NCBI GenBank assembly: GCA_015062235.1
Contig: SUUZ01000003.1
Location: 94,736 to 158,735, forward strand
Direction of reading: 5' to 3'
Length of the DNA stretch: 64,000 bases
From: Alphaproteobacteria bacterium
GTDB lineage: Bacteria > Pseudomonadota > Alphaproteobacteria > RF32 > CAG-239
Shown here: in pieces, positions 1 to 64,000 of the stretch
How positions within the stretch are numbered: the stretch's first letter is position 1
How the letters are laid out: the number at the start of each line of letters is the position of its first letter
Program-made: the position numbers and the translations under genes
The notes under the pieces: generated by a model
The model's database searches: none
Seen by the model: the letters and a program-made list of their open reading frames with translations, nothing else
Told to the model about the DNA's origin: nothing

Positions 1-1
1 C

Positions 2-106
2 ATTATTGAAACTACTTTGACTATTTATGAAGAAAATAAAGAACAAAATGTAGATGAAGTAATGTTAAATATTGAAAAAAATGTGGTAAATTACCTAAAA
101 ATGTAA
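2..106 (+). CDS. 3' end of an unidentified gene (partial; start lies before the window, or a gene remnant)
   Basis: Frame +2 is open from the window edge to TAA at 104-106 (…IIETTLTIYEENKEQNVDEVMLNIEKNVVNYLKM*). No recognisable domain. Confidence 0.25.
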   Translation: MIETTLTIYEENKEQNVDEVMLNIEKNVVNYLKM

Positions 107-249
107 AAGATATTATTTAAACTTCAATCACCGAATAATTACCAGCACAATATTTAACAATAGCGAAGTTTCTTTTATTAAGGGCTTGGAATACTACAAT
201 CCACGCCCAATGATTATTAAATACAAAGTCAATTAGCAGACAAATTTAA

Positions 250-678
250 GCCTATATTGAATTAAAAACAAAAGAAGATGCTTTGCTTGATTTTTATTTA
301 GAAGGAAAACTTCCTCAAGCAACATATGAAGCAAAACAAGAGCAAATTGCGAAACAGCATCAAGAATTAGAAGCAACTGCAGAAAAATATAAAACTATAG
401 ATAGCACAATGAAAGAAAGCATTTGTAAAGTTATGTCTATGAGTTGCAATATCTCTGAAATTTTTGATAAAGCCTCACCTACTCGCAAAAATCAGCTACT
501 AAAAATCTTAATATCTGACTGCAAACTTAATGGTAAAGTGCTTGAATATAAAGTAAAAGCTCCTTTTGATAAACTAATCCGATGTAATGACTACAAACAA
601 TTATCTATTGTTGTCATAGATAATTTAAATGAGTTTGAAGGCGTTAAGGTGTGTGGAAAACATCTTATAGTGGTTTAG
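250..678 (+). pseudogene. Recombinase-like C-terminal fragment; probable remnant of a serine-recombinase-type gene
   Basis: The ORF opens directly after a stop at 247-249 and has no catalytic N-terminus. 'LLDFYLEGKLPQATYEAKQEQIAKQHQELEA' resembles the coiled-coil 'LY LDG-I…Y…K…EL' segment near the C-terminus of large serine recombinases. It sits at the edge of a low-GC islet. Confidence 0.35.
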
Positions 679-766
679 CAACCAAGCCCAACACACAAAA
701 CCCCACATTTAATCCTAAAAAAATCAAATTAATCGCAATTTGTGCTAAATTTACTCACAAAATAGC

Positions 767-795
767 TTGACAATTCAAAATTATTCTTATATACT
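767..795 (+). promoter_or_regulatory. Consensus sigma70-type promoter
   Basis: TTGACA (767-772), a 17-nt spacer, then TATACT (790-795). This is a near-perfect -35/-10 match, about 140 bp upstream of the GIY-YIG gene. Confidence 0.45.
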
Positions 796-935
796 ACCAT
801 CTGTATTTACAAATACAAAAAAAGCCACCCAGCAAGGTGGCTCGGAGTTATATTAACCCCTGGAACGGTTTAAATGTAACTCCATGTGTTTAATTTGTCA
901 ACAATTATGTTGACACTAAGTAATGGAGAATAAAT

Positions 936-1253
936 TTGAATAATTATAATAATCGGGTCTCCTATTCCCCTCAAAATAGGAACTATATTCCAACATCATC
1001 TGGTGTATATATCATCACAGATACTTGGGGCAATGTTAAGTATGTTGGTCAAGCTAATGACTTAAGACGCCGTTATGAAGAGCATCTTTCTTATCAAGAA
1101 CCAAATATTGAGTTAAGAAATTTCCTCAGGAATAACTATGCTTTCTTTCAATATGAAGTAATATACTATCAGGGTGATCGTAACTCTGAGGAGTTACGCA
1201 TATATCGTATGTATAGACCGCCTTTTAATCACATGCAACCTCCAGCGGCTTAG
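936..1253 (+). CDS. Small stand-alone GIY-YIG nuclease-domain protein (YhbQ/UPF0213-like)
   Basis: 'GVYIITDTWGNVKYVGQANDLRRRYEEH' is a classic GIY-x10-YIG…R…E motif. The protein is 105 aa and consists of the nuclease domain only. It uses a TTG start. Confidence 0.7.
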   Translation: MNNYNNRVSYSPQNRNYIPTSSGVYIITDTWGNVKYVGQANDLRRRYEEHLSYQEPNIELRNFLRNNYAFFQYEVIYYQGDRNSEELRIYRMYRPPFNHMQPPAA

Positions 1254-1265
1254 CAAAAAAAATAA

Positions 1266-1300
1266 AGGGGCTAAAAATTCGTTTTTTAGCCCTAGTTCAC
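1266..1300 (+). terminator. Rho-independent terminator after the GIY-YIG gene
   Basis: GGGGCTAAAAA-ttcg-TTTTTAGCCC hairpin followed by a T-rich tract. Confidence 0.55.
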
Positions 1301-1358
1301 CATTTTTTAACATTTTTAATATATTCTTTGTTTGATTTTAACACAGAAAGAGGTCAAT

Positions 1359-2666
1359 ATGTTAGTTGAATTCAAATTTAAGAACTTTAGAAGCTTTAAA
1401 AACGAAGCTTATTTTTCTATGAAACCTTCTTCATTAAATGGTAATAATAAAAATACAATATTAACAAACTTAAAAAAAATTCCTCAAATATACAGAACTG
1501 CGGGTATTTTTGGAGCAAATGCATCTGGTAAATCAAATATAATCAAAGCTTTTCAGCTTTTTAAATTTTTAATTAAAACAAGTTTCAAATCTGAAATAAA
1601 CGACTTAATTAATGAAGATAGATATGTTCTAGATGATGAAAACACACATAAACCAACTTCTTTTGAAATCTCATTTATTTACAATAACAACCTTTATAAA
1701 TATGGAATAACTTATGTACCTTCGGAAATATTAAAAGAATTTTTAACATACACAGATATATCTGAAAATGGGTCAGCTCGTGAAAATATTGTATTTTTAA
1801 GAGAAGCTGGAAAAGAATTAAAAGCTAAAAACATATCTCAATCATGGATTAATGAACTGGCTCCTAATAGGCTTTTCCTCTCAGAAATTGTTAACAATCG
1901 ACGTAGCACTGATGAACATATTATGAATACATATAACTATATTGTAAATAATATTAATGTGACTAATAATAATTCATCAGAAAAAATTTCATTCGAAATG
2001 TTACAAGGTAATGAAGGACAATTAATTATAGATTACATAAAAGAAGCTGATTTAGGTATAGAAGATATTTCTATTAAAGAATTATCCCCTGAAGATATTA
2101 TGGAAGATATAAAAAATGATAAAAACAAGAATAGTAGAGATTTTGCTGAACGCCTAATTAAAAATATATTATCAGGAGAGGCAAAAGTTTTTGATATAAA
2201 AGTATCTCATAAAACGGAACAAGGAATCATAAAACAATGTTATCTAGAAAATGAATCCGAAGGAACTAAAGTTTTTATTGCTTTTGCAGCTCCAATTATA
2301 AACACTTTAAGGAAAGGTGGTGTTCTATTTATAGATGAATTAGATGCTTCATTGCATCCTCATCTTGTTAGGTATATTATAAATCTATTTAATAATGTAA
2401 ATATAAACAAAAATAATGCGCAGCTTATTTTTACTTCATATGCTTTTTATTTAATGGATGGAGATGCTCTTTCTAGAGATCAAATTTGGTTTACAAATAA
2501 AAACAACAACTATTGGTCATCTCTACATTCTTTACGAGATAAAAATGAAAAACGCAAAAACAAATCATTTATAGATGCATATCTAAATGGTTTGTATGGT
2601 TATACTCCTAATATTAATATTGAAAATTTTGTTAAGCTATTTAACAACTATGAAAACAACAAATAG
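1359..2666 (+). CDS. ABC-type (AAA_21/AAA_15-like) ATPase with no fused nuclease domain
   Basis: ATG at 1359 follows an AAGAGG ribosome-binding site; the ORF track's TTG at 1332 is less likely. Walker A 'GANASGKSN' lies near the N-terminus. Walker B/D-loop 'VLFIDELDASLHP' and 'QLIFTSY…LSRDQIWF' lie at the C-terminus. This is the SMC-like split ATPase architecture typical of defence-associated ATPases. Confidence 0.7.
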   Translation: MLVEFKFKNFRSFKNEAYFSMKPSSLNGNNKNTILTNLKKIPQIYRTAGIFGANASGKSNIIKAFQLFKFLIKTSFKSEINDLINEDRYVLDDENTHKPTSFEISFIYNNNLYKYGITYVPSEILKEFLTYTDISENGSARENIVFLREAGKELKAKNISQSWINELAPNRLFLSEIVNNRRSTDEHIMNTYNYIVNNINVTNNNSSEKISFEMLQGNEGQLIIDYIKEADLGIEDISIKELSPEDIMEDIKNDKNKNSRDFAERLIKNILSGEAKVFDIKVSHKTEQGIIKQCYLENESEGTKVFIAFAAPIINTLRKGGVLFIDELDASLHPHLVRYIINLFNNVNINKNNAQLIFTSYAFYLMDGDALSRDQIWFTNKNNNYWSSLHSLRDKNEKRKNKSFIDAYLNGLYGYTPNINIENFVKLFNNYENNK

Positions 2667-2711
2667 TTAATTAGTCCGTGTATTACAAGGTGCTTCCAGC
2701 CAGAGTTCAAA

Positions 2712-2740
2712 AGTCGTCAGAAATGGCGACTTTTTCTTTT
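2712..2740 (+). terminator. Rho-independent terminator after the ATPase gene
   Basis: AGTCG-tcagaaatgg-CGACT hairpin followed by TTTTTCTTTTATTTT. Confidence 0.5.
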
Positions 2741-2865
2741 ATTTTCAAACATTTAAGCTGCCTCGAAGATGAATATATTTTGAAGGCTTGTTTTACAACA
2801 TCTTCGAAATCACTTCTATAGTTTTCAATAACTTAGTAAATTTTAACAAAAATATCACCCTAGAT

Positions 2866-3729
2866 TTATAGTTTTCTTACTCCAACAGACATTGTCATCT
2901 TGTGCCTTTCTTTAGGTGCTAAAACAACAAAATTACTCCCTTGATTAGCAGGTTCAACACATATAAATTTTTTATATTGTCCTTCACTCATTTCAGCTAG
3001 ATCTTTATTAGGATTCCAAATAACCGTAGAATTTGAATCTGTTTTTTGTAATGTTATAATACGATTTAATTTATTATCTACGATTTCAATATCTTTAGTA
3101 TGATTAAAAAATGCGACATCAACTTCGCCCTTAATTTCTAAGTCTTTTTCTTGAGTGTAAATTTTACCATCTAATGAATTATGATATTGATGCCCTAACA
3201 AACCTTTAATTACAACATCATCTCTATTCCCAACATAAAAATAAGCATGCAACGCCTCACTAAACCTAAACTCTTTATTGCCATTATTAGTTGTCTCTAG
3301 ATAACATTCCAACTTATCAGTAATTTTAATATTGAAACTAACATCCACATCAAGATTAAATTTTGCATCTGGTTTCAAAAACAAATTAACTTCTATTTTT
3401 TCTTCATCCACTAAAATGTCTTGAACATCCCAAACAGATAATCTTGCAAAGCCATGTCTTGGAAAATGGTTGTTTAATGTTTCCTCTGCAAAACGAGGCC
3501 AACAAACAGGTATTCCTCCCCGAATAGCTTGTATTTTATCAAACTTATTTAAATCTCCCAACCAAAAAACATCATGTTTTTCTGTTTTTGGTCGATATGA
3601 TACAATGTTTCCTCCAAAAAGAGATATTTTGCATTCAGCTTTTTTATTACTCAATTTTATAAAAGAGTTTTTATTAAAAATCATATTTTTGCCTTTTACG
3701 TAAATTACAACAATTATATCATCAGGCAT
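2866..3729 (-). CDS. yeaD: D-hexose-6-phosphate mutarotase (glucose-6-phosphate 1-epimerase, YeaD family)
   Basis: 'IRGGIPVCWPRFA…HGFARLSVW' and the overall length match the aldose-1-epimerase-like YeaD family. Confidence 0.7.
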   Translation of the reverse strand: MPDDIIVVIYVKGKNMIFNKNSFIKLSNKKAECKISLFGGNIVSYRPKTEKHDVFWLGDLNKFDKIQAIRGGIPVCWPRFAEETLNNHFPRHGFARLSVWDVQDILVDEEKIEVNLFLKPDAKFNLDVDVSFNIKITDKLECYLETTNNGNKEFRFSEALHAYFYVGNRDDVVIKGLLGHQYHNSLDGKIYTQEKDLEIKGEVDVAFFNHTKDIEIVDNKLNRIITLQKTDSNSTVIWNPNKDLAEMSEGQYKKFICVEPANQGSNFVVLAPKERHKMTMSVGVRKL

Positions 3730-3859
3730 GACCTCATTTTATGTCAACAAATTTTATCTTTTAATATACAGAACTTCACCAATAAAAAACTTGATTAATT
3801 ACTAACAATAGTTAAAATACCTGACAGTTTTTCATAATAATAAATAAAAAGGACAAAAG

Positions 3860-4276
3860 ATGACTTGGTTTCTATTTGCTTTAGGAGCTGCATTATTTGC
3901 AGCACTTACTTCAATTTTAGCCAAAATAGGTTTAGAAGGAATTAGTTCAAATGTCGCTACAGCAATTCGCACAATTGTTATATTAGCCATGTCTTGGGGT
4001 ATTGTTTTCTTTACAGGATCTCACAATCAATTAAGCTCAATATCTAGCAAAAACTGGTGGTTTTTAATAGCTTCTGGCATTGCAACAGGAGCATCATGGC
4101 TCTGCTATTTCAAAGCATTGCAAATAGGTGATGTTTCAAAAGTTGTTGCAATTGATAAATTTAGTTTAGTGCTAACTATCATATTATCTGCAATAATCTT
4201 AAGCGAAGTAATGACATTAAAAGTAATAGTTGGATGTCTATTAATCACAGCTGGTACTCTTTTAATGATTTTATAA
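3860..4276 (+). CDS. EamA-like small membrane transporter (4-TM, DMT superfamily)
   Basis: 138 aa, four hydrophobic helices, EamA-type glycine/alanine-rich TM segments. Confidence 0.5.
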   Translation: MTWFLFALGAALFAALTSILAKIGLEGISSNVATAIRTIVILAMSWGIVFFTGSHNQLSSISSKNWWFLIASGIATGASWLCYFKALQIGDVSKVVAIDKFSLVLTIILSAIILSEVMTLKVIVGCLLITAGTLLMIL

Positions 4277-4316
4277 AAATAAAACAACCTTTATCTTAAA
4301 TAGGCTAATTATCATC

Positions 4317-4997
4317 ATGGATATATATCAAGATATACGACAAGTTTTAATTGATAACGCTGAAACTTGTTATAAAAATTTTCTAATAAAACTTATTCCT
4401 AATTGTTCCAATATTCTAGGAGTTAGAATACCTTTTTTAAGAAAAATAGCCAAACAAATATGTTCAAATAATTGGCAATCATATATATATCATAATCCTA
4501 TTTTTTTAGAAGAAACTTTATTGCAAGCTATAATCATCGGTAAAAAATCTCAAACCATTAGTGATTTCAACAATATTAAAAACTTTATTCCCAAAATAAC
4601 CAACTGGGCAATTTGTGATACTTTTTGCTCAAGCTTAAAATTTATAAAAAACAATAAAGATTATTGCTTAATATTTTTAAAACCTTACCTATCTTCCTCA
4701 AAAGAATTTGAATTACGCTTTGGCTTAGTGATACTACTAAACTATTTTATAGAAGAAAAATATCTACCACTAATTTTCAAAACACTCGATAGTTTCAAAA
4801 ATAATCAATACTATGCTCAAATGGCTGCAGCTTGGCTTCTTTCTTCTTGCTTTATAAAATTTCCCAATCGAACCTTAATTTACCTAAAAAAATCTCAACT
4901 TGATAAAACAACTTACAATAAATCTATTCAAAAAATTATTGAATCTCAACAAGTAGACAGGTCATTTCATCCCTTACTGAAAAGTATGAAACAATAA
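4317..4997 (+). CDS. DNA alkylation repair protein (AlkD/AlkC-like HEAT-repeat glycosylase family)
   Basis: 'NILGVRIPFLRKIAK' and the helical-repeat composition are typical of PF08713. Very AT-rich. Confidence 0.5.
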   Translation: MDIYQDIRQVLIDNAETCYKNFLIKLIPNCSNILGVRIPFLRKIAKQICSNNWQSYIYHNPIFLEETLLQAIIIGKKSQTISDFNNIKNFIPKITNWAICDTFCSSLKFIKNNKDYCLIFLKPYLSSSKEFELRFGLVILLNYFIEEKYLPLIFKTLDSFKNNQYYAQMAAAWLLSSCFIKFPNRTLIYLKKSQLDKTTYNKSIQKIIESQQVDRSFHPLLKSMKQ

Positions 4998-5058
4998 TTA
5001 TAAATGACATAAAAAAGCGGCCCACTAATGGACCGCTATAATAAGTCATTATTATATT

Positions 5059-7022
<1,964 letters not shown>

Positions 7023-7143
7023 TTTTAGTACTCCATTGTATATTATAACTAAACCTTTAGTTAGTTATCAAAAACGTCTTTGTCAAGAGAACCAATAAAA
7101 AAAGTTGCCCTTTATAAAGGGCAACCATAAAAAAGTAAATGTA

Positions 7144-7887
7144 TCAAACACTTTTCTTTATTGTTGCAACAATTTGAACCACCGCTGAAACAACAAAACT
7201 TACAATCAATAAAAATGAGAACAACATCACACTTACAAAGTATACCCAAGCTTCAGGATATACCAACATAACAGGACGAGCAATAGTCGAAGCCCATCCG
7301 TCTAAAGTAAATACTTGAAGCAAAGTAAATATAGCTGCTCCTAAATTACCAAATATCGAAAAAGTTTCACCATAAAGACTAACTGCAATTATCCCAAAGA
7401 CATAAAAAGATACAATAAATATAACCAAAAAAGAAATAAAAGCTGGTAACAACTCAATAAATACTTGTACTAAGTTATTCATTTTGGAAAAACGATTTAC
7501 ATATTTAAACAACCTAAACAGACGAAATGTTCTCAATACAATAAATGCACTCATAACAGGCAGTGATGAAACAACAACTATAACCAGATCAAAAACATTC
7601 CATCCTGATTTAAAAAATTTTCCTTTTAAGGCAAAAATTTTCAAAAACATTTCCGCCATAAAAATTCCCATAAAAACCCTATCTAACAAAAACAACCCAT
7701 TATCAAAATAAAATTCCATTGTTGGCGAAGTCATCAAACCTAAAATAACAGCATTAGCCAAAATAACTGCCATTATGAACATATCAAAACTAAAACCTGT
7801 TACTAATTTCGCCAACCTGCGTTGATCATCGTTATAATATAGCGATGATATAATTTTCTTTGATGATGACTTATTTTTTTCAACCAT
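7144..7887 (-). CDS. Single-domain voltage-gated cation channel (NaChBac/BacNav family)
   Basis: Six TM segments. The S4 voltage sensor 'LRTFRLFRLFKYVNRF' has R/K at every third position. The pore region 'FTLLQVFTLDGWASTIARPVM' aligns with NaChBac 'TLESWAS'. The start ATG at 7887 follows a GAGGAG ribosome-binding site. Confidence 0.75.
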   Translation of the reverse strand: MVEKNKSSSKKIISSLYYNDDQRRLAKLVTGFSFDMFIMAVILANAVILGLMTSPTMEFYFDNGLFLLDRVFMGIFMAEMFLKIFALKGKFFKSGWNVFDLVIVVVSSLPVMSAFIVLRTFRLFRLFKYVNRFSKMNNLVQVFIELLPAFISFLVIFIVSFYVFGIIAVSLYGETFSIFGNLGAAIFTLLQVFTLDGWASTIARPVMLVYPEAWVYFVSVMLFSFLLIVSFVVSAVVQIVATIKKSV

Positions 7888-7928
7888 ATTATCTCTCCTC
7901 AAGTTTCAAACATCCACATCATTCTAAA

Positions 7929-8594
7929 CTAAAACAACCAGAATGCAACAACAATTCCTGACAAAGCTATCATAGGACCAAATGCTAACACAGATTTCTT
8001 TCTAATCAAACTATACACAATTCCTAAAACAGATGCCAAAACAATCACATAAAGAAGCCCTTCAACTCCCAACCAAGCTCCAAGAGCTGACAACAGCTTA
8101 ATATCTCCACCTCCAAAAGCATCTTTATTACGCCAAACAATCAAAAGACTAACTAACACAGGTAAAAAATAACCAATAAACGCTCCTATCGCACTTTCAT
8201 TAAAAGCAACAAATCCCATATTTAAACTTGAGGCCAAAAAACCCAATAAAAGCAATGGAACAGTCAGTATATCTGGTAATAAAAATATTCTAAAATCAAT
8301 TTCTGCCATAAGTAACAAAAGCCATATATACATAGCTATAAATCCAAAACCATGTACCCCAAAATGTATATACGCTAAATAAGTAATTATAGCAAAAGCA
8401 AAAGCTTCAACTATTGAGCGCCAAACAAGCTTTTTATACAATTTATTACGTCTGTATAAACTAACTTTTTTAGTTGGACGAAAAATCTCAAACAATGCAC
8501 CTGCAAAAGTTGCAGGCATAAATTTAGCAAATCTTCTTGCAGTATAAGGAGTAAACAAACCAAAAATAAGAGCCAGTAAAATATAAAACACCAT
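7929..8594 (-). CDS. Prepilin peptidase (A24 family, PilD/CpaA-like)
   Basis: Polytopic membrane protein with a 'GGGDIKLL' motif. ATG at 8594 follows a GGAGAG ribosome-binding site. Confidence 0.6.
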   Translation of the reverse strand: MVFYILLALIFGLFTPYTARRFAKFMPATFAGALFEIFRPTKKVSLYRRNKLYKKLVWRSIVEAFAFAIITYLAYIHFGVHGFGFIAMYIWLLLLMAEIDFRIFLLPDILTVPLLLLGFLASSLNMGFVAFNESAIGAFIGYFLPVLVSLLIVWRNKDAFGGGDIKLLSALGAWLGVEGLLYVIVLASVLGIVYSLIRKKSVLAFGPMIALSGIVVAFWLF

Positions 8595-8681
8595 CGATTC
8601 TCTCCACTTTACATTCAAATACTAGCCTCAAAACAATAAAAATTAATTAAAGTTCTCTAAAATCCAATAGGTGCAAGATTT

Positions 8682-10196
8682 TTATTTATGAACATTTTTA
8701 CCATAAAGCATCCAGTCATATATTTTTGATTTTTTCCTAACGCTAATATCCATATCTTCAACAGTCATCTTACCTTCTGTCAAAGTAGGAATATCTGAAA
8801 ATAATGATGTTCCCAACCCCAACCTATGACCATCAATCTTTGCTCCTAAACTCTCTATTATAGTGGGATAAATATCAAAAGGCGTAAAAATACGATTCTT
8901 TTCATTAATTGCAGCGACAGGGGAATTCATAAAAATATTTATAGGTTTTCTATCCATTTCTTTTGTAAATCTTTGGTTCATTGTTAAATGGTCTCCCAAC
9001 ACCACAACAACACTATCTTTATAAAAATCTTGTTCTTTCAACCATTCAATAAAATTTGCAATCTGTTTATCCGAACACGACACTACATTTTCTATATTAT
9101 TATGCATCCCAAATCTACGCTCACACACATCATCTGCAAAACGATACGTTCCATAATGTGTATCAAGTGTCATCATTGTAAAAACGAATGGTTTTTTTTG
9201 AGAGCTTAAAAATTTTAATTCCTCTTTAGCATAATCAAAAACCTGTCTATCTGGAAATTTAGTGGTCTTCTCAAAAGACAGCTCTATTCCATCTCTTTCC
9301 GCATAAAAATTTGTATCAAGCAATTTTTGTTGCCCATGTGTTTCAACAAATTTATCCATTGCAGCAAATTCACCATTAGAACCAATCAAAGATGTTAGAT
9401 TATATCCTTGCTCTTTCAAAATATCGTACAAACACCACGCCTTAGGGAAAAAGCCCTCTTTGGGATGAAACCAATTAGGATCATTTATTGGTAATTGTAT
9501 CGGTGCACCACACGTTTGAGCAAATAATCCTGCCTGTGTCCACTGTGTACCATCAATTTGATAAGAACCTCCAATATATTCATTATCACTAAATGAAATA
9601 TTTTCTTTTGCTAATTTATGTAACTCCTCTATCAAATCAGCTCCAAAATAATTATGTTTAGGAGTTACGGCATAGGTTGCTTCCATGGATTCTGCAAAAA
9701 TTAATATCAAATTTCTTTTTTGAATAGGAAATGTTATTTTTGCATCCTGTGGTATAATATAATTTTCTTCATAAAAATTAGATGTTTCGCTCTTATATTT
9801 ATGAAAGGTAATCATATTCCACACATTCATCTTAAAGAAGACAAAAACAATACAAAAAATAAACCACCCCAAACTTATTAAACATCTGTGCTTATAAACC
9901 CAAGCTCTAAAAACATCTATAATTTTGATATGAATCCGATATTTACAACAAAAAAACAATGCCAGCAACAAGGTAATAATAAGTCCCGTCATTACTGTAT
10001 TTTTCAAATAACTCATCACTATACGTATTTCTGAAGAAAATGGCATATTCAGATGAAACATAATTTGTTCATATGTTACTTCCCCAAATTTTCTCACAAT
10101 CCAATTTGCTGACGAAAACAGCATATAACCAATAAAAAATACCAATAATGCTACCATCAACATTCTCCATATCACTCTAAAATTAGTTGTAGCCAT
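8682..10196 (-). CDS. Sulfatase-family membrane protein (LTA-synthase/phosphoglycerol- or phosphoethanolamine-transferase-like)
   Basis: N-terminal TM helices are followed by a sulfatase-like domain ('LILIFAESMEATY', 'VVVLGDH'). The start is uncertain: ATG at 10196 or TTG at 10223. Confidence 0.55.
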   Translation of the reverse strand: MATTNFRVIWRMLMVALLVFFIGYMLFSSANWIVRKFGEVTYEQIMFHLNMPFSSEIRIVMSYLKNTVMTGLIITLLLALFFCCKYRIHIKIIDVFRAWVYKHRCLISLGWFIFCIVFVFFKMNVWNMITFHKYKSETSNFYEENYIIPQDAKITFPIQKRNLILIFAESMEATYAVTPKHNYFGADLIEELHKLAKENISFSDNEYIGGSYQIDGTQWTQAGLFAQTCGAPIQLPINDPNWFHPKEGFFPKAWCLYDILKEQGYNLTSLIGSNGEFAAMDKFVETHGQQKLLDTNFYAERDGIELSFEKTTKFPDRQVFDYAKEELKFLSSQKKPFVFTMMTLDTHYGTYRFADDVCERRFGMHNNIENVVSCSDKQIANFIEWLKEQDFYKDSVVVVLGDHLTMNQRFTKEMDRKPINIFMNSPVAAINEKNRIFTPFDIYPTIIESLGAKIDGHRLGLGTSLFSDIPTLTEGKMTVEDMDISVRKKSKIYDWMLYGKNVHK

Positions 10197-10318
10197 ACCA
10201 CAATAAAGACCATAACGCAACAATTTTCAAAAAAATAGTGTACAAAAATTTTATATGTTGCTTTAACAATTTATAATGATATATTCGCAACATTATTTAA
10301 ATAGTATAGGAGTAAAAG

Positions 10319-10927
10319 ATGATTGAAGGATTTGAATGGAAACAATTTTTAGGTGCTTTCTTTGTATTATTTGCTATTATTGATATGCCAGGTTCAATTC
10401 CTCTCATCATTTCCTTACGCAAAAGAGGAAAAATAGTTCGCCCAGTAAAAACTGCTGTCTTAGCATTTATTATGTTTTTAATATTCTACTACGTTGGAGA
10501 GGCCTTTTTAAATTTATTCGGCGTTGATACTGCTTCTTTCGCTGTTGCTGGCTCTTTAATAATATTCGTTATGGCGTGTGAAATGATTTTAGATATTTCA
10601 ATATTCAAAGAAGCTGAAGACACTCCTAAAGATTCTAGTTTCTTTCCTGTTGTTTTTCCTTTAATAGCTGGCGCTGGAGCATTAACAACTATGCTTGCGA
10701 TACGTACACAGTTCAACCAAATAAGTCTACTTTCTGCTATTGCTGCTAACATGCTTTGCGTTTTTGCAATTTTACGTCTAACTGAAAAAATTGAAAAATT
10801 GCTAAGTGCTGGAATGCTCTATATGTTAAAAAAATTTTTTGGAATAATTCTTCTTGCTATTTCAATAAAATTATTTACTAGCAATATAACCTTATTAATT
10901 GAAAAATTTATATCTCATACTAACTAG
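10319..10927 (+). CDS. marC: MarC-family (UPF0056) integral membrane protein
   Basis: 'FFVLFAIIDMPGSIPL' N-terminal signature; six TM helices. Confidence 0.7.
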   Translation: MIEGFEWKQFLGAFFVLFAIIDMPGSIPLIISLRKRGKIVRPVKTAVLAFIMFLIFYYVGEAFLNLFGVDTASFAVAGSLIIFVMACEMILDISIFKEAEDTPKDSSFFPVVFPLIAGAGALTTMLAIRTQFNQISLLSAIAANMLCVFAILRLTEKIEKLLSAGMLYMLKKFFGIILLAISIKLFTSNITLLIEKFISHTN

Positions 10928-10935
10928 TTTCTCAA

Positions 10936-11637
10936 TTAAAAATCAGAAATAAGTCCATGTTCTGCAAAAGAAAAATAATTTGATGGTGTAATTATAATAT
11001 GCTCATGAAGCATTATGTCTGCAGCCTCGCAAGCCTTTCTCACTCTTTTAGTTACCTCAATATCATTAGTCGATGGACGTGAATCTCCTGACGGATGATT
11101 GTGAACCATGATCACTCCAACAGCATTATTAGATAACGCTTTTGCCACTACATCTCGATGATGAATACATACCGACGACACACTTCCTCGTTGTAATATT
11201 TCATTACCTATAACCCGTAATTTTGCATCAACATATATAATTCTAAACTCTTCCACATCGCTATATGCCATTGAACAGCGACAATATTCAAGTAAAACAT
11301 CCATTGTTGCAATTATGGGAGTATCATCAAAAGCCAAATTCTGCCAAGATAGTTTCTGCGCAGCAAATTCTATAAATTTTATCAGTATTGCGGTATTATC
11401 TTTTATCCCTTTAACATCTGTTAGTTTACTTATTGGCGCAGACACAACTTTTGCAAAAGAACCAAATTTTCTAATCAATACCTTTGCCAAAGGTTTAACA
11501 TCTTTCCTTGGTAATGCATAAGTCAGAAGCATTTCTAAAGCTTCATAATCAGCCATATCGCTACCTAACGACCTTAAAAAACGTTCTCTTAATCTTTGAC
11601 GATGTCCAACATAATCATGGTTTTCTTTTTCCATCAT
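10936..11637 (-). CDS. radC: RadC-family JAB/MPN domain protein
   Basis: 'HNHPSGDSRPSTNDIEVTKR' is the JAMM-like motif of the RadC/UPF0758 family. Confidence 0.85.
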   Translation of the reverse strand: MMEKENHDYVGHRQRLRERFLRSLGSDMADYEALEMLLTYALPRKDVKPLAKVLIRKFGSFAKVVSAPISKLTDVKGIKDNTAILIKFIEFAAQKLSWQNLAFDDTPIIATMDVLLEYCRCSMAYSDVEEFRIIYVDAKLRVIGNEILQRGSVSSVCIHHRDVVAKALSNNAVGVIMVHNHPSGDSRPSTNDIEVTKRVRKACEAADIMLHEHIIITPSNYFSFAEHGLISDF

Positions 11638-11643
11638 TAATTC

Positions 11644-12453
11644 CTACTTTTTCATATATGGAGGACAATCCAATCCCAAAGGAGAATACGTAAACACCTC
11701 AAAACCATCTTTGGTAACTGCCAATGAATGTTCAAACTGAGCTGACAAAGATCTATCTTTTGTAACAGCTGTCCAACCATTAGCTAAAATTGTTGCTTCT
11801 TTCTTACCAAAATTTATCATAGGCTCTATTGTAAAAAACATCCCCTCTTCCAACCTTGCCCCTGTACCTTTTTTACCACAATGCATAACATTAGGTTCAT
11901 CATGAAAAACTCTACCCAATCCATGTCCACAAAACATGTCTACAACTGAATACCCATAATGATGAGCAACCTCTTCTATAACAGCACCTATATCACCAAA
12001 ATAAGCTCCAGGTTTAACAGCTTCGATTCCTCGCATCATACATTCATATGTAACATCGCAAAGTCTTTTAGCCTTAATTGAAGGTTTCCCAGCACAATAC
12101 ATTCTAGATGTATCGCCATACCATCCGTCAACTATTACTGTCACATCAATATTTAATATATCTCCATTAAGAAGCTTGCGTTCTGGCAAAGGAATACCAT
12201 GACATATCTCATGATTAATAGAAATACACGTACTCTTAGGATAGCCTCTATACCCTAAACATGCTGGTACAGCACCGTGTTCTAAAATAAACTTACGACA
12301 TAAATCATCCAAATATTCCGTAGAAACACCAACGTCTACATAAGATGTTATATAATCCAAACACTCAGCTGCTAACTTTCCAGCCTTTCGCATTCCTTCA
12401 AAATCATTGACATCACTATGAATAACTATGCCTTCTTCATTTATCTTGTCCAC
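11644..12453 (-). CDS. map: Methionine aminopeptidase type I
   Basis: Pita-bread fold metal-ligand pattern (D…D…H…E…E); 'CLGYRGYPKSTCISINHEICHGIP'. Confidence 0.9.
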   Translation of the reverse strand: MDKINEEGIVIHSDVNDFEGMRKAGKLAAECLDYITSYVDVGVSTEYLDDLCRKFILEHGAVPACLGYRGYPKSTCISINHEICHGIPLPERKLLNGDILNIDVTVIVDGWYGDTSRMYCAGKPSIKAKRLCDVTYECMMRGIEAVKPGAYFGDIGAVIEEVAHHYGYSVVDMFCGHGLGRVFHDEPNVMHCGKKGTGARLEEGMFFTIEPMINFGKKEATILANGWTAVTKDRSLSAQFEHSLAVTKDGFEVFTYSPLGLDCPPYMKK

Positions 12454-12467
12454 AACACTTTCCTCTA

Positions 12468-13163
12468 CTAATATAATATTTCCATTTTTCTATCTATTTC
12501 TATTTGGTTTTTTTCAACTTTGCAACCATAACACAAAAATTTCACGCCATTTTTTGCAGCCTCAAAAATAGAAGCAGCTGCCAAGGCATCTAAATGCCAC
12601 ACAAATTTAGCTTGCACACAATCATTTCTCGGTACGATCATAAACACATAAACATCTGCCCCCATTCTCTTCCTGCGCATCATTTCATCAAACATTTTCA
12701 TCTCAAAAAAATTAATAGCATGAGGAAATGCTGCACAACCATCTATTTTATCATAAATAGAGGTAACAAAAACAAAAGATGAACGCCCATTTTTTGCTTT
12801 CAATTCAAAATCTATACCCTTAGAATTATCATCTTCTCCTAAAGAAATACATTCATCATAATCTATCAAATCAACTATACTTTTTTGCTCAAATGCTTCT
12901 TGAAACAATTGTCTACTATATTTAGGATTAGCAAAAACAATACCTGCTGGAGTTTCAACAAAAGCAACATTATATTTTACCAACCTTTTGGGGATAGATG
13001 ACCTTTTAAGCCACACCCTAATTCCTTCCCTACATAAATCAGCGACTTCTACTGCTGCACAAAAAGCTGACACCACTTGAGAATCTTCTAGTTTTGCATC
13101 TACTATCAAATTATTACAAACAGAAATTACTGTTGCTGGTAAAAGCTTATGTTTATATTCCAC
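12468..13163 (-). CDS. sfsA: SfsA-family nuclease (sugar fermentation stimulation protein homolog)
   Basis: Length and conserved blocks resemble SfsA. Confidence 0.55.
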   Translation of the reverse strand: MEYKHKLLPATVISVCNNLIVDAKLEDSQVVSAFCAAVEVADLCREGIRVWLKRSSIPKRLVKYNVAFVETPAGIVFANPKYSRQLFQEAFEQKSIVDLIDYDECISLGEDDNSKGIDFELKAKNGRSSFVFVTSIYDKIDGCAAFPHAINFFEMKMFDEMMRRKRMGADVYVFMIVPRNDCVQAKFVWHLDALAAASIFEAAKNGVKFLCYGCKVEKNQIEIDRKMEILY

Positions 13164-13244
13164 TTTCTAGCAGCCCCTCTTAAAAAAATTAAAAAACAGC
13201 TTAAGTATTATACAAAATTATCAATCTTTCAAGGAATAAACTTC

Positions 13245-13733
13245 ATGAAAAAAATATTTAAATTTATTTACATCATAATTGCCGTATCACTAACATCTTA
13301 TCTATGTTCAAAATTTACACACATAGGGCTGTCTAATTGGTATAACAATCTTAATAAACCATTTTTAACACCTCCAAACATCGTTTTTCCAATAGTTTGG
13401 TCAATAATATATACACTAATTGTTATTTCTAGCTTTATAGCCATGCGTGATACACAAAACAGTCAACAAGCAAAAGTAAATAACTACTTTCTAGCACAAC
13501 TTTTTTTACAAATTCTATGGTGCTTTATATTCTTTGCTGAAGGATATTTAGGTTTAGGATTTGCAATAATAGTATTGTTAGATATAACCGTTTTCAAAAT
13601 GATATCTGTCTTTACAAAAATAAATAAATTGGCATCTGTTTTATTATACCCATACTATTGGTGGCTTATGTTTGCTACTTTTTTGAACTTTAATTACATT
13701 TACAACTTTGGTTTGATTATAGTATTACAATAA
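13245..13733 (+). CDS. tspO: TspO/MBR (tryptophan-rich sensory protein) family membrane protein
   Basis: 'WYNNLNKPFLTPPNIVFPIVWSIIY' signature; five TM helices. ATG at 13245 follows an AAGGA ribosome-binding site. Confidence 0.7.
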   Translation: MKKIFKFIYIIIAVSLTSYLCSKFTHIGLSNWYNNLNKPFLTPPNIVFPIVWSIIYTLIVISSFIAMRDTQNSQQAKVNNYFLAQLFLQILWCFIFFAEGYLGLGFAIIVLLDITVFKMISVFTKINKLASVLLYPYYWWLMFATFLNFNYIYNFGLIIVLQ

Positions 13734-13805
13734 AAAACTCTTGCTTAATAACAAACTTTGCTTTATCAATAATCAACTAACTTTTTTGATTTTTTGGGAA
13801 GCAAA

Positions 13806-16424
13806 ATGACTACAGTAAATGAAATTAGAAATACATTTTTAAAATATTTTGAAAAAAATGGTCACAAGATACTACCTTCTTCATCTCTTGTACCAAATAA
13901 CGATCCTACATTAATGTTTACCAACTCAGGTATGGTGCAATTTAAAAATATCTTTACAGGTAATGAATCAGCTCCATTTAAGCGAGCAACAACATCCCAA
14001 AAATCAGTTCGCGCTGGAGGTAAACACAATGATTTAGATTCTGTTGGATATGATGTCCGACATCATACTTTCTTTGAAATGCTTGGAAATTTTTCATTTG
14101 GTGATTATTTTAAAGATGACGCTATAGCTTTTGCTTGGGAACTTGTTACCAAAGAGTTTGGTATTAGCAAAGATCGATTAGCTGTAACATATTTCCACAC
14201 TGATGAAATATCTCGTGACATATGGAAAAAGGTATCAGGACTTCCAGCTGATCGCATTATCCCTATCGCCACCAAAGATAATTTTTGGCAAATGGGCGAC
14301 ACAGGGCCTTGCGGATACTGTTCAGAGATATTTTTTGATCATGGTCCAGAAGTATGGGGTGGACTACCTGGAACTCCTGAAGAAGATGGTGACCGTTGGA
14401 TTGAAATTTGGAATCTTGTTTTTGATGAGTTTGAAGATTTAGCCGATGGAACTAGAATAAATCTCAAACAACGTTGTATTGATACAGGAATGGGGCTTGA
14501 AAGAATCTCTGCAATTCTTCAAGGCGTCCACTCAAACTACGAAATTGATATTTTTCAAAACCTTATCAAATCAATTGCTGACATTGCAAATTCTGACCCT
14601 TCTGGTCCTCTAAAATCATCCCACAATGTTATTGCAGATCATTTACGTTCCATGTCGTTTTTAATTGCAGATGGTGTTTTACCTTCTAACGAGGGACGAG
14701 GTTATGTTTTACGTCGTATTATGCGCCGTGCCATGAGACATGTTCACATGCTTGGAATAAATGAACCAATGATTTATAAACTTCTCCCATCATTACAAAC
14801 AGAGATGGGAGAAGCATATCCCGAACTTTATAAAGCTGAAACTTTAATTAAAGAAACAATTCAATGCGAAGAAGAACGCTTTATTAAAACGATGGAAAAA
14901 GGTCTTAAACTTCTAGATGATGAAACAAAAAATATGAACACTGGGGAATGCCTAGACGGAAAAATAGCATTCAAATTATATGACACCTACGGATTTCCTC
15001 TTGATCTTACCCAAGATGCTCTCAAATTACGCAACATCAGTGTTGATGAAAAAGGTTTTAACGAAGCCATGGAAGCACAAAAAGCTGAGGCGCGCAAAAA
15101 CTGGACTGGTTCAGGAGATGCAGGAACCGAAAAAATATGGTTTGAACTACAAGAAAAACTCGGTTCTACTGAATTTTTAGGTTACAATACTTTAAGTTTA
15201 GATGCTCAAATAACCACCTTAGTACAAAATGGTACTGTCGTTGAAACCGTATCTTCTGGTGAATTTCACTTACTTTCAAATCAAACACCTTTCTACGCTG
15301 AAATGGGAGGACAAGTTGGAGATATTGGCATAATTAAAAATATGGATTTCACCGCAGAAGTAATTGATACAAAGAAAAAATGCGAAGGTCTTCATGTTCA
15401 TATTTGCCGCCTAATAAGTGGAAGCATCAAAAAAGGTACTACCGCATTATTTGAAGTAGATATAAACAACCGATTATCAATTCAAGGAAATCACACAGTA
15501 ACACATCTATTGCATAGGGCGCTTCAAGAGAAATTTGGCTCTTCTGTAACCCAAAAAGGATCTTATGTGGCTGCTGATAGAATGCGTTTTGATATTGCTT
15601 ATAACAAACAAATTTCCAGCGAAGAAATTCGTCAACTTGAAGAACGTGTTAACCAAATGATACGCTCAAACTATGAAGTAAAAACTAAAATAATGAACCA
15701 AGAAGATGCTGTAAATTCTGGAGCAATGGCTTTATTTGGCGAAAAATATAGCGACGAAGTTCGAGTAGTATGTGTTGGAAATGGTATATCTACAGAACTA
15801 TGCGGTGGTACACATGTTAAACAAACAGGTGATATTGGTAGTTTTAATATACTATCAGATTCTGCTATTGCAGCAGGGGTTCGTCGCCTTGAATGTGTAA
15901 CAGGCTGTGGAGCAGCCAAACACACTCACGATCTAGAAGACAAGGTTCGTAATGTAAGCCAATTATTAAAAGTTGGTATTAATGATATTGAAGAGAGAAT
16001 AACCAATATCTTAGCTGAACGCAAAGAAATGGAAACAAAAATATTTGAACTAAAAAAACAGCTCATAAGTGGTTCAAAATCTACAACTGATGACATTGAA
16101 CAAATCAATGGTATAAAATTTATAGCAAAAACATTAACTGATGTTCAAGCTAAAGAATTAAAAGCTATTGTTGATGACTTTAAGGATAAATATAAAGACA
16201 ACCTTATTGTAGCCCTTTTTGCCATAAATGAAGGAAAGTCATCAGTCGTTATTGGTGTTAGTGACGACCTTAAAAATAGAATATCTGCCGTTGATTTAGT
16301 CAAAAAAATTGCTCCTTTTGTTGGCGCACAAGGAGGAGGGGGGCGTCCTGATATGGCACAAACAGGAGGAAATGATATATCTAAGTTCAATGAAGCTATC
16401 ATAGAAATAAAAAAATATATCTAA
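13806..16424 (+). CDS. alaS: Alanine--tRNA ligase
   Basis: MTTVNEIR…FTNSGMVQFK…; editing-domain HxxxH and C-terminal DHHA1 region. GGAAG ribosome-binding site before ATG at 13806. Confidence 0.95.
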   Translation: MTTVNEIRNTFLKYFEKNGHKILPSSSLVPNNDPTLMFTNSGMVQFKNIFTGNESAPFKRATTSQKSVRAGGKHNDLDSVGYDVRHHTFFEMLGNFSFGDYFKDDAIAFAWELVTKEFGISKDRLAVTYFHTDEISRDIWKKVSGLPADRIIPIATKDNFWQMGDTGPCGYCSEIFFDHGPEVWGGLPGTPEEDGDRWIEIWNLVFDEFEDLADGTRINLKQRCIDTGMGLERISAILQGVHSNYEIDIFQNLIKSIADIANSDPSGPLKSSHNVIADHLRSMSFLIADGVLPSNEGRGYVLRRIMRRAMRHVHMLGINEPMIYKLLPSLQTEMGEAYPELYKAETLIKETIQCEEERFIKTMEKGLKLLDDETKNMNTGECLDGKIAFKLYDTYGFPLDLTQDALKLRNISVDEKGFNEAMEAQKAEARKNWTGSGDAGTEKIWFELQEKLGSTEFLGYNTLSLDAQITTLVQNGTVVETVSSGEFHLLSNQTPFYAEMGGQVGDIGIIKNMDFTAEVIDTKKKCEGLHVHICRLISGSIKKGTTALFEVDINNRLSIQGNHTVTHLLHRALQEKFGSSVTQKGSYVAADRMRFDIAYNKQISSEEIRQLEERVNQMIRSNYEVKTKIMNQEDAVNSGAMALFGEKYSDEVRVVCVGNGISTELCGGTHVKQTGDIGSFNILSDSAIAAGVRRLECVTGCGAAKHTHDLEDKVRNVSQLLKVGINDIEERITNILAERKEMETKIFELKKQLISGSKSTTDDIEQINGIKFIAKTLTDVQAKELKAIVDDFKDKYKDNLIVALFAINEGKSSVVIGVSDDLKNRISAVDLVKKIAPFVGAQGGGGRPDMAQTGGNDISKFNEAIIEIKKYI

Positions 16425-16429
16425 TCAAA

Positions 16430-16465
16430 TAGAAAGCTCGCTTATTCAAAGCGAGCTTTCTATTT
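16430..16465. terminator. Bidirectional terminator between alaS and htpG
   Basis: AGAAAGCTCGCTT-attcaa-AGCGAGCTTTCT perfect hairpin flanked by A/T tracts. Confidence 0.7.
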
Positions 16466-16469
16466 TTAC

Positions 16470-18311
16470 CTAATCAAGACTCTTAAGAATATACCCACTT
16501 ATCCTCTCTGAATAAAAAGATGGATCAGAAATTGGTTCTCCCTCAGCAACCTTAGCTTGATCCAATAAAATACGAGAAATCTCTTTTACCTTCTCAGCAT
16601 TAGTATCAACCATTACCATATCCGCAAGCCTAATAATTAATGGATGATAAGGATTTAATTCTAATATTCTGGTAGATGCAAAAGCTGTCTGTTGTTGGTG
16701 GTTTCTCATTAACCTTTCAAGATGCAAACTCATTTGTCCATTTTCCACCGTGATACTCACCGGAGATGCTGTCAATTTTTCAGTTGTTACAACCTTTGCA
16801 ACATCTTCTTTTAAAAACTCAGCCATAAATTCTGTTAGCTGTTTTAGACTACCATCATCAGCCTTTTTTTCATCCCTTTTCCAAGTCATATCAATATCTG
16901 CTTGTGAAATATGTTTTATTGCAAAATTCTTATAACTAGGCAAAACTTGTGGCCAAAACTCATCAATAGGCTCATTCATTAATAAAACCTCAATTCCTTT
17001 TTGCTTAAATGCTTCTAGTTGAGGACTATTTCGCAAAATATTTATATCATCACCTGTAATATAATAAATGGCTTTTTGCTCCTTATTACAGCGACCTATA
17101 TATTCATCTAAATTAGTCAATTTTTCCATATCTGCTGTCGAATAAAAATATGAAATTGCAGCTATCTCTTCACGATTCTTGAAATCTTCATAAATGCCTT
17201 CTTTTAAAACAATCCCAAAACTCTTCCAAAACTCCATATAATCATCATAATTTTTACTACGTTTTTTTAGCTCTTTTAAAATCCTATTAACAGTACCCGC
17301 CTTAATTTTTTCCATAAGCGGAGAATTTTGCAACATTTCCCTTGATATATTTAATGGTAAATCTGCACTATCAATAACACCTTTAACAAAACGCAAATAA
17401 TTAGGCATTAATTGTTCTATTTTATCAGAAATAAATACCTTATTAATATAAAGCTTAATTGAATTCTTTTTATCTGGTTGAAATAAATCATATGGAGCTT
17501 TACCTGGGATAAATAACAAACCACTATACTCTATATTTCCTTCTGCCTTAAAATGAAGTGTCATCCACGGATCATCAAAATTATGCGAAATATGCTGATA
17601 AAAATCCTTATATTGATCCGTTGTTATTTCTGCTTTATTTTTCATCCACAATGCAGAACCTTTATTTATAGTTTCTTCTCCTGCTTCCCCTAAATCAAGT
17701 ACTATTGGATAATCTATATGATCTGAATATGTCCGTATAATCTGTCGTAAATAAATAGTATCAACATAATTTTCTTCACCTTTTTTCAAAAACAACTTAA
17801 TTTCCGTACCATTTGATTGTTTTTCTGCTTCACTTATTTCAAAACCATCGATTCCATTAGATACCCATTTCCACGCCTTACTTTCGTCAGCCCTTTTTGT
17901 CAGAATTTCAACTCTTTCAGCAACCATAAAAGCAGAATAAAAACCAACTCCAAACTGACCAATAAGTTCACAAACAGAACCATTATCTGACGCATTTTTA
18001 ACAAAATCAGCTGTACCAGATTTAGCTATTGTACCAAGATGAGTTATCAAATCATCTTTGCTCATCCCGATTCCATTATCTGCTATTATTAAAGTTTTTT
18101 CTTTAGCACTAGGCGTAATTACTATTTTAAAAGCTCCTGATTTTTTAGCTATATCAGGATTTGTTAGAGCCAAATATTTTAATTTATCACAAGCATCTGA
18201 TGCATTTGAAATTAATTCACGTAAAAAAATTTGTTTTTCTGAATAAAGTGAATTAATAACAATATCCAACATTTTGCTAACATCTGCTTGAAAAGCAATT
18301 TTATCAGCCAT
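16470..18311 (-). CDS. htpG: Chaperone HtpG (Hsp90)
   Basis: 'LRELISNASDACDKLKY' GHKL ATPase N-terminus; 613 aa. Confidence 0.95.
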   Translation of the reverse strand: MADKIAFQADVSKMLDIVINSLYSEKQIFLRELISNASDACDKLKYLALTNPDIAKKSGAFKIVITPSAKEKTLIIADNGIGMSKDDLITHLGTIAKSGTADFVKNASDNGSVCELIGQFGVGFYSAFMVAERVEILTKRADESKAWKWVSNGIDGFEISEAEKQSNGTEIKLFLKKGEENYVDTIYLRQIIRTYSDHIDYPIVLDLGEAGEETINKGSALWMKNKAEITTDQYKDFYQHISHNFDDPWMTLHFKAEGNIEYSGLLFIPGKAPYDLFQPDKKNSIKLYINKVFISDKIEQLMPNYLRFVKGVIDSADLPLNISREMLQNSPLMEKIKAGTVNRILKELKKRSKNYDDYMEFWKSFGIVLKEGIYEDFKNREEIAAISYFYSTADMEKLTNLDEYIGRCNKEQKAIYYITGDDINILRNSPQLEAFKQKGIEVLLMNEPIDEFWPQVLPSYKNFAIKHISQADIDMTWKRDEKKADDGSLKQLTEFMAEFLKEDVAKVVTTEKLTASPVSITVENGQMSLHLERLMRNHQQQTAFASTRILELNPYHPLIIRLADMVMVDTNAEKVKEISRILLDQAKVAEGEPISDPSFYSERISGYILKSLD

Positions 18312-18458
18312 ACTTATTCTCCTTTACATTTTTATCATTATCTATCACCTTAGTTAGTAACTTTTTTTTGCCTTTGCAAGATTGTACTTGATTTATTTTA
18401 TAAAAAGGATAAATTGAAGTCTGATTTTTAATAATTACATAACTTACTGGAGTTTAAA

Positions 18459-18698
18459 ATGGTATCTGTTGTTAGTGATGCTTGTGTAAAATGCAAATCT
18501 TGCGTTGAGGTTTGCCCTGTTGATGCTTTTCGTGAAGCTGAAAACATGCTAGTTATTGATCCAGATGTTTGCATCGACTGTGGTGTTTGCATCTCAGAAT
18601 GTCCTCAAGAAGCTATTAGCTCAGAGGATGAGGCTGATGAAAAATGGATTAAATATGCTCAAGAAAACGCTAAAAATTTGCCAAATGCAAATGAGTAA
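18459..18698 (+). CDS. Ferredoxin with two [4Fe-4S] clusters
   Basis: Two CxxCxxCxxxCP motifs ([12 protein letters not shown] and [12 protein letters not shown]); acidic C-terminus. Confidence 0.85.
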
Positions 18699-18717
18699 TC
18701 TCTTTTAGTTTTAATCA

Positions 18718-18750
18718 AAAACTCCTCTTTGCATAAAGAGGAGTTTTTTA
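18718..18750 (+). terminator. Terminator after the ferredoxin gene
   Basis: AAAACTCCTCTTT-gcata-AAGAGGAGTTTTTT hairpin. Confidence 0.65.
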
Positions 18751-18764
18751 AGTTGAGAAGAACA

Positions 18765-19790
18765 ATGATTCAAAAAACAGAAATATCCACTTATTATGAC
18801 GTTGTCGGCATTGGTAATGCTATTGTTGATGTACTAGCCAAAGTTGGAGATAGATTTTTAACCGAAAGAAACTTATCAAAAAGTTGTATGACCTTACTTG
18901 ATGCCCAATCTGCTGGTAAAATTTATGCCGATATTGTTCCTGAACGTGAAGTCCCTGGCGGTTCTGCTGCTAATACTGTTGCTGGTCTAGCCTCTCTTGG
19001 CGGGGCACCTGCTTTTATAGGTAAAGTACATGATGACGTTCTTGGACAAGAATTTACCAGAGATATCGGTGCTGCAGGAGTCGACTTTTTCACTCCTCCT
19101 CTAAACGAAGGTCCTATGACTGGACGTTCTATAGTCTTAGTAACACCAGATGCTATGCGTTCAATGTTTACTTATCTAGGAGCAAACACCAGTTTAAGCG
19201 TAGATGATATTGATGAAAATATTATAAAATCAAGTCGTATAACATATCTTGAAGGTTACTTACTTGACTATGAACAAGGTTTAGAAATAGCAACTAAAGC
19301 GGCTCAAATTGCGCATCAATACAACCGTCAAGTAGCTTATTCTCTTTCAGATATTAGTTGCTTAAAAGATAAAGAAGATATTATTTTCGAATTTATTAAA
19401 GCTCATGTTGATATTTTATTCGCCAACGATGCAGAAATTCAAACCTTATTTAAAGGAGAAGATTTTTATAAATGTTTGGATCTTATAAAACCACATGTTG
19501 AAATTGCAGCAATAACACGCGGAGCTAAAGGATCTGTTGTTATAAATGGACGCATCAAAAGTTTTATTGAAGCTGAACATGTTGACAACGTTATTGACAC
19601 AACAGGTGCGGGAGATTTATACGCTGCAGGTTTTCTTTACGGAATGACACAAGGACGCTCTCTTGGTACTTGTGCAATTATCGGTTCAATAGCTGCAGCT
19701 GAAGTCATAACCCATTATGGCGCACGGCCAGAAATATCGTTAAGAGGGTTAGTTAGAAACAAATTACTTTCTTATGGTAAAAAAGCTTAG
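18765..19790 (+). CDS. PfkB-family carbohydrate/nucleoside kinase (adenosine-kinase-like)
   Basis: 'VVGIGNAIVDVL' N-terminus and 'DTTGAGDLYAAGFLYG' anion-hole motif. ATG at 18765 lies after the terminator hairpin. Confidence 0.75.
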   Translation: MIQKTEISTYYDVVGIGNAIVDVLAKVGDRFLTERNLSKSCMTLLDAQSAGKIYADIVPEREVPGGSAANTVAGLASLGGAPAFIGKVHDDVLGQEFTRDIGAAGVDFFTPPLNEGPMTGRSIVLVTPDAMRSMFTYLGANTSLSVDDIDENIIKSSRITYLEGYLLDYEQGLEIATKAAQIAHQYNRQVAYSLSDISCLKDKEDIIFEFIKAHVDILFANDAEIQTLFKGEDFYKCLDLIKPHVEIAAITRGAKGSVVINGRIKSFIEAEHVDNVIDTTGAGDLYAAGFLYGMTQGRSLGTCAIIGSIAAAEVITHYGARPEISLRGLVRNKLLSYGKKA

Positions 19791-19796
19791 AAAAAA

Positions 19797-19826
19797 AACG
19801 ACCTGATTACAGGTCATTTTTTCAAT
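19797..19826 (+). terminator. Terminator after the kinase gene
   Basis: CGACCTG-atta-CAGGTCG hairpin followed by TTTTTT. Confidence 0.6.
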
Positions 19827-19913
19827 AAAAATATTGAAATTTATTTTCAAACATATATTGTATGCAGAAATATTCAATATAAACATGAAAAATGTTTAGG
19901 AGAAAAAGAAATT

Positions 19914-21731
19914 ATGAATATGAGAAATATAGCTATAATAGCTCACGTTGACCATGGTAAAACAACTATGGTTGATGGATTATTGAAACAAAGTGGAACT
20001 TTTCGAGAAAATCAACAAGTTGAAACTTGTGTTATGGACAGTAATGAACTTGAACGTGAAAGAGGTATTACTATCCTTTCAAAATGTACATCTGTAAATT
20101 GGCATGGTACACATATTAATATTGTAGACACTCCTGGACACGCCGATTTTGGAGGAGAAGTAGAACGTATACTCTCAATGGTCGACGGCGTAATTTTGTT
20201 AGTCGATTCCTCAGAAGGTCCTATGCCCCAAACCAAATTCGTGTTAGGTAAAGCTCTAAAACTTGGCCTTTGCCCTATAGTAGTAATAAATAAGGCTGAT
20301 AAAGCAGATGCCCGCTGTGATGAAGTACTAAACGAAATTTTTGATCTATTTGTAAGCCTTGATGCTAATGATAAACAACTTGATTTCCCTGTATTATATG
20401 CCTCTGGACGTAGTGGTTGGGCAGTCAAAGAACTTGAAGATGAAAAAAATGATTTAACTCCATTATTTGAAATGATTTGCTCATACGTTCCTGAGCCAAA
20501 CTGTCAACCCGAAGCTCCTTTTTCTATGTTAGCAACCACTCTAGAATCTGATAAGTTTATTGGACGTTTACTTACAGGTAAAGTTCAATCTGGAACACTA
20601 CATGTTAATGATACAGTAAAAGTATTAAATAGCGACAACAAAGAAATCGAACGTGTTCGTATCAGTAAAATTTTAGCTTATCGTGGATTAAATCGTGAAA
20701 GTCTAGAAGTAGCACATGCAGGTGATATTATAGCTGTTGCAGGTATAGTCAAAGGAACAGTAGCAGATACGATTTGCTCCTTTGAAGTAAGCGAAGCAAT
20801 TCACGCTCAACCCATTGACCCACCCACTCTTGCCATGACTTTTTCAATTAACGATTCCCCTCTAGCTGGACGTGAGGGAGATAAAGTAACTTCTAGAATG
20901 ATATGGGATAGACTATGTAAAGAAGCAGAGGGAAATATTGCGCTCAAAATTTCGCGCACCGATACATCAGATTCTTTTGAGGTTGCTGGACGTGGTGAAT
21001 TGCAACTAGGTGTCCTTATCGAAACAATGAGACGTGAAGGTTTTGAGCTTTCAATCTCTCGTCCTCGTGTGCTAATGAAAAAAGATGAAAATGGTCAACT
21101 TTTAGAACCAATTGAAGAAGTTGTAGTCGATGTAGATGAAGAATTTTCTGGCGCTGTAGTAGAAAAATTAGGACAACGTCGTGCTGAAATGACTGAAATG
21201 ATTCCTTCTCAAGTTGGTAATAAAGTACGCCTAATTTTTAACGCTCCATCTCGTGGATTAATTGGTTATCATTCCGAATTTTTGACAGATACCAGAGGTA
21301 CTGGTGTAATGAACCGTATTTTCAAAAATTATGAACCACATAAAGGAGATATTGATAGTCGCCGTAATGGTGTTTTAATATCATCAGAAACTGGAACCGC
21401 TATAGCTTATTCTTTATGGAAATTACAAGATCGCGGACCTATGTTTATTGATCCTAGTGTTCCTGTTTATACAGGTATGATAATTGGTGAACACACCAAA
21501 CCTAATGATTTAGAGGTAAACCCTTGTAAATCTAAACAATTAACTAACATCCGTGCCGCAGGCAAAGACGAAGCTATCGACTTAGTACCTCCCCGTAAAC
21601 TTACTTTAGAACAAGGATTATCATATATCCAAGAAGATGAATTATTAGAGGTAACTCCTAAAACCTTACGTCTTCGCAAAAGGATACTTGACCCAATCGC
21701 TCGTCGCCGCGCTAAACCAGATGTTGTATAG
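19914..21731 (+). CDS. typA: Translational GTPase TypA/BipA
   Basis: 'NIAIIAHVDHGKTT…DTPGHADF…NKAD'; 605 aa with EF-G-like domains. Confidence 0.95.
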   Translation: MNMRNIAIIAHVDHGKTTMVDGLLKQSGTFRENQQVETCVMDSNELERERGITILSKCTSVNWHGTHINIVDTPGHADFGGEVERILSMVDGVILLVDSSEGPMPQTKFVLGKALKLGLCPIVVINKADKADARCDEVLNEIFDLFVSLDANDKQLDFPVLYASGRSGWAVKELEDEKNDLTPLFEMICSYVPEPNCQPEAPFSMLATTLESDKFIGRLLTGKVQSGTLHVNDTVKVLNSDNKEIERVRISKILAYRGLNRESLEVAHAGDIIAVAGIVKGTVADTICSFEVSEAIHAQPIDPPTLAMTFSINDSPLAGREGDKVTSRMIWDRLCKEAEGNIALKISRTDTSDSFEVAGRGELQLGVLIETMRREGFELSISRPRVLMKKDENGQLLEPIEEVVVDVDEEFSGAVVEKLGQRRAEMTEMIPSQVGNKVRLIFNAPSRGLIGYHSEFLTDTRGTGVMNRIFKNYEPHKGDIDSRRNGVLISSETGTAIAYSLWKLQDRGPMFIDPSVPVYTGMIIGEHTKPNDLEVNPCKSKQLTNIRAAGKDEAIDLVPPRKLTLEQGLSYIQEDELLEVTPKTLRLRKRILDPIARRRAKPDVV

Positions 21732-21734
21732 TAA

Positions 21735-21758
21735 AAAGCTCCCGTACGGGAGCTTTTA
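21735..21758. terminator. Bidirectional terminator
   Basis: AAAAGCTCCCG-tac-GGGAGCTTTT hairpin between convergent genes. Confidence 0.65.
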
Positions 21759-21767
21759 CTTATATAA

Positions 21768-22763
21768 TTAACGACTAAAACCTCTATCGTTAGATTTTCC
21801 TGCGACTGCATAACCTCGTATTGACTGATTTTCTCCCCTTCCACTCAATTTTCTTAAAGCACCCCGCATTCCTCTAATTCCGTTTCCACCTGCTTCAACA
21901 AAAACACTAGGCTTCGATTCTCTACCTTCTATTCCTAAACGTTCTTCAATTCTTTTATTTGCATCTTCTATTCTTTTTTCTATCCCTCTCGGCAAAACCC
22001 CCATAGCTATCAAATTATCATGAACTCTCAATGCAGTTTTATCCCGCAATTCTCTAAACTTACCATTAGCTATAAGTTTGCTAGCTTTATAAATATCTTC
22101 TACAGTGTTAACAGGAAAACGATCTATTTCACCGAGATCTTTTAAATTTGCCTTAGGATCATTTCCCAATGAATTGAAACCTCTTTTTAATTCATCCAAT
22201 CCTTTCTTTCTATCACTATTTGCATGAATAGTACCCATTATATTACTGAGTAACTTTTCTTGTTGTTCCGAAAGATTAACCATACCATTTTTATCTCTTG
22301 CAACAACTTTTCCCGTTTTAGGTTCAAAAGAACAACTTGTAAGATTATTATCTTTAACAAATGCTGCTAAATCATCAAATCCAAAACTGCTTTTTTGCGA
22401 TATAAATGCTTCTTTCTTTAAATTTTCGTGATGTTGTTTTTGCTCTGACGTCATCCAAGCATCACCAATATCAACTCTTACTCTTCCATCCTTAAATTCT
22501 TCAACCCGTAATCCTGTCACAAAGTCTTCTGTAACCGTAACCCAATCTCCTTCTCCTTTCTTTCGCCCATCTTCTCCACCGTTACCTTGGCTAGCCCCAT
22601 AATCCTTAGCAGCCTTAACAACCGAAGAAGGAGGGAGCACAGTTACCTCTTTACCTTCTTTATCAACACCTGTATAAGAAATATTACCCTTATCATCCCA
22701 GTGGGCTGTCCACTTAACACCGTCAACAGTAATAGCAAAATCAGCAATACTAACCCCGCTCAT
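21768..22763 (-). CDS. Hypothetical protein with an Arg/Gly-rich C-terminus; higher GC than neighbours
   Basis: No recognisable domain. ATG at 22763 follows a GGAGGG ribosome-binding site. The C-terminus reads 'RGMRGALRKLSGRGENQSIRGYAVAGKSNDRGFSR'. Confidence 0.5.
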   Translation of the reverse strand: MSGVSIADFAITVDGVKWTAHWDDKGNISYTGVDKEGKEVTVLPPSSVVKAAKDYGASQGNGGEDGRKKGEGDWVTVTEDFVTGLRVEEFKDGRVRVDIGDAWMTSEQKQHHENLKKEAFISQKSSFGFDDLAAFVKDNNLTSCSFEPKTGKVVARDKNGMVNLSEQQEKLLSNIMGTIHANSDRKKGLDELKRGFNSLGNDPKANLKDLGEIDRFPVNTVEDIYKASKLIANGKFRELRDKTALRVHDNLIAMGVLPRGIEKRIEDANKRIEERLGIEGRESKPSVFVEAGGNGIRGMRGALRKLSGRGENQSIRGYAVAGKSNDRGFSR

Positions 22764-22830
22764 AGACAACCCTCCAATTTTATACCACACTTTCGTTCAT
22801 TATACTACATTTGGACAAAAAAATCAAATT

Positions 22831-23331
22831 TTATCTTCCATCTCGCCTTTGAGTTTTAATTATTGGGTTTTTATTAGTTTTTTCGGGTTCACTCTTAACC
22901 ATACTAGCGAGCACCTTCCAAACACCTTCCAAAAAGCGTTTATTCACCATTAGCATTCCTTGCAAATTACTGTGGATCTTTTGTGCAACAACCCCTGTCA
23001 ACTCACGATACGACCCACTAAGCAACAAACTATAACCTTTAACTACATTGGCTTTATATTTAATCCCTGTTGCAATCATAGCCTCCATCTGCATTTGACG
23101 ATGTTTTTCCACTTCTTTAGCCTCATCTTTAACAGCCCCTATAATTTCTTCTAAAGCGGCTCGTTCTTCCAAGCTCAAAACAACTCCTTGTGGTAAAATC
23201 AAAGTATTAGTCTTTGCATCCCACATAAATGTTTTTACTTTTTTCAAAAGCCAACCATAAACACCACCAGCTTCTTTAATCGTTGGTTTTACTAGCTTTT
23301 CTTGTTTATCTGTTTCTTCTGTCGAAACCAT
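22831..23331 (-). CDS. Hypothetical protein (166 aa), co-oriented with and 40 bp upstream of the 21768-22763 gene
   Basis: Open frame with protein-like composition; no recognisable domain. Confidence 0.45.
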   Translation of the reverse strand: MVSTEETDKQEKLVKPTIKEAGGVYGWLLKKVKTFMWDAKTNTLILPQGVVLSLEERAALEEIIGAVKDEAKEVEKHRQMQMEAMIATGIKYKANVVKGYSLLLSGSYRELTGVVAQKIHSNLQGMLMVNKRFLEGVWKVLASMVKSEPEKTNKNPIIKTQRRDGR

Positions 23332-23521
23332 TATAAAATCTCCGCTATCGGTCTTGTGAAAATTTTGTCTATTATTTCATCGTTTTCTACTTTGTCAACA
23401 ACAAAAGCTTAAAAAGCCAAAAAACAGCCAACAACTCAACTTTTATTGTTTTATTATCTAAAACTATATTATATAATCCCTTAACATCAAATTAATATCA
23501 TGAACAAACCTATGGCAAAAA

Positions 23522-25102
23522 ATGAATTTATTTAGGTCAATAGCAACTTTTGGGGGCTTTACTCTTCTTTCTCGTATCACAGGATTTTTTCGAGATATGA
23601 TTCTCGCCAACTTTCTTGGAGCTGGATTAGCTTCTGATGCCTTTTTTGTGGCATTTAAACTCCCAAATTTATTTCGTTCACTTTTTGCAGAAGGAGCTTT
23701 TACCACCGCTTTTGTCCCTATGTTATCACAAAAACTAGTGTGTGAAGATAAAAAACAAGCCATCCTTTTTGCTGCTAAAGCAATATCAGCACTTTGTTTT
23801 TTTGTTGGGCTTTTTGTATTATTAGTTGAATTTGCAATGCCTTGGGTTATCACTGTTTTAGCTCCTGGCTTTAGCGATAATTTGGGGAAAATTGAACTAG
23901 CGACAGAACTTTCTCGTATAACCTTTCCTTTTTTATTATTTATATCAATTGTTTCGTTCCAGTCAGGTATCTTAAATTCTTTAAATAAATTTGCAGCCCC
24001 TGCTGCCGCACCTGTTATATTAAATATAATGATGATATTATCGATATTTATTTTTGTACCATTTAGTCATTCTGTAGCTCATGGTATTGCTTTCGGTGTA
24101 ACCACTGCTGGTTTTTTAGAAATTATATGGTTAACTTATTTTCTACACAAACAACAAATTTATATAAAACCTCAAACCAACATAAAAGCTATTATACAAG
24201 ATAACGAAATAAAAACATTATTCAAGCGTATCACTCCTGGTATACTAGGAGCAGGCATTTACCAAATTAATATGGTTGTTGACACCATTTTAGTATCCTT
24301 AGTAGGAACAGGTGCTATTTCTTGGTTATATTACGCTAACCGCCTTCAGCAACTTCCTCTTGGAGTTGTTGGAGCAGCAATCAGTGTTGCTGTTTTACCA
24401 ATACTTTCTCGTCACATAAAATCCAACGAAATAGAAAAAGCTCAAGAAATTCAATCCAAAGCTTTTGAGTATGGAGCATTGCTATCGATTCCAGCAGCTT
24501 TTGCTCTAATCGTTTTAGCACATCCCATAATTAATATTCTTTTTCAACATGGTAAATTTGGATTAGAACAAACTATTATGACATCCAAAGCTGTTATAGC
24601 CTATGCTATAGGGCTTCCTGCTTATGTTTTAGTTAAATCTTTAGCGCCAAACTTTTTTGCACGTGGTGATACTAAAACACCTGTAAAGTATAGCATGCTT
24701 GTTTTATTCACAAATTTAGCCTTTGCCATAATATTGATGAAACCATTTGGGCATGTTGGAATTGCCTCTGCCACAACTATTGCCGCCTTTGTTTCTCTCT
24801 GGCAATATCTTCACGGCCTAAAAAAACGTTCTTTTTGGTGTTGCTCTAAAGAACTTATCATTAAAATAATAAAAATATGCTTTTGCTCTGCTATAATGAG
24901 TATTGCTTTGATTTTTATACAGTTTTTACTAAACTATCATTTTGAAAACTGGCTTCACCTATCAATATTACCTAAATTTTTCCTATTTTTATTTATATGT
25001 TTTTTAGGCTTGGTAACTTTTATTTTTTGTGCTAAAGTATGCAACATACTAAACCTTAAAGAAATTATATCGCAACTAAAAAAAGGAAATTCCAATGCAT
25101 AA
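23522..25102 (+). CDS. murJ: Lipid II flippase MurJ (MviN)
   Basis: 'SRITGFFRDMILANFLGAGLASDAFFVAFKLPNLFR' is the canonical MurJ N-terminus; 14 TM helices. Confidence 0.9.
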   Translation: MNLFRSIATFGGFTLLSRITGFFRDMILANFLGAGLASDAFFVAFKLPNLFRSLFAEGAFTTAFVPMLSQKLVCEDKKQAILFAAKAISALCFFVGLFVLLVEFAMPWVITVLAPGFSDNLGKIELATELSRITFPFLLFISIVSFQSGILNSLNKFAAPAAAPVILNIMMILSIFIFVPFSHSVAHGIAFGVTTAGFLEIIWLTYFLHKQQIYIKPQTNIKAIIQDNEIKTLFKRITPGILGAGIYQINMVVDTILVSLVGTGAISWLYYANRLQQLPLGVVGAAISVAVLPILSRHIKSNEIEKAQEIQSKAFEYGALLSIPAAFALIVLAHPIINILFQHGKFGLEQTIMTSKAVIAYAIGLPAYVLVKSLAPNFFARGDTKTPVKYSMLVLFTNLAFAIILMKPFGHVGIASATTIAAFVSLWQYLHGLKKRSFWCCSKELIIKIIKICFCSAIMSIALIFIQFLLNYHFENWLHLSILPKFFLFLFICFLGLVTFIFCAKVCNILNLKEIISQLKKGNSNA

Positions 25103-26129
25103 ACAATTCTTAGAGCGATTTATAGCCTTGGTAAAGCCATACCACAAAATTACAGCAAATATAGTATCTTTTATCGGCAAAAAAATTTCTTTATTTTTTC
25201 AAAAATATTTTACATCATGGTGGCAAATAATTCTAACACTTGTGTTTGCCATTGTTTTTCTTTACTATCCTCTTGGTGGGTGGGTTATTCATAACATTGA
25301 CACCTCAACATATAAAGCTCAAACTAATGACGGACGCCTAGGAACTATAGATACAATCAGCCACCTTATAAATAGAGAAGTTCATCACAAATTATGGACA
25401 CCTAATCTTCCCTTTATTTTTCCATCATATTTTTTAGACAACATGCCATCTTTTCAACTAGGGTTAATGTCTGCTATTACAACAACCGCAAAAGCTTTTG
25501 ATGTCATTCCTCTAATTTCCGCATCAGATGCAGCTAGAGCAAATTTGAAAGAAGGTATTGAGTTGTTACAATATCCTGGAGAAATATGGCTTTTTTCTTC
25601 ACAAAATTCCCTACTTCCAGCTCCATCATCTAACACCCAATATAAAAAAGGACGCAAAAAACTAAATAATTTTAACCGCGAAATTGCTGGAAACAAAGTT
25701 TCTATAGATAAAAATGCACAAAATTTATCCTTATTTCTCTACATAATAAAGAAAGATATCAACAAAAACATAAATAACTTAGAAAAACACATTCGTGAAA
25801 ATAATAGATCTTTTTTTGATTTTAAAGCAGATAACGAATTCTATTTTACACAAGGAAAACTATACTCTTATTCGCAAATATTAAAGAGCCTTGGAAACGA
25901 TTTTAAAAATGTCCTAATAAAGCATGATATTTATACACCTTGGACATCAATGTTAAAATCGCTAGAACAAGCTTCCAAACTAAATCCTTCCATTATACGT
26001 AATGCAGATACAAATTCTTCATTTGCACCCAATCATTTAATTACAATAAATTATTATGCAACAAGAGCTCTAAATCGTCTCAATTCCATCATTAACAAAT
26101 TGGACATATCAACGGATACACAATTATGA
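25095..26129 (+). CDS. Hypothetical membrane-anchored protein
   Basis: N-terminal TM helix followed by a ~280-aa soluble domain. The start overlaps the murJ stop by 8 bp. Confidence 0.5.
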   Translation: MHKQFLERFIALVKPYHKITANIVSFIGKKISLFFQKYFTSWWQIILTLVFAIVFLYYPLGGWVIHNIDTSTYKAQTNDGRLGTIDTISHLINREVHHKLWTPNLPFIFPSYFLDNMPSFQLGLMSAITTTAKAFDVIPLISASDAARANLKEGIELLQYPGEIWLFSSQNSLLPAPSSNTQYKKGRKKLNNFNREIAGNKVSIDKNAQNLSLFLYIIKKDINKNINNLEKHIRENNRSFFDFKADNEFYFTQGKLYSYSQILKSLGNDFKNVLIKHDIYTPWTSMLKSLEQASKLNPSIIRNADTNSSFAPNHLITINYYATRALNRLNSIINKLDISTDTQL

Positions 26130-26668
26130 TTATTGAAATACAAGAAACACCAGACACTAATGTTGTCAACTTTTTTCCGCCAATACCTCTTCTAAGGCAA
26201 GGTACTGCCGAATTTATTGACGCGAAATCAATACGCAAATCCCCTCTTGCTGAACATATATTTGATCTTGGAGGTATTGTATCATTATTTATAACAACTG
26301 AAATGGTTTCCGTAACAAAAGAAGAAAATGCATCTTGGGAAGAATTAAAGCCTATGATTATGGCTGAAATTATGGATTATATATCAACAGGCGAAGATGT
26401 TGTTACTTCTTCTTCATCTGACGAAGCTAATATAATTGGTCAAATAACATCCCTTCTCAATGCGCGTATCCGTCCCGCTGTAAAAAAAGATGGAGGAGAT
26501 ATAAAATTTATTAATTTTGAAAATGGCATTGTTTCAGTTGAAATGCAAGGAGCATGTAAAGGATGTCCTTATGCTATGAGAACGCTTAAAGATGGAGTTG
26601 AAAGAATATTAAAAACATATATTCCCGAAATAAAGGAAGTTCGTAATCTTGATGAAACAAATAATTAA
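26126..26668 (+). CDS. NFU1/NfuA-type Fe-S cluster scaffold protein (Nfu_N + NifU C-terminal domain)
   Basis: C-terminal 'GACKGCPYAMRTLKDGVE' is a CxxC NifU motif. 4-bp ATGA overlap with the upstream gene. Confidence 0.75.
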   Translation: MIIEIQETPDTNVVNFFPPIPLLRQGTAEFIDAKSIRKSPLAEHIFDLGGIVSLFITTEMVSVTKEENASWEELKPMIMAEIMDYISTGEDVVTSSSSDEANIIGQITSLLNARIRPAVKKDGGDIKFINFENGIVSVEMQGACKGCPYAMRTLKDGVERILKTYIPEIKEVRNLDETNN

Positions 26669-27587
26669 ACTCTTATTCATAATAATTTCTTTTTCTTTGC
26701 TATCATTCAGAGTAGCTGCAGAGGATTTGTGGCTAAAAGATATTCCTATAAAACAATTAAAAAATCTATACAACCAAATAGGTTATGATGGTGTAAAAGG
26801 ATATCTCATGCTAGACACTCACCAATATCCTCGCATATTTCTAAAAAACTTTCCTAAAGATTTTTCCTCTATAACAGATGAAGCTGAACGTAATGTTTTA
26901 TTTATAAAAATTGTAACTCCATTAGCGTTGAAACTCAATGAAGATCTTATGAATGAAAGAAAAATCATCCTCAATATCCAAAAACAATTCAATAAAAATA
27001 ATATCTTATCTAAATCAGATATTAGTACTCTAGAAACTGTAGCAAAAAAATATGACTTATTTACAAGGCTTCAAGGTGCTGATAGATATAAACATCAAAT
27101 AACTGAATTATTAAACAGAGTTGATCGTATTCCTCCATCAATAATTATAACTGCCGCCGCTATTGAAACAAATTGGGGAACATCACGTGTTGTTAAAGAA
27201 GGCAATTCGTTATACAAAATTTTAGAATGGCACACAAATAAAGGATTGAAACCTATTGGCGAAAACACAGATGATAGTTATCGTATAAAAACATATCCTG
27301 ATATCTATTCATCTATTCAAGATTATGCTCTAAAAATAAATTCTCATAGAAGCTTTGCTTTATTACGTAATTTTCGCCGTGAGATTAGAGAGCTTAATAA
27401 CAATCTTTCAGGCTCAATGATTGCCCCCTATGTCTATGGTAGCTCTAACTTAAAAAATTATGCTGGACTTTTTGACTATACCCTATCCTATTATGAATTT
27501 CTTGAGATTGACAAATCGACTCTCACTGATAAAATGATAGACAACAGTATACTTAAAAAGCTCAAACCCTATGTAACAAAAATGTAA
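26649..27587 (+). CDS. Secreted glucosaminidase-domain protein (Bax/FlgJ-like peptidoglycan hydrolase)
   Basis: Signal peptide (LLFIIISFSLLSFRVAA). 'IIITAAAIETNWGTSR' matches the mannosyl-glycoprotein endo-beta-N-acetylglucosaminidase motif. Confidence 0.6.
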   Translation: MMKQIIKLLFIIISFSLLSFRVAAEDLWLKDIPIKQLKNLYNQIGYDGVKGYLMLDTHQYPRIFLKNFPKDFSSITDEAERNVLFIKIVTPLALKLNEDLMNERKIILNIQKQFNKNNILSKSDISTLETVAKKYDLFTRLQGADRYKHQITELLNRVDRIPPSIIITAAAIETNWGTSRVVKEGNSLYKILEWHTNKGLKPIGENTDDSYRIKTYPDIYSSIQDYALKINSHRSFALLRNFRREIRELNNNLSGSMIAPYVYGSSNLKNYAGLFDYTLSYYEFLEIDKSTLTDKMIDNSILKKLKPYVTKM

Positions 27588-27650
27588 TTGGCAACACAGG
27601 CTTTTTTATTGTAGAATAGTACTTATAGCACAAAAATTAAAGAGGATGCT

Positions 27651-28757
27651 ATGAACGAGGACATATTAAATAGGCATGATGTTGCCATCCTAGCAAACAA
27701 ACCAAACGTTGAAACAAAATCAGCGATTGCCTCTAAAATTGGTTCTTATTATCGCAAATCTAAACTATCTTCTCAAGAAATTCAAATAGCTGAAGACATC
27801 TTTAGAATAATGGTTCGAGATACAGAATTTAAAGTACGCGAAGTAATCTCCAACAACTTAAAAGACTGTAAACATCTTCCTAAAGATATTGTAGATAGTA
27901 TCCTCAACGATATTGATAGTGTTGCCATCCCCTTTATTCAATATTATGAAATGCTTTCTGATGAGGATCTAATCCGCATACTAAACACAACAAACATTGA
28001 ACGTCAAAAGGCTGTTTCTCAAAGAAAAAACCTTTCTTCCGAGTTATCGAATTATATTACTGAAAATTGTAACGATGAAGTAATTGGAGAGCTCATATCT
28101 AACGAAAGCGCTAATATACAGGAAAACTCCTTCAATATTATTTTAGATAAGTATTCTGATAATGATGACATAAAAAAGCGCATGGTTTTCCGTTCAGAAT
28201 TGCCAGTATCTATTATAGAAAAAATAGTTGGAAAAATTTCATATAAATTAAAAAGTCATCTTGTGTTGCGACATAATCTTCCTAAAGACCTAGCCTCTAA
28301 TTTAGTTGAAGAAATAAAAGAGAAGATAATTCTACATATATCAGAAGAGCATTCTTCTGACAGTCAAATCGAAGAGCTAGTACATCAATTATATAAAGCT
28401 AACCGTTTAACACCTAATCTTGTAGTTAGAGCCATTTGTCTTGGTGATTTAAAATTTTTCGAGTATGCTTTGGTATATTTATCAGAACTTCCTATAGCTG
28501 AAGTTCGTAAAATATTATTCAGCAATCAAGCCGATTTCATGATACGCAACCTTTTACGCAAAGCTTTTATTCCTAAAAGTGTTTTTCCTGCAATTTTTAG
28601 CGCTTTAAAAATAATTAAAGAAATCAGATTTGATTGCGGAAGATCCAGCAGCAAAGCTTTTGGTCATAAAGTAGTTGAACGTATTTTAAGTCTTCTTCAA
28701 AATAATGATGAACTAACACCTGAAGATATAAAATATTTAGTATCAAAAATTAATTAA
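27651..28757 (+). CDS. Hypothetical alpha-helical repeat protein
   Basis: 368 aa with repeated acidic helical segments; no catalytic motif recognised. Confidence 0.45.
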   Translation: MNEDILNRHDVAILANKPNVETKSAIASKIGSYYRKSKLSSQEIQIAEDIFRIMVRDTEFKVREVISNNLKDCKHLPKDIVDSILNDIDSVAIPFIQYYEMLSDEDLIRILNTTNIERQKAVSQRKNLSSELSNYITENCNDEVIGELISNESANIQENSFNIILDKYSDNDDIKKRMVFRSELPVSIIEKIVGKISYKLKSHLVLRHNLPKDLASNLVEEIKEKIILHISEEHSSDSQIEELVHQLYKANRLTPNLVVRAICLGDLKFFEYALVYLSELPIAEVRKILFSNQADFMIRNLLRKAFIPKSVFPAIFSALKIIKEIRFDCGRSSSKAFGHKVVERILSLLQNNDELTPEDIKYLVSKIN

Positions 28758-28826
28758 GTTCTAGATTTTTTTATAAAAACTTTTTACAATACCCAAATAT
28801 TAATTAACTTTGGGAGATCTAGCATT

Positions 28827-30512
28827 TTGCCAGATATTTCGGATAGCTTAACGGACAACATTTTTAACTTGCTCACTAGCCTTAAAAACGCTGATGACAT
28901 CGGTTTATCCATAACTCAAACTATAAAAACAGCTGCAGACATAGCTAATGCTGATGGTTATTTTTTATTTCACATCACTTCAAACAGTTTTATGAATCTT
29001 ATTTGTGGAAACATTCAAAGCATTAATATCTCTTTTTCCGATTTATCGAATAGTAACTTGTTTAAATCTGTATATCTACCTAACCTAAAAAACAAAAACA
29101 TCAAATCCCCTTTTGAAATATGTGCAACAAATAAAGAAATCATAAATTCAGCAAATATTTTTAATGAAACAAACATCAATATCTCTCTTCTAAAAGAATT
29201 TGACGAAACAAATAACTATACTACCGTATCAACCTTATGTTTTCCAATATTCGATAGCAAAAGAAACATTATAGCTGTAGCTCAATTTATAAATGCTAAA
29301 GATTTACAAGGCAAAGTAATTAAATTTTCCTCAAGGGTACAAAACCAAATAATTGCAATATGTCAAATTATTTCTTTAATTTTAGAACGCAAACAAATAT
29401 CTGAAACCTATACTCAATTACTAGAATCTTTTATTGACATTTTTGCTAAAGCTATTGATGCAAAATCACCTTACACAGGACTCCATTGTCAAAAAGTACC
29501 AATAATTGCACGCCTCTTAGCTTCTGCCGTAGCTGATGAAACAGAAGGACCTCTTAAAAATTTTGATATGTCCAATAATGATTGGTATTCCTTACACATT
29601 GCTTCATGGCTCCATGACTGTGGCAAAATTATTACTCCAGAATATATTATGGATAAATCATCTAAACTAGAAACCATATACAATCGCATCCACGAAATTC
29701 GTACACGTTTTGAAGTTCTACGTCGTGACGCACATATTGAATATCTACAAAAACGCCTCCAAAATATTGATACCAAAGAAAATCTACAAGCAGAATTTGT
29801 AAATAAAGTAAAAAATTTAACTGATGATTTTGAATTTATCGGACAATGCAATATCGGTGATGTACCTTTAAGCGATGAAGATATTATACGCCTCAACAAA
29901 ATAGCAAAATACAGCTTTACCAGAAATTTTAGCCGTACATCTGGTTTATCTTGGCTTGAAAAAGATATCCTAGAAAAACAGTCTATAGTACCAGAAAGAC
30001 AAGAGGTTGAATACATTCTACAAGATCGTCCAGAACAAATAGCATCACATTACAACCAAGGCGAGTTAACCAATATAAAAGTTCCTCAAGGCACTATAAA
30101 TCCAAAAGAACGACAGAAAATTAATGAACACATTATAACTACAATAAATATACTAAAAAACATCCCGTTTCCTGCTGAATTATCTAATATTGTGGAATAC
30201 GCTGGCTCACATCATGAAAGAATTGATGGCAAAGGATATCCTTATGGTCTTACAGGTGAACAAATGTCTATCCCCGCTAAGATTATGGCTATAGCCGATG
30301 TATATGAAGCTCTTACCGCCAAAGATCGTCCATATAAAAAACCTAAAAAACTATCAGAAGTATTAAAAATTATGCAAGAAATGAAAAACACTGGCCATCT
30401 TGACCCTGATTTATACAATGTATTTATCAAACGAGGTGTTTACCTAGACTATGCTAAGGAATATATTGATAAAAACCAAATTGATGATATTAATCCTGAG
30501 GAGTTTTTATAG
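28827..30512 (+). CDS. GAF-domain HD-GYP phosphodiesterase (c-di-GMP signalling)
   Basis: 'WLHDCGK' HD motif and 'GSHHERIDGKGYPYGL' HD-GYP motif. The N-terminal ~200 aa is GAF-like. Confidence 0.75.
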   Translation: MPDISDSLTDNIFNLLTSLKNADDIGLSITQTIKTAADIANADGYFLFHITSNSFMNLICGNIQSINISFSDLSNSNLFKSVYLPNLKNKNIKSPFEICATNKEIINSANIFNETNINISLLKEFDETNNYTTVSTLCFPIFDSKRNIIAVAQFINAKDLQGKVIKFSSRVQNQIIAICQIISLILERKQISETYTQLLESFIDIFAKAIDAKSPYTGLHCQKVPIIARLLASAVADETEGPLKNFDMSNNDWYSLHIASWLHDCGKIITPEYIMDKSSKLETIYNRIHEIRTRFEVLRRDAHIEYLQKRLQNIDTKENLQAEFVNKVKNLTDDFEFIGQCNIGDVPLSDEDIIRLNKIAKYSFTRNFSRTSGLSWLEKDILEKQSIVPERQEVEYILQDRPEQIASHYNQGELTNIKVPQGTINPKERQKINEHIITTINILKNIPFPAELSNIVEYAGSHHERIDGKGYPYGLTGEQMSIPAKIMAIADVYEALTAKDRPYKKPKKLSEVLKIMQEMKNTGHLDPDLYNVFIKRGVYLDYAKEYIDKNQIDDINPEEFL

Positions 30513-31223
30513 ATGTTAAAAGTGATTCCCGTCTTATGTCGTGCTGGATATATGGATAATTATGCCTATATAATAATCGATAGTAACACACAAATATCTG
30601 CAATCATTGATCCTTCAGAAGCTCTACCCATTATAAAAAAGTGTGATGAATTAAACATCAAACCCCAATTCATTCTAAACACTCATCATCATTTTGATCA
30701 TGTTGAAGGCAACATTGAACTTGCTGAAAAATATAATGCTAAAATAGTTTGCAATCAATCTGACATGTACCGTATCAACGGAGCTCAAATTGCTCTTATC
30801 CCCGAAACCACCTTTAATGTTGGTGATTCTATTGCTGAAATTATTGACGTATCGGCACACACTCAAGGTCATATTTTATTTTATTTCAAAAAAGATAAAA
30901 TTTTATTTACTGGTGATACGTTATTTAATCTATGTATCGGCGGTTTATTTGAAGGTACTCCTGAACAAATGTTTCTTGCTCTTAATAAAATAAAATCCTT
31001 ACCCAACGATGTCATCTTCTATCCTGGACACGAATATACAATGGGATGTGCAAAACAAGCTTTTATTTATAACAACGGAAATTCAGATATTCAATCATAT
31101 CTCGCCAAAGCCCAAGAACGTATAAAACAAGGTTTACCCGTTGCGCCAATAACTTTAGGCGAAGAAAAACTTTGTAATCCGTATCTTAAAGCTAGCAATC
31201 TCAAAGAATTCAAAAACCTATAA
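30513..31223 (+). CDS. gloB: Hydroxyacylglutathione hydrolase (glyoxalase II, MBL fold)
   Basis: 'NTHHHFDHVEGN' metal-binding motif. Confidence 0.85.
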   Translation: MLKVIPVLCRAGYMDNYAYIIIDSNTQISAIIDPSEALPIIKKCDELNIKPQFILNTHHHFDHVEGNIELAEKYNAKIVCNQSDMYRINGAQIALIPETTFNVGDSIAEIIDVSAHTQGHILFYFKKDKILFTGDTLFNLCIGGLFEGTPEQMFLALNKIKSLPNDVIFYPGHEYTMGCAKQAFIYNNGNSDIQSYLAKAQERIKQGLPVAPITLGEEKLCNPYLKASNLKEFKNL

Positions 31224-33485
31224 AACCTCTCGCCTTCCAACATGATCTGCGGCAGAAACTATACCCTCAGCTTCCATTCTATCAACAATAGAAGCGGCTC
31301 TGTTATAACCTATACGCAACCTCCGTTGGACGTAGCTAATAGAAGCCTTTTTATCACTCTGAACTATCTGTACAGCCTGACGATACAAATCTTCATCACC
31401 ACCAGTTGCTCCAAAATCGCCATTATCAAATACTGCTCCTCCAACTGATTTCCCATCTGTAAGTTCTCCTTCTGTAACAGCTTCAACATACTCTGGTTGA
31501 CGTTGCGACTTCAAAAATTCTACTATCTTTTCAACCTCACTATCTTTAACAAAAGGAGCGTGCACACGACGAGGTCTTTGCCCTGCAGGCATATATAGCA
31601 TATCACCCATACCTAACAATTGTTCAGCTCCTTGTTCTCCTAGAATTGTACGGCTATCTATTTTTGATGTAACCTGATAACTTATACGAGTTGGAAAATT
31701 AGCCTTAATAGTACCCGTAATAACATCAACAGAAGGTCTTTGTGTTGACATAATAAGATGAATACCCGCTGCACGAGCCATTTGAGCTAACCTCTGAATA
31801 GCTGCTTCTACATCCTTACCTGCTACCAACATCAAATCAGCCATCTCATCAACGACAATAACAATGTATGGCATAGGAGTTAAATCTAGCTCTTGTTCTT
31901 CATACAAAGGTTTTCCTGTTTCCATATCAAAACCCGTTTGAACTGTTCTCTTAATCTTTTCACCACTAGATCTCAATTCTTCCAAACGCTGATTATATCC
32001 TGTAATATTACGAACATTCAACTGTGCCATAGATCTATAACGATCTTCCATTTCTTTAACAGCCCACTTCAAACCAATAACAGCCTTAGATGGATCTGTA
32101 ATAACTGGAGTCAATAAATGAGGAATACCATTATACATAGTAAACTCAAGCATTTTAGGGTCTATCATGATCAACTTACACTCTTCTGGTTTCATCTTAT
32201 ACAAAAGAGAAATAATCATTGAATTTACACCAACTGACTTACCAGACCCTGTCGTACCTGCAACCAACAAATGAGGCATTTTAGCTAAATCAGCATATGT
32301 ATTTTTACCACCAATATCTTTACCCAAACTAATTGTTAATGCTGATTTTGCACCCCTAAATTCATCATTATCTAACAAATCTCGTAAATAAACAATTTCT
32401 CTAGTAGAATTAGGCATTTCAATGCCTATGGTATTAGATCCTGGAACAACAGCTATACGTACCGAAACAGCACTCATAGAACGAGCAATATCATCAGCCA
32501 AACCAATAACCCTTGCAGTTTTTATACCTGGAGCAGGTTCTAACTCATACAAAGTAACCACTGGACCAGGTCTTATTTGTACAATCTTTCCAGAAACACC
32601 AAATTCTTGCAAAACTTCTTCTAATCTTGCAGCAATTTTTTCTAATTCTTTTTGACTTAAATGCTGAGTGTTTTTATCCTTACCAACCGATAACAATTCA
32701 ATATCAGGAAGCATATATCCATCATCCCTTTTTCCCAAAGGTTTTGCAATTTTAATTGTTTCCTGATTTTTCGCCTCACTCTTTTTGTCTTCTTTAAATT
32801 TTGGTTCTTTTCTTTGACGTGATGACCTCTTGAGCTTTCCTTTATTCTCATGAGCGACAAGCAAATTCCAAACTTTTTTTACACTTATTACCAATAATAA
32901 AACTATTTTTGCCAAAAATAATGCAACTTTTCTTACCAAGTTATACCAACTCATTAATGTTATGCCACAAGCATAATTAAAAGAAATCAACGAAATAAAT
33001 AACAAAACAACCGCTAAAATATATTTATTATAATAAAAACTGTAAAAACGCGTCATCAAGCTCAATAACTGTCGAGCGAAAAATACACCTAAATCCCCAC
33101 CAACATCAAAACGCCCCTCTTTTGTAAAACAAATAGCAAAAAAAACAGATGTACAAAAAACACCCAATAACATCGCAAATATTCTACCATACGAGTGCAT
33201 AAACGTTTTATAGCGAATAATTTCATATCCCCAAACCAATGGAGCTATCAAAAAAATAGGTAAACTAACACCAAACCACCCCAGTATCCAAGAAGAACTA
33301 TAAGCTCCAAAAGCACCAAATATATTGTTAATGGACTTCGATGTAGCAATATTATATCCTGCATCAAAAGGATTATAAGCCAAACAACTTATTATAACAA
33401 CCAAAGTAAATACTAATAAACCACTACCAATTCCTAAAACTGCTAATCTTGCTATTAATGATTTTTCTTTTTTACGTCTAGCCAT
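31218..33485 (-). CDS. ftsK: DNA translocase FtsK
   Basis: N-terminal TM domain, a linker, then a RecA-like motor ('LLVAGTTGSGKSVGVN') and a C-terminal gamma winged-helix domain. Confidence 0.92.
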   Translation of the reverse strand: MARRKKEKSLIARLAVLGIGSGLLVFTLVVIISCLAYNPFDAGYNIATSKSINNIFGAFGAYSSSWILGWFGVSLPIFLIAPLVWGYEIIRYKTFMHSYGRIFAMLLGVFCTSVFFAICFTKEGRFDVGGDLGVFFARQLLSLMTRFYSFYYNKYILAVVLLFISLISFNYACGITLMSWYNLVRKVALFLAKIVLLLVISVKKVWNLLVAHENKGKLKRSSRQRKEPKFKEDKKSEAKNQETIKIAKPLGKRDDGYMLPDIELLSVGKDKNTQHLSQKELEKIAARLEEVLQEFGVSGKIVQIRPGPVVTLYELEPAPGIKTARVIGLADDIARSMSAVSVRIAVVPGSNTIGIEMPNSTREIVYLRDLLDNDEFRGAKSALTISLGKDIGGKNTYADLAKMPHLLVAGTTGSGKSVGVNSMIISLLYKMKPEECKLIMIDPKMLEFTMYNGIPHLLTPVITDPSKAVIGLKWAVKEMEDRYRSMAQLNVRNITGYNQRLEELRSSGEKIKRTVQTGFDMETGKPLYEEQELDLTPMPYIVIVVDEMADLMLVAGKDVEAAIQRLAQMARAAGIHLIMSTQRPSVDVITGTIKANFPTRISYQVTSKIDSRTILGEQGAEQLLGMGDMLYMPAGQRPRRVHAPFVKDSEVEKIVEFLKSQRQPEYVEAVTEGELTDGKSVGGAVFDNGDFGATGGDEDLYRQAVQIVQSDKKASISYVQRRLRIGYNRAASIVDRMEAEGIVSAADHVGRREVL

Positions 33486-33657
33486 TTTTCTTCTTCATAA
33501 CATCTAAAATTACACTACCATATCTAGCAGTATACAAACCAAATTATCAAAAATCCCTTAATGTTTTTAACATTTTATAACTATCTCAAAAAACTTGACT
33601 TTTTTTTACTATTAAATCAATCTCTAAACAGTTTCAATTTAATATAAGGAAAAAAAT

Positions 33658-34395
33658 ATGTTCAGACTAGATGGAAAAGTTGCATTAATCACTGGAGCTG
33701 CTGGTGGATTAGGTGATAAAATAGCTCGTACTCTTCATGCTCAGGGAGCAAAATTGGCTCTTACAGACATGAGAGCCGAGCCAATGGAAAAACTAAAAGC
33801 TGAACTCGGTGGCGACATAGAAATTTTTGTAGCTAACTTGTCTGATTCTGAAGCAATCAAACAATTGGTAGCTGACGTTGAAAATAAATTTGGACAAATT
33901 GATATATTAGTAAATAATGCTGGTTTAACTAGAGACAACTTATTTATGCGTATGAGCGATGAAGAATGGCAACTAGTACTGGATGTAAACCTTTCCGCAG
34001 GATTTAAACTAGCTCGCGGAGTAATTCGCGGCATGATGAAACGCCGCTTCGGACGTATTATAGGTATAGCATCTGTTGTTGGTGTTATGGGTAATCCTGG
34101 GCAAGCAAATTATGCTGCATCAAAAGGTGGTATGATAGCTATGAATAAATGTTTGGCTCAGGAAGTAGCTTCTCGCGGAATTACAGTAAATTCTATTGCT
34201 CCTGGCTTCATACGAACACCTATGACAGATGTTCTTCCTGATGATGTAAAGTCAGCTCTTTTAGCTAAAATACCAGAAGGCAAACTTGGTGAAGCTCAAG
34301 ACATCGCTAATGTTGTAGCTTTTCTTGCTTCTGACGAATCTCAATACATTACTGGCCAAACAATTAATATCAATGGCGGAATGGCAATGATATAA
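33658..34395 (+). CDS. fabG: 3-oxoacyl-[ACP] reductase
   Basis: 'GKVALITGAAGGLG…NAG…YAASKGG' SDR signature with FabG-like spacing. Confidence 0.88.
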   Translation: MFRLDGKVALITGAAGGLGDKIARTLHAQGAKLALTDMRAEPMEKLKAELGGDIEIFVANLSDSEAIKQLVADVENKFGQIDILVNNAGLTRDNLFMRMSDEEWQLVLDVNLSAGFKLARGVIRGMMKRRFGRIIGIASVVGVMGNPGQANYAASKGGMIAMNKCLAQEVASRGITVNSIAPGFIRTPMTDVLPDDVKSALLAKIPEGKLGEAQDIANVVAFLASDESQYITGQTININGGMAMI

Positions 34396-34409
34396 ATACC
34401 AAGCACAAA

Positions 34410-34450
34410 AAAAGACTTTCTGTCATAATAGAACAGAAAGTCTTTTTTTG
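34410..34450 (+). terminator. Terminator after fabG
   Basis: AAAGACTTTCTGT-cataatagaa-CAGAAAGTCTTTTTTTG. Confidence 0.7.
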
Positions 34451-34470
34451 TACAATCATTTCACAAATTA

Positions 34471-34830
34471 CTACAATTGAAAATTGCTTCCAATAATCTT
34501 TGTAACCGTACTGTTGCCGTAAGATATTCTTCTATATGCGTGCTGACGACCATCTACCGTTACGAACTGCACCTCACGACCATAAACAACAGCATTTTCA
34601 TTGATTTTAAAGAATTCAGGCCAACGAAAATTCAAAAAAATAACTTTTTTAAACTCTGTAGCTACCTTCTCATCTTCAACCTCAAACAAAAAAAAGATTT
34701 CTTCACTCGAAGTAAAAAATGGTTTACCATTCGTAGCAATCCTCTGCTCTTTATAAAAAAGCACCCCATCTCTTATCGCAAAATCACCCTGGGCAATATC
34801 GCGAAGTTCCATATAAACAGATTGTTTCAT
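34471..34830 (-). CDS. Hypothetical protein (119 aa)
   Basis: The minus-strand frame has more protein-like composition than the overlapping plus-strand ORF. No domain assigned. Confidence 0.35.
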   Translation of the reverse strand: MKQSVYMELRDIAQGDFAIRDGVLFYKEQRIATNGKPFFTSSEEIFFLFEVEDEKVATEFKKVIFLNFRWPEFFKINENAVVYGREVQFVTVDGRQHAYRRISYGNSTVTKIIGSNFQL

Positions 34831-34951
34831 AAAATGTAAATAAAATTTATAATTGGTTATATTATAGTCATAATCTTAAATAAAGTATCTTAAGATTAGT
34901 GCGTCACTATATTAAAATCAAAACGTTTACTAAAGTTTTCTACAGATAATT

Positions 34952-35332
34952 CTACTTCAAGTCTTGAGCTACATGAGGATCGTGTAGTAATTTTTCTATT
35001 CTATCAACTTCTTCAAAACTTTTATCAACCCTAAAATTAATTTCTGGAACATAACGAAGAGCCGTTTTATTTGCTACTTGTTTTCTAAAATAGTTTGCAG
35101 CCAACTGCAATCCTCCCAAAACCTCTTGTAAATAATCTCCATTTGACGTAATAAAGTATACTGTACAATACTTCAAATCTGGCGATACTGTAACTTTTGT
35201 AATTGTTACCAAAGTTGCGATTCCATCCAGATTGCGTACTTCTCCTCTGTCTATAAATTGAGCTATAATTTTCTTAATTTCTTGCGCCACTCTCAATTGT
35301 CGTTGTGAAGGCTCTTTTTCTGACATAATCAA
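34952..35332 (-). CDS. rbfA: Ribosome-binding factor A
   Basis: 'RVAQEIKKIIAQFI…LVTITKVTVSPDLKYCTVYF' KH-like fold signature. Confidence 0.85.
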   Translation of the reverse strand: MIMSEKEPSQRQLRVAQEIKKIIAQFIDRGEVRNLDGIATLVTITKVTVSPDLKYCTVYFITSNGDYLQEVLGGLQLAANYFRKQVANKTALRYVPEINFRVDKSFEEVDRIEKLLHDPHVAQDLK

Positions 35333-35447
35333 TCTCCTAAAAAACTAATATCTACAGAATAATTACAAAACACTATTTTGGCAAGAGTTTTATGCTTATT
35401 GACTTATAGCAAAAAATCCCATATCACAAAAATATAAGGAGAAAAAG

Positions 35448-36356
35448 ATGAAACATTCAAAGGGCGACAACCTGAATGGCTGGCTTATAATAGACAAACC
35501 AGAAGGTATAAATTCGACTACTATTGTTAACCAAACAAGACACCTTCTAAATGCAAAGAAGAATGGACACACAGGGACTCTTGACCCTTTTGCATCAGGA
35601 GTACTCCCAATAGCTTTTGGTGAAGCCACGAAACTAATATCATATGTAATGGATGGCGACAAGGAATATGAATTCACTTTACAATTTGGATCAACAACTG
35701 ATACTCTGGATCCTACAGGTTCCGTAACATCAACCTGCACTCGTATACCAACCCAACAGGAAATCATAGATATTATCCCTAAATTTATAGGAACAGTCAA
35801 CCAAGTTCCCCCCATATATTCAGCTATAAAAATAAATGGAAAAAGGGCTTATGATCTAGCTCGCAATAAAAAACATTTTATTATGCCGTCTCGAACAATT
35901 AAAATACACCGACTCGATGTCATAGATTTTCCATCGACAACATCTGCCCGATTCTTTGTATCATGCTCCAAAGGAACTTATATTAGAACTTTAGGTGCCG
36001 ACATTGCAAAAAGCCTAGATTCTCTAGGATATTTAAGCAGTTTACGAAGAACAAAATGTGCTAACTTTAATCTATCTAATACGATTTTACTGGAAAATTT
36101 AAAAAATATAGAGTACATTGGCGAACGCCAAAAGAAATTACTTCCTCTATTGACATCACTGTGCGACATCACGGTAATCGCCGTAAAGGAAGAAGATGCT
36201 AGCAAACTTAAACAAGGTCAACGGATTTCTCCACGAAGCTACAATATAAGCAATCTAATAGGGGAAGATGTTGCGGCTACCTTAAACGACGAGCTAGTAG
36301 CATTGGTACGGATTGAAGAAAATAGAATTTCTCCTATCCGTGTGTTTAATCTTTAA
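35448..36356 (+). CDS. truB: tRNA pseudouridine(55) synthase
   Basis: 'GWLIIDKPEGINST…HTGTLDPFASGVLPIAFGEATK' with the catalytic Asp motif. Confidence 0.92.
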   Translation: MKHSKGDNLNGWLIIDKPEGINSTTIVNQTRHLLNAKKNGHTGTLDPFASGVLPIAFGEATKLISYVMDGDKEYEFTLQFGSTTDTLDPTGSVTSTCTRIPTQQEIIDIIPKFIGTVNQVPPIYSAIKINGKRAYDLARNKKHFIMPSRTIKIHRLDVIDFPSTTSARFFVSCSKGTYIRTLGADIAKSLDSLGYLSSLRRTKCANFNLSNTILLENLKNIEYIGERQKKLLPLLTSLCDITVIAVKEEDASKLKQGQRISPRSYNISNLIGEDVAATLNDELVALVRIEENRISPIRVFNL

Positions 36357-36375
36357 TTAAAGTAAGGAAAAACTG

Positions 36376-36630
36376 ATGTCGAAACAAGAATTAATTAAAT
36401 CTTATGGTTTAAACCCAAATGATACAGGATCTCCAGAAGTTCAAATTGCTATTTGGACAGCTGAGATCAATAATTTAATTGAGCACTTCAAAGTTCATGC
36501 TAAAGATAATCATTCACGTTTAGGATTAATGAAGAAAGTTGCTCGTCGTCGTCACATGCTTGACTATCTAAAGTCTAAAGACGAAAGCAGATATCAAAAT
36601 ATTATCGCCAAATTAAATATCAGACGATAA
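36376..36630 (+). CDS. rpsO: 30S ribosomal protein S15
   Basis: 84 aa; '[34 protein letters not shown]'. Confidence 0.95.
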
Positions 36631-36641
36631 TAACATTTATA

Positions 36642-36670
36642 GGTTGCGGGGCTTTAAAAGCTCCGCAACC
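36642..36670 (+). promoter_or_regulatory. rpsO-pnp intergenic stem-loop (terminator/attenuator and likely RNase III processing site)
   Basis: GGTTGCGGGGC-tttaaaa-GCTCCGCAACC hairpin between rpsO and pnp. The arrangement is analogous to the well-known pnp leader hairpin. Confidence 0.55.
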
Positions 36671-36732
36671 TGTTTGATAAATCCTGCATAGGGCAGGTAG
36701 AGGTTATATATGGAAATGAAAGGTAAAGAAAT

Positions 36733-38853
36733 ATGATTGAATTTAATGAAATCCGCAAAGAAATGATGTGGGGCGGACGCAAACTTATTTTAGAAACAGG
36801 AAAAATTTCGAGACAAGCTGCTGGTTCAGTAATTGTCACCTATGGAGAAACAATAGTTCATGGTACAGTTTGTGCTGCAAAAGAGGTAAAGGCAGATCAA
36901 GATTTCTTTCCTTTGACCGTAAACTATCAAGAAAAATACTATGCTTCTGGAAAAATTCCTGGTGGCTTTATGAAAAGAGAAGGCAAACCTTCTGAACGCG
37001 AAGTTCTTATTTCTCGTCTTATTGACAGACCTATTCGTCCTCTTTTCCCTGACGCATTCAAAAATGAAGTTCAAGTAATTTGTACTGTTTTGGCTCATGA
37101 CAAACAGACCGATTCTGATGTCGTTGCTATGATTGCCGCTTCTGCAGCTTTAGCTGTTTCTGGCATCCCATTTTTGGGTCCAATTGGTGCTGCCAAAGTT
37201 GGTTATAAAGATGGTGAATATATCCTAAACCCAACAATGGAGCAACAACCATTGTCAGAATTAGAATTGGCCGTCGCTGGTACTAATGAGGGCGTTCTAA
37301 TGGTTGAATCCGAAGCAAATGAGCTTTCAGAAGAAACAATGCTCGGTGCTGTAATGTTCGGTTTTGAAAGCTTCCAACCAGTTATTGAGTTAATTAACGA
37401 GCTCAAAGCTGAAGCAGGTAAAGAAGCTTGGGAAACCCCTGTTTTTCCAGCAGAATTTAACGAATTATATACTCGCGTAGAAAGAGATTTTGAATCAAAA
37501 TATACCAAAGCTTTTGAAGAAACAAATAAACTCGCTCGTGGTACTTTAGTAGGGCAAGTTTCTGAAGAAGTCCGTTCAACAATAGATCCTGAAAACGAGA
37601 TTGAAAACCGCTACATTCTGGATGTTATCGAAAAATTAATGCACAAAGTTGTCCGTGAAAAAGTTTTAACAACTGGTCGTCGTATTGATGGGCGCGATAC
37701 TAAAACCGTTCGTCCAATCCAATGCCAAGTGGATGTATTGCCTACAACTCATGGCTCAGCTTTGTTTACTCGTGGCGAAACTCAAGCGCTTGTTGTAACA
37801 ACTTTGGGAACAGGTGAGGATGCACAAATAATTGATGGACTTTTTGATGAAACAAAACAAGATTTTATGCTAAATTATAATTTTCCGCCATTTTCAGTTG
37901 GTGAATGTGGGCGTATAGGCTCCCCTGGTCGTCGTGAAATAGGTCATGGCAAACTGGCTTGGAGAGCTATTCACCCTATGTTACCTCAAGACAAAGATTC
38001 CTTCCCTTATACAATCCGTGTTGTATCTGAAATTATGGAATCAAATGGATCCTCTTCTATGGCCACAGTATGCGGTACAACAATGTCATTAATGGCAGCT
38101 GGTGTGCCTATGCGTAAACCTGTCGCAGGTATAGCTATGGGGCTAATTAAGGAGGATGATGGTCGCGTAGCCATTCTTACTGACATTCTTGGCGATGAAG
38201 ACCATCTCGGAGATATGGATTTTAAAGTAGCTGGTACAAAAGACGGTGTAACTGCGCTCCAAATGGATATTAAGATTACTTCAATCACTAAGGAAATTAT
38301 GGAAAAAGCCCTTCATCAAGCCCATGAAGGACGCATTCATATTCTTGGCGAAATGGCTAAAGCAATTTCAGAACCTCGTCCAAATGTTTCCGATAAAGCT
38401 CCTCGTATTGTTGCAATCAAAATACCCGTTGACAAAATACGTGAAGTTATTGGAACAGGAGGAAAAGTTATCCGTGAAATCGTAGAAACAACACATACTA
38501 AAATTGATATTACTGATGATGGTGTTGTTAAAATTGCATCACTAAAAAAAGAAGATGGTGATGCTGCTCTAAACTGGATTATGGGAATTGTTGCAGAACC
38601 AGAAATGGGTAAAATATACCATGGCACTATAACTAAAATAATGGATTTTGGTGCTTTTGTCCGTTTCCTTGGCACTACTGAAGGTCTGGTTCATATTTCT
38701 GAAGTAAAAAATGAGCGCATTGCTTCTGTTTCTGACTTTTACAAGGAAGGAGATCAAATTTGGGTTAAATGCCTTGGTGCTGATAATCGTGGAAAAATCA
38801 AATTATCAGCTAAACGAGTAAATCAAGAAACGGGTGAAGATCTTGAGCATTAA
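36733..38853 (+). CDS. pnp: Polyribonucleotide nucleotidyltransferase (PNPase)
   Basis: Two RNase PH domains plus KH and S1 domains; 706 aa. Confidence 0.96.
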
Positions 38854-38862
38854 TTCGTCATT

Positions 38863-38905
38863 CCAAACACCTCGCTGAGTTCAGCGGGGTGTTTTTGATA
38901 AAAAA
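38863..38905 (+). terminator. Terminator after pnp
   Basis: ACACCTCGCTGA-gtt-CAGCGGGGTGTTTTTG. Confidence 0.65.
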
Positions 38906-39027
38906 TCACAAAATAGTAAAAAAACACTAGCTTTTTTTTTTTTTTATGATATATGTGAAGCATATTAGATGTGGATATAATGAAGTGGAGCCCAAAGCTC
39001 CGCTTTTTGTTTAGGAGATTTAGTATA

Positions 39028-39525
39028 ATGCAAAAAAAGCATCCGATTTATGATATGGTTGCTCCTACCATTGAAAATATGGGTTTTGAAGTAGTTAGAA
39101 TTATGACAACAGGAGCTCAAAGAGTAACTCTTCAAATTATGATAGAACGTCAAGATCGTAAAAATTTGGTCGTTGACGACTGCGCTGCTGTAAGTCGAGC
39201 TATTTCTGCAATTTTGGATGAGAAAGATCCCATTGATGGCGAATATTCACTTGAAGTTAGCTCTCCTGGTGTTGATCGCCCCCTTACAAAACCTGAACAT
39301 TTTTCACGTTTTGTTGGATATGAAACAAAAATCGAAACAGATGAAGCTGTTGATGGTCGCAAAAGATTTAAAGGAAAAATTGTTTCAGTAAAAGAAAATA
39401 ACATTATAAACTTTGTGATGGATAACAAAGAATATAACATTCCTTTTGACGTAATCACAAAAGCTAAATTAGTATTAACTGATGAACTTTGGGAAGAGTT
39501 TATCAGTAATCAAGAAAAACTATAA
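39028..39525 (+). CDS. rimP: Ribosome maturation factor RimP
   Basis: MQKKHPIYDMVAPTIENMGFEVV… ATG at 39028 follows GGAG and is preferred over the upstream frame start. Confidence 0.85.
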   Translation: MQKKHPIYDMVAPTIENMGFEVVRIMTTGAQRVTLQIMIERQDRKNLVVDDCAAVSRAISAILDEKDPIDGEYSLEVSSPGVDRPLTKPEHFSRFVGYETKIETDEAVDGRKRFKGKIVSVKENNIINFVMDNKEYNIPFDVITKAKLVLTDELWEEFISNQEKL

Positions 39526-39561
39526 TTTGTACCAACCTTATTAAATATAATAGAGGAAAAT

Positions 39562-41079
39562 ATGCAAACACAAGAAAATATGCCTAGACCAGAAATTATT
39601 TTAGTTGCAGATACTGTAGCTAGAGAAAAAAACATAGATAAGGAAGATGTTCTAGAAGCTATGGAGATAGCTATTCAAAAATCTGCCCGCTCTAAATATG
39701 GCGTTGAACACGACATTAGAGCTCATATTGATAGAAAAACAGGGGCTATATCTTTAGCTCGCTATCGTGAGGTTGTTGCTGATGAAGATAGTATTGAAAA
39801 CGAAACAACACAACTAACTTTAGATGAAGCAGAAGCTTATAATCCAAGTATTAAAGTTGGTGAATTCATCGTAGATGCTCTCCCTCCGATTGATTTTGGT
39901 CGTATTGCCGCTCAAACAGCTAAACAAGTTATTGTTCAAAAAGTTCGTGATGCGGAACGTAATAAACAATTTGAAGAATATAAAGAAAAAATTGGTACAA
40001 TTATAAATGGAACAGTTAAAAGAGTTGAGTTCAATAGTGTTACTATTGACATGGGAAAAACCGAAGCTGTTTTACGTAGAGAAGAAATAATACCTAGGGA
40101 AAAATTTAAGGTCGGTGACCGTATTAGAGCTTATGTATTAGATGTTCGTCGTGAAAACAAAGGGCCTCAAATTTTCCTATCTCGTACCTGCCCTGAGTTT
40201 TTAGCTAAATTATTTACATCAGAAGTCCCTGAAATATATGATGGTATAGTTCAAATTGTTGGAGTTGCTCGAGACCCTGGTTCAAAGGCTAAAATTGCTG
40301 TAAAAACAGATGACGTTACTGTTGATGCTGTTGGCGCTTGCGTCGGTCTTCGAGGTATTAGAGTTCAGGCCGTTGTTAACGAACTCCAAGGAGAGAAAAT
40401 TGACATCGTTCCTTATTCAGACGATAGAGCTCAATACATGGTTAGCGCTTTAGCTCCAGCAGAAGTTACAAAAGTTGTTATTGACGAAGAAAATAATCGC
40501 ATTGAAGCTGTTGTACCAGAAGAACAGTTTTCGATTGCAATTGGTCGCCGTGGACAAAACGTTAAACTTGCATCTCTTCTTTTAGGATGTGATATTGATG
40601 TATTGACCGAAGAACAAGAACAAGAACGTCGTTCAAATGAAAACAAAGTTCGTTCTCAAAGATTTATAGAAGCATTAGATGTTGATGAAATGATTGCTCA
40701 TTTGCTCATTGCAGAAGGTTTTTCTAATATTGACGAAGTAGCTTTAGTAAGTCTAGAGGAATTAGCAGAAATTGAAGGATTTGATGAGGAGGTTGCTCAG
40801 GAATTACAATCTCGCGCCAAAGAATATGTAGAAAAACGCAACAAAGAATTTGCTGAAAAAAGTAAAACTCTAGGTATAGATGAAAAACTACAAGCAATCG
40901 AAGGTCTCGATAAAGATATGCTTCTAGCTCTTGCGAACAATAATATTCGTACAGTTGACGACCTTGGCGATTTAGCAACAGATGAACTAATTGAGATATT
41001 GGGTGAAGATACTCTTTCAACTAAAGAAGCAGAAAAAGTTATTATGTCTGCTAGAGCTCATTGGTTCGAAGAAGAATAA
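39562..41079 (+). CDS. nusA: Transcription termination/antitermination factor NusA
   Basis: S1 domain, two KH domains and C-terminal acidic repeats; 505 aa. Confidence 0.95.
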   Translation: MQTQENMPRPEIILVADTVAREKNIDKEDVLEAMEIAIQKSARSKYGVEHDIRAHIDRKTGAISLARYREVVADEDSIENETTQLTLDEAEAYNPSIKVGEFIVDALPPIDFGRIAAQTAKQVIVQKVRDAERNKQFEEYKEKIGTIINGTVKRVEFNSVTIDMGKTEAVLRREEIIPREKFKVGDRIRAYVLDVRRENKGPQIFLSRTCPEFLAKLFTSEVPEIYDGIVQIVGVARDPGSKAKIAVKTDDVTVDAVGACVGLRGIRVQAVVNELQGEKIDIVPYSDDRAQYMVSALAPAEVTKVVIDEENNRIEAVVPEEQFSIAIGRRGQNVKLASLLLGCDIDVLTEEQEQERRSNENKVRSQRFIEALDVDEMIAHLLIAEGFSNIDEVALVSLEELAEIEGFDEEVAQELQSRAKEYVEKRNKEFAEKSKTLGIDEKLQAIEGLDKDMLLALANNNIRTVDDLGDLATDELIEILGEDTLSTKEAEKVIMSARAHWFEEE

Positions 41080-41141
41080 CAATCATTATTTCTTATCCTA
41101 GATAACTATCAGGTTATCTAGGGTAAGAAAAGGTAGAGATC

Positions 41142-41711
41142 ATGCAAAAAGAAACAACTCGTAAATGTATTGTAACAGGACAAATTTTAGATAAATCGGC
41201 TTTGTTGCGTTTTACTACATTGCCCGACAATACCGTTGTTCCCGATTTTAAAAAAAAGCTACCAAACAAAGGAATTTATGTAACCAACTCTAAGTCTTTG
41301 CTAGAAAAAGCTGTTAATACCAATATGTTTGCCAAATCATTAAAAATTAAAGCAAAAGCAACCTTAGCGCTGGTTGATCAAGTATCTTTCTTACTTTACA
41401 AACAGGCTCTAAATTCTATATCACTAGCTCGTAAAGCTGGAGCTATGGTTAGTGGTATGGATAAAGTAAAAGAAGCTTTAAAAAAAAATAGCGTTGCTTT
41501 TCTTTTAGAAGCAAGTGACGCAGGAAATGATGGACATAGTAAAATTGTATCTATGGCTCAACATGTTGAAATTTTTAATTTGTTTACAATTGAGGAGTTA
41601 GACAAAGAATTAGCAAAAGAAAACACAGTTCATATCGCTTTTATCAAAGGTAAAATGGCTAATACGGTAAAAGAAAGTTTTAAACGTCTAGCCTCATTCA
41701 TAAACAACTAA
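41142..41711 (+). CDS. ylxR: YlxR (DUF448)/ribosomal L7Ae-like fusion protein
   Basis: 'RKCIVTGQILDKSALLRF' is a YlxR motif, followed by an L7Ae-like C-terminal half. The nusA-infB location is typical. Confidence 0.75.
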   Translation: MQKETTRKCIVTGQILDKSALLRFTTLPDNTVVPDFKKKLPNKGIYVTNSKSLLEKAVNTNMFAKSLKIKAKATLALVDQVSFLLYKQALNSISLARKAGAMVSGMDKVKEALKKNSVAFLLEASDAGNDGHSKIVSMAQHVEIFNLFTIEELDKELAKENTVHIAFIKGKMANTVKESFKRLASFINN

Positions 41712-41739
41712 AGTTTTATAAAAAACGGAGAAATAATAT

Positions 41740-44211
41740 ATGACAGAAGATAATGCAAAAAAGAAATTAACATTATCAGGAAAATCTACCCTAACATTAA
41801 AACTAAATGGGGCTGCTAAATCGCAACCATCTGATGGTAAAAAAATAGTTCAAGTAGAAGTTCGTAAAAAAAGAATCATTAATCAGCCTTCAGAAACATC
41901 TGGGGTTCAACCTAAAATTGATGAAGAAACTGCTGCAAAATTAAAACTCATTGCCGAGGCGAAAGAATATGATAATAAACGTCGCCAAGAAGAAGAGGAA
42001 CGCAATATTCTTCGTCAAAAACAAAAAGAAGAAGAGCTCCAAAAGCAAAAAGAAAAAGAGGCTGAAGAGCAACGTATAGCCGAAGAGAAAGCTAAACAAG
42101 AAGCTGAAAAAATTAAAAATGAAGCTATAGTTACAGTTCAGAATGATTCAGAAACTCGTGTTCTTAATAAATTCAAAGAACGCCAAAGAAGAGATTTCGA
42201 TGATGATGACGATGATGAGATAGAAAATACGAAAACAAATAAAAAAGTGTTTTCTAAAGAAGAAGTTTTTGAGCAAGAGCGTAAAAAACAGATAACAAAA
42301 CGTTCTTTTGAAACTCAACGCCGTTCCAATAAAGTAAGCATTCATAATTTTGGCATGGATGAAGAAGACGATGATTATGGTTTTGGATCCCCTCGTCGTA
42401 GATTCAAGAAAAAACAACCAAAACCTGTTGTTCAAAATGTTCCAACAGAAAAAGTAATAAAAGAGGTTATTATCCCTGAAGTTATAACTGTTCAAGAGCT
42501 AGCTAACCGTATGGCAGAAAAATCTGCAGAAGTCATAAAAAAACTCATGTCTTTAGGTGTTATGGCTACAATTAATCAACCAATAGATGCTGATACAGCT
42601 CAAATTATTGTTGAAGAATTCGGTCATAAATATAAGAGAGTTGCCGATAGTGATGTTGAACAAGGTTTATTTGGGGATGAGGATAAAGCTGAACAGTTAC
42701 TTCCCCGAGCTCCAGTAGTAACCGTAATGGGACACGTAGATCATGGTAAAACATCTCTTCTGGATGCACTACGTGAAACTAATGTTGTTGCGAAAGAAGC
42801 AGGAGGTATAACCCAACACATTGGTGCTTATCAAATTACTGTCAAATCAGGTGATAAAATAACATTTATTGATACTCCTGGCCACGAAGCTTTCTCAGAA
42901 ATGCGCGCACGCGGTGCAAAAGTAACTGATATTGTCGTACTTGTTGTTGCCGCAAATGACGGGATTATGCCTCAAACTGTAGAAGCTATTCGTCACGCTC
43001 AAGCGGCAGAAGTTCCTATTGTTGTTGCCATCAATAAAATAGACCTCCCTGGCGCAGACCCAATGAAGGTCAAAACATCTCTTTTACAACATGGTATTGG
43101 TGTTGAAGAAATGGGGGGAGAATGTCTGTGTGCAGAAGTATCTGCTAAAAAACGTATTAATATTGACAAACTTGTTGAAGCAATTTTGCTTCAAGCAGAA
43201 ATGCTTGATCTTAAAGCAAATCCTCAACGTAATGGTGAAGGCGCTGTAATTGAAGCTAAAATGGAAAAAGGTAGAGGAACTGTTATAACAGCTCTTGTTC
43301 AAAGAGGAACATTAAATGTTGGAGATATTTGTATTGCGGGTAAAGAGTGGGGACATGTTCGCGCAATGTTCAATGAACACGGACAAAAACTCCTTTCAGC
43401 TGGTCCAGCTACTCCTGTAGAAATATTAGGCTTACAAGGTACGCCATCTGCTGGTGACGACTTCATTGTTGTTGCAGACGAAGGCAAAGCTAAAGAAATT
43501 ACTGGATATCGTATCCGTAAAGAACGTGAAGCAAAATTAGTTAAATCTGCAAAATCTGCTATGGAACAAATGCTTGATAAGATTAAATCTGGTGAAGTTA
43601 AACATCTTCCAATAATCATAAAGGCAGATGTACAAGGATCTATAGAAGCCATCGAAGGGACTGTATCTAAATTATCAAATGATGAAGTTAGTGTTCAAAT
43701 TTTACACTCAGCCGTTGGTGGAATTTCAGAATCTGATGTTACATTAGCAAAAGCATCTCATGCATTGATTATTGGTTTCAATGTTAGAGCAAATGCACAA
43801 GCTCGTGATATGGCACGACGTGATGATGTTGAAATAAAATATTATTCAATTATCTATGACGTTCTTGACGATATCAAGAAAGGACTAGAAGGAATGTTAT
43901 CACCAGAACTACGAGAAAAATTACTTGGATACGCTGAAATACGTGAAGTTTATAACATCACAGGTGTTGGTAAGGTTGGCGGATGTATGGTTACCGAAGG
44001 AATGGTAAAACGAGGAGCAAAAATTCGTTTACTTCGTGACAACGTTGTTATCCACGACGGAGCTATCGGTCAACTTAAACGATTTAAAGATGATGTTAAA
44101 GAAGTTAAAGAAGGTTTTGAGTGTGGTATTTCATTTGAAAATTACAATGACATTCAAAAGGGAGACTTTATTGAATGTTACGAAATTGAGGAAATAGCTG
44201 CAAAACTCTAA
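41740..44211 (+). CDS. infB: Translation initiation factor IF-2
   Basis: Lys/Glu-rich N-terminus, G-domain '[14 protein letters not shown]…DTPGHEAF…NKID', C-terminal beta-barrels. Confidence 0.96.
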
Positions 44212-44221
44212 TCATAAAATA

Positions 44222-44252
44222 AAACCCTACATCAAATGTAGGGTTTTATTTT
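44222..44252 (+). terminator. Terminator after infB
   Basis: AAACCCTACAT-caa-ATGTAGGGTTTTATTTT. Confidence 0.7.
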
Positions 44253-44268
44253 ATGTAATATTTTCTTA

Positions 44269-45375
44269 TCAACCATCTTCCAGATGAAGCAATAATGAAA
44301 TAGATAATAGCATCGCTATAGTCGTTGGAGCAATAACAGCCAATCCCACAGGTATGCCTCCATTAATACCCATAGCATAAATAATCTGTGTCAAAAAATA
44401 AGCAGAAAAACCCGTAACAATTCCACCAACAATTAAAAACATTACTCCCCCTCTACGATTATTTGGTCTCAAAGCAAATACTGCAGCCATAAAAATCATT
44501 GAAACCAAAAACAAAGGAGAAACAAATAACGACCAAAACCTCATCTGATGCCGTGTAACTGCAAAGCCAGACTTATCATAAAAACTAATAACTCGCGGTA
44601 AATCCCAAAACGATATAGCCTCAGGCTCAACAAAATTTTCTTCTATTTTATTAATATCCAACACCGTCTCATAACGCATATTACCAACAGATTCTATGGG
44701 CTTACCTTCTGTATAAACACTAACATCCCTAAGATCAAAAAAACCTTTCTCTAATACAGCAGCAAAAGCTTCTATTCTTCTAATTGGATGTGACTTTTTA
44801 TCCATTTCAATTATAGTAACACCACGCAACAATAAATCATTATTTTCTGGATGCAAAGATTTAGCCTGTAGAACCATAACTTTATCATCTGCTATAGCCT
44901 CTCTAATCCATAAACCTTGATCTGAAAAAGACATTGCTGACATATTCTTAGTATCCATTCTTCGTTCTAGAGTTTCAAACATACCATACAAATTAGCAGC
45001 TATTGGATTTACAAACACAACATTAACAATACCAATACCTAGTGTCGCAACACAAATTGGTATGAGGAAACCCCATATAGAAACTCCTGCCGCCCGCATT
45101 ACAACAAATTCACTTGTCTTGCTTAATTTCCAAAATGTTATCATTGCAGCAATCATAACAACAAAAGGAAAAACCTGTTCAGCTGTTTTAGGCAATCTCG
45201 CAACAGCCAGCTGAACTGCAAACCATATCCCAAATTCTGGCATGCCTGAAATACGTCGCAAGCGTTCAACCATCTCAAATAAAAATATTATTCCTAAGAT
45301 AACCATCAACACACCAAGAAAGTTTAAAACAATCTGGCGAGTTAAATAACGACCCAAAATAGAGGTAGGTTTCAT
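44269..45375 (-). CDS. lptG: LptF/LptG-family LPS export permease
   Basis: YjgP/YjgQ architecture: six TM helices with a periplasmic beta-jellyroll domain. Which paralog it is (LptF or LptG) is uncertain. Confidence 0.75.
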   Translation of the reverse strand: MKPTSILGRYLTRQIVLNFLGVLMVILGIIFLFEMVERLRRISGMPEFGIWFAVQLAVARLPKTAEQVFPFVVMIAAMITFWKLSKTSEFVVMRAAGVSIWGFLIPICVATLGIGIVNVVFVNPIAANLYGMFETLERRMDTKNMSAMSFSDQGLWIREAIADDKVMVLQAKSLHPENNDLLLRGVTIIEMDKKSHPIRRIEAFAAVLEKGFFDLRDVSVYTEGKPIESVGNMRYETVLDINKIEENFVEPEAISFWDLPRVISFYDKSGFAVTRHQMRFWSLFVSPLFLVSMIFMAAVFALRPNNRRGGVMFLIVGGIVTGFSAYFLTQIIYAMGINGGIPVGLAVIAPTTIAMLLSISLLLHLEDG

Positions 45376-45487
45376 AAAATTTTCTTCATCATAAAACAGT
45401 TAAATATAACCCATAGCTTAGGCAAAAAATGCTTTTTTTGCAAGACATAATTAAAATATTCAGACTATACTTGCTTTTATCAACAAT

Positions 45488-46408
45488 CTAAAGAGCTGAC
45501 AAATAATTATTAATAGCATCTGGTAGAATGACAACTATATTTTTATTCCTAAAATTATCCCTTAATGCAACATCAACAGCTGCAACCATAGCTGCTCCTG
45601 CAGATGGCCCTATAGGAAGCCCCTCCGTCTGAGCTACAGCTCTAGCCATATCCCAAGCATCTTCATCATCAACATCAAAAACCTCATCAACAAATTTTAT
45701 ATCATATAGTGGTGGCACAAAGCCTGCGCCAATACCTGGAATGTTATGCGATCCTCGCTGTCCATTATTCAATACATTACTAGCATTGGGCTCAACAGCA
45801 ACAACATGTAAATCTGAATTTATAGTTTTTAATGCTTTTGCTACCCCCATTAATGTCCCAGAAGTACCCACCGCCGAAATAATTACATCAACCTTTCCGC
45901 CCATATCCGCTAAAATCTCAGTACTTGTACTAAACAGATGAGCTTCAACATTTGATATGTTTTCAAATTGCTTCAACATAATAACTTTGTCAGATTTTTT
46001 AGCCAATATCTCTGCTTTTGCAATTGCCCCTCTCATACCATCTTCTTTAGGGGTTAATATTACATCTGCGCCTAAGTGTTTTACCATCTTAATTTTTTCA
46101 ATTGATGTATTATCTGGCATTACCAACAATGATTTAAGTCCTTTAGATGCACATACAGCAGCTATAGCTACGCCAATATTACCACTAGTAGCTTCAACAA
46201 ATATTGTTTTATCATCTACGTCTGTTTTACTAATAACATCATCAATCATTTTTAAAGCAGCTCTATCCTTTATTGAAAATAAAGGATTATAAAATTCACA
46301 TTTACCAAAAATACAAGCCCGAAGATTAAGCTTTTCTTTTAATCGTGCAAACTCAAACATTGGTGTATTACCAACCATTTTTGCAATAGAATCATAAACT
46401 CTACGCAT
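45488..46408 (-). CDS. cysK: Cysteine synthase (O-acetylserine sulfhydrylase)
   Basis: 'SIKDRAALKMI' PLP-lysine motif and 'ATSGNIGVAIA'; 306 aa. Confidence 0.88.
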   Translation of the reverse strand: MRRVYDSIAKMVGNTPMFEFARLKEKLNLRACIFGKCEFYNPLFSIKDRAALKMIDDVISKTDVDDKTIFVEATSGNIGVAIAAVCASKGLKSLLVMPDNTSIEKIKMVKHLGADVILTPKEDGMRGAIAKAEILAKKSDKVIMLKQFENISNVEAHLFSTSTEILADMGGKVDVIISAVGTSGTLMGVAKALKTINSDLHVVAVEPNASNVLNNGQRGSHNIPGIGAGFVPPLYDIKFVDEVFDVDDEDAWDMARAVAQTEGLPIGPSAGAAMVAAVDVALRDNFRNKNIVVILPDAINNYLSAL

Positions 46409-46512
46409 AAAATTAACCTCTCTAATTGTTTATAAAGCTTAAAAATATATAGACCTATATAACAGGAATCTGCTACAATTGCAAACATTAAATAATATTA
46501 CAGACTAGTAAA

Positions 46513-47082
46513 ATGAAACTCTCTAAAATACTATTTTTAACAAGCATAATAACATTATTTTTTCCTAATTTTGTTATAGCTTCAAGTCTTGATGATCTTT
46601 ATCGTGACATTATTCGTTCCGATAACAGTGGTTATTTGCCTTTATTCGTTAAAAATCGTCAAGCTCCCATTATCTTAATTGAAGAAGATGATCTGCTTGC
46701 AATAGAAAAAAATGAGAGAACAGCAAATACCAAAGATAATATTCCTGTAAAATTATCAAATGATATAAACAAACGCTCTGCCCTTGCGAAAGCTCGCCAA
46801 CTTCAATGGCTTAAAACTATAGCTGCTATAAAATCAAACCAAGTTACTCCCTTAGAACTTCAAGATATAACTTCTCGTGTAAAAGAAAACGACCCTAAAG
46901 CTACAGAAATTTTAGCTTGGATGTATACAACTGGAACAGGAGTATCTACAGACTTTATTGAAGCATTTAAGCTTTACCAAAAGGCCGCTCAATTAAACGT
47001 TACTAACGCAGAAAAAAATGCTTTAATTATATACAAATCAATGAATGACGAACAAAGACGCAAGGTTAAAAATCGGTATTAA
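46513..47082 (+). CDS. Secreted Sel1-like (TPR-like) repeat protein
   Basis: Signal peptide; 'ATEILAWMYTTGTGVSTDFIEAFKLYQKAAQ' is a Sel1 repeat. Confidence 0.55.
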   Translation: MKLSKILFLTSIITLFFPNFVIASSLDDLYRDIIRSDNSGYLPLFVKNRQAPIILIEEDDLLAIEKNERTANTKDNIPVKLSNDINKRSALAKARQLQWLKTIAAIKSNQVTPLELQDITSRVKENDPKATEILAWMYTTGTGVSTDFIEAFKLYQKAAQLNVTNAEKNALIIYKSMNDEQRRKVKNRY

Positions 47083-47744
47083 GAAATCTCTTCTGCTTCT
47101 TTTATCAATTCCCTAACAAAACCTTTAAGGCCAACTTGACGAACTCGCTTCATACGTTCACCTGAAATAATTTTTTGAATTTTAGTCACCGTTTCATGTA
47201 AGCTCACATTAACAATGACATAATCAAATTCATCCCAATGACTAACTTTATCCAAAATTATTCCCATTCTCTTTTCAATAACTTCTTTGCTATCAGTTTT
47301 CCGACCCTCTAGACGATTGCGTAACTCTTTAATTGATGGAGGTAATAAATATATTGTAACCACATCACTTCCTGCTTTTTCTTTCATTTGTCTTGCGCCA
47401 GCCCAATCCATATCAAATAAAACATCTTGCCCGACGTTAATAAAACTATCAACTTCTGAACGCAAAGTCCCATAACGAGACCCATACTGTGAATCGACAT
47501 ATTCATAAAAAGCATCTTGTTTTAAAAATTCATCATATTGTTGATCCGTAACAAAATAATAATCCACACCTTCAACCTCACAATCTCTAGGTTCCCTAGT
47601 AGTGACTGAAACTGAAAATTTTATATTGCTATCACTTTTTAACAACTCTTTAATAACAGTCCCTTTGCCTGTACCTGAAGGGGCCTCAATAATAAACATT
47701 GCACCTTTTCTAACTTTACGCAAACGATCTATAATCTCATCCAT
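47079..47744 (-). CDS. gmk: Guanylate kinase
   Basis: P-loop 'IIEAPSGTGKGTV' and GMP-binding residues. Confidence 0.88.
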   Translation of the reverse strand: MDEIIDRLRKVRKGAMFIIEAPSGTGKGTVIKELLKSDSNIKFSVSVTTREPRDCEVEGVDYYFVTDQQYDEFLKQDAFYEYVDSQYGSRYGTLRSEVDSFINVGQDVLFDMDWAGARQMKEKAGSDVVTIYLLPPSIKELRNRLEGRKTDSKEVIEKRMGIILDKVSHWDEFDYVIVNVSLHETVTKIQKIISGERMKRVRQVGLKGFVRELIKEAEEIS

Positions 47745-47758
47745 AATTAAACTCCCTT

Positions 47759-48661
47759 TTATTCTATATTTTGAACTTGTTCTCTAAATTGTTCTATAAG
47801 AGCCTTAAGCTCCATTCCCAAGTTTGTAACCAAAATATCTGTAGCTTTTGAACACGTTGTATTTGCTTCACGATTAAGTTCTTGACACAAAAAATCTAAT
47901 CTCCTACCAACAGCATCTTTCGCCTCTAATAAACTATAAGCAGATTTTATATGTGTCTTTAGGCGGTCAACCTCTTCCCTTATATCTGCCCTTGTAACAA
48001 GCAAAACAATTTCTTGCGCTATGCGTTCTTCATTAATATTAATATCTTTAGCATACTGTTGCAACTGAGTGTCAAGCTTTTCTTTTAATTTTAAAGGTAA
48101 TTGTTCAGCAATATTTTCAATATTTTTTACCACTATATCTATTTTAGCTAATATTGCTAATAAAACTTCCTTTATTTTTCTACCTTCTTTTTGACGATCT
48201 TGCTGCAACAAATTACAAACAGACACAAAATCATCCACAATCTTATCTTTTAATTGAACTAAGTTCTCATCGCTTATACTGCTTTCCTCTAGTTCCACAA
48301 CACCTCTTAATCCTAGAAGTTCAGCCGCCGATGGACTAGCTATCTGTCCTTCAAATTTTTGAGATAACTCAACAGCTTTCAATGTCAAACTATCAAGTAG
48401 CTCTTCATCTATCTTAACTCTTTTAGTATTATTTTCACAAACTACATCTAAAAAAACACTAACACTACCTCGGCTTAAAACATCTGCAGCTTTAGGTTTT
48501 AAAATCAAAGCTAAATCGTCATAACCCATAGGCAAACGATACTTTATATCCAACCCTTTACCATTAACACTTTTAACTTCCCAACTCCAAGAAACATTAT
48601 TGTCATTAGATGATAATGCACCATTAATTCTTGCAAAACCAGTCATACTTGCTATACTCAA
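47759..48661 (-). CDS. yicC: YicC-family stress-induced protein
   Basis: 'MTGFARINGALSSNDNNVSWSWEVKSVNGKGLDIKYRLP' is an N-terminal YicC domain, with a DUF1732-like C-terminus. Confidence 0.8.
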   Translation of the reverse strand: MSIASMTGFARINGALSSNDNNVSWSWEVKSVNGKGLDIKYRLPMGYDDLALILKPKAADVLSRGSVSVFLDVVCENNTKRVKIDEELLDSLTLKAVELSQKFEGQIASPSAAELLGLRGVVELEESSISDENLVQLKDKIVDDFVSVCNLLQQDRQKEGRKIKEVLLAILAKIDIVVKNIENIAEQLPLKLKEKLDTQLQQYAKDININEERIAQEIVLLVTRADIREEVDRLKTHIKSAYSLLEAKDAVGRRLDFLCQELNREANTTCSKATDILVTNLGMELKALIEQFREQVQNIE

Positions 48662-48739
48662 AGCTCAAGATCCCTTTAATTATTTTAAAACTGAAATAAT
48701 TATATATAAAAAAGTTTAATAAGTTTTTAAGGAGGCAAA

Positions 48740-49501
48740 ATGTCAAAATTTTCCCACATTTTAATCACTGGAGCATCATCAGGTATCGGGGAAGCTCTAG
48801 CTTTACACTATGCCTCAAAAGGAACAAAACTTTTATCTATTTGTGGTCGAAACGAAGAACGTTTAGAAATTGTTGCTAAAATATGTCGTCAAAAAGGATG
48901 TGAAGTTGAAACCAAAATATTGGATGTAACAAATAAAGAAGATGTTCATAATTGGATTATCGAAAGCAATAAAAAAATGCCTTTAAACCTGGTATTTGCA
49001 AATGCTGGTGTTGCTACCCTACAAGAAACTACTGAAAATGTTCACCGAACATTTAACATTAACGTAATGGGAATTGTAAATACCATACTACCCACTATTG
49101 AAATATTTAAACAAGCCCCATTATCCCAAACAAAACACATTGCTATAACATCATCCATAGCAGGATATCATGGAATGCCAACATGTCCTTCCTATTCAGC
49201 ATCTAAAGCTTGTATCAAAGCTTGGGGGGAAGGACTGCGCTTAAACTTAAAGGATAGCGGAATTAATGTTTCAACTATATGTCCTGGATTCGTGCGTTCT
49301 CGCATAACAGATAAAAATACATGCCCTATGCCTTTTTTTATGGAAGCTGATAAAGCTGCTCAAATTATCGCCTCTAACATAGAAAAAAACATCGGATTAA
49401 TTTCCTTTCCTTGGCAAATGCGCTTTGCTACTTGGCTAGGATCTATATTACCTAATCGTATAAGTGATTTTATTTATTCAAAACTTCCTTATAAAGTCTA
49501 G
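48740..49501 (+). CDS. SDR-family oxidoreductase
   Basis: 'ILITGASSGIGEALA' Rossmann motif and a YxxxK catalytic dyad. Confidence 0.8.
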   Translation: MSKFSHILITGASSGIGEALALHYASKGTKLLSICGRNEERLEIVAKICRQKGCEVETKILDVTNKEDVHNWIIESNKKMPLNLVFANAGVATLQETTENVHRTFNINVMGIVNTILPTIEIFKQAPLSQTKHIAITSSIAGYHGMPTCPSYSASKACIKAWGEGLRLNLKDSGINVSTICPGFVRSRITDKNTCPMPFFMEADKAAQIIASNIEKNIGLISFPWQMRFATWLGSILPNRISDFIYSKLPYKV

Positions 49502-50760
49502 TAAACGTTTATAGCCCTAGCTCTAATAAGATACCACAAAATTAACAACCCTGGCAATGCCATCAAGGTTGTTACCACAAAAAACCACTGCCAAGAAAGT
49601 GTAATAGCTACAAAACCTGAAGTAGCTGCAAATAAATCTCTTGCTGCCCCCATAAATGATGATAACAAAGCATATTGTGTTGCCGTATATTTTCTATTAC
49701 ATAATGCTGATAAATACGCTACAAATGCTGCTGTCCCCATTCCTCCAGAAATATTTTCAACAAAAATATTAAACATTAAAATCTCAACATTATTCCCAGC
49801 ATAAAATTGCCCCACATAAACAAGGTTAGATAACCCCTGTAAAAATCCACAAACAACTAATGAACGAACCAAACCTACTCTTTTTACAACAACACCACCT
49901 ACTAATGTTCCAATAATTGTCGCCACTACTCCATATATCTTAATAATTGAAGCAATCTGAATCTTAGTAAAACCTATATCATCAAAAAAGGGATAAGCCA
50001 TTGGCGCAACATACGCATCACTCATACGATAAAAAAAGATAAATAATAGAATAAATACCCATTTATCTCTTTTCATAAAATCCGAAAAAGGTTTTACTAC
50101 AGCATTTACAATGGTTGCTCGCAAGGTATAAGGATGAGATGCTTTATTGTTTTTTGGCTCTTGAGAAAACATTATCGTAACAAGTCCCACTAGCACACCC
50201 AAAGCCATAATTTGATAAACATACGCCCAACTTAATAACGTTGCTAAAAATAAAGCTCCAGCACCTGAAAACAAAGTACCAAACCGATACCCTAAAACAA
50301 ACACCGCTACAGCTGCTGCCTGCTCCTTAGACTTGAATTTCTCAATACGATAAGCATCCAAAACTATATCTTGAGACGCAGAAAAAAGAGCCGTTAAAAA
50401 TACCCAAACAACAAAAAGTATCGGAGAAACTTTAGGACTGGTTATAGACATAAAAAATAACGACACAATAAGCAAAATCTGTAAAAATACAGCCCACCCA
50501 CGCCTGCGTCCTAATTTCGAAAAAAAAGGTAAAGAAAATTGATCTATAACTGGTGAAACCAACCACTTAAAACTATACGGAGCTTTAACTATAGAAAATA
50601 ATCCTATAGTAACTAGCGATATACCAGCATCTTTTAGCCACAAAGATAATGTCGAAGACACTAACAAAAACGGCAACCCTGACACAAACCCCAACAACAA
50701 CATAACCAACATTCTTTTGTCGGCATAAATTTTTAATGATCTAATCCATTTTAAAAACAC
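49498..50760 (-). CDS. ampG: AmpG-family muropeptide MFS permease
   Basis: 12-TM MFS; 'LLGFVSGLPFLLVSSTLSLWLKDAGISL' is an AmpG-like N-terminus. Confidence 0.75.
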   Translation of the reverse strand: MFLKWIRSLKIYADKRMLVMLLLGFVSGLPFLLVSSTLSLWLKDAGISLVTIGLFSIVKAPYSFKWLVSPVIDQFSLPFFSKLGRRRGWAVFLQILLIVSLFFMSITSPKVSPILFVVWVFLTALFSASQDIVLDAYRIEKFKSKEQAAAVAVFVLGYRFGTLFSGAGALFLATLLSWAYVYQIMALGVLVGLVTIMFSQEPKNNKASHPYTLRATIVNAVVKPFSDFMKRDKWVFILLFIFFYRMSDAYVAPMAYPFFDDIGFTKIQIASIIKIYGVVATIIGTLVGGVVVKRVGLVRSLVVCGFLQGLSNLVYVGQFYAGNNVEILMFNIFVENISGGMGTAAFVAYLSALCNRKYTATQYALLSSFMGAARDLFAATSGFVAITLSWQWFFVVTTLMALPGLLILWYLIRARAINVY

Positions 50761-50825
50761 ACATATCTCCTATAGTAATGTCTCTAACATAAAACAAAAT
50801 AAATAAAATTTAATTAAAAAAACAA

Positions 50826-50848
50826 CCTCCAATAAAAATATTGGAGAT
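50826..50848 (-). terminator. Rho-independent terminator of the hydrogenase operon
   Basis: CTCCAATA-aaaa-TATTGGAG perfect 8-bp stem. On the minus strand it is followed by GTTGTTTTTTT. Confidence 0.65.
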
Positions 50849-50870
50849 TGCTTTTTCGCTTCAATCAAAA

Positions 50871-52634
50871 TCATTTATAAAGATTTCTTTGACGATATTT
50901 AGTATGCAACAACTCATGAGACTTACCCTCCCCTGGTTGCCCCAAAAATTCCGTATAAACTTGCTTAACCTCTTCATTATGATGAGATAAACGATTCTTC
51001 GCTTTTTCATCTTCACAATTTAACCCCAAGGAACGTTTTTTACGAATTTCATCAGTAATACCCCACGGTTTTGGTAAATTGTGCATCATAACTTTAGGCT
51101 GCCCACCTCCAGCAATGCACCCTCCAGGACAAGCCATAACTTCTATAAAATGATAAGGTAAATCTTCACCAGCATCATGGGCAGTTTTAATTTCAGCCAT
51201 AATATCCTCTACGTTACCAACACCATTAACAACAGCTATACGGATTTTAGTACCATTAATATCTACTTCAGCAACTTTAACACCTTCAAGCCCTTCAATA
51301 GCCTCAAAATTCAAATTTCCTAGCTCTTCTCCTGTGATATAAAAATATGCAGTACGTAAAGCCGCCGTCATCACACCGCCAGTAACACCAAAGATGGTAG
51401 CTGCACCAGAATATTCTCCCAACGGGCTGTCAGCAGGTTCTTCCTTCAATGACTTAAAGTTAATACCTGCTTGGCGAATCATTTTAGCTAACTCACGAGT
51501 AGTCAAAACAACATCAACATCTTGATATCCTGATGATGACATAGATTCATGACGTCTCACTTCCCATTTTTTAGCTGTACAAGGCATAATCGATACAACC
51601 TTAATCTTTGATGCATCCACACCAATTTTTTGAGCATAATATGTTTTTGCCAAAGCACCAACCATCTGGTGAGGAGATTTACAAGATGACAAGTTCGACA
51701 AATTTTCTGGATAGTATTTTTCAATATAATCTACCCATGCTGGACAACAAGATGTGAACATTGGCAAATTATCATTAGCTGTAAAGCGTTTTACAAATTC
51801 ACTTGCTTCTTCAATAATTGTCAAATCAGCACCAAAATTTGTATCAAACACCTTGTTAAAACCAAGACGTCTCAAAGCGGCATAGATTTTTTCGGTCAAG
51901 TTTGCACCAAAATCATAACCAAATTCTTCACCCAAAGCCACTCTAACTGCTGGAGCAATTTGTACAACTGTAATTGTTTCTTTATCCTTTATCATATCCC
52001 ACACTTTTTGTGTTTCATCATATTCTACAATTGCTCCTGTAGGACAATGAGCAGCACATTGTCCACACTTAATACAAGGGGTATCTGCTAACTTTGCATC
52101 ATTTGCCCCTGTTATTTTTGTTGCAAGTCCTCTATTAAGATAACTCAGAGCCCAAACATTTTGAATATTCTGACAAATATCTACACAACGTCCACAAACG
52201 ATACACTTAGCAGGATCAAGAACAACCGCCTGAGTTGAAACATCAAGCTCCTCTTCATCAACTATTTTTTCAATTTCATCCCTATCAATTCCTATTTGCA
52301 TAGCCATATCTTGCAGCTCACATTGTCCATTTCTAGCACATTGTAAACAATGATTTGGATGATTACTTAAAATAAGCTCTAAAACCGTTTTTCTTGTTTC
52401 ACGCAACTCTACATCATTGGTAATAACTTCCATACCCTCACTAACAGGAGTACAACAAGAACGCATAATTCTTCCACCAACTTTAACTATACACATTCCA
52501 CATCCTGCAGACGGATCAACATCTGGATGTTTACATAAAGTAGGTATATCTACATTAGCACTACGAGCAGCATCCAAAATACTAGTACCTGCTTCAACTT
52601 CAACTTCTACATCATCTATTTTAAGCTTCACCAT
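50871..52634 (-). CDS. hydA: [FeFe]-hydrogenase catalytic subunit (HydA/HndD-type, M3 architecture)
   Basis: All three H-cluster motifs are present: L1 'FTSCCPAWV', L2 'MPCTAKKWE', L3 'EVMACPGGCIAGGGQP'. The N-terminus has a [2Fe-2S] ferredoxin-like domain, a His-ligated 'HPNHCLQCARNGQC' cluster and two 4Fe-4S motifs (CIVCGRCVDIC, CIKCGQCAAHCP). There is a C-terminal small-subunit-like extension. The start (MVKLK) follows a GAGGAG ribosome-binding site. Confidence 0.9.
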   Translation of the reverse strand: MVKLKIDDVEVEVEAGTSILDAARSANVDIPTLCKHPDVDPSAGCGMCIVKVGGRIMRSCCTPVSEGMEVITNDVELRETRKTVLELILSNHPNHCLQCARNGQCELQDMAMQIGIDRDEIEKIVDEEELDVSTQAVVLDPAKCIVCGRCVDICQNIQNVWALSYLNRGLATKITGANDAKLADTPCIKCGQCAAHCPTGAIVEYDETQKVWDMIKDKETITVVQIAPAVRVALGEEFGYDFGANLTEKIYAALRRLGFNKVFDTNFGADLTIIEEASEFVKRFTANDNLPMFTSCCPAWVDYIEKYYPENLSNLSSCKSPHQMVGALAKTYYAQKIGVDASKIKVVSIMPCTAKKWEVRRHESMSSSGYQDVDVVLTTRELAKMIRQAGINFKSLKEEPADSPLGEYSGAATIFGVTGGVMTAALRTAYFYITGEELGNLNFEAIEGLEGVKVAEVDINGTKIRIAVVNGVGNVEDIMAEIKTAHDAGEDLPYHFIEVMACPGGCIAGGGQPKVMMHNLPKPWGITDEIRKKRSLGLNCEDEKAKNRLSHHNEEVKQVYTEFLGQPGEGKSHELLHTKYRQRNLYK

Positions 52635-52635
52635 A

Positions 52636-54309
52636 CTATTTCTCCTCTGCATCAACTAATTTATCTAAATACTCATTCTCATAGAAATTCAAAGTAGACA
52701 ATACTGGATTAGGAGCAGTCTGCCCAAGTCCGCAAAGCGACGCTTTTTTCATAGCCGAAGCAATTCTCTTCAGTTGTTCCAAATCAGCTTTTGTACCCTT
52801 ACCTTTATTAATCTTATCTAACAAATTGAGCATTTGTTTTCCGCCGATTCTACAAGGAGAACATTTACCACAAGATTCATCAACAGTAAAATCTAAATAG
52901 AACTTGGCTAAAGATACCATATCAGATGAATCATCAATAACTATCATACCGCCAGATCCCATAATTGAGCCAACTTTTTTTAGTTCTTCATAACATACTG
53001 GCATATCCATATAATCTTTAGGAATAACTCCTCCTGATGGTCCTCCTGTTTGCACAGCTTTTAATTTTTTACCATTAGAAACACCACCACCGATTTCATT
53101 AACGATTTCGTTAATTGTAGTACCCATCGGAACCTCAATCAAACCGGAGTGTTCAACCTGACCGGTCAAAGCAAAAACTTTGGTACCTTTAGATGTTTCT
53201 GTACCGAAAGATGCAAACCAATCAGCACCTTTAAGCAAAATTTTTGACACATTTGCCAAAGTTTCAACATTGTTAACACAAGAGGGCTTATCCCACAAAC
53301 CTTTGTTTGTCGGATAAGGAGGTCTTGGTCTCGGAGTACCTCTGGCGCCTTCAATTGAGTGAATCAAAGCAGTTTCTTCACCGCAAACAAACGCACCGGC
53401 ACCAAGTCTGATATCAATATTAAAGCAGAAATCCGTTCCCATAATATTGTTACCGAGTAAGCGATTCTTTTTACAAGCTTTAATAGCTTTTTCCAATCTT
53501 TCGACAGCCAAAGGATATTCGGCACGAACATAGAACCATCCTTCTGTTGCTCCGATTGCATAAGCAGCAATCATCATACCTTCAATAACGGCGTGCGGAT
53601 CGCCTTCCAAGATTGAACGATCCATATAAGCACCGGGATCACCTTCGTCGCCGTTACAAATTATGAATTTTTCATCCACTGTTGGAACTTTAGCTGCCAA
53701 CTCCCATTTCATACCAGTAGAAAAACCACCACCGCCACGACCTCGCAAGCCTGACTTTTTAATTTCATCAACAACTTCGGCTGGCGTCATATTTTTCAAA
53801 GCTTTTTCCAAAGCTAAATAACCACCTCGAGCCATATATTCCTGAATATCTTCTGGATCCATATGTCCAGCATTTTTTAATACAACTTTCTCTTGCTTAG
53901 TAAAAAATGGCAAATCTAAAGACAAAACATATTTTTTAAGCTCTTCAGGAACACCATTAACTCCTTTAGTATTCAGTGCTGGCTCAACATATTTTTCCAT
54001 TATATCTTTAACAGCTTTTAAATCTAAACGCTTAAATAAAACATCTTTTTTACCTTTAATTTCTACTCTAATCAATGGTCCTTGAGCACAAAGCCCCATA
54101 CAGCCTGTAGCAACAACTCTGACTTTATCTTCAATCTGTTTTTCCACAATAAAGTTTTTTATCAAATCTAAAATGTCATCGCTACCTGAAGACTTACATC
54201 CTGTAGAATGGCAACAATATATACTACATTCAAATCTTTCTATTTCAGCCAGTTTATTTTTTGCCTGTTCATGAATATCAAATCTTTTATCTAAATCCAT
54301 ATCGACCAT
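52636..54309 (-). CDS. hydB: NuoF-like NAD(P)H-binding flavoprotein subunit of the hydrogenase (HydB/HndC-like)
   Basis: N-terminal thioredoxin-like [2Fe-2S] domain (CCHSTGC…C…C). Core carries 'SGLRGRGGGGFSTGMKWE', 'FICNGDEGDPGAYMDRSILEGDPH' (FMN/NADH sites) and 'ESCGKCSPCRIGG' (4Fe-4S). GAGGAG ribosome-binding site before ATG at 54309. Confidence 0.88.
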   Translation of the reverse strand: MVDMDLDKRFDIHEQAKNKLAEIERFECSIYCCHSTGCKSSGSDDILDLIKNFIVEKQIEDKVRVVATGCMGLCAQGPLIRVEIKGKKDVLFKRLDLKAVKDIMEKYVEPALNTKGVNGVPEELKKYVLSLDLPFFTKQEKVVLKNAGHMDPEDIQEYMARGGYLALEKALKNMTPAEVVDEIKKSGLRGRGGGGFSTGMKWELAAKVPTVDEKFIICNGDEGDPGAYMDRSILEGDPHAVIEGMMIAAYAIGATEGWFYVRAEYPLAVERLEKAIKACKKNRLLGNNIMGTDFCFNIDIRLGAGAFVCGEETALIHSIEGARGTPRPRPPYPTNKGLWDKPSCVNNVETLANVSKILLKGADWFASFGTETSKGTKVFALTGQVEHSGLIEVPMGTTINEIVNEIGGGVSNGKKLKAVQTGGPSGGVIPKDYMDMPVCYEELKKVGSIMGSGGMIVIDDSSDMVSLAKFYLDFTVDESCGKCSPCRIGGKQMLNLLDKINKGKGTKADLEQLKRIASAMKKASLCGLGQTAPNPVLSTLNFYENEYLDKLVDAEEK

Positions 54310-54310
54310 A

Positions 54311-54784
54311 TTAGTTCTCCTCAAAAGCTTTACGCCATTCATTCAAAATAACAGGAACATCATCTGGTGTAACACGTCCATATGTTTTACCATTTACTAC
54401 ACACACTGGAGCCAAACCACAACAACCAACACAACGAACACTCTGTAAATGAAACATTTTATCAGCAGTGCTTTCCCCTTCATTAACACCTAATTCTTCT
54501 TTAAATTTTTCCAAAACTTTATCATTACCTTTAAGATAGCAAGCAGTACCTGTACAAACAGAAATAACTGCTTTACCAGGAGCTTCTAATTTGAAAAAAT
54601 TGTAAAAAGTCAAAACCTCATAGATTCTAGCCAGAGGTATTCCCATACCTTGAGCCACATCAACAGCATCTTGCCAATCAATATATCCCTTAACCCCTTG
54701 AATTTCATGCAAAGCCATAATCAAAGAACCACGTTTTTTACGCCATTTATTAGCAACTTGCGTGGCCTGAGAAACATCAACCAT
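54311..54784 (-). CDS. hydC: NuoE-like [2Fe-2S] thioredoxin-fold subunit of the hydrogenase (HydC/HndA-like)
   Basis: 'VCTGTACYLKG…CVGCCGLAPV' four-Cys NuoE/24-kDa motif. The stop abuts the hydB start. Confidence 0.85.
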   Translation of the reverse strand: MVDVSQATQVANKWRKKRGSLIMALHEIQGVKGYIDWQDAVDVAQGMGIPLARIYEVLTFYNFFKLEAPGKAVISVCTGTACYLKGNDKVLEKFKEELGVNEGESTADKMFHLQSVRCVGCCGLAPVCVVNGKTYGRVTPDDVPVILNEWRKAFEEN

Positions 54785-54955
54785 ACTTTATCTCCTTGTT
54801 ATAGTCTGTTCACTGTTTGAAAGGGTAAAGCAAAAAAATATCAACTGCAAGCAGATTCGATGAAACCCCCAAAAATTTATTTTGACAATCCACAAAAAAT
54901 CGGCCATTTAATAAATAAGTTTAAATATAAAACAAAATGGTTATAATCCTTTGCT

Positions 54956-56086
54956 ATGAAAAAGTTAAACCTATATATTGCCAAACAAATCATCATTGGT
55001 TTTCTTTTGGTAAGTCTTTCTTTAATGTCAATCATTTGGTTGTCACAATCTCTTCGATTCCTTGATATGATATCTTCTGACGGGATTACCATCGGTGTTT
55101 TTATTGAGATGACATCTCTCTTAATGCCTCGTATTTATACAATTCTTGCACCTATATCTCTTTTTGCTGCAATACTTTTTGTTTACAATCGTATGCTAGC
55201 AGATCAAGAGTTGGTGGTGATGAAATCGGCAGGCATAAGCCCTCTGCAACTAGCTAAGCCAGCATTTTGGAGTGGTTTTTTTCTCCTTTTTTTCAATGTT
55301 TGGGTAATGAATGTTGGAATACCAAAGGCAGAAAATACTTTCAATGATTTAGAATGGAAAGTAAAAAATAACATATCACACCTTATGTTCCGTGAAGGAG
55401 AATTTACAAACATTCAAAAACAAAAACAGCTTACAATTTTTATCGCAAAACATGAAGATGATGGCAGCGTAAGCGGGATAATGATTAATGATGAACGAAA
55501 TCCTATTCGTCACTCAACAACTACAGCTGAAAAAGGTATTATAATTCAAACCGCAACAGGTCCTCGTATTGTCCTTATAAACGGCACCAGACAAGAAATA
55601 AACCGAAAAAATGGTCAATTTTCTTCTGTTAGCTTTGAAAGATATTCTGTTGATTTTGGATTAAAAGGTACTAGAGCTCGTCGTAAAGACAGTGTACGGG
55701 TTAGATCTTTCCATGATTTAATCGATTCTTTAAATGATGCTTCACTATCAAAAGCCGAACAACGCAAATGGTTTGTAGAAGGCAATAAACGCATAACTAC
55801 ACCATTACTTGCTTTAGTTTATTCTCTAATTGCTTGTACGGGATTACTTATAAGCAATTTTAACAGACGAGGACAAAGTAAAACTTTATTTATATCGCTG
55901 GGCAGTGTTGTTTTAATCCAAGCCATCGACTTGATAACAGGAAATTTAGCTGCAAAAAATTTGTATTGGCTAAGTATTATGTATGCTAATATAATACTTC
56001 CTCTAACAATTTGCTTTATACTTTTAAAAAAAACTACTATATTGCAATCATTTAAAAAGCATAAAAAAGAGAGGGTTTATGCTTAA
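54956..56086 (+). CDS. lptF: LptF/LptG-family LPS export permease
   Basis: YjgP/YjgQ family, immediately upstream of and overlapping lptD. Confidence 0.75.
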   Translation: MKKLNLYIAKQIIIGFLLVSLSLMSIIWLSQSLRFLDMISSDGITIGVFIEMTSLLMPRIYTILAPISLFAAILFVYNRMLADQELVVMKSAGISPLQLAKPAFWSGFFLLFFNVWVMNVGIPKAENTFNDLEWKVKNNISHLMFREGEFTNIQKQKQLTIFIAKHEDDGSVSGIMINDERNPIRHSTTTAEKGIIIQTATGPRIVLINGTRQEINRKNGQFSSVSFERYSVDFGLKGTRARRKDSVRVRSFHDLIDSLNDASLSKAEQRKWFVEGNKRITTPLLALVYSLIACTGLLISNFNRRGQSKTLFISLGSVVLIQAIDLITGNLAAKNLYWLSIMYANIILPLTICFILLKKTTILQSFKKHKKERVYA

Positions 56087-58328
56087 AAAATTACTTTTAA
56101 TCAGTCTTTGCACACTAACATTTTCAGCAAACGCTCTAGCTTCTGAAAATGATAGTCTTGTAGTTTTAAATACCAATAAAACCATAGAAAAAACAAAATC
56201 CAAGCCTCTCACAAAAATAGAGCCTAAATATAATATTACCAACGTACTTAATACTCAAGATTCTGTGGCAAATGAAACAGAAATATATTTTAGCGCAGAT
56301 GAACTTTCCAATGATTCTAATTCTAATAAAGTAATAGCTATTGGAAATGTTGAAATTATACGCCAAGATTTAACTCTTCGCGCAGACAAAGTTACTTATG
56401 ATCAAAAAACAGACCACATTCAAGCGGAAGGAAATATTGTACTTCTAGAAAAAAATGGCAATGTTGTTTTTGCCGACACATTAAATCTTAAAGAACGCAT
56501 GCAAGAAGCTGATGTTAACAATATTAAGGTTATACTTCTTGATAAAACCAGATTAGCTGCAACATCTTTCCACAAAAAACCCGATGAGAGTAAGGTGTTA
56601 CGGAATGCAATATACACTCCTTGTGATAGCTGTCAAAACAAATCCCCCCTTTGGCAAATGAAAGCTCGTAAAGTAATACACGACCCTATTGGTCAAAATG
56701 TTGAATACCAAAGTGCTTTCTTAGAAATAAAAGAAATCCCTGTTTTTTATACGCCTTATTTCTCACACCCTGACCCATCTGTAAAACATCGTTCTGGATT
56801 TCTTTTTCCTCACTTTATGAGTAACAATTATTTAGGCGCGGCAATCCAACCTCAATATTTCTGGGATATATCTCCTCAAGAAAACATTCTATTTAATCCC
56901 TTTATATCATCAGATAAAGGGGTTGTATATTCAGCTATCTACAACAAATATTTTTATCGAGGAGAATTAAGTGCTTCTGGAACCTTTTTACAAGATGAAG
57001 ATGATAATAACAAAAAAGAAAACCGCGGAAACCTTTTTCTTTATGGACGTTATGAATTAAATGATTACTGGGTTGCAGATACCGATATAAATTATGCTTC
57101 AGATGACAATTATTTAAAGGATTTATCCCTTCCTCGTAAAGATGATTCTTGGCTTACATCTCGCATAAGAATGCAAGCTTTTGACAATCGAAATTATGCT
57201 TCTATTGAGGGTTATTACTACGACATGCTTAGTTATAACCTAAAAAATAATAACACACCATATGTCCTTCCATTAATGAGTTATGAAAACATTTCATCAC
57301 CAAATAGATATGGAGCTTATACAAAAACTATTTTTAACACTGCCTCAGTATATCATGAAGAAGACGATTCATCTCACCGAGCTACTATGATCAATTCGTG
57401 GAATCTACCCTACACAAGTCCTTATGGAGAAAAATACCGTTTAGTAGCATCTGTTAAATCAGATTTGTACTATATTGATCAATATCTCAACAACAACGAA
57501 GAATACACAGGAACAACAGGACGTATATTCCCCCAATTAGGCTTAGAATGGCGATTACCTTTTATCAAAAGCACACCTAAATCATCGCAAATATTAGAAC
57601 CGATTATTGTAGCAGCCATTGCTCCAGACCAAGATAACAAGCCAGATAAAATACCAAATGAAGATAGTCAAGACACCAACGTTACAGACACTAACATTTT
57701 TGACCTTGATCGTTATTCTGGATACGACCGCAACGATGTTGGTAGTCGCATTAGTTACGGATTAAACTGGAGTTTTTATGATAAATATTGGGGGCGTTCT
57801 GCTTTGCTTTTAGCTCAAACATATGAATTTGATAAAGAAGAAAATCTTCTTAATCAATCCAACAAACAAAGCCATTTTTCTGATTATGTTGGTAGAATTT
57901 ATGCTAAACCAAATGAATATTTTTCTATGAACTATCGTTTTAAATTGGATAAAGATGATTATAGTATAAATTATAGCGAGTTGACAGCCTCCATAAAAAA
58001 TGATGCTTTATGGTTATCAACTTCATACATTTTCTTCCCTGAAGCATCTGAGGTCGCAGCTTATGACGAATATCGTCGTAAAGAAATTTATACCTCTGTT
58101 GGTGCAAAAGTTACTCGCAACTGGAGCGTAGATTTGTATACCCGTCAAGATTTGGAAAATAACGAGCCTATATCACGAGGTGGACGTCTTATCTATGAGG
58201 ATGAGTGTTCTCGATTCTCGTTCAGAGCTGAAAAAGAATATTCGGATGATCCAGAAGACGAAAACACAGGCCTATCATTTTACTTCTCATTCTTCCTTAA
58301 AACACTTGGTGGATTGGGTGAAAACTAA
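56079..58328 (+). CDS. lptD: LPS assembly outer-membrane protein LptD (OstA)
   Basis: Signal peptide, N-terminal OstA domain and a large beta-barrel. The lptD-surA-rsmA context is conserved. Confidence 0.85.
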   Translation: MLKKLLLISLCTLTFSANALASENDSLVVLNTNKTIEKTKSKPLTKIEPKYNITNVLNTQDSVANETEIYFSADELSNDSNSNKVIAIGNVEIIRQDLTLRADKVTYDQKTDHIQAEGNIVLLEKNGNVVFADTLNLKERMQEADVNNIKVILLDKTRLAATSFHKKPDESKVLRNAIYTPCDSCQNKSPLWQMKARKVIHDPIGQNVEYQSAFLEIKEIPVFYTPYFSHPDPSVKHRSGFLFPHFMSNNYLGAAIQPQYFWDISPQENILFNPFISSDKGVVYSAIYNKYFYRGELSASGTFLQDEDDNNKKENRGNLFLYGRYELNDYWVADTDINYASDDNYLKDLSLPRKDDSWLTSRIRMQAFDNRNYASIEGYYYDMLSYNLKNNNTPYVLPLMSYENISSPNRYGAYTKTIFNTASVYHEEDDSSHRATMINSWNLPYTSPYGEKYRLVASVKSDLYYIDQYLNNNEEYTGTTGRIFPQLGLEWRLPFIKSTPKSSQILEPIIVAAIAPDQDNKPDKIPNEDSQDTNVTDTNIFDLDRYSGYDRNDVGSRISYGLNWSFYDKYWGRSALLLAQTYEFDKEENLLNQSNKQSHFSDYVGRIYAKPNEYFSMNYRFKLDKDDYSINYSELTASIKNDALWLSTSYIFFPEASEVAAYDEYRRKEIYTSVGAKVTRNWSVDLYTRQDLENNEPISRGGRLIYEDECSRFSFRAEKEYSDDPEDENTGLSFYFSFFLKTLGGLGEN

Positions 58329-58346
58329 AATAAAGGAGTCAACTAT

Positions 58347-59249
58347 ATGAAAAAAACTATTTTAGGATTTTTTATTGCTTTAGGATTAATAAACACATCT
58401 TTTGCAGAAACTTTTAAAATTGCAGCATTAATAAACGGCGATATCATATCTACAGAAGATATTAACGATCAAATCAATATATTTATGCTAAATTCTCCTA
58501 TTCCCTACAACGAAGAAACAAAAGGGATGATAGAACGCAGAGTAATTGCTCAAACTATTGAAATGCGTATTAAAAACCAAGCTGCTGAAAAAGAAGGAAT
58601 ATCTATCAGTAACGATGAAATTGAAGTTCAATTAAAAAACTGGGCAAAAAAGAACAACATAAATCTTTCAACATTATCAAGTAAAGGTATTTCCCGCAAA
58701 GCTATCTCAAACAACTTAAAATCTGAACTGGCTTGGGTAAAATTAATTCGCAAAAAATATTATCAGACAGCAAATCTTACTCAAAAAGAAATTGATGAAA
58801 CCATCGCAGATGTAACCAAAGATATGGGAATAAAGAAATACCAAGTATTAGAAATATTTATAAAAAAAGAAAATGCTGATGATATAGAAACACTTGTTGC
58901 CAAACTAAGAGAGGATCCTAGATTTGAATTATATGCAGCTAGATTTTCTGACGCTCCATCTGCAGCAAACGGAGGCAACTTAGGTTGGATAAACTCTGGT
59001 AAAATGATGTCAGCCCTAGAAATGAGATTATCATCAATGAAACCTGGAGAAATTAGCGATGCCACACTCATCGGCGATGGCTATTATATACTAAAACTTA
59101 TTGATGTATTCGATCCAAAGAAAAACCCCAACTTTACTCCAAATCAAAAAGAAATAAAAAGCTTGCTTGAAAATCAAAAAATGGAAGCAATATCCAAAAA
59201 ACTTCTTCAAGATTTAAAGCAAAAAGCAATTATTGAGGTTAAAGCATAA
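58347..59249 (+). CDS. surA: SurA-like periplasmic chaperone with one parvulin (PpiC) PPIase domain
   Basis: Signal peptide, SurA N-terminal domain, and 'FSDAPSAANGGNLGWINSGKMMSALE' (parvulin). Confidence 0.78.
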   Translation: MKKTILGFFIALGLINTSFAETFKIAALINGDIISTEDINDQINIFMLNSPIPYNEETKGMIERRVIAQTIEMRIKNQAAEKEGISISNDEIEVQLKNWAKKNNINLSTLSSKGISRKAISNNLKSELAWVKLIRKKYYQTANLTQKEIDETIADVTKDMGIKKYQVLEIFIKKENADDIETLVAKLREDPRFELYAARFSDAPSAANGGNLGWINSGKMMSALEMRLSSMKPGEISDATLIGDGYYILKLIDVFDPKKNPNFTPNQKEIKSLLENQKMEAISKKLLQDLKQKAIIEVKA

Positions 59250-59251
59250 AA

Positions 59252-60109
59252 ATGGATTTAAAAGCTGCAATAGATTCTTTACCATCTCTGAAAACGACAG
59301 TAGATGCTTATAATCTTATGGCAAAAAAAAGCCTAGGACAAAATTTTTTACTAGACAGAAACATTACAGATAAAATCATACAAAGTAGTCTAAAAAAACA
59401 AGGATTAACATCTTTTAACGGATCTCACATTTTTGAAGTAGGACCTGGACCAGGAGGATTAACAAGACCTATTTTACGTTCAAATCCAAGCAAACTAACT
59501 GTAATAGAGCTAGACGAGCGTTGCATAAAAATCATGCAAGATATTCAATCAAAAACTGGCGAAATACTAGAGATAGTAAACCATGACGCTCTTTTATATA
59601 ATTTTAGTTTTGATGAAAATTTACCCAAGCATATTATATCTAACTTACCATATAATATTTCCGTTCCACTACTAACAAAGTGGCTACAAGATATAAGTAA
59701 GTATAGATCTTTGACATTAATGTTTCAAAAAGAAGTTGCTGATCGTATTACTGCTCCAATCAAAACAAAAAACTATGGACGTATATCAATATTGTCTCAA
59801 CTCCAATGCAAGATAACAAAATTACTAGACTTAAACCCAGAGTGTTTCACTCCTGCACCAAAAATATGGTCTAGTGTTTTATTGTTTCAACCATCTGAAA
59901 CACCTCTAAATATAAACGAAATTTCAAATTTGGAAAAATTAACATCCCAAACATTTTCTATGCGCCGAAAAATGATACGTCAAAGCTTAAAATCGGTAAA
60001 GAATCTTGATTCTATTTGTGAAGAAATCGGACTATTACCAACAATGCGCCCAGAAGAAATCTCACCATCACAATTTTTAACTTTAAGTAAAAAAATAGCA
60101 GCTTATTAA
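59252..60109 (+). CDS. rsmA: 16S rRNA (adenine1518/1519-N6)-dimethyltransferase RsmA/KsgA
   Basis: 'KSLGQNFLLD' motif I and 'FEVGPGPGGLT' SAM-binding motif. Confidence 0.92.
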   Translation: MDLKAAIDSLPSLKTTVDAYNLMAKKSLGQNFLLDRNITDKIIQSSLKKQGLTSFNGSHIFEVGPGPGGLTRPILRSNPSKLTVIELDERCIKIMQDIQSKTGEILEIVNHDALLYNFSFDENLPKHIISNLPYNISVPLLTKWLQDISKYRSLTLMFQKEVADRITAPIKTKNYGRISILSQLQCKITKLLDLNPECFTPAPKIWSSVLLFQPSETPLNINEISNLEKLTSQTFSMRRKMIRQSLKSVKNLDSICEEIGLLPTMRPEEISPSQFLTLSKKIAAY

Positions 60110-60120
60110 GCTGCTATTTT

Positions 60121-61092
60121 TCAGCAATCAAACTCTCGCTTTAACGATCTTTCAAACAATCCAGCAATAATATTCTTTATATCTCCTTTTTCATAAATAG
60201 CCTGATATAAAGCCTGACTTATAGGCATTTCGATTCCATACTTATCAGAAACAGCTTTAACAGCCTTTAATGTAGGAACACCTTCGGCCAATTTTCCAAA
60301 ATCTTCCCCTCGAGCAAACCTTTCACCGAACATACGATTATGACTATTTTTAGAAAACAACGTAGCTTCATAGTCACCCAAATGAGATAATCCATATGCC
60401 GTCATAGGATTTCCACCATAATGTTTTATTAAACGCCCCACTTCTATAGGAGCTCTAGCCATCAAGGCGCCTTTAAGACCATACCATTCCAAACCATCTA
60501 AAATACCTGCAGCAACACCTATAACATTTTTCATTGCCGCTCCTATTTGATTACCAATCAAATCATTACCATAATATAAACGAATAAGAGAACTTTGCAT
60601 AATATTTATTACTGTCTCTTTGGTTTGTTCTTCATCACTATCAACCACTGCAGCTGAAGGAACACCTTTCATATAATCTTGCACATGTCCTGGTCCCCCA
60701 AGTGTTGCGACATGAATATCTTGTTTGATTTCTGAGCGCATAATTTCAAGCATTCTTTCACCACTCGGTTCTTCTAATCCCTTCATTGCTAACAAAAAAG
60801 TCTTACCCTTCAAATCGTAAACCCTTAATTCCCTACAGAGTCCTCTAAAATACTGACACCCTATAGAAATAATAATAAAATCATTATCCAAGACCTTATC
60901 CAAGCTATCAAATAAAAACATATTATCACTTAAAGAAAGATATGAATTTTTTCTAGTATTTTTTAGCTCAATAAAATTAGGAGAGGTTGGAATATCATAC
61001 ATATAAACTTCTGATGCTTTTCCATAATTTGCAGCATACCACCCTAAAAAAGTTCCCCAACGTCCGCAACCTATCAAAGATATTTTAGTCAT
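60121..61092 (-). CDS. gpsA: NAD(P)H-dependent glycerol-3-phosphate dehydrogenase (divergent)
   Basis: 'ISLIGCGRWGT' Rossmann motif and a 'LGGPGHVQD' region aligning with the GpsA 'GPSFA(K)E' motif. ATG at 61092. Confidence 0.65.
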   Translation of the reverse strand: MTKISLIGCGRWGTFLGWYAANYGKASEVYMYDIPTSPNFIELKNTRKNSYLSLSDNMFLFDSLDKVLDNDFIIISIGCQYFRGLCRELRVYDLKGKTFLLAMKGLEEPSGERMLEIMRSEIKQDIHVATLGGPGHVQDYMKGVPSAAVVDSDEEQTKETVINIMQSSLIRLYYGNDLIGNQIGAAMKNVIGVAAGILDGLEWYGLKGALMARAPIEVGRLIKHYGGNPMTAYGLSHLGDYEATLFSKNSHNRMFGERFARGEDFGKLAEGVPTLKAVKAVSDKYGIEMPISQALYQAIYEKGDIKNIIAGLFERSLKREFDC

Positions 61093-61194
61093 TCGAAATA
61101 ACCTTAAAAAATTAAACACAAAAACCCTACCAAAAATCTACTTCATAAAAAGACTTTTGGCAACCACGATATATCGCATTATAAACAACTACAA

Positions 61195-61632
61195 TTAAAG
61201 AAAACCTTTTTTTGTTCTCTGACGAGTAACAATAGCAGAAATATGATCAAACTGTTCAAAAGAGTGATAAGCATAATCAAAGCTTTTCTTGTCGCAATCA
61301 TAAAAAACTTGATTAGCTAATGTTTGTATGGCCGTATCAATACGACGAAAAGCATCATTATAATCGGAACTATAATTATTTTTTGCCTTTTTCTTAACTA
61401 TTGCGTGATATGCAGAAATAACCTTTGCAGTCTCATCAGCAGAATTAGCGTACCCCTTCTCCTCGAAATCACGCATAATCCGAGCTGTTGTCTGATAAAA
61501 GCACTTATTAGTCAAAATGCTTTTTTGCTTTTTATTGTTACTATCAATTATCATTTTGCAAAGTAATCCATAGTTTTGTAAGGTTTCTACTAACATACAA
61601 TAATAAAAAAAGCAAGATTTTTTACTCATCAT
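61195..61632 (-). CDS. Hypothetical protein (145 aa)
   Basis: Open frame between gpsA and the tRNA gene; no recognisable domain. The start is uncertain. Confidence 0.35.
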   Translation of the reverse strand: MMSKKSCFFYYCMLVETLQNYGLLCKMIIDSNNKKQKSILTNKCFYQTTARIMRDFEEKGYANSADETAKVISAYHAIVKKKAKNNYSSDYNDAFRRIDTAIQTLANQVFYDCDKKSFDYAYHSFEQFDHISAIVTRQRTKKGFL

Positions 61633-61768
61633 CTATGTACTTTATACTATAATATTTAATTTAACGAAAAGTTAATTACAAGATATCAGCAAAAAAATGA
61701 TTTTATTCATAAAAAAACAAAAATAATTATTGCGTATTTAATCATAAATGATTAAGTTACCTCACAAA

Positions 61769-61859
61769 GGACAGGTGGCCGAGTGGTCGAAGGCGCACGA
61801 TTGGAAATCGTGTATACCTCCAAAGGGTATCCAGGGTTCGAATCCCTGTCTGTCCGCCA
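61769..61859 (+). tRNA. tRNA-Ser (anticodon GGA)
   Basis: GGACAGGTGGCCGAGTGGTCGAAGGCG… cloverleaf with a long variable arm. The anticodon loop TTGGAAA gives anticodon GGA. T-arm GGTTCGAATCC; 3' CCA is encoded. Confidence 0.9.
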
Positions 61860-62022
61860 ATTTACCTTTTAATCCTCTGATTTTGCAGGTTATTTTTTAA
61901 TCACAAAAAGCACTAATGATACAGTAGTAACAAGAAAACATCTAAGACTTCTTCGTAGAAAATACTCCTTTTACTCAAGAAGTAGAATTTAACAGTGGGA
62001 AGATTTATTACTTCCTTTTGTT

Positions 62023-62781
62023 TTATTCTTTTACAATATCATCACCAATACTACCCCAACCACTATTATGAGAGGCATTAGGAACAATAATTATAGGAGC
62101 ATTATTTTTTATAAACTGCTGAACTAAATGTGGTGGAATTATATCATCATCTTCACCAACATAGTGTATTTGAGGGATTTTTATAAAATTATCATAATAA
62201 TCTATAAGGTTTAGAGATTCATTTAATGGTGATATATTATGATATTCAATCCAGTTTTGATGATCTAAATTTCCAGCAATAGTAATGATTTTTTTAACAT
62301 TTAATCCTTGTTTGGCAGCTGATATTAAACCTGCAACTTGTGCTCCACCAGAGAATCCAATTAAAACAACATCATTGTTGCCAACAATTTCTTTAATTGC
62401 TTGATACTGGGCATTTATAACTTCTGGGGCAAATCTTGCTGTTGTCCAATGTCTTTGAGAACAAATAGGAGATTTTATATATTGGCAGGGTCTTGCCAAA
62501 TATATAACATTAGCATTTTGGTCACTAAATGCTATTTTTTGCATCATTTTGCTTCTTGGGGTTGGGTCTTTGGTTGGTCTGCCATATTTATTATAGGCAT
62601 ATCCATCACCTTCAACATAAACCTTATATTTTGCTTTTGGATTGGTAATTTTTTGCCAACTTGCTAAATTAAATGTATCTGTTTTTATTTCTTTATATAC
62701 AAATTCAGATGGAATGCTTATTGATGAACAACCACTTATCAATAATAAAATAGCAAATATTTTTAATACACTTATTTTCAT
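62023..62781 (-). CDS. Lipoprotein with an alpha/beta-hydrolase-like serine motif
   Basis: Lipobox 'LLISGC'. 'VLIGFSGGAQVAG' is a GxSxG nucleophile elbow. ATG at 62781. Confidence 0.55.
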   Translation of the reverse strand: MKISVLKIFAILLLISGCSSISIPSEFVYKEIKTDTFNLASWQKITNPKAKYKVYVEGDGYAYNKYGRPTKDPTPRSKMMQKIAFSDQNANVIYLARPCQYIKSPICSQRHWTTARFAPEVINAQYQAIKEIVGNNDVVLIGFSGGAQVAGLISAAKQGLNVKKIITIAGNLDHQNWIEYHNISPLNESLNLIDYYDNFIKIPQIHYVGEDDDIIPPHLVQQFIKNNAPIIIVPNASHNSGWGSIGDDIVKE

Positions 62782-62863
62782 AACTCTATAATACATTAAA
62801 TTTATAAAAAGCAAATACCCTGCAACCAATCAGTCACAGGGTATTCACTTATATAATTAAATA

Positions 62864-64000
62864 CTAAAATTTATATTTAGCGTTCAACATACCTGTATGG
62901 TCTTGATAGTCTTCACGGAATTTACCTTCGTAACCAACAGTAATTTCAATTTTTTCATTTACATCAGCTGAAATTCCTGCACCGAATTCAAATCCTAATC
63001 TATCAAGTCCTTCACCTTCAACAGTATAAGCTGAACCATTTGCTAATGTTACAACAGAACTATTATCTGCATCTATAACATCATATGTCAAAGCAGCTCT
63101 TACTTCAGGTTTCAATACTGTTCCGTTTTCAAGTTCCCAGTTTCTTGTTGCTTTTGCACCTACAACAGCTGTTACAACATCTAAATCATCAGATGATATA
63201 TTTTGACCTGCTGTATCTGTATAACTGTCTTGTTTTACATGAACATATCTTAAACCTGCTTCAGGTATAACTTTATAATCTTTATATTCTGTTTCATAAC
63301 CTGCCATTGCTTGTAAACCAAATGTTTCTGCATCATAATCAGCATTTACGTTTACACCTGCAACATTTTTATTTTCAGAATAATCAGACCAACCATATGA
63401 CATCATACCATTTACATACCAATTACTTGGTTTGTATTCACCATAAAGTGCCAATATATGAGTATCAACATCAGTTGTTCTCATAAATCCATCAACATCA
63501 GTTTTTGTATATGCATAGGCAATACCAGCTTTAACATCATCCTTAACAATTTTTTCCAAACCAAATGCTAAACCTTCTGAATCTGCATCAAAGCCATTTT
63601 CTGTATCAAGTTTTGATTTGTTGAACAGGCCTTTAACCCACATTGCTGCTTTTTCAAATACATTATCACCTGATGACATACCATTACCAGAAGAAGCCAA
63701 AGAACCTCCCGACATACGAGATGAAATAGCAGAGAATACTTGGCTCAATGTTGATGTTTGAACTTGTTGAACCATTGGATTAACTTCTGGAGCCAATGCT
63801 GTTGCCGCATCAATAGCTGCAGATGGGTTTGTTTGAGCCAATGAGGTAATTTCTTTAGCAACACTATCAAATGTTGTATTGCCTGTATCTCCACCTGTTA
63901 TTACAGCAGCAATTGTTCCTGCTTGATTTGAGTTTGCACCAATTGATGAAGCAATTTCACCTGCTGATTTTGTTTCAAATGTGAGTGCGTTTTTAGTTTT
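62864..64000 (-). CDS. Autotransporter-type outer-membrane protein (beta-barrel domain complete; passenger region runs off the window end)
   Basis: The frame stays open to position 64000 (…ITGGDTGNTTFDSVAKEITSL…). The C-terminal beta-barrel ends in '…LNAKYKF' with a terminal aromatic residue. Confidence 0.6.
   Translation of the reverse strand, partial: KTKNALTFETKSAGEIASSIGANSNQAGTIAAVITGGDTGNTTFDSVAKEITSLAQTNPSAAIDAATALAPEVNPMVQQVQTSTLSQVFSAISSRMSGGSLASSGNGMSSGDNVFEKAAMWVKGLFNKSKLDTENGFDADSEGLAFGLEKIVKDDVKAGIAYAYTKTDVDGFMRTTDVDTHILALYGEYKPSNWYVNGMMSYGWSDYSENKNVAGVNVNADYDAETFGLQAMAGYETEYKDYKVIPEAGLRYVHVKQDSYTDTAGQNISSDDLDVVTAVVGAKATRNWELENGTVLKPEVRAALTYDVIDADNSSVVTLANGSAYTVEGEGLDRLGFEFGAGISADVNEKIEITVGYEGKFREDYQDHTGMLNAKYKF

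Follow-up and report, generated by a model that had tools for sequence, protein, structure and literature searches.

A probable GIY-YIG/AbiLi-type defence operon within tandem integrase-less units at tRNA-Gln of an uncultured gut alphaproteobacterium

The first 2,865 nucleotides of the window (the whole 64,000-nucleotide stretch of DNA that was analysed) belong, with a probability of about 65%, to the second member of a tandem pair of mobile units at a tRNA-Gln gene, a unit that carries a probable defence operon encoding a minimal GIY-YIG nuclease and an AbiLi-type ATPase. The DNA comes from an uncultured gut alphaproteobacterium of low GC content, whose clade is known only from gut metagenomes.

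Results

Two tandem units lie between tRNA-Gln and yeaD

In the source contig (L001) the inserted DNA is an 8-kb pair of tandem integrase-less units located between tRNA-Gln and yeaD. The spacing of three junction copies gives unit lengths of 3,983 and 4,208 bp. The tRNA-Gln(ttg) gene lies outside the window at L001 3068-3142, 128 bp upstream of the first junction core, and the chromosomal gene on the other flank, a yeaD-like aldose 1-epimerase, is encoded on the minus strand at 2866-3729 of the window. The left limit of the insertion is about 5.4 kb upstream of the window start and the right limit falls within 2695-2845; window positions 1-2865 comprise the right-hand two thirds of unit 2. 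Unit 1, which is outside the window, is a restriction-modification module encoding an HTH controller, two C5 methylases and a NOV_C-type nuclease. The cargo of unit 2 consists of a lipoprotein gene, a 152-residue ORF, a recombinase remnant and the GIY-YIG/ATPase operon. The product of the 192-residue ORF upstream reads as a lipoprotein with a signal peptide that ends LIGC, whereas the 152-residue ORF (L001 8204-8662) enters the window only as its 3' end (1-20, plus strand). That these two ORFs were frameshifted pieces of the recombinase was ruled out by zero tblastn similarity. The truncated gene end that the sequence-only reading had placed at 2-106 did not survive, as that frame is open for only 43 codons and the called 152-residue gene stops at position 20 in another frame; the open stretch is at most a frameshifted tail.

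The same reading had proposed a decayed integrative element that delivered the GIY-YIG/ATPase cargo. Accessory DNA of an integrative kind was borne out by the tandem units and their repeated junction structure, and delivery of the cargo by an inserted element is supported. Extending the search upstream uncovered att-like junction copies in L001 as far as tRNA-Gln, but tblastn with serine recombinase queries gave no intact integrase in either unit. The evidence for insertion is structural (junctions and array), not compositional.

Base composition does not mark the boundaries

Positions 1-2865 have a GC content of 28.6% versus 33.7% for the whole window, which ranks the segment among the lowest 2.5% of equally long windows. 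An earlier estimate of about 25% GC against neighbours of 35-40% proved wrong on both counts: only the ATPase gene is so low (25.8%), and the flanking yeaD, EamA and DNA_alkylation genes have values of 29.3%, 32.9% and 25.8%, with the first rise at GroEL (37%). As the adjacent genes are equally low and GC rises only at GroEL, the low-GC tract extends to about position 5000 without a step at 2865. Third-position GC is 0.10-0.18 in the cargo versus 0.18-0.24 in the flanking genes, the GIY-YIG gene being the exception (0.31), and tetranucleotide usage is typical (correlation 0.966-0.979 versus a mean of 0.959). Composition thus gives little support for foreign origin, and GC used alone would put both insertion boundaries in the wrong place.

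These data bear on the simplest description of the region, that of a single decayed low-GC islet at 1-2865 bounded by a 9-bp inverted repeat and containing an orphan terminator hairpin. The recombinase remnant, the accessory cargo and the low GC for a segment of this size agree with that description. However, there is no GC step at 2865, the insertion extends a further 5.4 kb upstream, reaching tRNA-Gln in the form of two units, the inverted repeat lies inside a junction that is itself repeated, and the hairpin is a helix of a conserved leader (both below). We consider a single islet very improbable.

The units are separated by a composite junction

The repeat between the units is a composite of about 210 bp made up of four modules: a hairpin (H), an inverted repeat (IR), a core (C) and a palindrome (Pp). 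In the right-hand copy, module H (2695-2745, plus strand) begins with TCCAGCCA, a remnant of the tRNA-Gln 3' end, followed by a hairpin at 2709-2734 that scores as a plus-strand terminator; homology to the relative L004 begins exactly at 2695. Module IR (2763-2808) has the form TCGAAGATG-N27-CATCTTCGA and in the middle junction is a perfect 12-bp repeat with arms 25 nt apart. The inverted repeat originally noted at 2763-2771/2799-2807 is thus present, and it is kept in many copies across species, but it is not the end of the element. Module C (2819-2845, plus strand; TAGTTTTCAATAACTTAGTAAATTTTA) is the sole segment common to all three junctions. L001 has the core TTTTCAATAACTTAGYAAATTT at 3273, 7256 and 11464, the third copy corresponding to window positions 2822-2843, and this core occurs once in the 64-kb window versus 0.01 chance matches expected. 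Module Pp is an imperfect palindrome that resembles a minus-strand terminator.

From the alignments, module C appears to be where crossover took place and where the inserted DNA ends on the right. Homology of the junction arms follows the pattern B-O-P' / P-O-P' / P-O-B', that is attL, hybrid and attR, as would be produced if two circular elements carrying H-IR-C-Pp had recombined serially with the chromosomal site by crossover inside C, probably about TTTTTCAATAA. Given that neither unit has an intact recombinase, the units are either fossils or were moved in trans.

A dispersed MITE/REP repeat was ruled out for the visible sequence, because the 64-kb window has a single junction and elsewhere junctions are found only within arrays. 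Phage or plasmid origin was likewise rejected: the core pattern and relatives of the ATPase were absent from viral contigs, and the junction was absent from PLSDB plasmids. No known RNA family matched the junction.

Related genomes contain arrays of the same junction modules

The cargo genes were absent from this locus in all six related genomes examined. In L004 the yeaD gene is 91% identical in amino acid sequence (93% in nucleotides) and the same junction is present, but the neighbouring cargo gene is a different one, and hence the cargo is not syntenic in relatives. Neither a strictly empty site among the related genomes compared nor a circular form was found, and all 23 contigs with an identical yeaD carry the same island; exact-protein look-ups with the ATPase and YeaD returned a single clonal arrangement. 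Comparison with L038 gave no clean insertion site for the two-gene module, as homology stops inside the recombinase remnant at window position 571. Junction modules form arrays in L009, L012, L017 and L038, and in L021 they also adjoin tRNA-Gln and yeaD. Homology breakpoints in these other arrays cluster at C.

An alternative to site-specific insertion is that the junctions are a conserved intergenic insulator, composed of two back-to-back terminators and a protein-binding repeat, that accumulates in a hotspot where cargo is exchanged by homologous recombination, with the junction repeats and yeaD/tRNA-Gln acting as flanks as in the 'minimal mobile elements' of Neisseria. The terminator character of H (by score) and Pp (by reading) fits this view, as do the lack of a recombinase in serine recombinase searches, the mosaic junction pieces of L012 and the finding that dyad symmetry around C, expected of a serine recombinase site, was not above background. 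A cargo gene of the L009 array is also found in L006 near yeaD without junction modules, which suits an insulator, although the L006 copy in itself argues neither for nor against cassette mobility. Homologous recombination predicts spread breakpoints, whereas independent arrays break within the same ~11-27 bp. Moreover, the B-O-P' / P-O-P' / P-O-B' pattern is exact, a two-sided, compensated change in the inverted repeat of L007 preserves its symmetry, and the junction is conserved more than a core coding gene (88.7% identity between L001 and L009 versus only 74% for yeaD DNA). An insulator therefore seems unlikely.

The tRNA-Gln 3' remnant at the start of the H arm means that crossover could instead have been at the tRNA end. 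The units would then be classical tRNA islands inserted in the tRNA-Gln 3' end (CCAGCCA) by an integrase since lost, H-IR-C being the native downstream flank of the tRNA copied in each attachment site and the breakpoints in C secondary. In accord with this, every H arm starts with TCCAGCCA, L12a and L21a retain a longer tRNA-Gln 3' fragment (AATCCAGCCGCCCCAGCCA), conservation between junction copies extends some 18 nt leftward of TCCAGCCA, arrays are found at tRNA-Gln in both L001 and L021, and in L008 an intact serine recombinase gene overlaps the 3' end of tRNA-Thr. Crossover at the tRNA end leaves unexplained L9b, L9c, L12b, L12c and L17b, whose homology begins or ends within C and gives way to unrelated sequence on the other side, and also the high identity of J1 and J2 in C and Pp only, the J1 hairpin and inverted repeat having diverged. 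We judge it improbable, and serial insertion through C is the reading we retain.

Unit 2 contains the remnant of a large serine recombinase

The recombinase-like C-terminal fragment without a catalytic N-terminus that had been seen at 250-678 (plus strand) held up in full. What is left is the final ~130 residues of a large serine recombinase (homology 259-645); they match the C-terminus of CcrC (1.8e-6) and share 63% identity with residues 100-228 of a C-terminal ORF in L010 that abuts a Resolvase+Recombinase ORF. When the L010 and L008 recombinases were used as tblastn queries, the only match was to window positions 259-645, and L001 as a whole yielded no trace of an N-terminal part. As the match is C-terminal only and lacks the Resolvase, Recombinase and zinc-ribbon parts, the segment is a remnant and not a gene. 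All 64 database homologues are also truncated (81-230 residues). Compared with large serine recombinases such as CcrC and phage integrases, the fragment covers just the final ~130 of ~530 residues and aligns to the coiled coil at the C-terminus; homologues of greater length extend into the zinc ribbon and, in L010, lie directly against the Resolvase and Recombinase domains.

The likeliest cognate enzyme of the junctions is the large serine recombinase whose remnant sits in unit 2. In L001, L012 and L038 the remnant precedes an H-IR-C junction by 0.5-2 kb. Serine recombinase queries of 72 kb by tblastn gave no intact enzyme. The locus of the nearest near-intact relative, L010, was dropped as a source of the cognate att site, since the surrounding 7.5 kb contain no junction repeat.

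A GIY-YIG nuclease and an AbiLi-type ATPase form a self-contained operon

The operon comprises a strong promoter, a structured leader of ~140 nt, the nuclease gene and the ATPase gene. The first protein (936-1253, plus strand) is a stand-alone GIY-YIG nuclease domain of 105 residues and the proposed effector. It matches the Pfam GIY-YIG model (2.7e-08), and 1yd6, the UvrC N-terminal domain, is its top hit in the PDB. The GIY and YIG motifs and the catalytic residues are present, and G23, Y25, Y36, G38, R45/R46, E86 and N98 are invariant in five GIY-YIG homologues. In the spacer that follows, a hairpin is found after an A-run (1268-1292), and a hairpin is present there in 5/5 loci. The second protein (1359-2666, plus strand) is an ABC-type ATPase of 435 residues with matches to PADLOC AbiLi (1.1e-81) and AriA (5.5e-28) and to Pfam AAA_21 (2.9e-28). 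Walker motifs A and B are both intact, and TSY takes the place of TSH in the H-loop (His to Tyr). No solved structure was related to the ATPase by sequence or profile.

The two genes remain paired in five contexts. ATPases of 46-51% identity are paired instead with RloB/AbiLii, which is seen in the homologous loci L029 and L032. No such partner lies beside the present ATPase gene, as module H starts 28 bp past the stop at 2666 and the upstream partner is the GIY-YIG protein. HMM matches and gene neighbourhood make anti-phage defence the probable function of the pair. If the pair acts as AbiL, PARIS and Septu do, the ATPase would sense infection and hold or activate the nuclease, leading to abortive infection. 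The literature searched contained nothing relevant on a GIY-YIG/AbiL pairing.

The near-consensus sigma-70 promoter reported at 767-795 (TTGACA-17-TATACT, plus strand) was confirmed as the only 11/12 match in 1-4000, and 5/5 homologous loci have an equivalent promoter. It is followed by a structured 5' leader RNA (796-935, plus strand) with helices at 802-817, 823-842, 844-883 and 896-915. Leaders of 140-165 nt lie upstream of all five known GIY-YIG and ATPase pairs. The folding z-score is -6.0, and compensatory changes are seen in 12/33 pairs versus 5.5±1.7 in shuffles, a comparison of five sequences with a structure derived from the same five. The GCCACC-cagcaa-GGTGGC hairpin, first described as an orphan at 824-846, is real but spans 824-841 and is helix 2 of this leader. 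That it was a stray minus-strand terminator is ruled out, because the hairpin covaries within the conserved leader. The best Rfam match of the leader was Phe_leader on the minus strand at 28 bits versus a threshold of 55, and no family was reached. The leader may tune expression of the potentially toxic nuclease; it is a covarying, testable regulatory element absent from Rfam.

Discussion

Tandem accretion at a single att site is known from the CIME/ICE elements of Streptococcus thermophilus, the composite SCCmec arrays at rlmH and the tycheposons at tRNA genes. The L001 insertion resembles these in having several head-to-tail units at one chromosomal site, each bounded by direct attachment-core repeats with an internal junction that is a hybrid of the outer two, and in its defence-related cargo. 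It shares units without a working integrase with CIME, involvement of a large serine recombinase with SCC and an array beside a tRNA gene with tycheposons. It differs in that the attachment sequence is a ~210-bp four-module composite conserved across species, the core is 128 bp downstream of the tRNA rather than within it, the units of relatives shrink to one to three genes between junction pieces, and serine recombinase searches identified no cognate enzyme.

The arrays also resemble integrons (IntI, attI, attC) in their short cargo units separated by a structured repeat with an inverted repeat, in an inferred crossover near the right end of the repeat and in diverse accessory cargo (L009, L012 and L021). 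Unlike integrons, the called genes of L001 and of the L009, L012 and L021 arrays showed no IntI, the arms AGTTCGAAGATG / CATCTTCGAACT by inspection misfit the RYYYAAC/GTTRRRY core sites of attC, sequence is conserved and not structure alone, gene orientation is mixed and cassettes have their own promoters. A bolder reading, which we regard as doubtful, is that uncultured gut Alphaproteobacteria have a hitherto undescribed, integron-like cassette platform in which the conserved ~210-bp H-IR-C-Pp site separates one- to four-gene cassettes downstream of tRNA-Gln, these cassettes being mobilized in trans by an enzyme encoded at another locus, possibly a large serine recombinase. One cassette would then be a new AbiL-type system, with a minimal GIY-YIG in the place of RloB and a structured leader that would be a functional RNA (sensor, antitoxin or regulator). 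If a trans-acting recombinase were found, this would be a new cassette-exchange platform. The composite junction, with its mapped core, symmetric inverted repeat and recurring cassette-like arrays, already offers a handle on accessory-gene shuffling.

In common with AbiL (AbiLi and AbiLii/RloB), PARIS (AriA and AriB) and Septu (PtuA and PtuB), the operon has two genes, encodes an ABC ATPase and a small nuclease and is located in a defence island. It departs from them in that its partner is a GIY-YIG domain of 105-127 residues encoded upstream, where theirs is an RloB/TOPRIM or HNH protein encoded downstream, in that the operon follows a conserved structured leader, and in that Tyr replaces the H-loop His in this subclade. 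PADLOC has no specific model for the GIY-YIG partner, which gives weak matches to general GIY-YIG models (HEase, UzuA and PDC-S14), and this version of the system is therefore overlooked by current system definitions. Close AbiLi ATPases (51% versus 53% identity to the present one) have an RloB partner in some loci and a minimal GIY-YIG in others, a partner switch that is a clear-cut case in nature of ABC-ATPase defence systems exchanging their effector.

Two units between tRNA-Gln and yeaD

The ATPase protein (window 1359-2666) was found identical on 23 metagenomic contigs, the longest of which (JGI 3300022660 Ga0216342_10000282, 175 kb) gave 8.6 kb of sequence upstream of the window; this source locus is called L001, and subtracting 8642 from an L001 coordinate gives the window coordinate. 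The host belongs to the uncultured gut Alphaproteobacteria, and the six genomes encoding yeaD relatives are all gut alphaproteobacterial MAGs (human, roe deer and other sources). Upstream of the window, an EamA gene, a HAD-type gene and a gene for a 536-aa unknown protein precede, in that order, tRNA-Gln(ttg) (L001 3068-3142), which is followed by an HTH gene, two C5 DNA methylase genes and the gene of a NOV_C-domain protein. Next come a 192-aa ORF, whose product starts with a signal peptide of lipoprotein type, and a 152-aa ORF; these lie before the recombinase fragment, GIY-YIG gene and ATPase gene of the window, with yeaD next on the opposite strand. The truncated gene end proposed at window 2-106 is only a 43-codon open stretch; the called 152-aa gene ends at position 20 in another frame. 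The two frames overlap and the 43-codon frame may be the frameshifted original C-terminus of the 152-aa ORF.

Searching L001 for repeats revealed three sequences related to one another: J1 (3270-3353) immediately past tRNA-Gln, J2 (7128-7336) between the NOV_C and lipoprotein genes, and J3 (11337-11487; window 2695-2845) between the ATPase gene and yeaD. The left part of J2 matches J3 (87-90%), its right part matches J1 (89%) and only a core of ~27 bp, TATTTTTCAATAACTTAGYAAATTT, is common to all three. The resulting pattern is B-O-P', P-O-P', P-O-B', which would be produced by integration of two circular elements in succession at one chromosomal site. The lengths of the units are 3,983 and 4,208 bp. 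A dispersed repeat was excluded, because the core occurs once in the 64-kb window (chance expectation 0.01), which gave no further significant junction match.

Flanking core repeats, tRNA adjacency and cargo that varies among relatives are all present, and in place of an integrase of its own L001, with the window, has only the serine recombinase remnant in searches with serine recombinase queries. The locus is an island of two units without an integrase, which adjoins tRNA-Gln and is delimited by a conserved, composite junction of att-like type. Its predicted cargo is a restriction-modification module (outside the window) plus, by analogy with known systems, a defence pair of GIY-YIG/AbiLi type preceded by a structured leader. 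Unit 1 (L001 3534-7039) is a compact module resembling restriction-modification, with a gene for an HTH_3 controller, two overlapping genes for C5 cytosine methylases and one for a NOV_C-domain protein of 363 aa that weakly matches PADLOC PDC-S36.

Accretion at one att site is known from CIME/ICE arrays, from composite SCC elements mobilized by Ccr serine recombinases and from tycheposons at tRNA genes, and the island is like these in that respect. The short-cassette arrays of relatives recall integrons, but the junction repeat departs from the attC core consensus, and no IntI appeared among the called genes of L001 and the L009, L012 and L021 arrays.

The sequence-only reading had placed a decayed integrative element at 1-2865. 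The insertion and its recombinase remnant are real, but both boundaries and the GC rationale were wrong. The GC content of 1-2865 is 28.6% (33.7% for the whole window) and only the ATPase gene (25.8%) approaches the ~25% claimed for the islet. The adjacent core genes, put at ~35-40%, have 29.3% (yeaD), 32.9% (EamA) and 25.8% (DNA_alkylation), the first rise being at GroEL (37%); hence the low-GC tract extends to ~5000 without a step at 2865. At third codon positions most cargo genes have a GC fraction (0.10-0.18) a little under that of the flanking genes (0.18-0.24), with the GIY-YIG gene (0.31) above the other cargo genes. The tetranucleotide profile, which had been proposed as a check along with GC, is not atypical (correlation of the region with the 72-kb background 0.966-0.979; mean 0.959). 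Composition is therefore weak evidence for insertion.

Modules of the junction and the putative crossover region

Alignment of 17 copies from several loci resolved four modules. Module H begins with TCCAGCCA, followed by a terminator hairpin at window 2709-2734. Module IR has the arms AGTTCGAAGATG / CATCTTCGAACT at a spacing of 25 nt, which form a perfect 12-bp repeat in J2 and one of 9 bp in the window. The latter is exactly the inverted repeat (2763-2771 / 2799-2807) that had been taken for the end of the islet; it exists, but as the IR module of a composite junction rather than as a boundary. In the L007 copy the same substitution is found in both arms (TTCGAA to TCCGAA / TTCGGA) and symmetry is kept. 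Module C is the core, and module Pp consists of an imperfect palindrome, AACCTCTGCGAATTTTTGCAAAGGTT, resembling a terminator of the minus strand.

In the closest relative, L004 (yeaD 91% identical in amino acids and 93% in nucleotides), the junction modules adjoin yeaD, and homology with L001 starts precisely with the first H base (L001 11337; window 2695); across H, a gene for a 575-aa membrane protein stands in place of the ATPase gene. The order in L021 is yeaD, tRNA-Gln, C-Pp, two cargo genes and a full H-IR-C-Pp, whereas in the arrays of L009, L012, L017 and L038 junction pieces 0.8-2 kb apart are separated by one to three unrelated genes, including those for a methyltransferase, a histidine phosphatase and a PQ-loop protein. 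Where junction homology ends in the aligned copies, it ends in C or at its edge: right breakpoints fall after TTTTTCAATAA(G/C) in L9b, L12b and L17b and after AAATTTTAAC in J3 and L4, and those on the left lie immediately ahead of TTTTTCAATAA in L9c, L12c and J1. This clustering is the main argument from which we infer that C is a site-specific crossover region. Copies L12a and L21a retain a longer tRNA-Gln 3'-end fragment directly before H or IR, so the H arm derives from the downstream flank of the tRNA gene itself, which allows a less likely rival model with the crossover at the tRNA-Gln end instead of at C. Between L001 and L009, H-IR-C has 88.7% identity, whereas yeaD DNA has only 74%, a difference that indicates either constraint or horizontal movement.

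In the comparison with relatives, proposed earlier as a check, neither the cargo genes nor the left-flank genes are at the yeaD locus in any of the six related genomes. The search for an empty site found none at the strain level; all contigs with an identical yeaD carry an identical island.

In L021, yeaD precedes tRNA-Gln on one strand and the array follows past the tRNA gene (1549-3305). Compared with this order, the tRNA-plus-array block of L001 (3068-12371) is inverted relative to yeaD, pointing to an inversion whose endpoints were the ends of the array. The L009 array includes a 254-aa cargo gene (16599-17529) that is 88% identical to an L006 gene (6536-7470), which lies 0.6 kb from yeaD without junction modules; the yeaD genes of these loci are only 79% identical. 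In L038, from another MAG, a large defence island (1-7790) borders on a recombinase remnant and junctions; it encodes a protein with a Piwi domain (prokaryotic Argonaute), a DpnII/MboI-type nuclease and, in two genes, Eco57I/MmeI-type methylases.

A candidate serine recombinase

The recombinase-like C-terminal ORF at 250-678 was correctly recognized; in NCBIfam it aligns to the C-terminal part of CcrC (409-505 of 558; E = 1.8e-6). With recombinase proteins as tblastn queries, only window 259-645 matched in L001 and the window, corresponding to the last ~130 of ~530 residues. All 64 database homologues of the fragment are short (81-230 aa), and the longer ones have the large serine recombinase zinc-ribbon motif at their start. 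In L010 a 336-aa Resolvase+Recombinase ORF directly adjoins one of the homologues and overlaps it through a ~96-nt tandem duplication. This closest near-intact relative is split, at L010 3020-3230, into 336- and 230-aa ORFs, with RKMIRCKECGC...YLRCG encoded twice, owing to either a real disruption or an assembly artefact.

L038 (0.5 kb), L012 (0.85 kb) and L001 (2 kb) each have a remnant on the upstream side of an H-IR-C junction and oriented the same way, and an N-truncated copy adjoins module H in L007. These positions suggest that the serine recombinase was the cognate enzyme of the junction. It stays a candidate only, since no junction repeat lies within 7.5 kb of the L010 recombinase and no dyad symmetry was found around C.

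The remnant is mosaic: window 111-571 and L038 9829-10289 share a 461-bp block (95% identical) comprising 140 bp upstream of the ORF and its first ~320 bp, which ends abruptly inside the ORF, and past it the C-termini are those of different recombinase variants. About 8.5 kb from yeaD, L008 encodes an intact but distant 531-aa large serine recombinase (18372-19994; Resolvase, Recombinase and zinc ribbon), and the 3' end of its gene overlaps that of an oppositely oriented tRNA-Thr(ggt) gene. This locus may represent an active element of the same general kind.

The GIY-YIG/ATPase pair and its leader

The ATPase matches AAA_21 (2.9e-28) and, in PADLOC, AbiLi (1.1e-81), with AriA next best. Homologues of 53-71% identity (L027, L035, L036 and L037) all have a 105-127-aa GIY-YIG protein encoded just upstream, in four further unrelated neighbourhoods near methylase, NERD, RE_NgoBV and Prim-Pol genes, whereas those of 46-51% identity (L029 and L032) are followed by an RloB protein matching AbiLii. 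The window ATPase has no RloB partner and no room for one, as module H begins 28 bp after its stop codon. The GIY-YIG proteins, for which the nearest solved relative is the UvrC N-terminal domain, keep all catalytic residues (G23, Y25, Y36, G38, R45/46, E86 and N98). The ATPase Walker motifs are intact, but the H-loop histidine is tyrosine in the window protein (TSY, residues 359-361; window 2437-2445) and in its relatives P0066 and P0067 (70-71% identical), whereas the 53-58% relatives retain TSH; ATP hydrolysis may be altered in the TSY subclade. We read the pair as a two-gene defence module akin to AbiL, with a minimal GIY-YIG nuclease that would have taken the place of RloB. By analogy with AbiL, PARIS and Septu, the ATPase sensor would control the nuclease effector to give abortive infection. 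Because the pair matches AbiLi but lacks AbiLii, it should be filed as an AbiL-like variant, not as AbiL.

The promoter noted at 767-795 held up, being the only 11-of-12 match in 1-4000. All five loci have a near-consensus promoter (TTGAC[AT]-17-TAnAnT) and then 140-165 nt to the GIY-YIG start. These leaders (window 796-935; L027 5411-5568; L035 2187-2346; L036 2147-2308; L037 3399-3560) align poorly in sequence but fold alike. RNAalifold gave five helices with 33 pairs, 12 of which have compensatory changes, and 90% of cells pair. Two-sided changes at 12 pairs compare with 5.5±1.7 in shuffles (2 of 500 reach 12) and 1-3 in slid controls, for five sequences only and a structure derived from the same five. 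The window leader folds at -43.1 kcal/mol (z-score -6.0), and no Rfam family reached threshold. The GCCACC-N6-GGTGGC hairpin, given earlier as 824-846 and as an orphan, exists but spans 824-841 and is helix 2 of the leader (GCCACC/GGTGGC in four loci, GCCATC/GATGGC in L027); its interpretation, like that of the inverted repeat, was thus wrong. The A-run-plus-hairpin motif has no other occurrence in any of the loci examined. On the most conservative reading the leader would be a cis-regulatory 5' UTR controlling a potentially toxic nuclease.

In all five loci the spacer past the GIY-YIG stop codon contains an A-run and then a hairpin (window 1268-1292), which could terminate transcription on the minus strand only. 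Behind this hairpin lies a conserved AT-rich stretch that could be a second promoter, for the ATPase gene.

Follow-up and report, generated by a model that had tools for sequence, protein, structure and literature searches.

A small GIY-YIG nuclease gene linked to an AbiL/RloA-type ATPase gene in Alphaproteobacteria: a candidate defence cassette with a predicted antisense RNA

In a 64,000-nucleotide stretch of an alphaproteobacterial genome (contig SUUZ01000003.1, hereafter the window), a gene for a small stand-alone GIY-YIG nuclease lies directly upstream of a gene for an ABC ATPase that has no nuclease domain of its own. The two genes form a conserved cassette in related genomes, where the GIY-YIG nuclease stands in for RloB, the usual partner of this ATPase family. 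The arrangement amounts to an exchange of effectors within an AbiL-like system, and it matches neither the PADLOC models nor the literature searched.

Proteins encoded by the gene pair

The GIY-YIG gene (positions 936–1253, plus strand) encodes a protein of 105 amino acids that comprises the catalytic domain only, as had been read from the sequence in the original prediction. Its start codon is TTG, which is preceded by GGAG at positions 925–928 and matches the ATG of the relatives in loci L129 and L130 in the alignment. The protein was recognized by the Pfam GIY-YIG model (PF01541; E 2.7e-8, residues 22–95), and it carries the features of the superfamily, including the GIY and YIG motifs, the catalytic arginine and the metal-binding glutamate and asparagine. 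Among eight sequences that are 40–88% identical to the window protein, the invariant residues are G23 and Y25, Y36 and G38, R45/R46, E49 and H50, E86, and N98. Among solved structures, the N-terminal domain of UvrC (1yd6; E 3.5e-7, residues 18–100) comes closest, and intron endonuclease models were matched weakly. An AF2 model based on a three-sequence alignment had a pLDDT of 50 and was too poor for use.

The ATPase gene (positions 1359–2666, plus strand) encodes 435 amino acids. In the mechanical list its ORF spans 444 amino acids from a TTG at position 1332; the true start is the ATG at position 1359 behind AAGAGG, where the protein begins with MLVEF, as does every homolog. AAA_21 (E 3e-28) is the sole Pfam domain in this protein, and no nuclease domain was detected by Pfam. 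The predicted Walker A (GANASGKSN) and Walker B/D-loop (LFIDELDASLHP) motifs are present and conserved, together with the signature ESEGT; Walker B reads FIDE and the D-loop is intact. The H-loop histidine, the residue after strand 355–360 (TSHA in relatives), is replaced by Tyr361 in the window ATPase and in the two proteins nearest to it, P0002 (locus L001) and P0003 (locus L003), and ATP hydrolysis may therefore be impaired in this subclade. The GIY-linked ATPases also share clade-specific changes beside the H-loop (SHAH to S[HY]AF). In the AF2 model (pLDDT 78), the ABC head carries an inserted domain of ~130 residues, and there is no long coiled coil. Foldseek searches with this model retrieved generic Rad50, SMC and PtuA heads with TM scores of 0.3–0.4, JetC heads also being similar, and a profile search against PDB sequences returned nothing at E ≤ 1e-3.

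Conservation and co-divergence of the pair

The original prediction had allowed that the linkage of the two genes could be coincidental, a caveat that the comparison of related loci removes. In all eight ATPase-containing loci of the subclade, whose ATPases are 52–100% identical, a GIY-YIG gene encoding 105–127 amino acids is located directly upstream, at a distance of 98–116 nt from the ATPase gene. The pair recurs in approximately seven genomic contexts with invariant order, orientation and spacing. Pairwise identities of the GIY-YIG and ATPase proteins correlate with r of 0.96, dS is alike for both genes in four out of five pairs, and dN/dS ranges from 0.06 to 0.15 for the two genes (0.08 for the ATPase, across dS above 1). 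Both genes are thus under purifying selection and the pair co-diverges, which, together with the consistent upstream position of the GIY-YIG gene across contexts, establishes that the linkage is real. The homology of the cassette begins at the GIY-YIG promoter and ends at an intrinsic terminator behind the ATPase gene (positions 2709–2745, plus strand), past which the identity to relatives drops to 0.28–0.54 over 200 nt.

The clade is small, comprising eight clusters at 90% identity, all of them from MAGs and metagenomes of gut-type Alphaproteobacteria, and the pairing therefore represents a single evolutionary event. The reciprocal co-occurrence test was made by pattern scans and an exhaustive HMM search, and a word-indexed protein search with the GIY-YIG sequence retrieved two close relatives only. 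None of the 246 GIY-YIG family representatives from the exhaustive HMM search is fused to an ATPase, so that the pairing has no Rosetta-stone support. More distant small GIY-YIG proteins adjoin quite different partners, and therefore the nuclease unit might be autonomous. Viral contigs contained only distant matches to the GIY-YIG protein, none of them ATPase-linked, and tblastn searches of phage and plasmid collections gave no match.

ATPase family and absence of the usual RloB partner

The best family match of the ATPase is the PADLOC AbiLi model PDLC02335 (E 6.3e-83, 276 bits), and its homology to RloB-linked ATPases is full-length (96–98% coverage). By these similarities we assign it to the AbiLi/RloA family and not to RecF-, RecN- or SbcC-like housekeeping proteins. 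The other defence profiles proposed for comparison scored far lower: the AriA (E 6e-28) and GajA (8e-6) HMMs matched the generic ATPase core only, and the best PtuA match (2e-6) was confined to residues 324–401. No HNH ORF adjoins the ATPase gene among the window ORFs analysed with Pfam, and no TOPRIM or DUF4435 domain is fused to it or located beside it, the neighbour being the GIY-YIG gene. The GIY-YIG protein itself gave marginal scores (8.6e-4 to 6e-3) with the PADLOC HMMs for single-gene GIY-YIG defence proteins, and no PADLOC system model fits the pair.

Among 84 related loci with ATPases of at most 51% identity, the gene for the TOPRIM protein RloB is located directly 3' of the ATPase gene in nearly all cases, and the window-type GIY-YIG gene occurs in none. 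For the 80 genome loci with ATPase identities of at most 49%, an RloB homolog was detectable at this position in all but approximately ten; three of these exceptions were inspected, two of which end shortly behind the ATPase gene. RloB also directly follows the ATPase gene in the 51% relative (L004-7) and in the 44% relative (L132), again with no GIY-YIG gene of the window type, and the genes of RloB-type pairs overlap by a few bases. Within the 64-kb window, an HMM built from 67 RloB sequences found no match in any frame at E ≤ 1; behind the ATPase stop codon there are 200 bp up to a convergent aldose-1-epimerase gene, with no AbiLii/RloB (PF13707) gene in this interval. The GIY-linked ATPases form a monophyletic subclade (197 of 200 bootstraps) nested inside the RloB-linked ATPases, and the loss of RloB and gain of GIY-YIG appear to have happened once, in an AbiL/RloAB derivative.

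Transcription units, structured leader and predicted antisense RNA

The GIY-YIG gene has a candidate sigma-70-type promoter (positions 767–795, plus strand; TTGACA-17-TATACT, 11/12), and the pattern CTTGAC[AT]-17-TATAnT is found at the same place in nine of nine loci. The terminator-like hairpin that had been noticed between the genes lies right after the GIY-YIG stop codon (positions 1268–1292, -15 kcal/mol); in the window it is flanked by an A-run on its upstream side and by a weak T-run on its downstream side. A stem is present at this position in eight loci with entirely different stem sequences and energies of -15 to -21 kcal/mol, and in L003 it has the form of a bidirectional terminator. 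Given this recurrence, the hairpin is best regarded as a conserved feature of the cassette and not as a mark of accidental adjacency. The ATPase gene is preceded by a weak promoter-like site and a short leader (positions 1296–1358, plus strand; TTCACC-18-TATATT). The leader motif ATTCTnTG...ACAGAGAAAGG is common to the RloB-linked relatives, which carry a strong TTGACt-17-TATAtT there, and the promoter/leader unit is therefore ancestral to the ATPase gene. The hairpin and the separate promoters suggest that each gene is transcribed on its own, and co-expression is therefore not obligatory.

The GIY-YIG mRNA has a structured 5' leader (positions 802–935, plus strand) that folds into four helices, H1 (802–817), H2 (823–842), H3 (844–883) and H4 (896–915), with an energy of -39.9 kcal/mol and a z-score of -5.5; the same four helices form in relatives with z-scores of -2 to -9. 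Altogether, nine loci show such a conserved structured leader before the nuclease gene. An anti-SD sequence CUCCAU (positions 880–885) is complementary to the SD sequence AUGGAG (positions 923–928), and across the relatives this complementarity extends over 5–8 nt with covarying flanking bases. RNAalifold reported compensatory changes in 8 of 22 pairs, and the leader identity of 0.67–0.86 exceeds the neutral expectation of 0.39–0.61. In the MAFFT alignment the two subgroups are out of register in the central part of the leader and in the 3' arm of H4; H3, H4 and the anti-SD pairing were therefore read from folds of the individual sequences and by direct inspection.

On the opposite strand, a convergent promoter was predicted within the leader (positions 873–901, minus strand; TTGACA-17-TACATT, 10/12). 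Its pattern, TTGAC[AT] and TA[CT]A[CT]T separated by exactly 17 nucleotides, occurs in nine of nine loci, and independent scans of L008 and L003 agree. The presumed transcript, a cis-antisense sRNA of ~50 nt (positions 815–866, minus strand), would overlap H2 and the 5' arm of H3 and end at an intrinsic terminator formed by a stem (843 to 822) and a T-run. The GCCACC..GGTGGC stem with its T-run is likewise present in all nine loci, with predicted RNA lengths of 48–66 nt. Thus, the convergent promoter and terminator in nine loci predict an antisense sRNA of 50–65 nt that resembles type I toxin-antitoxin control. No Rfam family was assigned to the leader or the sRNA at the gathering threshold or at E ≤ 1, the best match (E 0.017) lying below gathering. 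The minus-strand Rfam candidates Phe_leader and isrD were weak, terminator-driven and below threshold, and were rejected. The leader architecture is absent from more distant GIY-YIG genes (L094–L104).

Genomic setting and composition

The recombinase remnant reported beside the pair is a C-terminal fragment of a large serine recombinase (131 amino acids, positions 283–678, plus strand). In tblastn searches with the 528-aa recombinase from L003, it corresponded to residues 398–526 at 66% identity and lacked the N-terminal catalytic domain; CcrC also matched weakly here. The remnant represents what is left of the vehicle of the islet and lies outside the functional cassette. Restriction-modification or defence genes adjoin the pair in five loci, including two C5 methylases and NOV_C in the window genome, N6/N4 and D12 methylases in L008 and L010 (with NERD also in L008), RE_NgoBV in L009, and HsdR and Fic in L129. 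Serine recombinases, intact or decayed, are found in the window, L003 and L092, the latter two also with Bro-N and Fic, and a Prim-Pol island makes up L001. Every context thus has neighbours related to defence or to mobile elements, as expected for cargo. The pair is not accompanied by any conserved cognate methylase, and the GIY-YIG gene lacks a NUMOD, DNA-binding or intron context. A role of the GIY-YIG protein as the restriction enzyme of the adjoining methylases was rejected because these methylases do not accompany the pair from locus to locus and because the window genome already offers NOV_C as a candidate.

The pair had also been described as a compositionally foreign islet of ~25% GC. 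Its low GC stood, as the pair (28.1%; ATPase gene 25.8%, GIY-YIG gene 36.2%) falls in the lowest 2% of 1.8-kb windows against a window mean of 33.8 ± 2.5%. However, the GC3 of the ATPase gene (15.6%) is similar to that of housekeeping neighbours (17.7–18.2%), so that the GC argument for foreign origin is weak.

Proposed function and alternative explanations

The explanation that we consider probable is that of a mobile defence-type cassette derived from AbiL/RloAB, in which the GIY-YIG nuclease replaces RloB as effector and the ATPase serves as sensor and keeper, with an additional antisense throttle. The ABC ATPase of PARIS sequesters a nuclease until triggered (PMC11464382, PMC13064643). In the proposed scenario, one lineage would have lost the downstream RloB/TOPRIM gene, and a self-contained GIY-YIG unit, equipped with a promoter, a leader and a terminator hairpin, would have landed just upstream of the ATPase promoter. 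An ATPase oligomer, as sensor and keeper, would bind the 105-aa GIY-YIG protein, which has no DNA-recognition domain, and would either hold the nuclease inactive or target it. A phage-derived trigger would alter the ATP-bound state of the ATPase, and the nuclease, then freed or activated, would cut nucleic acid and stop the infection. The likeliest substrate of GIY-YIG would be DNA. Since the TOPRIM and HNH effectors of related systems proved to be tRNA-cutting enzymes, DNA cannot be taken for granted as the substrate. At the RNA level, the ~50-nt cis-antisense sRNA would pair with the 5' arm of H3, thereby freeing the CUCC anti-SD, which would close the ribosome-binding site; a loss of this short sRNA, for example upon host transcription shut-off, would raise nuclease synthesis. 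In this scenario, the defence function, complex formation, the trigger, the substrate, an abortive outcome, and both the presence and the working of the sRNA are inferred.

An extended version of this scenario, which we regard as possible but doubtful, is an immune module of three components that could be triggered in two independent ways, in which the labile sRNA, as a type I antitoxin, would keep nuclease translation off through the anti-SD switch of the leader and the AbiLi-type ATPase, possibly hydrolysis-deficient owing to the H-loop tyrosine, would be sensor and keeper of this nuclease at the protein level. If true, GIY-YIG would for the first time be the effector of an ABC-ATPase defence system, and a type I toxin-antitoxin circuit would for the first time be seen built into an OLD/AbiL-like system.

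The GIY-YIG gene and the antisense sRNA could instead act independently, as a type I toxin-antitoxin or addiction unit by which the islet is stabilised. The accompanying ATPase would then be an orphan AbiLi that has lost its nuclease and works solo or is itself being lost, the two being mere co-travellers. Although such a unit would be in line with the separate promoters and the conserved terminator hairpin between the genes, and with a convergent promoter/terminator layout typical of type I loci, homology spans the entire segment from the GIY-YIG promoter to the ATPase terminator, and spacing, order and orientation do not vary among the contexts. Other partners are also seen beside related small GIY-YIG proteins, and no fusion proteins were found, yet a bare catalytic domain of 105 amino acids usually needs a targeting partner, and the GIY-linked ATPases have acquired their own changes beside the H-loop. 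The purifying selection on the ATPase is as strong as any, so that this gene is not decaying, and we consider the co-traveller reading rather unlikely.

We also find it improbable that the cassette mediates direct, non-abortive restriction, with the ATPase working in a Rad50-, SbcC- or Wadjet-like manner on invading DNA (ends, plasmids or modified DNA) and recruiting the GIY-YIG nuclease to cut it without cell killing. The ATPase fold does resemble Rad50, SMC and JetC heads but is devoid of a long coiled coil, and restriction-modification genes are common neighbours whereas no methylase travels with the pair. The relationship of the nuclease to the UvrC nicking domain would suit such a role; however, the predicted tight antisense control suggests a toxic effector, and the parent family AbiL has been described as abortive infection (PMC13064643). 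Chance adjacency, a housekeeping or repair role of a YhbQ/UvrC-like GIY-YIG protein with a RecF-like ATPase, and a self-mobilising homing endonuclease are very improbable and largely refuted. The UvrC-like GIY-YIG domain, its weak matches to intron endonuclease models and the occurrence of small GIY-YIG proteins alone are outweighed by the co-divergence and invariant architecture in eight loci, by a patchy distribution among recombinase islets and restriction-modification neighbours without conserved chromosomal synteny, and by the AbiLi-like rather than RecF- or RecN-like nature of the ATPase. A homing function further disagrees with the lack of NUMOD, DNA-binding or intron context and with the absence of GIY-YIG matches from the phage and plasmid collections.

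Significance and comparison with known systems

ABC-ATPase systems of the AAA_15/21 type, such as OLD, Gabija, PARIS, Septu and AbiL, belong to the most common immune modules of bacteria, and how the ATPase controls the nuclease is an active question. The change from TOPRIM/RloB to GIY-YIG at ~50% ATPase identity provides a clean comparative pair, which allows one to ask which ATPase surface couples the effector and whether the sensor is truly plug-and-play. GIY-YIG thereby joins the effector list of this sensor class, and PADLOC and DefenseFinder rules that require RloB will overlook such loci because of the replacement. If real, the antisense-type leader would represent RNA-level gating, similar to type I toxin-antitoxin systems, layered on a protein-based defence, and a compact riboregulator made up of a ~135-nt leader and a ~50-nt sRNA.

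The original prediction had suggested that a GIY-YIG effector supplied to an OLD/Septu-like ATPase would be a new combination, and as a gene pair the combination is new within the sources covered. The partners of AAA15/21 defence ATPases in the literature searched are TOPRIM, DUF4435, RloB, DUF4276, UvrD, DUF262, HNH and RT, with GIY-YIG not among them. No description of GIY-YIG paired with an AAA_21/ABC ATPase, AbiL or RloB was found in this literature, the scope of which did not extend to the ABC ATPase classification of Krishnan et al. 2020 (NAR).

The closest known systems are AbiL (AbiLi and AbiLii) from Lactococcus and RloA/RloB from Campylobacter and many plasmids, which have an ATPase of the same family (~430 amino acids) and the same two-gene ATPase and nuclease logic on mobile DNA; the RloB-linked relatives also possess their own ATPase promoter and leader, as in the window. 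In contrast to these systems, the window pair lacks TOPRIM/RloB and has a GIY-YIG nuclease of unrelated fold, which is encoded upstream instead of downstream and forms its own transcription unit with an antisense-RNA-type leader instead of being translationally coupled. PARIS, in which the ABC ATPase AriA is accompanied by AriB (DUF4435/TOPRIM), likewise combines an AAA_15/21 ATPase without a nuclease domain with a small nuclease in trans, and its ATPase scaffold that sequesters the effector until triggering is the mechanistic template for our proposal. However, the similarity to AriA is only generic (E 6e-28, with a profile that is Pfam-like AAA_21), and the window nuclease has another fold and no DUF4435. 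Septu and retron-associated PtuA-PtuB (ABC ATPase and HNH) and OLD/Gabija (ATPase-TOPRIM fusion) share with the window pair an ABC-ATPase-centred defence with an exchangeable nuclease, and some of the best fold matches of the window ATPase are structures of PtuA, whereas the PtuA and GajA HMM matches are weak and the pair has no HNH, fused TOPRIM or UvrD.

Among type I toxin-antitoxin loci, symE/symR, ralR/ralA, hok/sok and tisB/istR are characterized by nuclease toxins or 5'-UTR antisense control. Convergent promoters, a short terminator-ended antisense RNA over the toxin mRNA leader, and a structured leader that can pair in alternative ways near the SD sequence are common to these loci and to the arrangement predicted here. 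In the present case, the toxin would be a GIY-YIG protein, the sRNA is a prediction, and the cassette has a large ATPase gene as a constant third component. Finally, GIY-YIG domains serve as anti-phage effectors in Uzume UzuA, PD-T4-3, PD-lambda-1, PDC-S14 and Eco29kI-type restriction enzymes, but these proteins are two to three times longer and carry extra domains, and none of them is paired with an ABC ATPase.

Gene organization and family assignment

The GIY-YIG nuclease gene (936-1253, plus strand), delimited from the ORF list and the sequence, starts with a TTG codon behind GGAG, versus an aligned ATG in its relatives, and encodes a 105-aa protein that consists essentially of a single GIY-YIG domain (Pfam E 2.7e-8 over residues 22-95) with intact catalytic residues. 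It is followed on the same strand by the gene for a 435-aa AbiLi-type ABC ATPase, whose start is best set at ATG 1359, behind AAGAGG, because MLVEF opens all homologs. The annotation of the MAG, which is of an uncultured alphaproteobacterium, gives the two products no more than the names 'GIY-YIG nuclease family protein' and 'ATP-binding protein'.

The ATPase matches Pfam AAA_21 (E 3e-28) and carries the Walker A motif GANASGKS, the signature ESEGT and the Walker B/D-loop LFIDELDASLHP. Its AF2 model (pLDDT 78) shows an ABC head into which a domain of ~130 residues is inserted, and its top fold matches are the heads of Rad50, SMC and retron PtuA. The Pfam match and the model bear out the original prediction that the ATPase has no nuclease domain of its own. 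A housekeeping identity had also been considered; the NCBIfam models of RecF, RecN and SbcC gave no match, and PADLOC assigned the protein instead to AbiLi (E 6e-83), with every other profile trailing by 55 or more orders of magnitude (AriA, 6e-28; PtuA, 2e-6; GajA, 8e-6). AbiL is a two-gene abortive-infection system of Lactococcus, comprising the ABC ATPase AbiLi and the RloB/TOPRIM-like nuclease AbiLii, with which PARIS and RloAB are grouped (PMC13064643; PMC11464382).

Conservation and origin of the gene pair

At every closest-homolog locus examined, a GIY-YIG gene of 105-127 codons lies immediately upstream of the ATPase gene. These loci include L001/L002 (ATPase cluster P0002, 71% ATPase identity to the window), L003 (P0003, 70%), L008 (P0005, 58%), L091-93 (58%), L010 (P0004, 57%) and L009 (P0008, 52%), as well as L129, whose ATPase belongs to the window's own 90% cluster. 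Whether GIY-YIG ORFs recur beside homologs of this ATPase was the key question at the outset, and for this subclade they do. The subclade is small, its eight 90%-identity clusters coming from gut-type Alphaproteobacteria. In P0010, the relative next in line (51%), RloB overlaps the ATPase stop codon and there is no GIY-YIG gene. Among 80 outside loci from GTDB species genomes with ATPase identity of 49% or less, an RloB homolog is directly downstream in all but ~10, and this GIY-YIG occurs in none; of three RloB-less loci inspected, two end close behind the ATPase gene. Plasmid homologs of the ATPase (29-34%) also have an 'RloB family protein' next downstream. No RloB, intact or decayed, was found in the 64-kb window.

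In a neighbor-joining tree, the GIY-linked ATPases form one clade (197 of 200 bootstraps) nested within the RloB-linked ones, as sister to the RloB-linked relative L004. Pairwise identities of the GIY-YIG proteins and the ATPases are correlated across loci (r 0.96), synonymous divergence of the two genes is about equal in four of five pairs, and dN/dS values of 0.06-0.15 and 0.08, respectively, indicate strong purifying selection on both. These sequence comparisons indicate that GIY-YIG took the place of RloB once and that the pair has been stably co-inherited since. The H-loop reads TSHAH in RloB-linked relatives versus TSYAF, with Tyr361 (codon 2439-2441), in the ATPases of the window, L001 and L003; the change from SHAH to S[HY]AF, in which the second His becomes Phe, is common to all GIY-linked ATPases and could alter their ATP turnover.

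Leader, predicted antisense RNA and transcription units

We compared the non-coding layout of nine loci (the window, L001, L003, L008, L009, L010, L091, L129 and L130). In all nine, a strong plus-strand promoter, CTTGAC[AT]-17-TATAnT, is located ~135-160 nt ahead of the GIY-YIG start, and the resulting leader (802-935 in the window) folds into four helices, H1-H4 (z -2 to -9), with covarying stems. The minus strand within the leader (815-901) bears a convergent promoter, TTGAC[AT]-17-TA[CT]A[CT]T, invariant in spacer length and key bases, and a GC-rich hairpin with a T-run 48-66 nt beyond it, again in all nine loci. Since a convergent promoter is followed there by an intrinsic terminator, we predict a cis-antisense sRNA of ~50-65 nt that overlaps H2 and the 5' side of H3. 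On its 3' side, H3 closes with an anti-SD segment, CUCC and a further 1-4 bases, that is complementary to the SD region. Covariation is seen in the flanking bases: the window has CUCCAU/AUGGAG, L001 has UCCUUAA/UUAAGGA and L009 has CUCCUA/UAGGAG. The two segments are actually paired in the minimum-energy folds of L008 and L010. A switch between anti-SD and SD is accordingly a predicted feature of the leader. Leader identity, at 0.67-0.86, far exceeds that of the flanks (0.28-0.54, except for the window and L129, which share the islet and have an upstream flank identity of 0.91); it also exceeds the 0.39-0.61 that dS would predict under neutrality. No Rfam family matches the leader/sRNA region.

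Between the two genes, a stem-loop (1268-1292) had raised the concern that their linkage was coincidental. It occupies the same place behind the GIY-YIG stop codon in all eight ATPase-containing loci, with unrelated stem sequences, and therefore belongs to the conserved layout of the cassette. The ATPase gene, with its own terminator (2709-2734), has its promoter at the same position as in the RloB-linked relatives and the same short leader motif (ATTCTnTG...ACAGAGAAAGG). The promoter is strong in those relatives (TTGACt-17-TATAtT) and has a weaker -35 element, TTATCA or TTCACC, in the GIY clade. The GIY-YIG and ATPase genes appear to be neighboring units that are transcribed separately and have remained together.

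Genomic context

The recombinase remnant noted beside the pair was confirmed: positions 283-678 match residues 398-526 of the intact large serine recombinase of L003 at 66% identity, which corresponds to the C-terminal quarter of that enzyme. The proposed compositional foreignness held in part. The pair is AT-rich (28.1% GC versus 33.8 +/- 2.5% for the window, within the lowest 2% of windows), but composition alone is a weak argument, because at third codon positions the pair has the same GC content as its housekeeping neighbors. In the window's own genome, the left flank holds an R-M-like cluster (L133 3534-7039, 1.6-5 kb to the left of the first window position) in which two C5 DNA methylases and a NOV_C-domain protein accompany an HTH_3 controller. 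It is followed by two unassigned ORFs of 192 and 152 aa, the recombinase remnant and the cassette, against which housekeeping genes (aldose epimerase, GroESL) abut on the right. Elsewhere, the cassette adjoins N6/N4 and D12 methylases (L008 and L010, with NERD also in L008), RE_NgoBV and a rolling-circle Rep (L009), type I HsdR and Fic (L129), or lies in a Prim-Pol/PDDEXK island (L001). It is repeatedly accompanied by a large serine recombinase, be it intact (L003 2016-3602), truncated (L092 3792-4643) or a remnant (the window), and by Bro-N (L003 5948-6790; L092 6795-7652) and Fic (L092 7998-8606; L129 4228-5379), which suggests a family of small integrative islets with the cassette as their cargo. 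Homology between loci extends from the GIY-YIG promoter to the ATPase terminator. Together, these bounds and the R-M, recombinase and Prim-Pol neighbors give the cassette the signature of defence-island or mobile-islet cargo.

The sole tRNA in the window, tRNA-Ser GGA (61769-61859), lies at a great distance from the cassette and does not suggest itself as its integration site. An AbiLi-like ATPase and RloB pair was also observed in a T7-like phage contig (L132 4001-5885), flanked by the scaffold/Phage_T7_Capsid and major capsid genes; it is a phage-borne AbiL-type module of the structural operon.

Other partners of the GIY-YIG family

In the reciprocal direction, an exhaustive HMM search with this GIY-YIG across 1.84 billion representatives yielded only 246 relatives at E<=1e-3, of which 12 reach E<=1e-10. 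Almost all of the 246 stand alone, with lengths of 100-135 aa, and none is fused to an ABC ATPase. On contigs from metagenomes, linkage to the ATPase is seen in the nearest relatives (45% identity), and those of 30-39% identity lie directly upstream of a DndB/DGQHR-like protein or a metallophosphoesterase. The former arrangement (L099 338-1996; L103 580-2243; L104 262-1920; L101/L102, GIY-YIG 2897-3256 then 3198-4697) involves small, stand-alone members of the same family (~30-37% identical), tightly coupled by a 13-nt gap or an overlap, and may represent a further candidate two-gene conflict module. As a third partner type, a ~356-aa calcineurin-like metallophosphoesterase is encoded ~110 nt downstream of 37-39% identical members (L094 751-2257; L095 793-2288; L096 83-1442). 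At a contig end (L138 3317-4372), a 123-aa member (E 6e-15) directly follows a ThsB-type TIR gene. In view of these varied partners, genes of this small GIY-YIG family behave like effector-type modules within conflict-system neighborhoods.

Proposed function and comparison with known systems

We consider it fairly probable that the pair serves as a defence cassette resembling AbiL. On the model of AriA-AriB and AbiLi-AbiLii, the ABC ATPase would act as sensor and keeper and the bare GIY-YIG domain as an effector supplied in trans, while an antisense sRNA/anti-SD switch would additionally gate nuclease synthesis. The complex, its trigger, the abortive outcome and the existence and action of the sRNA are what we infer; DNA is the likely substrate of the GIY-YIG, though related systems cut tRNA.

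The GIY-YIG unit, with its own promoter and predicted convergent antisense element, might instead be autonomous and type I TA-like, the ATPase travelling alongside; this seems unlikely. That the pair works directly as a non-abortive, ATP-dependent restriction machine is also unlikely. Chance adjacency, a housekeeping function or a homing endonuclease is very improbable and largely excluded.

The cassette is a member of none of OLD, Gabija, PARIS and Septu, and the RloB/TOPRIM partner that defines AbiL was tested for and is absent from it. No PADLOC v2 model fits the pair, because the GIY-YIG protein matches HEase, UzuA and PDC-S14 only marginally, and GIY-YIG is missing from the AAA15/21 partners listed by Burman et al. 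2024, in keeping with the original prediction of a new combination; a literature search, which did not cover the ABC-ATPase survey of Krishnan et al. 2020, returned no account of a GIY-YIG and AbiLi-type ATPase pair. The clade is small and the principle of effector swapping a familiar one, which limits the surprise; the predicted, conserved layer of antisense-RNA-type control over the nuclease lends interest to a cassette that would otherwise work much as AbiL and PARIS do.

Follow-up and report, generated by a model that had tools for sequence, protein, structure and literature searches.

A BacNav-family channel with an Asp-Gly selectivity filter and no C-terminal tail in gut Alphaproteobacteria

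The gene described here lies on the minus strand of a 64,000-nucleotide window, the whole stretch of DNA that was analyzed, and encodes a genuine member of the BacNav family, a voltage-gated cation channel with a single domain and six helices. Structural work on eukaryotic Nav and Cav channels uses BacNavs as models. The channel represents a natural variant of this family and not a new kind of system; it is distinguished by an Asp-Gly selectivity filter, the lack of a C-terminal domain, a Ser in place of the conserved S6 Asn, and a neighboring gene for an A24 peptidase. As a full explanation, to which we assign a probability of about 0.6, we propose that the gene encodes a subunit of the NavAb/NavMs branch that would form a homotetrameric, depolarization-activated, weakly selective and tail-less cation channel, encoded in a unit with the A24 peptidase that ends before groESL. 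The coordinates of the relevant features are collected in Table 1.

Table 1. Features of the channel locus, listed in the direction of transcription (positions within the window)
Feature	Position	Strand	Remarks
A24 peptidase CDS (Peptidase_A24, prepilin-peptidase family)	7929..8594	minus	221 aa, ATG at 8594; Pfam; directly upstream of the channel
Shine-Dalgarno sequence GAGGAGA	7894..7900	minus	6 nt before the ATG at 7887
Channel CDS (BacNav family, Ion_trans)	7144..7887	minus	247 aa; ORF, Pfam, alignment and AF2
S4 voltage sensor, residues 116-132	7492..7542	minus	charges R119, R122, R125, K128, R132
Selectivity filter T194-L-D196-G197-W198-A-S200	7288..7308	minus	aligned on NavAb T175-L-E177-S178-W179-S-M181
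Intrinsic-terminator-like hairpin, GGTTGCCCTTTATAAAGGGCAACT then TTTTTTATTG	7103..7126	minus	T-run; 18 nt past the channel stop; consensus match only
Promoter-like TTGATA-18-TATAAT	7042..7071	minus	before groES; 11/12 matches; consensus match only
groES	6732..7022	minus	downstream neighbor, outside the channel unit
groEL	5059..6705	minus	downstream neighbor, outside the channel unit

Family assignment, voltage sensor and conservation

The channel reading frame starts at the ATG at position 7887 and stops at a TGA at 7144-7146. This start, which yields the 247-aa protein given in a preliminary description of the locus, was preferred over a TTG at 7902 because of the Shine-Dalgarno sequence at 7894-7900. 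The Pfam Ion_trans profile matched the protein with an E-value of 1.7e-32 over profile positions 3-238 of 241, while an NCBIfam scan of the channel and the A24 peptidase matched no model. Among relatives of known structure, NavMs gives the best match, with E 1.3e-43 across residues 23-244, a signal well outside what chance would produce; NavAb is matched at E 1e-37, and the strongest matches outside the BacNavs are to domain II of a T-type Cav channel (6kzp, E 4e-41).

An AlphaFold2 (AF2) model of the monomer, built on 41 relatives, reached a mean pLDDT of 76.5, with values of about 90 in the pore and only moderate values of 65-80 in the voltage sensor. The modeled helices comprise S0 (residues 8-30), S1 (32-53), S2 (62-87), S3 (95-108), S4 (116-130), the S4-S5 linker together with S5 (134-172), the pore helices P1 (182-190) and P2 (198-209), and S6 (213-246). 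AF2, Foldseek, and Pfam agree on a complete S1-S6 topology with a re-entrant P1-filter-P2 pore loop, and the top Foldseek matches against the PDB are NavAb, CavAb, and NavMs, each with a probability of 1.0 and a TM-score of about 0.7; the six-helix architecture expected from the preliminary description is thus borne out.

NavMs from Magnetococcus marinus and NavAb from Aliarcobacter butzleri are the best matches to the channel in both sequence and fold. They have in common with it the six transmembrane helices with S0, P1, and P2, the positions of gating charges and countercharges, a short P2-S6 loop, and the phylogenetic branch. They differ from it in the filter, which reads TLESWSM in NavMs/NavAb and TLDGWAS in the channel (Asp replacing Glu, Gly replacing Ser, and Ser replacing Met181), in the neck and coiled coil, neither of which the channel possesses, and in the fourth gating charge, which is Lys in the channel; overall identity is approximately 34-37%.

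To place the channel among known systems, HMMER and MAFFT alignments were made with NavAb, NavMs, NavSp, NaChBac, NsvBa, CavMr, and NavPp, using the sequences from the source data of the CavMr paper, and a neighbor-joining tree was computed with 200 bootstraps. The gut clade to which the channel belongs is monophyletic (bootstrap 0.945) and nests with the homologs P0121, P0124, and P0136 (0.90) and, further out, with P0123, P0131, and P0135 (0.91). The gut clade and these neighbors fall within the NavAb-like group, separate from the Bacillus group of NaChBac and NsvBa (1.0) and from the AnclNav group of CavMr and NavPp; NavRh was not among the best 60 PDB matches to P0136. By these comparisons the channel resembles NavMs and NavAb more than NaChBac, and the earlier label of a NaChBac-like voltage-gated channel, accurate as to the BacNav type, is loose as to the closest relative.

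The S4 segment reads L118-R119-TF-R122-LF-R125-LF-K128-YVN-R132, which reproduces the previously noted pattern of four Arg and one Lys (R-x-x-R-x-x-R-x-x-K-x-x-x-R). In the alignment, R119, R122, R125, and K128 fall on NavAb R99-R108 and correspond to the gating charges R1-R4, with Arg as R1-R3 and Lys as R4. Further equivalences between the channel and NavAb are N45=N25, D69=N49, F76=F56, E79=E59, K83=R63, and D100=D80, such that E79 and D100 occupy the places of the NavAb countercharges Glu59 and Asp80. Phe76 occupies the position of NavAb Phe56 in S2, known in the BacNav literature as the hydrophobic constriction site, and F76, E79, and D100 make up what may be called the S2/S3 charge-transfer center. 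R119, R122, and R125 are invariant in the clade, K128 is at least 90% conserved, and F76, E79, and D100 are either invariant or conserved to at least 90%. Elsewhere in the protein, Met52 stands in place of NavAb E32, where NavMs has Leu, and Ser230 replaces the conserved S6 Asn (NavAb N211). Judged from these alignments, the voltage sensor is complete, and depolarization would be expected to drive S4 outward and open the S6 bundle.

The preliminary description regarded a voltage-gated channel as unusual for such a genome, an impression that the distribution of the gene does not support. A large protein database contained 806 homologs at E<1e-10, and the best 120 of them are 225-257 aa long, with TLDGW present in 97. 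In a scan restricted to a single genome for each GTDB species, 150 channel loci were recovered; the best 80 of these all belong to uncultured Alphaproteobacteria or unclassified proteobacteria. The sample source, where record titles reveal it, is gut or feces (human, ruminant, rabbit, chicken; e.g., Candidatus Scatocola). The channel gene is conserved across at least 80 species of a gut Alphaproteobacteria lineage and is no peculiarity of a single genome. When 1.84 billion cluster representatives were searched exhaustively with HMMER, few proved close to the channel, and beyond these the matches were a mix of single-domain channels (33-45% identity) and four-domain eukaryotic channels.

Sequence constraint within the lineage is pronounced: 41 columns are invariant among 41 relatives of 60-81% identity, the reading frame is intact in 80 species, and dN/dS is 0.14 against the nearest ortholog and at most 0.07 for more distant ones where dS could be estimated. 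These values indicate a functional gene under strong purifying selection. Because the Asp-Gly-Trp (D-G-W) core of the filter is also kept in 78 of the 80 species, the channel can be regarded as a conserved functional part of the lineage, and the clade offers a handle on the role of voltage-gated channels in anaerobic gut bacteria. The N-terminal motif LYY(N/D)DDQRRL is conserved in the closer relatives only and was dropped as a clade-wide feature.

Selectivity filter and predicted permeation

Residues 193-200 of the channel read FTLDGWAS. In both the HMMER and the MAFFT alignments, TLDGWAS falls column for column on TLESWSM of NavMs/NavAb and on TLESWAS of NaChBac, in agreement with the earlier assignment of TLDGW to the pore loop. 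The filter departs from TLESW by Asp at position 3 and Gly at position 4, with Thr and Trp retained; positions 6, 7, and 8 are Ala, Ser, and Thr. TLDGW is a variant inside the known BacNav range, as are the filters of NsvBa (TLDSW) and CavMr (TLEGW). The double combination of Asp and Gly has so far gone unreported, and a full-text literature search for 'TLDGW' returned nothing relevant, only an unrelated paper on a nematode GPCR.

Each of the two substitutions has natural and engineered counterparts. NsvBa of Bacillus alcalophilus carries a natural Asp at position 3 (TLDSWGS), as does the channel, but differs by Ser at position 4, a GxG motif at positions 6 and 8, a full coiled-coil tail, and its membership of the Bacillus clade (bootstrap 1.0). 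CavMr of Meiothermus ruber has Gly at position 4 (TLEGWVD) in common with the channel, with Glu3, Val6, and Asp7 in place of Asp3, Ala6, and Ser7; moreover, CavMr and AnclNav channels form another clade and have a long P2-S6 insert and a coiled-coil tail, whereas the channel has neither insert nor tail. The T-x-D-G-W core itself is found in CatSper3 (TVDGWTD) and CatSper4 (TQDGWVD) of the eukaryotic sperm Ca2+ channel; the likeness is one of the filter core, positions 6-7 being different, and CatSper, a eukaryotic channel, is a heterotetramer accompanied by many auxiliary subunits. Within the same NavAb-like branch, NavAb S178G ('LivAb') and NavMs E178D each bring in one of the channel's two substitutions, although as single changes in tailed proteins with Met at position 7.

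The functional record of position 3 suggests that Asp relaxes Na+ selectivity and lets K+ and Ca2+ through. NsvBa is non-selective, and D186E alone restores its Na+ selectivity; NaChBac E192D loses Na+ selectivity; and NavMs E178D shows PK/PNa of 0.4 and PCa/PNa of 0.5, with halved conductance and loss of the outer Na+ site from the crystal structure. The effect of Gly at position 4, in comparison, varies with the channel background. In CavMr this Gly is needed for Ca2+ selectivity, with Val6 required in addition, and NavPp D4G shifts towards Ca2+, while NavAb S178G raises PLi/PNa to 2.18 and leaves both PCa/PNa and PK/PNa below 0.05. At position 7, where the channel has Ser, NavAb M181A becomes non-selective with a roughly tenfold Ca2+ preference.

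By analogy with these channels, our best guess for the phenotype is a weakly selective voltage-gated cation channel that is appreciably permeable to Ca2+ and K+, and a strictly Na+-selective or strictly Ca2+-selective channel appears less likely. Ions crossing the filter would meet a high-field-strength ring in which four Asp196 residues stand in for Glu, and then Gly197, which substitutes for Ser. The shorter Asp side chain and the absent Ser hydroxyl would widen the outer filter, and the wider filter would allow passage of Na+ and Li+ plus appreciable K+ and Ca2+. The preliminary description had linked the acidic change in the filter to a shift towards Ca2+ selectivity; reduced selectivity with passage of K+ and Ca2+ is what the position-3 data from NsvBa, NaChBac, and NavMs would support, and the step to a Ca2+-selective channel is not, so the claim is plausible but over-specific.

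An ordinary Na+-selective BacNav, in which Asp and Gly are tolerated with selectivity unchanged and Na+ enters as in NaChBac and NavBP, has two points of sequence context behind it, namely the position of the protein in the NavAb-like branch, where S178G proved so mild towards Ca2+ and K+, and the Ala-Ser pair at positions 6-7, which is the same in Na+-selective NaChBac. Set against these is the behavior of position 3, where exchange of Glu for Asp lowered Na+ selectivity in all three backgrounds (NsvBa, NaChBac, and NavMs) and where the single reversal D186E sufficed to restore it in NsvBa. We consider the Na+-selective channel a tenable but minority possibility.

A native, highly Ca2+-selective prokaryotic Cav channel, a second kind besides CavMr with a CatSper-like T-x-D-G-W filter, is improbable. 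Gly4 is indeed the key Ca2+ determinant in CavMr and NavPp, the filters of CatSper3 and CatSper4 are alike in their core, and the top matches outside the BacNavs are those to T-type Cav domain II. However, the Val6 that CavMr needs is Ala in the channel, position 7 is not acidic, and the protein falls outside the AnclNav clade and is without its long P2-S6 insert; in the closer backgrounds, NavAb S178G is not Ca2+-permeable and NavMs E178D reaches a PCa/PNa of just 0.5. Whatever its exact permeability, the clade provides a natural, evolutionarily stable filter that unites the Glu-to-Asp and Ser-to-Gly changes so far studied separately, and it could be used to test how a NavAb-type scaffold sets Na+, Li+, and Ca2+ selectivity.

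The A24 peptidase and the groESL side

The stop codon of the upstream gene, which encodes an A24 peptidase without a methyltransferase domain, is separated from the channel ATG by 41 nt, and no terminator-like site was found between the two genes. The channel is most likely co-transcribed with this peptidase, and the co-transcript would be terminated ahead of groESL. Transcription proceeds in the order channel (7887 to 7144), groES (7022 to 6732), and groEL (6705 to 5059). The preliminary description, which put the channel directly after groESL and on the same strand, was right about the strand and reversed the order, as the channel lies upstream, with a terminator-like hairpin and a promoter-like site in between; these elements suggest that groESL is a separate transcription unit. 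Across the lineage, groES-groEL usually comes next after the channel, and 0.7-2.3 kb are inserted in more distant species. A functional link between the channel and groESL was rejected in view of these insertions and of the two intervening elements.

The pairing with the peptidase is strict. The A24 gene lies directly upstream of the channel in all 80 species, with a gap of 17-48 nt in 77 of them, and the pair persists at channel identities down to 48% and locus GC contents from 0.30 to 0.52; the catalytic LPD and GGGD motifs of the peptidase are invariant over the same 80 species. When 80 diverse metagenome BacNav loci were inspected, no A24 gene was found within 4 kb of any of the approximately 70 canonical (mostly TLESWSM) channels, and one was present beside the members of the channel's own subfamily, among them two tailed, outgroup-like loci, L081 (TLDGWAS plus a tail) and L118 (TLSDWLE, a tail resembling a coiled coil, then groESL). 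From this distribution, the A24 pairing is old and specific to the channel subfamily. A search for A24 homologs aimed at distant contexts gave only same-lineage proteins, with 51-100% identity, among the matches listed. Membership of the peptidase in a pilus locus was rejected, as no pilus or secretion genes were found upstream at 10 sampled loci or in the whole 64-kb window; htpG precedes the A24 gene in 6 of the 10.

Such an association raises the question of whether the channel is a substrate of the peptidase, through cleavage of its basic cytoplasmic N-terminus ahead of S1, near G31|F32, or its obligate partner, with the peptidase acting, for example, as an assembly factor in place of the coiled coil. 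The persistence of the pair over this range of identity and GC content, its presence at the tailed loci and its absence from canonical ones, the invariant catalytic motifs, and the lack of pilus genes nearby all speak for such a relationship, and the basic N-in leader of the channel, followed by Gly and a hydrophobic helix, recalls a class III signal peptide. On the other side, all A24-linked loci belong to one lineage sharing the groESL (often also htpG) neighborhood, so that inherited gene order could account for the pairing. Cleavage at G31|F32 in the manner of a prepilin was downgraded and is unlikely, since about 8 of 81 orthologs that keep the peptidase lack Gly31, Glu is absent at +5, and Lys or Arg is mostly absent at -2. 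A substrate or obligate-partner role therefore strikes us as a long shot. We give similarly little credence to the fuller version of this idea, a two-component unit in which a prepilin-type aspartyl protease processes or chaperones the channel, perhaps replacing the coiled coil, and the mature protein is a minimal, CatSper-like, Ca2+-permeable channel with a DDDD ring. If functional, the pairing would constitute a new kind of channel accessory.

The window as a whole has a GC content of 0.337. Housekeeping functions, LPS transport, and an FeFe-hydrogenase are encoded in it, a gene content that fits an anaerobic Gram-negative gut bacterium.

Absence of the C-terminal tail

The channel ends 3-4 residues past S6, at a point corresponding approximately to NavMs residue 229, and the neck and coiled coil are entirely absent. 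Measured from the filter Thr, the C-terminus lies 54 aa away in the channel and 49-60 aa away in 73 of the 80 species. The corresponding stretch spans 80-125 aa in the 20 reference BacNavs compared, and of 57 single-domain representatives with a locatable filter motif, most have 77-157 aa. The six deepest-branching species of the clade carry a Lys/Pro-rich tail of 25-40 residues with no obvious heptad pattern, and the nearest outgroups mostly terminate in short helical, heptad-like segments; the coiled coil was therefore lost stepwise.

The cytoplasmic C-terminal tail of BacNavs has been described as strongly conserved (PMC3791462), and as of 2013 every known prokaryotic Nav was described as having a linker and coiled coil. 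Engineered BacNavs without the tail (NavMs delta223 and delta239; NaChBac 239-delta and 233-delta) are reported to show poor expression or little current, and for truncations just after S6 (NavMs delta223 and the two NaChBac constructs) slower inactivation and recovery are reported in addition to lower expression and current. Against this background, a large, naturally tail-less clade is a real departure. Function without the tail is assumed here from conservation of the gene. Given the absence of the cytoplasmic neck and coiled coil, the proposed weakly selective channel would assemble as a tetramer via its membrane domains alone, and its inactivation and recovery kinetics would probably be unlike those of tailed BacNavs. 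The clade would thereby be a sign that a BacNav can dispense with the coiled-coil tail, and its members are candidate minimal constructs for structural work.

That the channel is a decaying or non-conducting relic, as the loss of the tail and of the canonical filter, the S6 Asn-to-Ser change, and the aberrant filters of some relatives (TLGGW in P0121; FSPDSG without Trp in L152 and L156) might imply, is close to refuted by dN/dS values of at most 0.14, by the frame preserved in 80 species, and by the invariance or near-invariance of the gating charges, F76/E79/D100, and D-G-W. Short tails are also found as rare exceptions elsewhere, in P0208, P0198, and L158.

Pairing of a Peptidase_A24 gene with the channel gene

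The channel gene is paired with a gene of the prepilin-peptidase family (Peptidase_A24), which is its directly upstream neighbour in all of the 80 species represented by the best loci (L001-L080); in 77 of these, the two genes are separated by 17-48 nt. The LPD and GGGD catalytic motifs of the channel-linked peptidase are invariant, and the linkage extends to loci outside this set (L081, L083-85, L118, L152 and L156). No neighbouring A24 gene was found at about 70 canonical BacNav genes checked for one, and no adjoining pilus genes were found at the A24-channel pair.

Locations of the features discussed
Feature	Position	Strand	Remarks
Peptidase_A24 gene	window 7929..8594	-	upstream neighbour of channel gene
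Membrane-anchored sulfatase-family gene	window 8682..10223	-	513 aa; upstream of A24 gene
htpG	window 16470..18311	-	
htpG in relatives	L004, L012, L015, L037, L050, L062		upstream of A24 gene
Inverted repeat and -10-like element	window 7042..7075	-	5' of groES
FeFe-hydrogenase and NuoF-like genes	window 50871..54342	-	
'AFSPDSG' orthologue	L152, 3968..4684		human gut metagenome; locus GC 0.52

Chaperone genes around the pair

In many relatives the gene order is htpG (Hsp90), A24 peptidase, channel, groES and groEL; the pair, preceded by htpG and followed by groES-groEL, is thus flanked by genes for heat-shock chaperones. Some 8 kb lies between htpG and the pair in the window, taken up by other genes (sulfatase-like, MarC, RadC, map, SfsA, TspO and alaS). 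The product of the sulfatase-family gene shows likeness to the LTA-synthase or phosphoethanolamine-transferase type; the related loci were not found to have this gene at the corresponding position, so a local insertion has probably placed it between htpG and the pair. A short inverted repeat (ACTAA-N8-TTAGT) 5' of groES touches a promoter-like -10 element and does not match the CIRCE consensus.

Variation in filter and tail

The position-1 Thr is near-universal elsewhere in BacNav filters; an orthologous subclade has lost it, displaying VVEGW, LVDGW, VMDGW or LVEGW; in these filters position 6 is Met or Thr, and position 7 is mostly Gly. Its members include P0054, P0065, P0066, P0077, P0083 and P0094, among others, and four of L001-L080. 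In an otherwise intact orthologue on three independent contigs (L152, L154 and L156), the filter is shortened to 'AFSPDSG' and lacks the Trp, and the representative P0121 carries TLGGW, in which position 3 is not acidic; both may represent a degenerate or quite different kind of pore.

The clade's deepest species (L067-L072 and L075) have TLDGWAE or TLDGWAS filters, and a basic Lys/Pro-rich C-terminal tail of 25-40 residues replaces the coiled coil, which looks like an intermediate stage of tail loss. An unrelated single-domain channel recovered in the representative search (P0211, 282 aa) has the filter TFDGWVD, combining a CatSper-like D-G-W core with Val6-Asp7 as in CavMr, and is a candidate for a native Ca2+ channel in another part of the family.

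Lifestyle of the source organism

The window also encodes a FeFe-hydrogenase large subunit and a NuoF-like flavoprotein subunit, a set similar to electron-bifurcating hydrogenase, which indicates an anaerobic fermentative lifestyle of the source alphaproteobacterium.

Follow-up and report, generated by a model that had tools for sequence, protein, structure and literature searches.

Organization of the hyd locus

Three co-directional open reading frames, hydC, hydB and hydA, form a tight minus-strand operon that is closed by a hairpin terminator (Table 1). They lie in a 64,000-nucleotide stretch of DNA, here called the window, from a metagenome-assembled genome (MAG) of an uncultured gut/rumen alphaproteobacterium. 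A first-pass annotation had described three packed genes for a NuoE-like subunit, a NuoF-like subunit and an [FeFe]-hydrogenase, and the open reading frames, Pfam and NCBIfam bear this out. The locus is supported as an operon for a heterotrimeric group A [FeFe] hydrogenase of the HydABC type, in which two subunits are NuoE-like and NuoF-like, and its genome as AT-rich and alphaproteobacterial.

Some details differ from that annotation. The hydB start had been placed at 54342, but independent gene calls on public contigs, which were used to set the hydB and hydA starts, put them at ATG 54309 and ATG 52634, respectively. Stop and start codons do not abut as described, because one base separates the TAA from the hydB ATG and another the TAG from the hydA ATG. 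A GAGGAG ribosome-binding site precedes hydB and hydA but not hydC, which has AAGGAGA. The operon had been drawn from 50826, but 50826-50870 is non-coding and holds the terminator hairpin (50857-50816), which begins 14 nt past the hydA stop and scores on the opposite strand too. In the divergent region between hydC and lptF, all promoter-like matches are directed towards lptF, and no sigma-70-like site was found on the minus strand at the threshold used.

Table 1. Features of the hyd locus and the ferredoxin gene of the window.
Feature	Position	Strand	Basis
hydC, NuoE/HoxE-like [2Fe-2S] subunit (cluster C1), 157 aa	54311..54784	-	PF01257 and ligand motif
hydB, flavoprotein subunit, 557 aa	52636..54309	-	Pfam domains and structure-chain alignments
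hydA, M3-type group A [FeFe] hydrogenase catalytic subunit, 587 aa	50871..52634	-	Pfam/NCBIfam and motifs
Intrinsic terminator, hairpin and T-run	50816..50857	-	19-pair stem, then T-run
Divergent hydC/lptF intergenic region, 171 bp, presumed hyd promoter site	54785..54955	.	Sequence
Free-standing 2x[4Fe-4S] ferredoxin, 79 aa, unlinked to the operon	18459..18698	+	Two CxxCxxCxxxCP motifs

Cofactor sites

HydC matches 2Fe-2S_thioredx (PF01257) at 157 bits in Pfam, with Cx4C...Cx3C ligands beginning at residue 77, and its exact sequence is present on contigs in 57 blocks of a public collection. HydA, which is identical to NCBI MBE6443754.1, contains the Pfam domains Fer2_4, NADH-G_4Fe-4S_3, two Fer4, Fe_hyd_lg_C (335 bits) and Fe_hyd_SSU, and carries a fused small-subunit-like tail. 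It scores above the cut-offs of both TIGR02512 (518 bits, cut-off 406) and NF040763 (789.7 bits, cut-off 765). The H-cluster motifs L1 (TSCCPAW, residue 294), L2 (MPCTAKKWE, 350) and L3 (EVMACPGGCIAGGGQP, 498) had been reported as intact. A check for missing cysteines agrees, with every H-cluster and FeS ligand in place, including those of A1 (C34...), the His-ligated A4 (H92) and A2/A3 (C144, C187). The catalytic motifs are invariant in 120/120 homologues. The ligands thus show a complete predicted H-cluster site and A1-A4 relay in HydA and a predicted C1 [2Fe-2S] cluster in HydC.

HydB is where the complex departs from the expected pattern. Its Pfam domains are an N-terminal Trx-like 2Fe-2S region, Complex1_51K, SLBB and NADH_4Fe-4S, and the residues present show that the predicted FMN/NADH site is retained, as are two predicted clusters, B1 ([4Fe-4S]) and, in the N-terminal Trx-like region, B5 ([2Fe-2S]). 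So are the signature residues regarded as "bifurcating" (A227, M229, F307 and GGPSG422), which are invariant across the HydB clade; strict conservation in the clade extends to the cysteines of B5 and C1. However, HydB has neither the C-terminal 2x[4Fe-4S] domain (B3/B4) nor any of the five Zn/B2 ligands, whose identities were taken from Feng 2022 and Schut 2022. Where A. mobile has C438, C476 and H525, this HydB has D463, N501 and K550, and it terminates at residue 557, 7 residues past the H525-equivalent position. There is no CxxCxxCxxxC motif in HydB, and its alignments to 7t2r_B, 7q4v_B, 8a6t_B, 9n5u_B and 9bov_B stop approximately 70 residues short of the chain ends. HydB also lacks the ferredoxin-type domain (IPR017896) that the definition of the BfuB family demands.

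The loss of B2-B4 and the HydB end point are identical in 19/19 clade members. In the nearest outgroup, Sphaerochaeta, HydB keeps C/T/H, KKCPxGxC and two ferredoxin motifs, and Pfam detects Fer4 domains. As far as sequence can establish it, HydB is shown to derive from the bifurcating (Bfu-type) HydB lineage and to have since lost the canonical ferredoxin branch. Within the same short-HydB group, P0123 has lost the B5 cysteines as well, yet keeps A/M/F/GGPSG, so these motifs are not proof of bifurcation.

Host and distribution

The lineage that carries the operon, uncultured gut/rumen Alphaproteobacteria, is common and has been reported before; it is probably RF32-like, and genomes of the RF32 order are reported as reduced, at approximately 1.6 Mb. 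The operon is present in at least 19 related species representatives and in more than 120 protein clusters, and in relatives it almost always adjoins lptF-lptD-surA-rsmA. Its flanking genes are Gram-negative envelope genes by Pfam/NCBIfam. The first-pass annotation had considered such an operon rare, but it is near-universal in the gut/rumen clade and was published in 2016, when a cluster of this kind was described with HydEFG in gut alphaproteobacterial MAGs and a mitochondrial angle was argued (Degli Esposti et al. 2016). In the literature, the link between eukaryotic and alphaproteobacterial hydrogenases remains unsettled. The suggestion of a protist endosymbiont or hydrogenosome-relevant lineage found no evidence here; the sequence turns up again in goat, sheep, deer, rumen and further gut-type metagenomes.

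A Firmicute or Thermotogae contaminant is excluded, because many MAGs share the synteny with lptF/lptD/surA and the same arrangement was assembled independently in many samples, on contigs of up to 417 kb. Recent horizontal acquisition is not indicated either, given the conserved synteny and the agreement of the hyd genes with the host in GC3 and codon usage. HydB identity among relatives is 84-97%, versus 66-79% for LptD/LptF, the near-conspecific L020 excepted.

Maturases and redox partners

No radical-SAM open reading frame occurs in the window or within 10 kb past either edge (84 kb examined). Therefore, neither hydE nor hydG is there, which agrees with the earlier statement that the window holds no hydE/hydF/hydG.

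The only dicluster ferredoxin gene in the window (Table 1) encodes a candidate low-potential redox partner. It is monocistronic, with its own ribosome-binding site and terminator, lies 32 kb from the operon and scores 64.3 bits on FdxA_fam (cut-off 65). In two relatives (L005 and L006) the ferredoxin gene is approximately 2 kb downstream of hydA. Next to the operon, neither the window nor 18 relatives have a small ferredoxin-like open reading frame. In L019 and L023, a group B hydrogenase and AdhE adjoin hydCBA, and a HydS-like sensor is also among the operon-paired genes of relatives. For related MAGs, PFO, ferredoxin and a second hydrogenase type have been reported (Degli Esposti et al. 2016).

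Does the complex need ferredoxin?

The reading we favour, at about even confidence, is that the product of hydCBA is a soluble, NAD(H)-linked heterotrimeric [FeFe] hydrogenase, functional and long resident, which is most likely ferredoxin-independent and non-bifurcating. NADH would donate a hydride to the HydB FMN, from which single electrons would travel by way of B1 and then A1/A2/A3 of HydA as far as the H-cluster, where protons would be reduced to H2. With C1 and B5 off this main path, ferredoxin would most likely not be needed. H2 evolution would be possible only while gut hydrogen consumers hold H2 low, and the reaction would otherwise be reversible. Ferredoxin reduced by PFOR would be left to different enzymes, for instance the monomeric group B hydrogenase that adjoins the operon in relatives.

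Several published observations are consistent with this. The B3/B4 domain is found in all characterised bifurcating [FeFe] HydABC enzymes and is missing from the non-bifurcating ones (Furlan 2022), ferredoxin has been observed docked against it (Xiao 2025), and subtypes without B3/B4 have been predicted to be non-bifurcating (Zheng & Huang 2024). The B2 histidine is absent in only 8/1558 BfuB sequences. Moreover, NADH alone suffices for H2 formation by the enzymes of S. wolfei and S. aciditrophicus and by a rumen fungal complex. However, the characterised non-bifurcating [FeFe] enzymes sit in another HydB clade and are analogues only. HydB also retains every signature residue (A, M, F, GGPSG) that has been deemed more diagnostic of bifurcation than cluster content (Losey 2020). 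A further difficulty is that gut H2 may often be too high for H2 evolution from NADH alone, and the failure to find any of hydEFG in the 84 kb examined also counts against this reading.

What if the complex still couples both NADH and reduced ferredoxin to H2? Such a minimal, Hox-like confurcation/bifurcation, which is possible though less likely in our estimate, would use a low-potential branch of FMN, C1 and B5, with ferredoxin docking transiently near HydC and the HydB N-terminus instead of B3/B4. The mechanism is modelled on a proposal for cyanobacterial HoxEFUYH (E1/F2). In a 2026 preprint, H2 production by Synechocystis HoxEFUYH strictly needed both donors, and its diaphorase has no C-terminal domain but has the N-terminal [2Fe-2S] cluster and the same motifs (AFM, F, GGPSG), so that HoxF/HoxE match the present subunits in cofactors. 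The signature residues split all characterised bifurcating enzymes from the non-bifurcating ones, and their invariance in this clade, with the strict conservation of the B5 and C1 cysteines, argues for this alternative. The retained B5 domain counts against the favoured reading as well: Xiao 2025 states that bifurcation in T. kivui needs B5, citing its abolition by deletion of the B5 N-terminal domain, and does not need the Zn/B2 site. The genome also encodes a low-potential ferredoxin, its gene lying within the window. Confurcation would permit H2 release at higher gut H2 levels. Nevertheless, the HoxEFUYH result comes from an unreviewed preprint on a [NiFe] enzyme in which the ferredoxin site was not visualised, and the C-terminal domain was lost independently in this clade and the Hox-like group. 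The Zn/B2 ligands C/T/H and CPxxxC, all missing from this HydB, persist in the Hox-like representative P0128, and P0123 keeps the motifs without B5. Finally, all [FeFe] HydABC enzymes shown to bifurcate possess B3/B4.

Nothing in the window fixes the direction of the reaction. Perhaps the enzyme mainly oxidises gut H2, giving NADH, with ferredoxin or without it, that would serve biosynthesis or an anaerobic/microaerobic respiratory chain; it would then be a soluble NAD+-reducing hydrogenase instead of a fermentative H2 valve. Gut H2 partial pressures make H2:NAD+ oxidoreduction exergonic, non-bifurcating HydAB reduces NAD+ with H2, and HoxEFUYH oxidises H2 with NAD+ alone, albeit slowly (preprint). 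This role is nonetheless unlikely: the fermentative genes that accompany the operon in relatives (group B hydrogenase, AdhE, HydS-like sensor), the PFO and ferredoxin of related MAGs, which are typical of H2-evolving fermenters, and the reduced genomes reported for the RF32 order speak against it, and no respiratory genes were seen in the window.

A canonical Thermotoga/Hnd-type bifurcating HydABC whose ferredoxin-binding domain comes from elsewhere, perhaps as a fourth subunit, is very improbable. Subunit order and HydA architecture agree with group A3 operons, HydA passes NF040763 and the best PDB matches are bifurcating enzymes. However, the single base between the hydB TAG and the hydA ATG leaves no space for the missing domain, the operon has no adjoining ferredoxin gene, every Zn/B2 hinge ligand is replaced and IPR017896 is absent. 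Lastly, contamination of the contig, decay into a pseudogene cluster or an assembly truncation might be suspected of a MAG with no maturase genes in the 84 kb examined, but such an artefact is effectively refuted by recurrence in independent assemblies, synteny with envelope genes, a HydB end point shared by 19 species, host-like codon usage and invariant catalytic motifs.

Comparison with known systems

The bifurcating HydABC enzymes (T. maritima, T. kivui, A. woodii; Bfu type 1; HydDB group A3) share with this complex the hydC-hydB-hydA gene set, the M3 HydA architecture (top PDB match by phmmer T. kivui HydA1, E 3e-173), the FMN site, B1, B5 and A/M/F/GGPSG in HydB, and C1 in HydC. The first-pass match to Thermotoga HydABC and Hnd thus holds for the heterotrimeric HydABC type but not for HydB, from which their B3/B4 domain and Zn/B2 ligands are missing. 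HydA lacks the C-terminal A5 domain of T. maritima and, unlike HydA of the bifurcating enzymes, has a 10-residue insertion after L3.

HoxEF shares the layout, a NuoE-like [2Fe-2S] partner, the N-terminal [2Fe-2S] cluster, FMN, one [4Fe-4S] cluster, AFM/F/GGPSG and the missing C-terminal ferredoxin-like domain. However, it is wired via HoxU to a [NiFe] module and not to an [FeFe] HydA, its domain loss was independent, a Hox-like representative keeps the Zn/B2 ligands and its bifurcation is known only from the 2026 preprint. The characterised non-bifurcating multimeric [FeFe] hydrogenases, whose NuoF-like flavoprotein likewise has no B3/B4 or B2 site, are the probable functional analogue. Their lineage differs, as they also lack B5 and have T/S, K/S/A, Y and no GGPSG where this HydB has B5 and A/M/F/GGPSG. 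Subtype II BfuABC (Hydrogenedentota, Acidobacteriota and others; Zheng & Huang 2024) has a BfuB without B3/B4 and is predicted to be non-bifurcating, but it too is without B5, which this HydB keeps, having lost B2.

Coupling to 24-/51-kDa-like subunits is shared with hydrogenosomal HydA plus NuoE/NuoF (Trichomonas; Caecomyces churrovis) and the fused N. ovalis hydrogenase, and the anaerobic fungus C. churrovis makes H2 from NADH without ferredoxin. The earlier likening to complex I-related hydrogenosomal modules is nevertheless not upheld. [quoted passage not shown]

The same type of organism and cluster, likened by description, is found in Acetobacter sp. CAG:977 and in Azospirillum sp. CAG:239. 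In these human-gut alphaproteobacterial MAGs, Degli Esposti et al. (2016) described a Hym-like long M3 hydrogenase and NuoE/NuoF homologues 'resembling hymABC', in genomes that also hold HydE/F/G, PFO and a short ferredoxin. HydB cluster content and bifurcation capacity were outside the scope of that study. What is added here is that HydB, as predicted from its ligands and domains, is a non-canonical, trimmed flavoprotein without the ferredoxin-reducing parts of the classic bifurcating enzymes.

Organization of the operon

The three co-directional minus-strand hydrogenase genes described in the first-pass annotation are present, all cofactor ligands are found in their products, and only minor corrections are needed. 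The operon stands, with the hydB and hydA starts corrected to the ATG codons in the table, which were taken from independent gene calls on public contigs. The original lower bound of 50826 falls inside the terminator, and the extent of that hairpin explains why the earlier coordinates began there. The stop and start codons had also been described as abutting, with a GAGGAG ribosome-binding site for each gene. Tight packing holds, but a single base intervenes at both junctions, and GAGGAG precedes hydB and hydA whereas hydC has AAGGAGA. A search for a sigma-70-like promoter 5' of hydC detected none.

Positions of the hydCBA operon, of other features of the window and of loci on public contigs (L numbers: relatives, outgroups and extensions of the window)
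Feature	Sequence	Position	Strand	Description
hydC	window	54311-54784	-	157 aa; NuoE/HoxE-like thioredoxin-fold [2Fe-2S] protein (Pfam, NCBIfam)
hydB	window	52636-54309	-	start ATG 54309; 557 aa; NuoF-like flavoprotein with extra N-terminal Trx-like [2Fe-2S] region (Pfam, NCBIfam)
hydA	window	50871-52634	-	start ATG 52634; 587 aa; M3-type [FeFe] hydrogenase (Pfam, NCBIfam)
Terminator	window	50857-50816	-	19-pair hairpin and T-run; ends the operon
Free-standing ferredoxin	window	18459-18698	+	79 aa; two [4Fe-4S] motifs, own ribosome-binding site, terminator hairpin
GIY-YIG protein and AAA_21 ATPase	window	283-2666		left end
YlxR protein	window	41142-41711	+	189 aa; between nusA and infB
Autotransporter beta-domain protein	window	62864-63841	-	654 aa on the full contig
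Methylase region	L063	11064-20864		beyond left edge; two DNA methylases, NOV_C protein, HTH_3 regulator
Autotransporter and resolvase region	L064	6966-9918		reaches past right edge; resolvase gene, outside the window, adjoins the autotransporter gene
hydCBA	L065	7499-11471		67% GC; HydB is P0121
hydCBA	L067	7500-11743		58% GC bacterial contig; HydB is P0123
Further genes 3' of hydCBA	L019	12500-16563		more distant clade member
Further genes 3' of hydCBA	L023	1526-8573		more distant clade member

The genes at the left end, together with those beyond the edge, look like a restriction-modification or mobile island. A YlxR-L7Ae fusion had also been proposed. Its YlxR part is confirmed (residues 7-74), while the C-terminal 114 aa give a sub-threshold L7Ae match (E 0.023, 14.8 bits against a cut-off of 22.1), which leaves the fusion plausible but not established.

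The catalytic subunit

In HydA, Pfam recognizes Fer2_4, a 4Fe-4S region with a histidine ligand, a pair of Fer4 motifs, Fe_hyd_lg_C and, fused to these, a small-subunit tail (Fe_hyd_SSU). Its scores against two curated family models lie above threshold, at 518 bits for TIGR02512 (cut-off 406) and 789.7 bits for NF040763 (cut-off 765). The ligands of FeS clusters A1, A4 (HxxxCxxCx5C) and A2/A3 are all present. The H-cluster motifs had been judged intact and they are: L1 is TSCCPAW, L2 is MPCTAKKWE and L3 is EVMACPGGCIAGGGQP, with the four ligand cysteines in place, which agrees with the group A pattern (L1 TSCCP, L2 MPCxxK, L3 ExMACxxGCxxGGGQP, plus four ligand cysteines). In 120/120 HydA homologues examined, neither the cysteines of L1, L2 and L3 nor any FeS ligand varies.

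A 10-residue insertion, PKVMMHNLPK, directly follows the GGGQ of L3 (residues about 514-523). Neither T. kivui HydA1 nor the three outgroup lineages have it. HydA length hardly varies (587-588 aa), which suggests that the insertion is common to the gut clade, here meaning the about 19 alphaproteobacterial MAG species from gut and rumen that share hydCBA. The NCBI record of this protein, MBE6443754.1, is named just '2Fe-2S iron-sulfur cluster binding domain-containing protein', and close relatives at JGI are named 'NADH-quinone oxidoreductase subunit G'. Some public records therefore under-annotate the hydrogenase.

What HydB keeps and what it has lost

The operon had been matched to the bifurcating Thermotoga HydABC and Hnd enzymes. 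Does HydB bear this out? The FMN (IPR011538), SLBB (IPR019554) and NuoF 4Fe-4S (IPR019575) domains that enter into the definition of the electron-bifurcating HydABC family (Bfu) are all found in it (Pfam Complex1_51K, 153 bits; NADH_4Fe-4S, 105 bits; SLBB, 26.2 bits, slightly below the cut-off of 27). Cluster B5, the N-terminal [2Fe-2S] cluster, still has its four cysteines in HydB, and HydB is paired with a further element of that definition, a NuoE-like BfuC subunit (HydC; IPR002023) carrying cluster C1. Bifurcating and non-bifurcating beta subunits have been separated by a small set of residues, the bifurcating type having A or E at T. maritima position 232 (Tm232), M at Tm234, F at Tm367 and GGPSG in the SLBB region (Losey, 2020). 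All of these are in HydB, as A227 and M229 in DEGDPGAYMD, F307 in GAGAFVCGEE and GGPSG at 422.

However, the C-terminal tail is missing. HydB was aligned to solved bifurcating-type chains, namely those of T. maritima (7p5h_B), T. kivui (8a6t_B), A. woodii (7q4v_B) and A. mobile (NiFe-HydB, 7t2r_B), the chain 9bov_B, and NfnB 9n5u_B. All of these alignments end at HydB residues 549-553 of 557, and the solved chains run about 70 residues further. The missing part is the ferredoxin-like domain bearing [4Fe-4S] clusters B3 and B4. This domain is present in all characterized bifurcating [FeFe] hydrogenases and absent from non-bifurcating NAD+-dependent ones (Furlan, 2022). B3 and B4 form the route to ferredoxin (Feng, 2022), which has been visualized docked against the domain (Xiao, 2025), and a ferredoxin-type domain is part of the BfuB definition (Schut, 2022). 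Neither a Fer4 domain (Pfam; IPR017896 in the BfuB definition) nor a CxxCxxCxxxC motif was found in HydB.

The B2/Zn "hinge" site is gone as well. Its ligands in A. mobile are C438, C476, H525, C531 and C536 (Feng, 2022; Schut, 2022), and the histidine is missing in just 8/1558 BfuB sequences (Schut, 2022). HydB has D463, N501 and K550 at the positions of C438, C476 (C/T) and H525. It ends 7 residues past the H525 equivalent, which places the equivalents of C531 and C536 at or beyond the C-terminus. All HydBs of the gut clade (19/19) share this arrangement, with D, then N or S, then K, and a stop 7-11 residues later. The outgroup HydB of Sphaerochaeta (52% identity, 595 aa) retains C, T, H, KKCPxGxC and two CxxCxxCxxxC motifs, and Fer4 domains are found in it (Pfam).

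Contamination of the assembly and truncation of HydB by misassembly can both be rejected, given independent contigs, conserved synteny and the same HydB end throughout the gut clade. Nor is there space for the lost domain before the next gene, the hydB stop and the hydA start being a single base apart. Supply of the domain in trans by a small neighboring gene was also considered; no small ferredoxin gene adjoining hydCBA was found in the window or in relatives, and the idea is rejected. Judged by its sequence, then, the architecture of HydB does not justify the label "bifurcating". HydB is a rare trimmed derivative that fits neither the defining features of Bfu nor the residue pattern of the S. 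wolfei type.

How unusual the short HydB is

An exhaustive HMMER search of 1.84 billion representatives was made with HydB, and the best 150 were classified. Among these, almost all HydBs with the A/M/F/GGPSG signature retain the C..C/T..H and CPxxxC ligands, and most retain the double-ferredoxin tail. Only P0121 and P0123 combine the signature with loss of B2 and of the tail. P0121, 60% identical to HydB, is probably the representative of the 50% cluster that includes the gut clade. Each protein is encoded in a hydC-hydB-hydA operon, the genome having 67% GC for P0121 and 58% GC for P0123, and the HydA catalytic cysteines are intact in both.

The P0121 operon (HydB of 565 aa) is on L065/L066 (ENA ERZ10759792, ERZ10759738) and represents a third lineage, whose HydA has variant L1 (TTCCPSW) and L2 (MPCTSKKYE) motifs. 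P0123 (656 aa) comes from L067 (GCA_036681025.1, JAXDEL010413173.1), an assembly that is possibly eukaryote-scale with bacterial passengers, its contig numbering exceeding 413,000. It has a duplicated N-terminal region without the B5 cysteine pattern, lacks B2-B4 and keeps A/M/F/GGPSG.

In a neighbor-joining tree without bootstrap support, P0121, P0123 and the gut clade fall together in a single group, placed within lineages that have B2 and the ferredoxin tail. This group lies next to a branch that includes Sphaerochaeta, and a tail-less Hox-like group is separate. Because the short HydBs group together and the Hox-like group stands apart, the tree weakly suggests a single ancestral loss, independent of Hox.

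Distribution and inheritance

HydA is identical to MBE6443754.1 ("MAG: Alphaproteobacteria bacterium") and is found on 16 contigs, which reach 417 kb in length. The exact HydC is in 57 blocks of a public collection, among them goat-faeces samples from JGI and a MAG project on the ruminant gastrointestinal tract. Such an operon had been called rare, a description that does not hold within its own clade: when one genome per GTDB species was scanned, HydA was recovered at 76-96% identity from about 19 MAG species of Alphaproteobacteria, and more than 120 protein-database clusters (90% identity) are at least 75% identical to HydA. The operon is the rule in its lineage. Named sources of the relatives are sheep colon and rumen, roe deer omasum and rumen. 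Alphaproteobacteria of the order RF32, with reduced genomes of about 1.6 Mb, are typical uncultured members of the ruminant gut (Xie et al., 2021). The MAG of the window probably belongs to this order. Beyond the gut clade, the next HydA matches are in Sphaerochaeta/Spirochaetales (53-54%) and then Firmicutes (43-44%).

In nearly all relatives, whose genomes range from 33 to 47% GC, hydCBA directly adjoins lptF-lptD-surA-rsmA. Identity across them is 84-97% for HydB, 80-96% for HydC and 76-96% for HydA, whereas the adjacent LptD and LptF are just 66-79% identical (the near-conspecific L020 excepted). A check of codon usage and GC had been proposed as a test for recent horizontal acquisition, which is rejected. 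GC3 is 0.21, 0.26 and 0.20 for hydA, hydB and hydC, against 0.17-0.28 in core genes of the window, and synonymous-codon distances are unremarkable, inside the core-gene range. Therefore, given the synteny, the identity above that of LptD and LptF, and the host-like GC3 and codon usage, hydCBA is an old, vertically inherited and strongly constrained part of the gut clade.

The other side of the operon is less stable. When the loci L005-L021 are compared with window 49498-50870, the gene downstream of the hydA terminator varies from relative to relative, being ampG, a DEAD helicase with a ferredoxin and pfkB, an infB block or an rsmB block. The upstream lptF-lptD-surA-rsmA side is present except in the two most distant complete loci, L017 and L019. 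Because the downstream gene varies while the upstream side is kept, the hydA 3' end is a recurrent rearrangement breakpoint. In both L019 and L023, genes for AdhE (1379 bits) and for a monomeric [FeFe] hydrogenase of group B (TIGR04105, 510 bits) lie 3' of hydCBA. L023 adds a sensory [FeFe] hydrogenase paralogue resembling HydS, and a gene that matches SpoIIE (PP2C-type phosphatase) very weakly (E 2e-6). This layout is reminiscent of the H2-sensing regulation described in Ruminococcus albus.

Maturation

Radical-SAM CxxxCxxC motifs and P-loops were used to screen the window and 27 loci (L005-L031, from alphaproteobacterial relatives, Spirochaetota and Firmicutes) for maturase genes, and none of them yielded a candidate. 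In agreement with the first-pass annotation, no hydE, hydF or hydG is in the window. Extending the screen by 10 kb on either side gave none, and the regions flanking the operon in about 19 relatives have none. A four-gene block 3' of hydA in L010, L012, L016 and L021 was considered for the role, the product sizes (453, 354, 304 and 421 aa) being suggestive; it was rejected, as NCBIfam identifies rsmB, a panE-like reductase and two ORFs without assignment. Related MAGs from the gut are reported to encode HydE, HydF and HydG (Degli Esposti et al., 2016). Strong, indirect support for a functional hydCBA comes from the ligands invariant in 120/120 homologues and from conservation above that of the neighboring housekeeping genes.

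Ferredoxin-independent or confurcating?

What would such an enzyme do? The predicted path runs from the NADH/FMN site through B1 and the HydA relay to the H-cluster, with C1 and B5 as side clusters. The preferred reading, of moderate confidence, is that hydCBA acts as a ferredoxin-independent NADH:H+ oxidoreductase, because the whole canonical ferredoxin branch is lost and because there is precedent. All characterized [FeFe] complexes without the C-terminal domain (S. wolfei, S. aciditrophicus and the C. churrovis hydrogenosomal complex) are non-bifurcating. Relatives also have other sinks for ferredoxin, such as the group B hydrogenase, accompanied by AdhE, beside hydCBA in L019 and L023, and PFO and a hydrogenase of a second type are reported from related MAGs (Degli Esposti et al., 2016). 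In addition, P0123 keeps A/M/F/GGPSG without the low-potential branch, so these motifs can persist. The NCBIfam name "NADH-dependent, group A6" was rejected as evidence of NADH-only activity, being a description of the HydA clade and not a tested property of the short HydB.

A less probable reading, put forward tentatively, is a Hox-like confurcation of NADH and reduced ferredoxin to H2. Synechocystis HoxEFUYH needs both donors together for H2 evolution, and its low-potential branch E1/F2 is equivalent to C1/B5 (June 2026 preprint). In T. kivui, B5 is reported to be essential and the Zn/B2 site dispensable (Xiao, 2025). B5, C1 and the signature residues are strictly conserved in the gut clade. 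It is a doubtful prospect that hydCBA would be the first [FeFe] hydrogenase to confurcate NADH and ferredoxin with a minimal HydBC core of FMN, B1, C1 and B5 only. If so, the C-terminal ferredoxin domain would be dispensable for Bfu-type bifurcation in [FeFe] enzymes. Alphaproteobacteria would then offer a stepwise series from a full HydB through the gut clade and P0123 (B5 also lost) in the direction of the simple hydrogenosomal NuoE/F-HydA modules.

The free-standing ferredoxin of the window fits either reading. It is FdxA-like (64.3 bits against an NCBIfam cut-off of 65), and L005 and L006 have this gene about 2 kb downstream of hydA.

Comparison with known systems

Published work and public annotation already include an alphaproteobacterial [FeFe] hydrogenase with NuoE/F-like partners. 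The human-gut MAGs CAG:977 (Acetobacter sp.) and CAG:239 (Azospirillum sp.) contain a long M3 [FeFe] hydrogenase clustered with NuoE/NuoF homologues "resembling the hymABC operon", along with PFO, HydE/F/G and a short ferredoxin; it has been argued that this is relevant to the ancestor of mitochondria (Degli Esposti et al., 2016). Hydrogenase trees are unresolved and caution has been urged (Leger et al., 2016). The evolutionary framing is thus prior art that is already debated, and an alphaproteobacterial hydCBA alone does not speak to the origins of mitochondria or hydrogenosomes.

Surveys of H2 metabolism in rumen and gut that follow HydDB classify hydrogenases by catalytic subunit and operon layout, the basis that the first-pass annotation also used. 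Classified this way, hydCBA would be called "group A3, bifurcating", yet its HydB lacks the ferredoxin branch seen in the cryo-EM work. If the enzyme uses NADH only, models of H2 flux are mis-parameterized for a lineage that is abundant in gut and rumen. If it confurcates, it is a natural minimal construct that shows which parts of the Bfu core are truly required.

The proposed match to complex I-related hydrogenosomal modules does not hold. As a test of orthology to complex I NuoF/NDUFV1, HydB was compared with both sets of chains and proved nearer to the Bfu type (E 1e-198 to 1e-159) than to NuoF/NDUFV1 (1e-116 to 1e-80). It also has an N-terminal 2Fe-2S domain, whereas NuoF/NDUFV1 have no N-terminal Trx-like domain. 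The S. wolfei/S. aciditrophicus type has T or S at Tm232, K, S or A at Tm234, Y at Tm367 and no GGPSG, whereas HydB is of the bifurcating type at all four. S. wolfei-type HydB lacks the accessory clusters B2-B5; of these, gut-clade HydB lacks B2, B3 and B4 and has B5. The closest architectural match of HydB is the HoxEF diaphorase.
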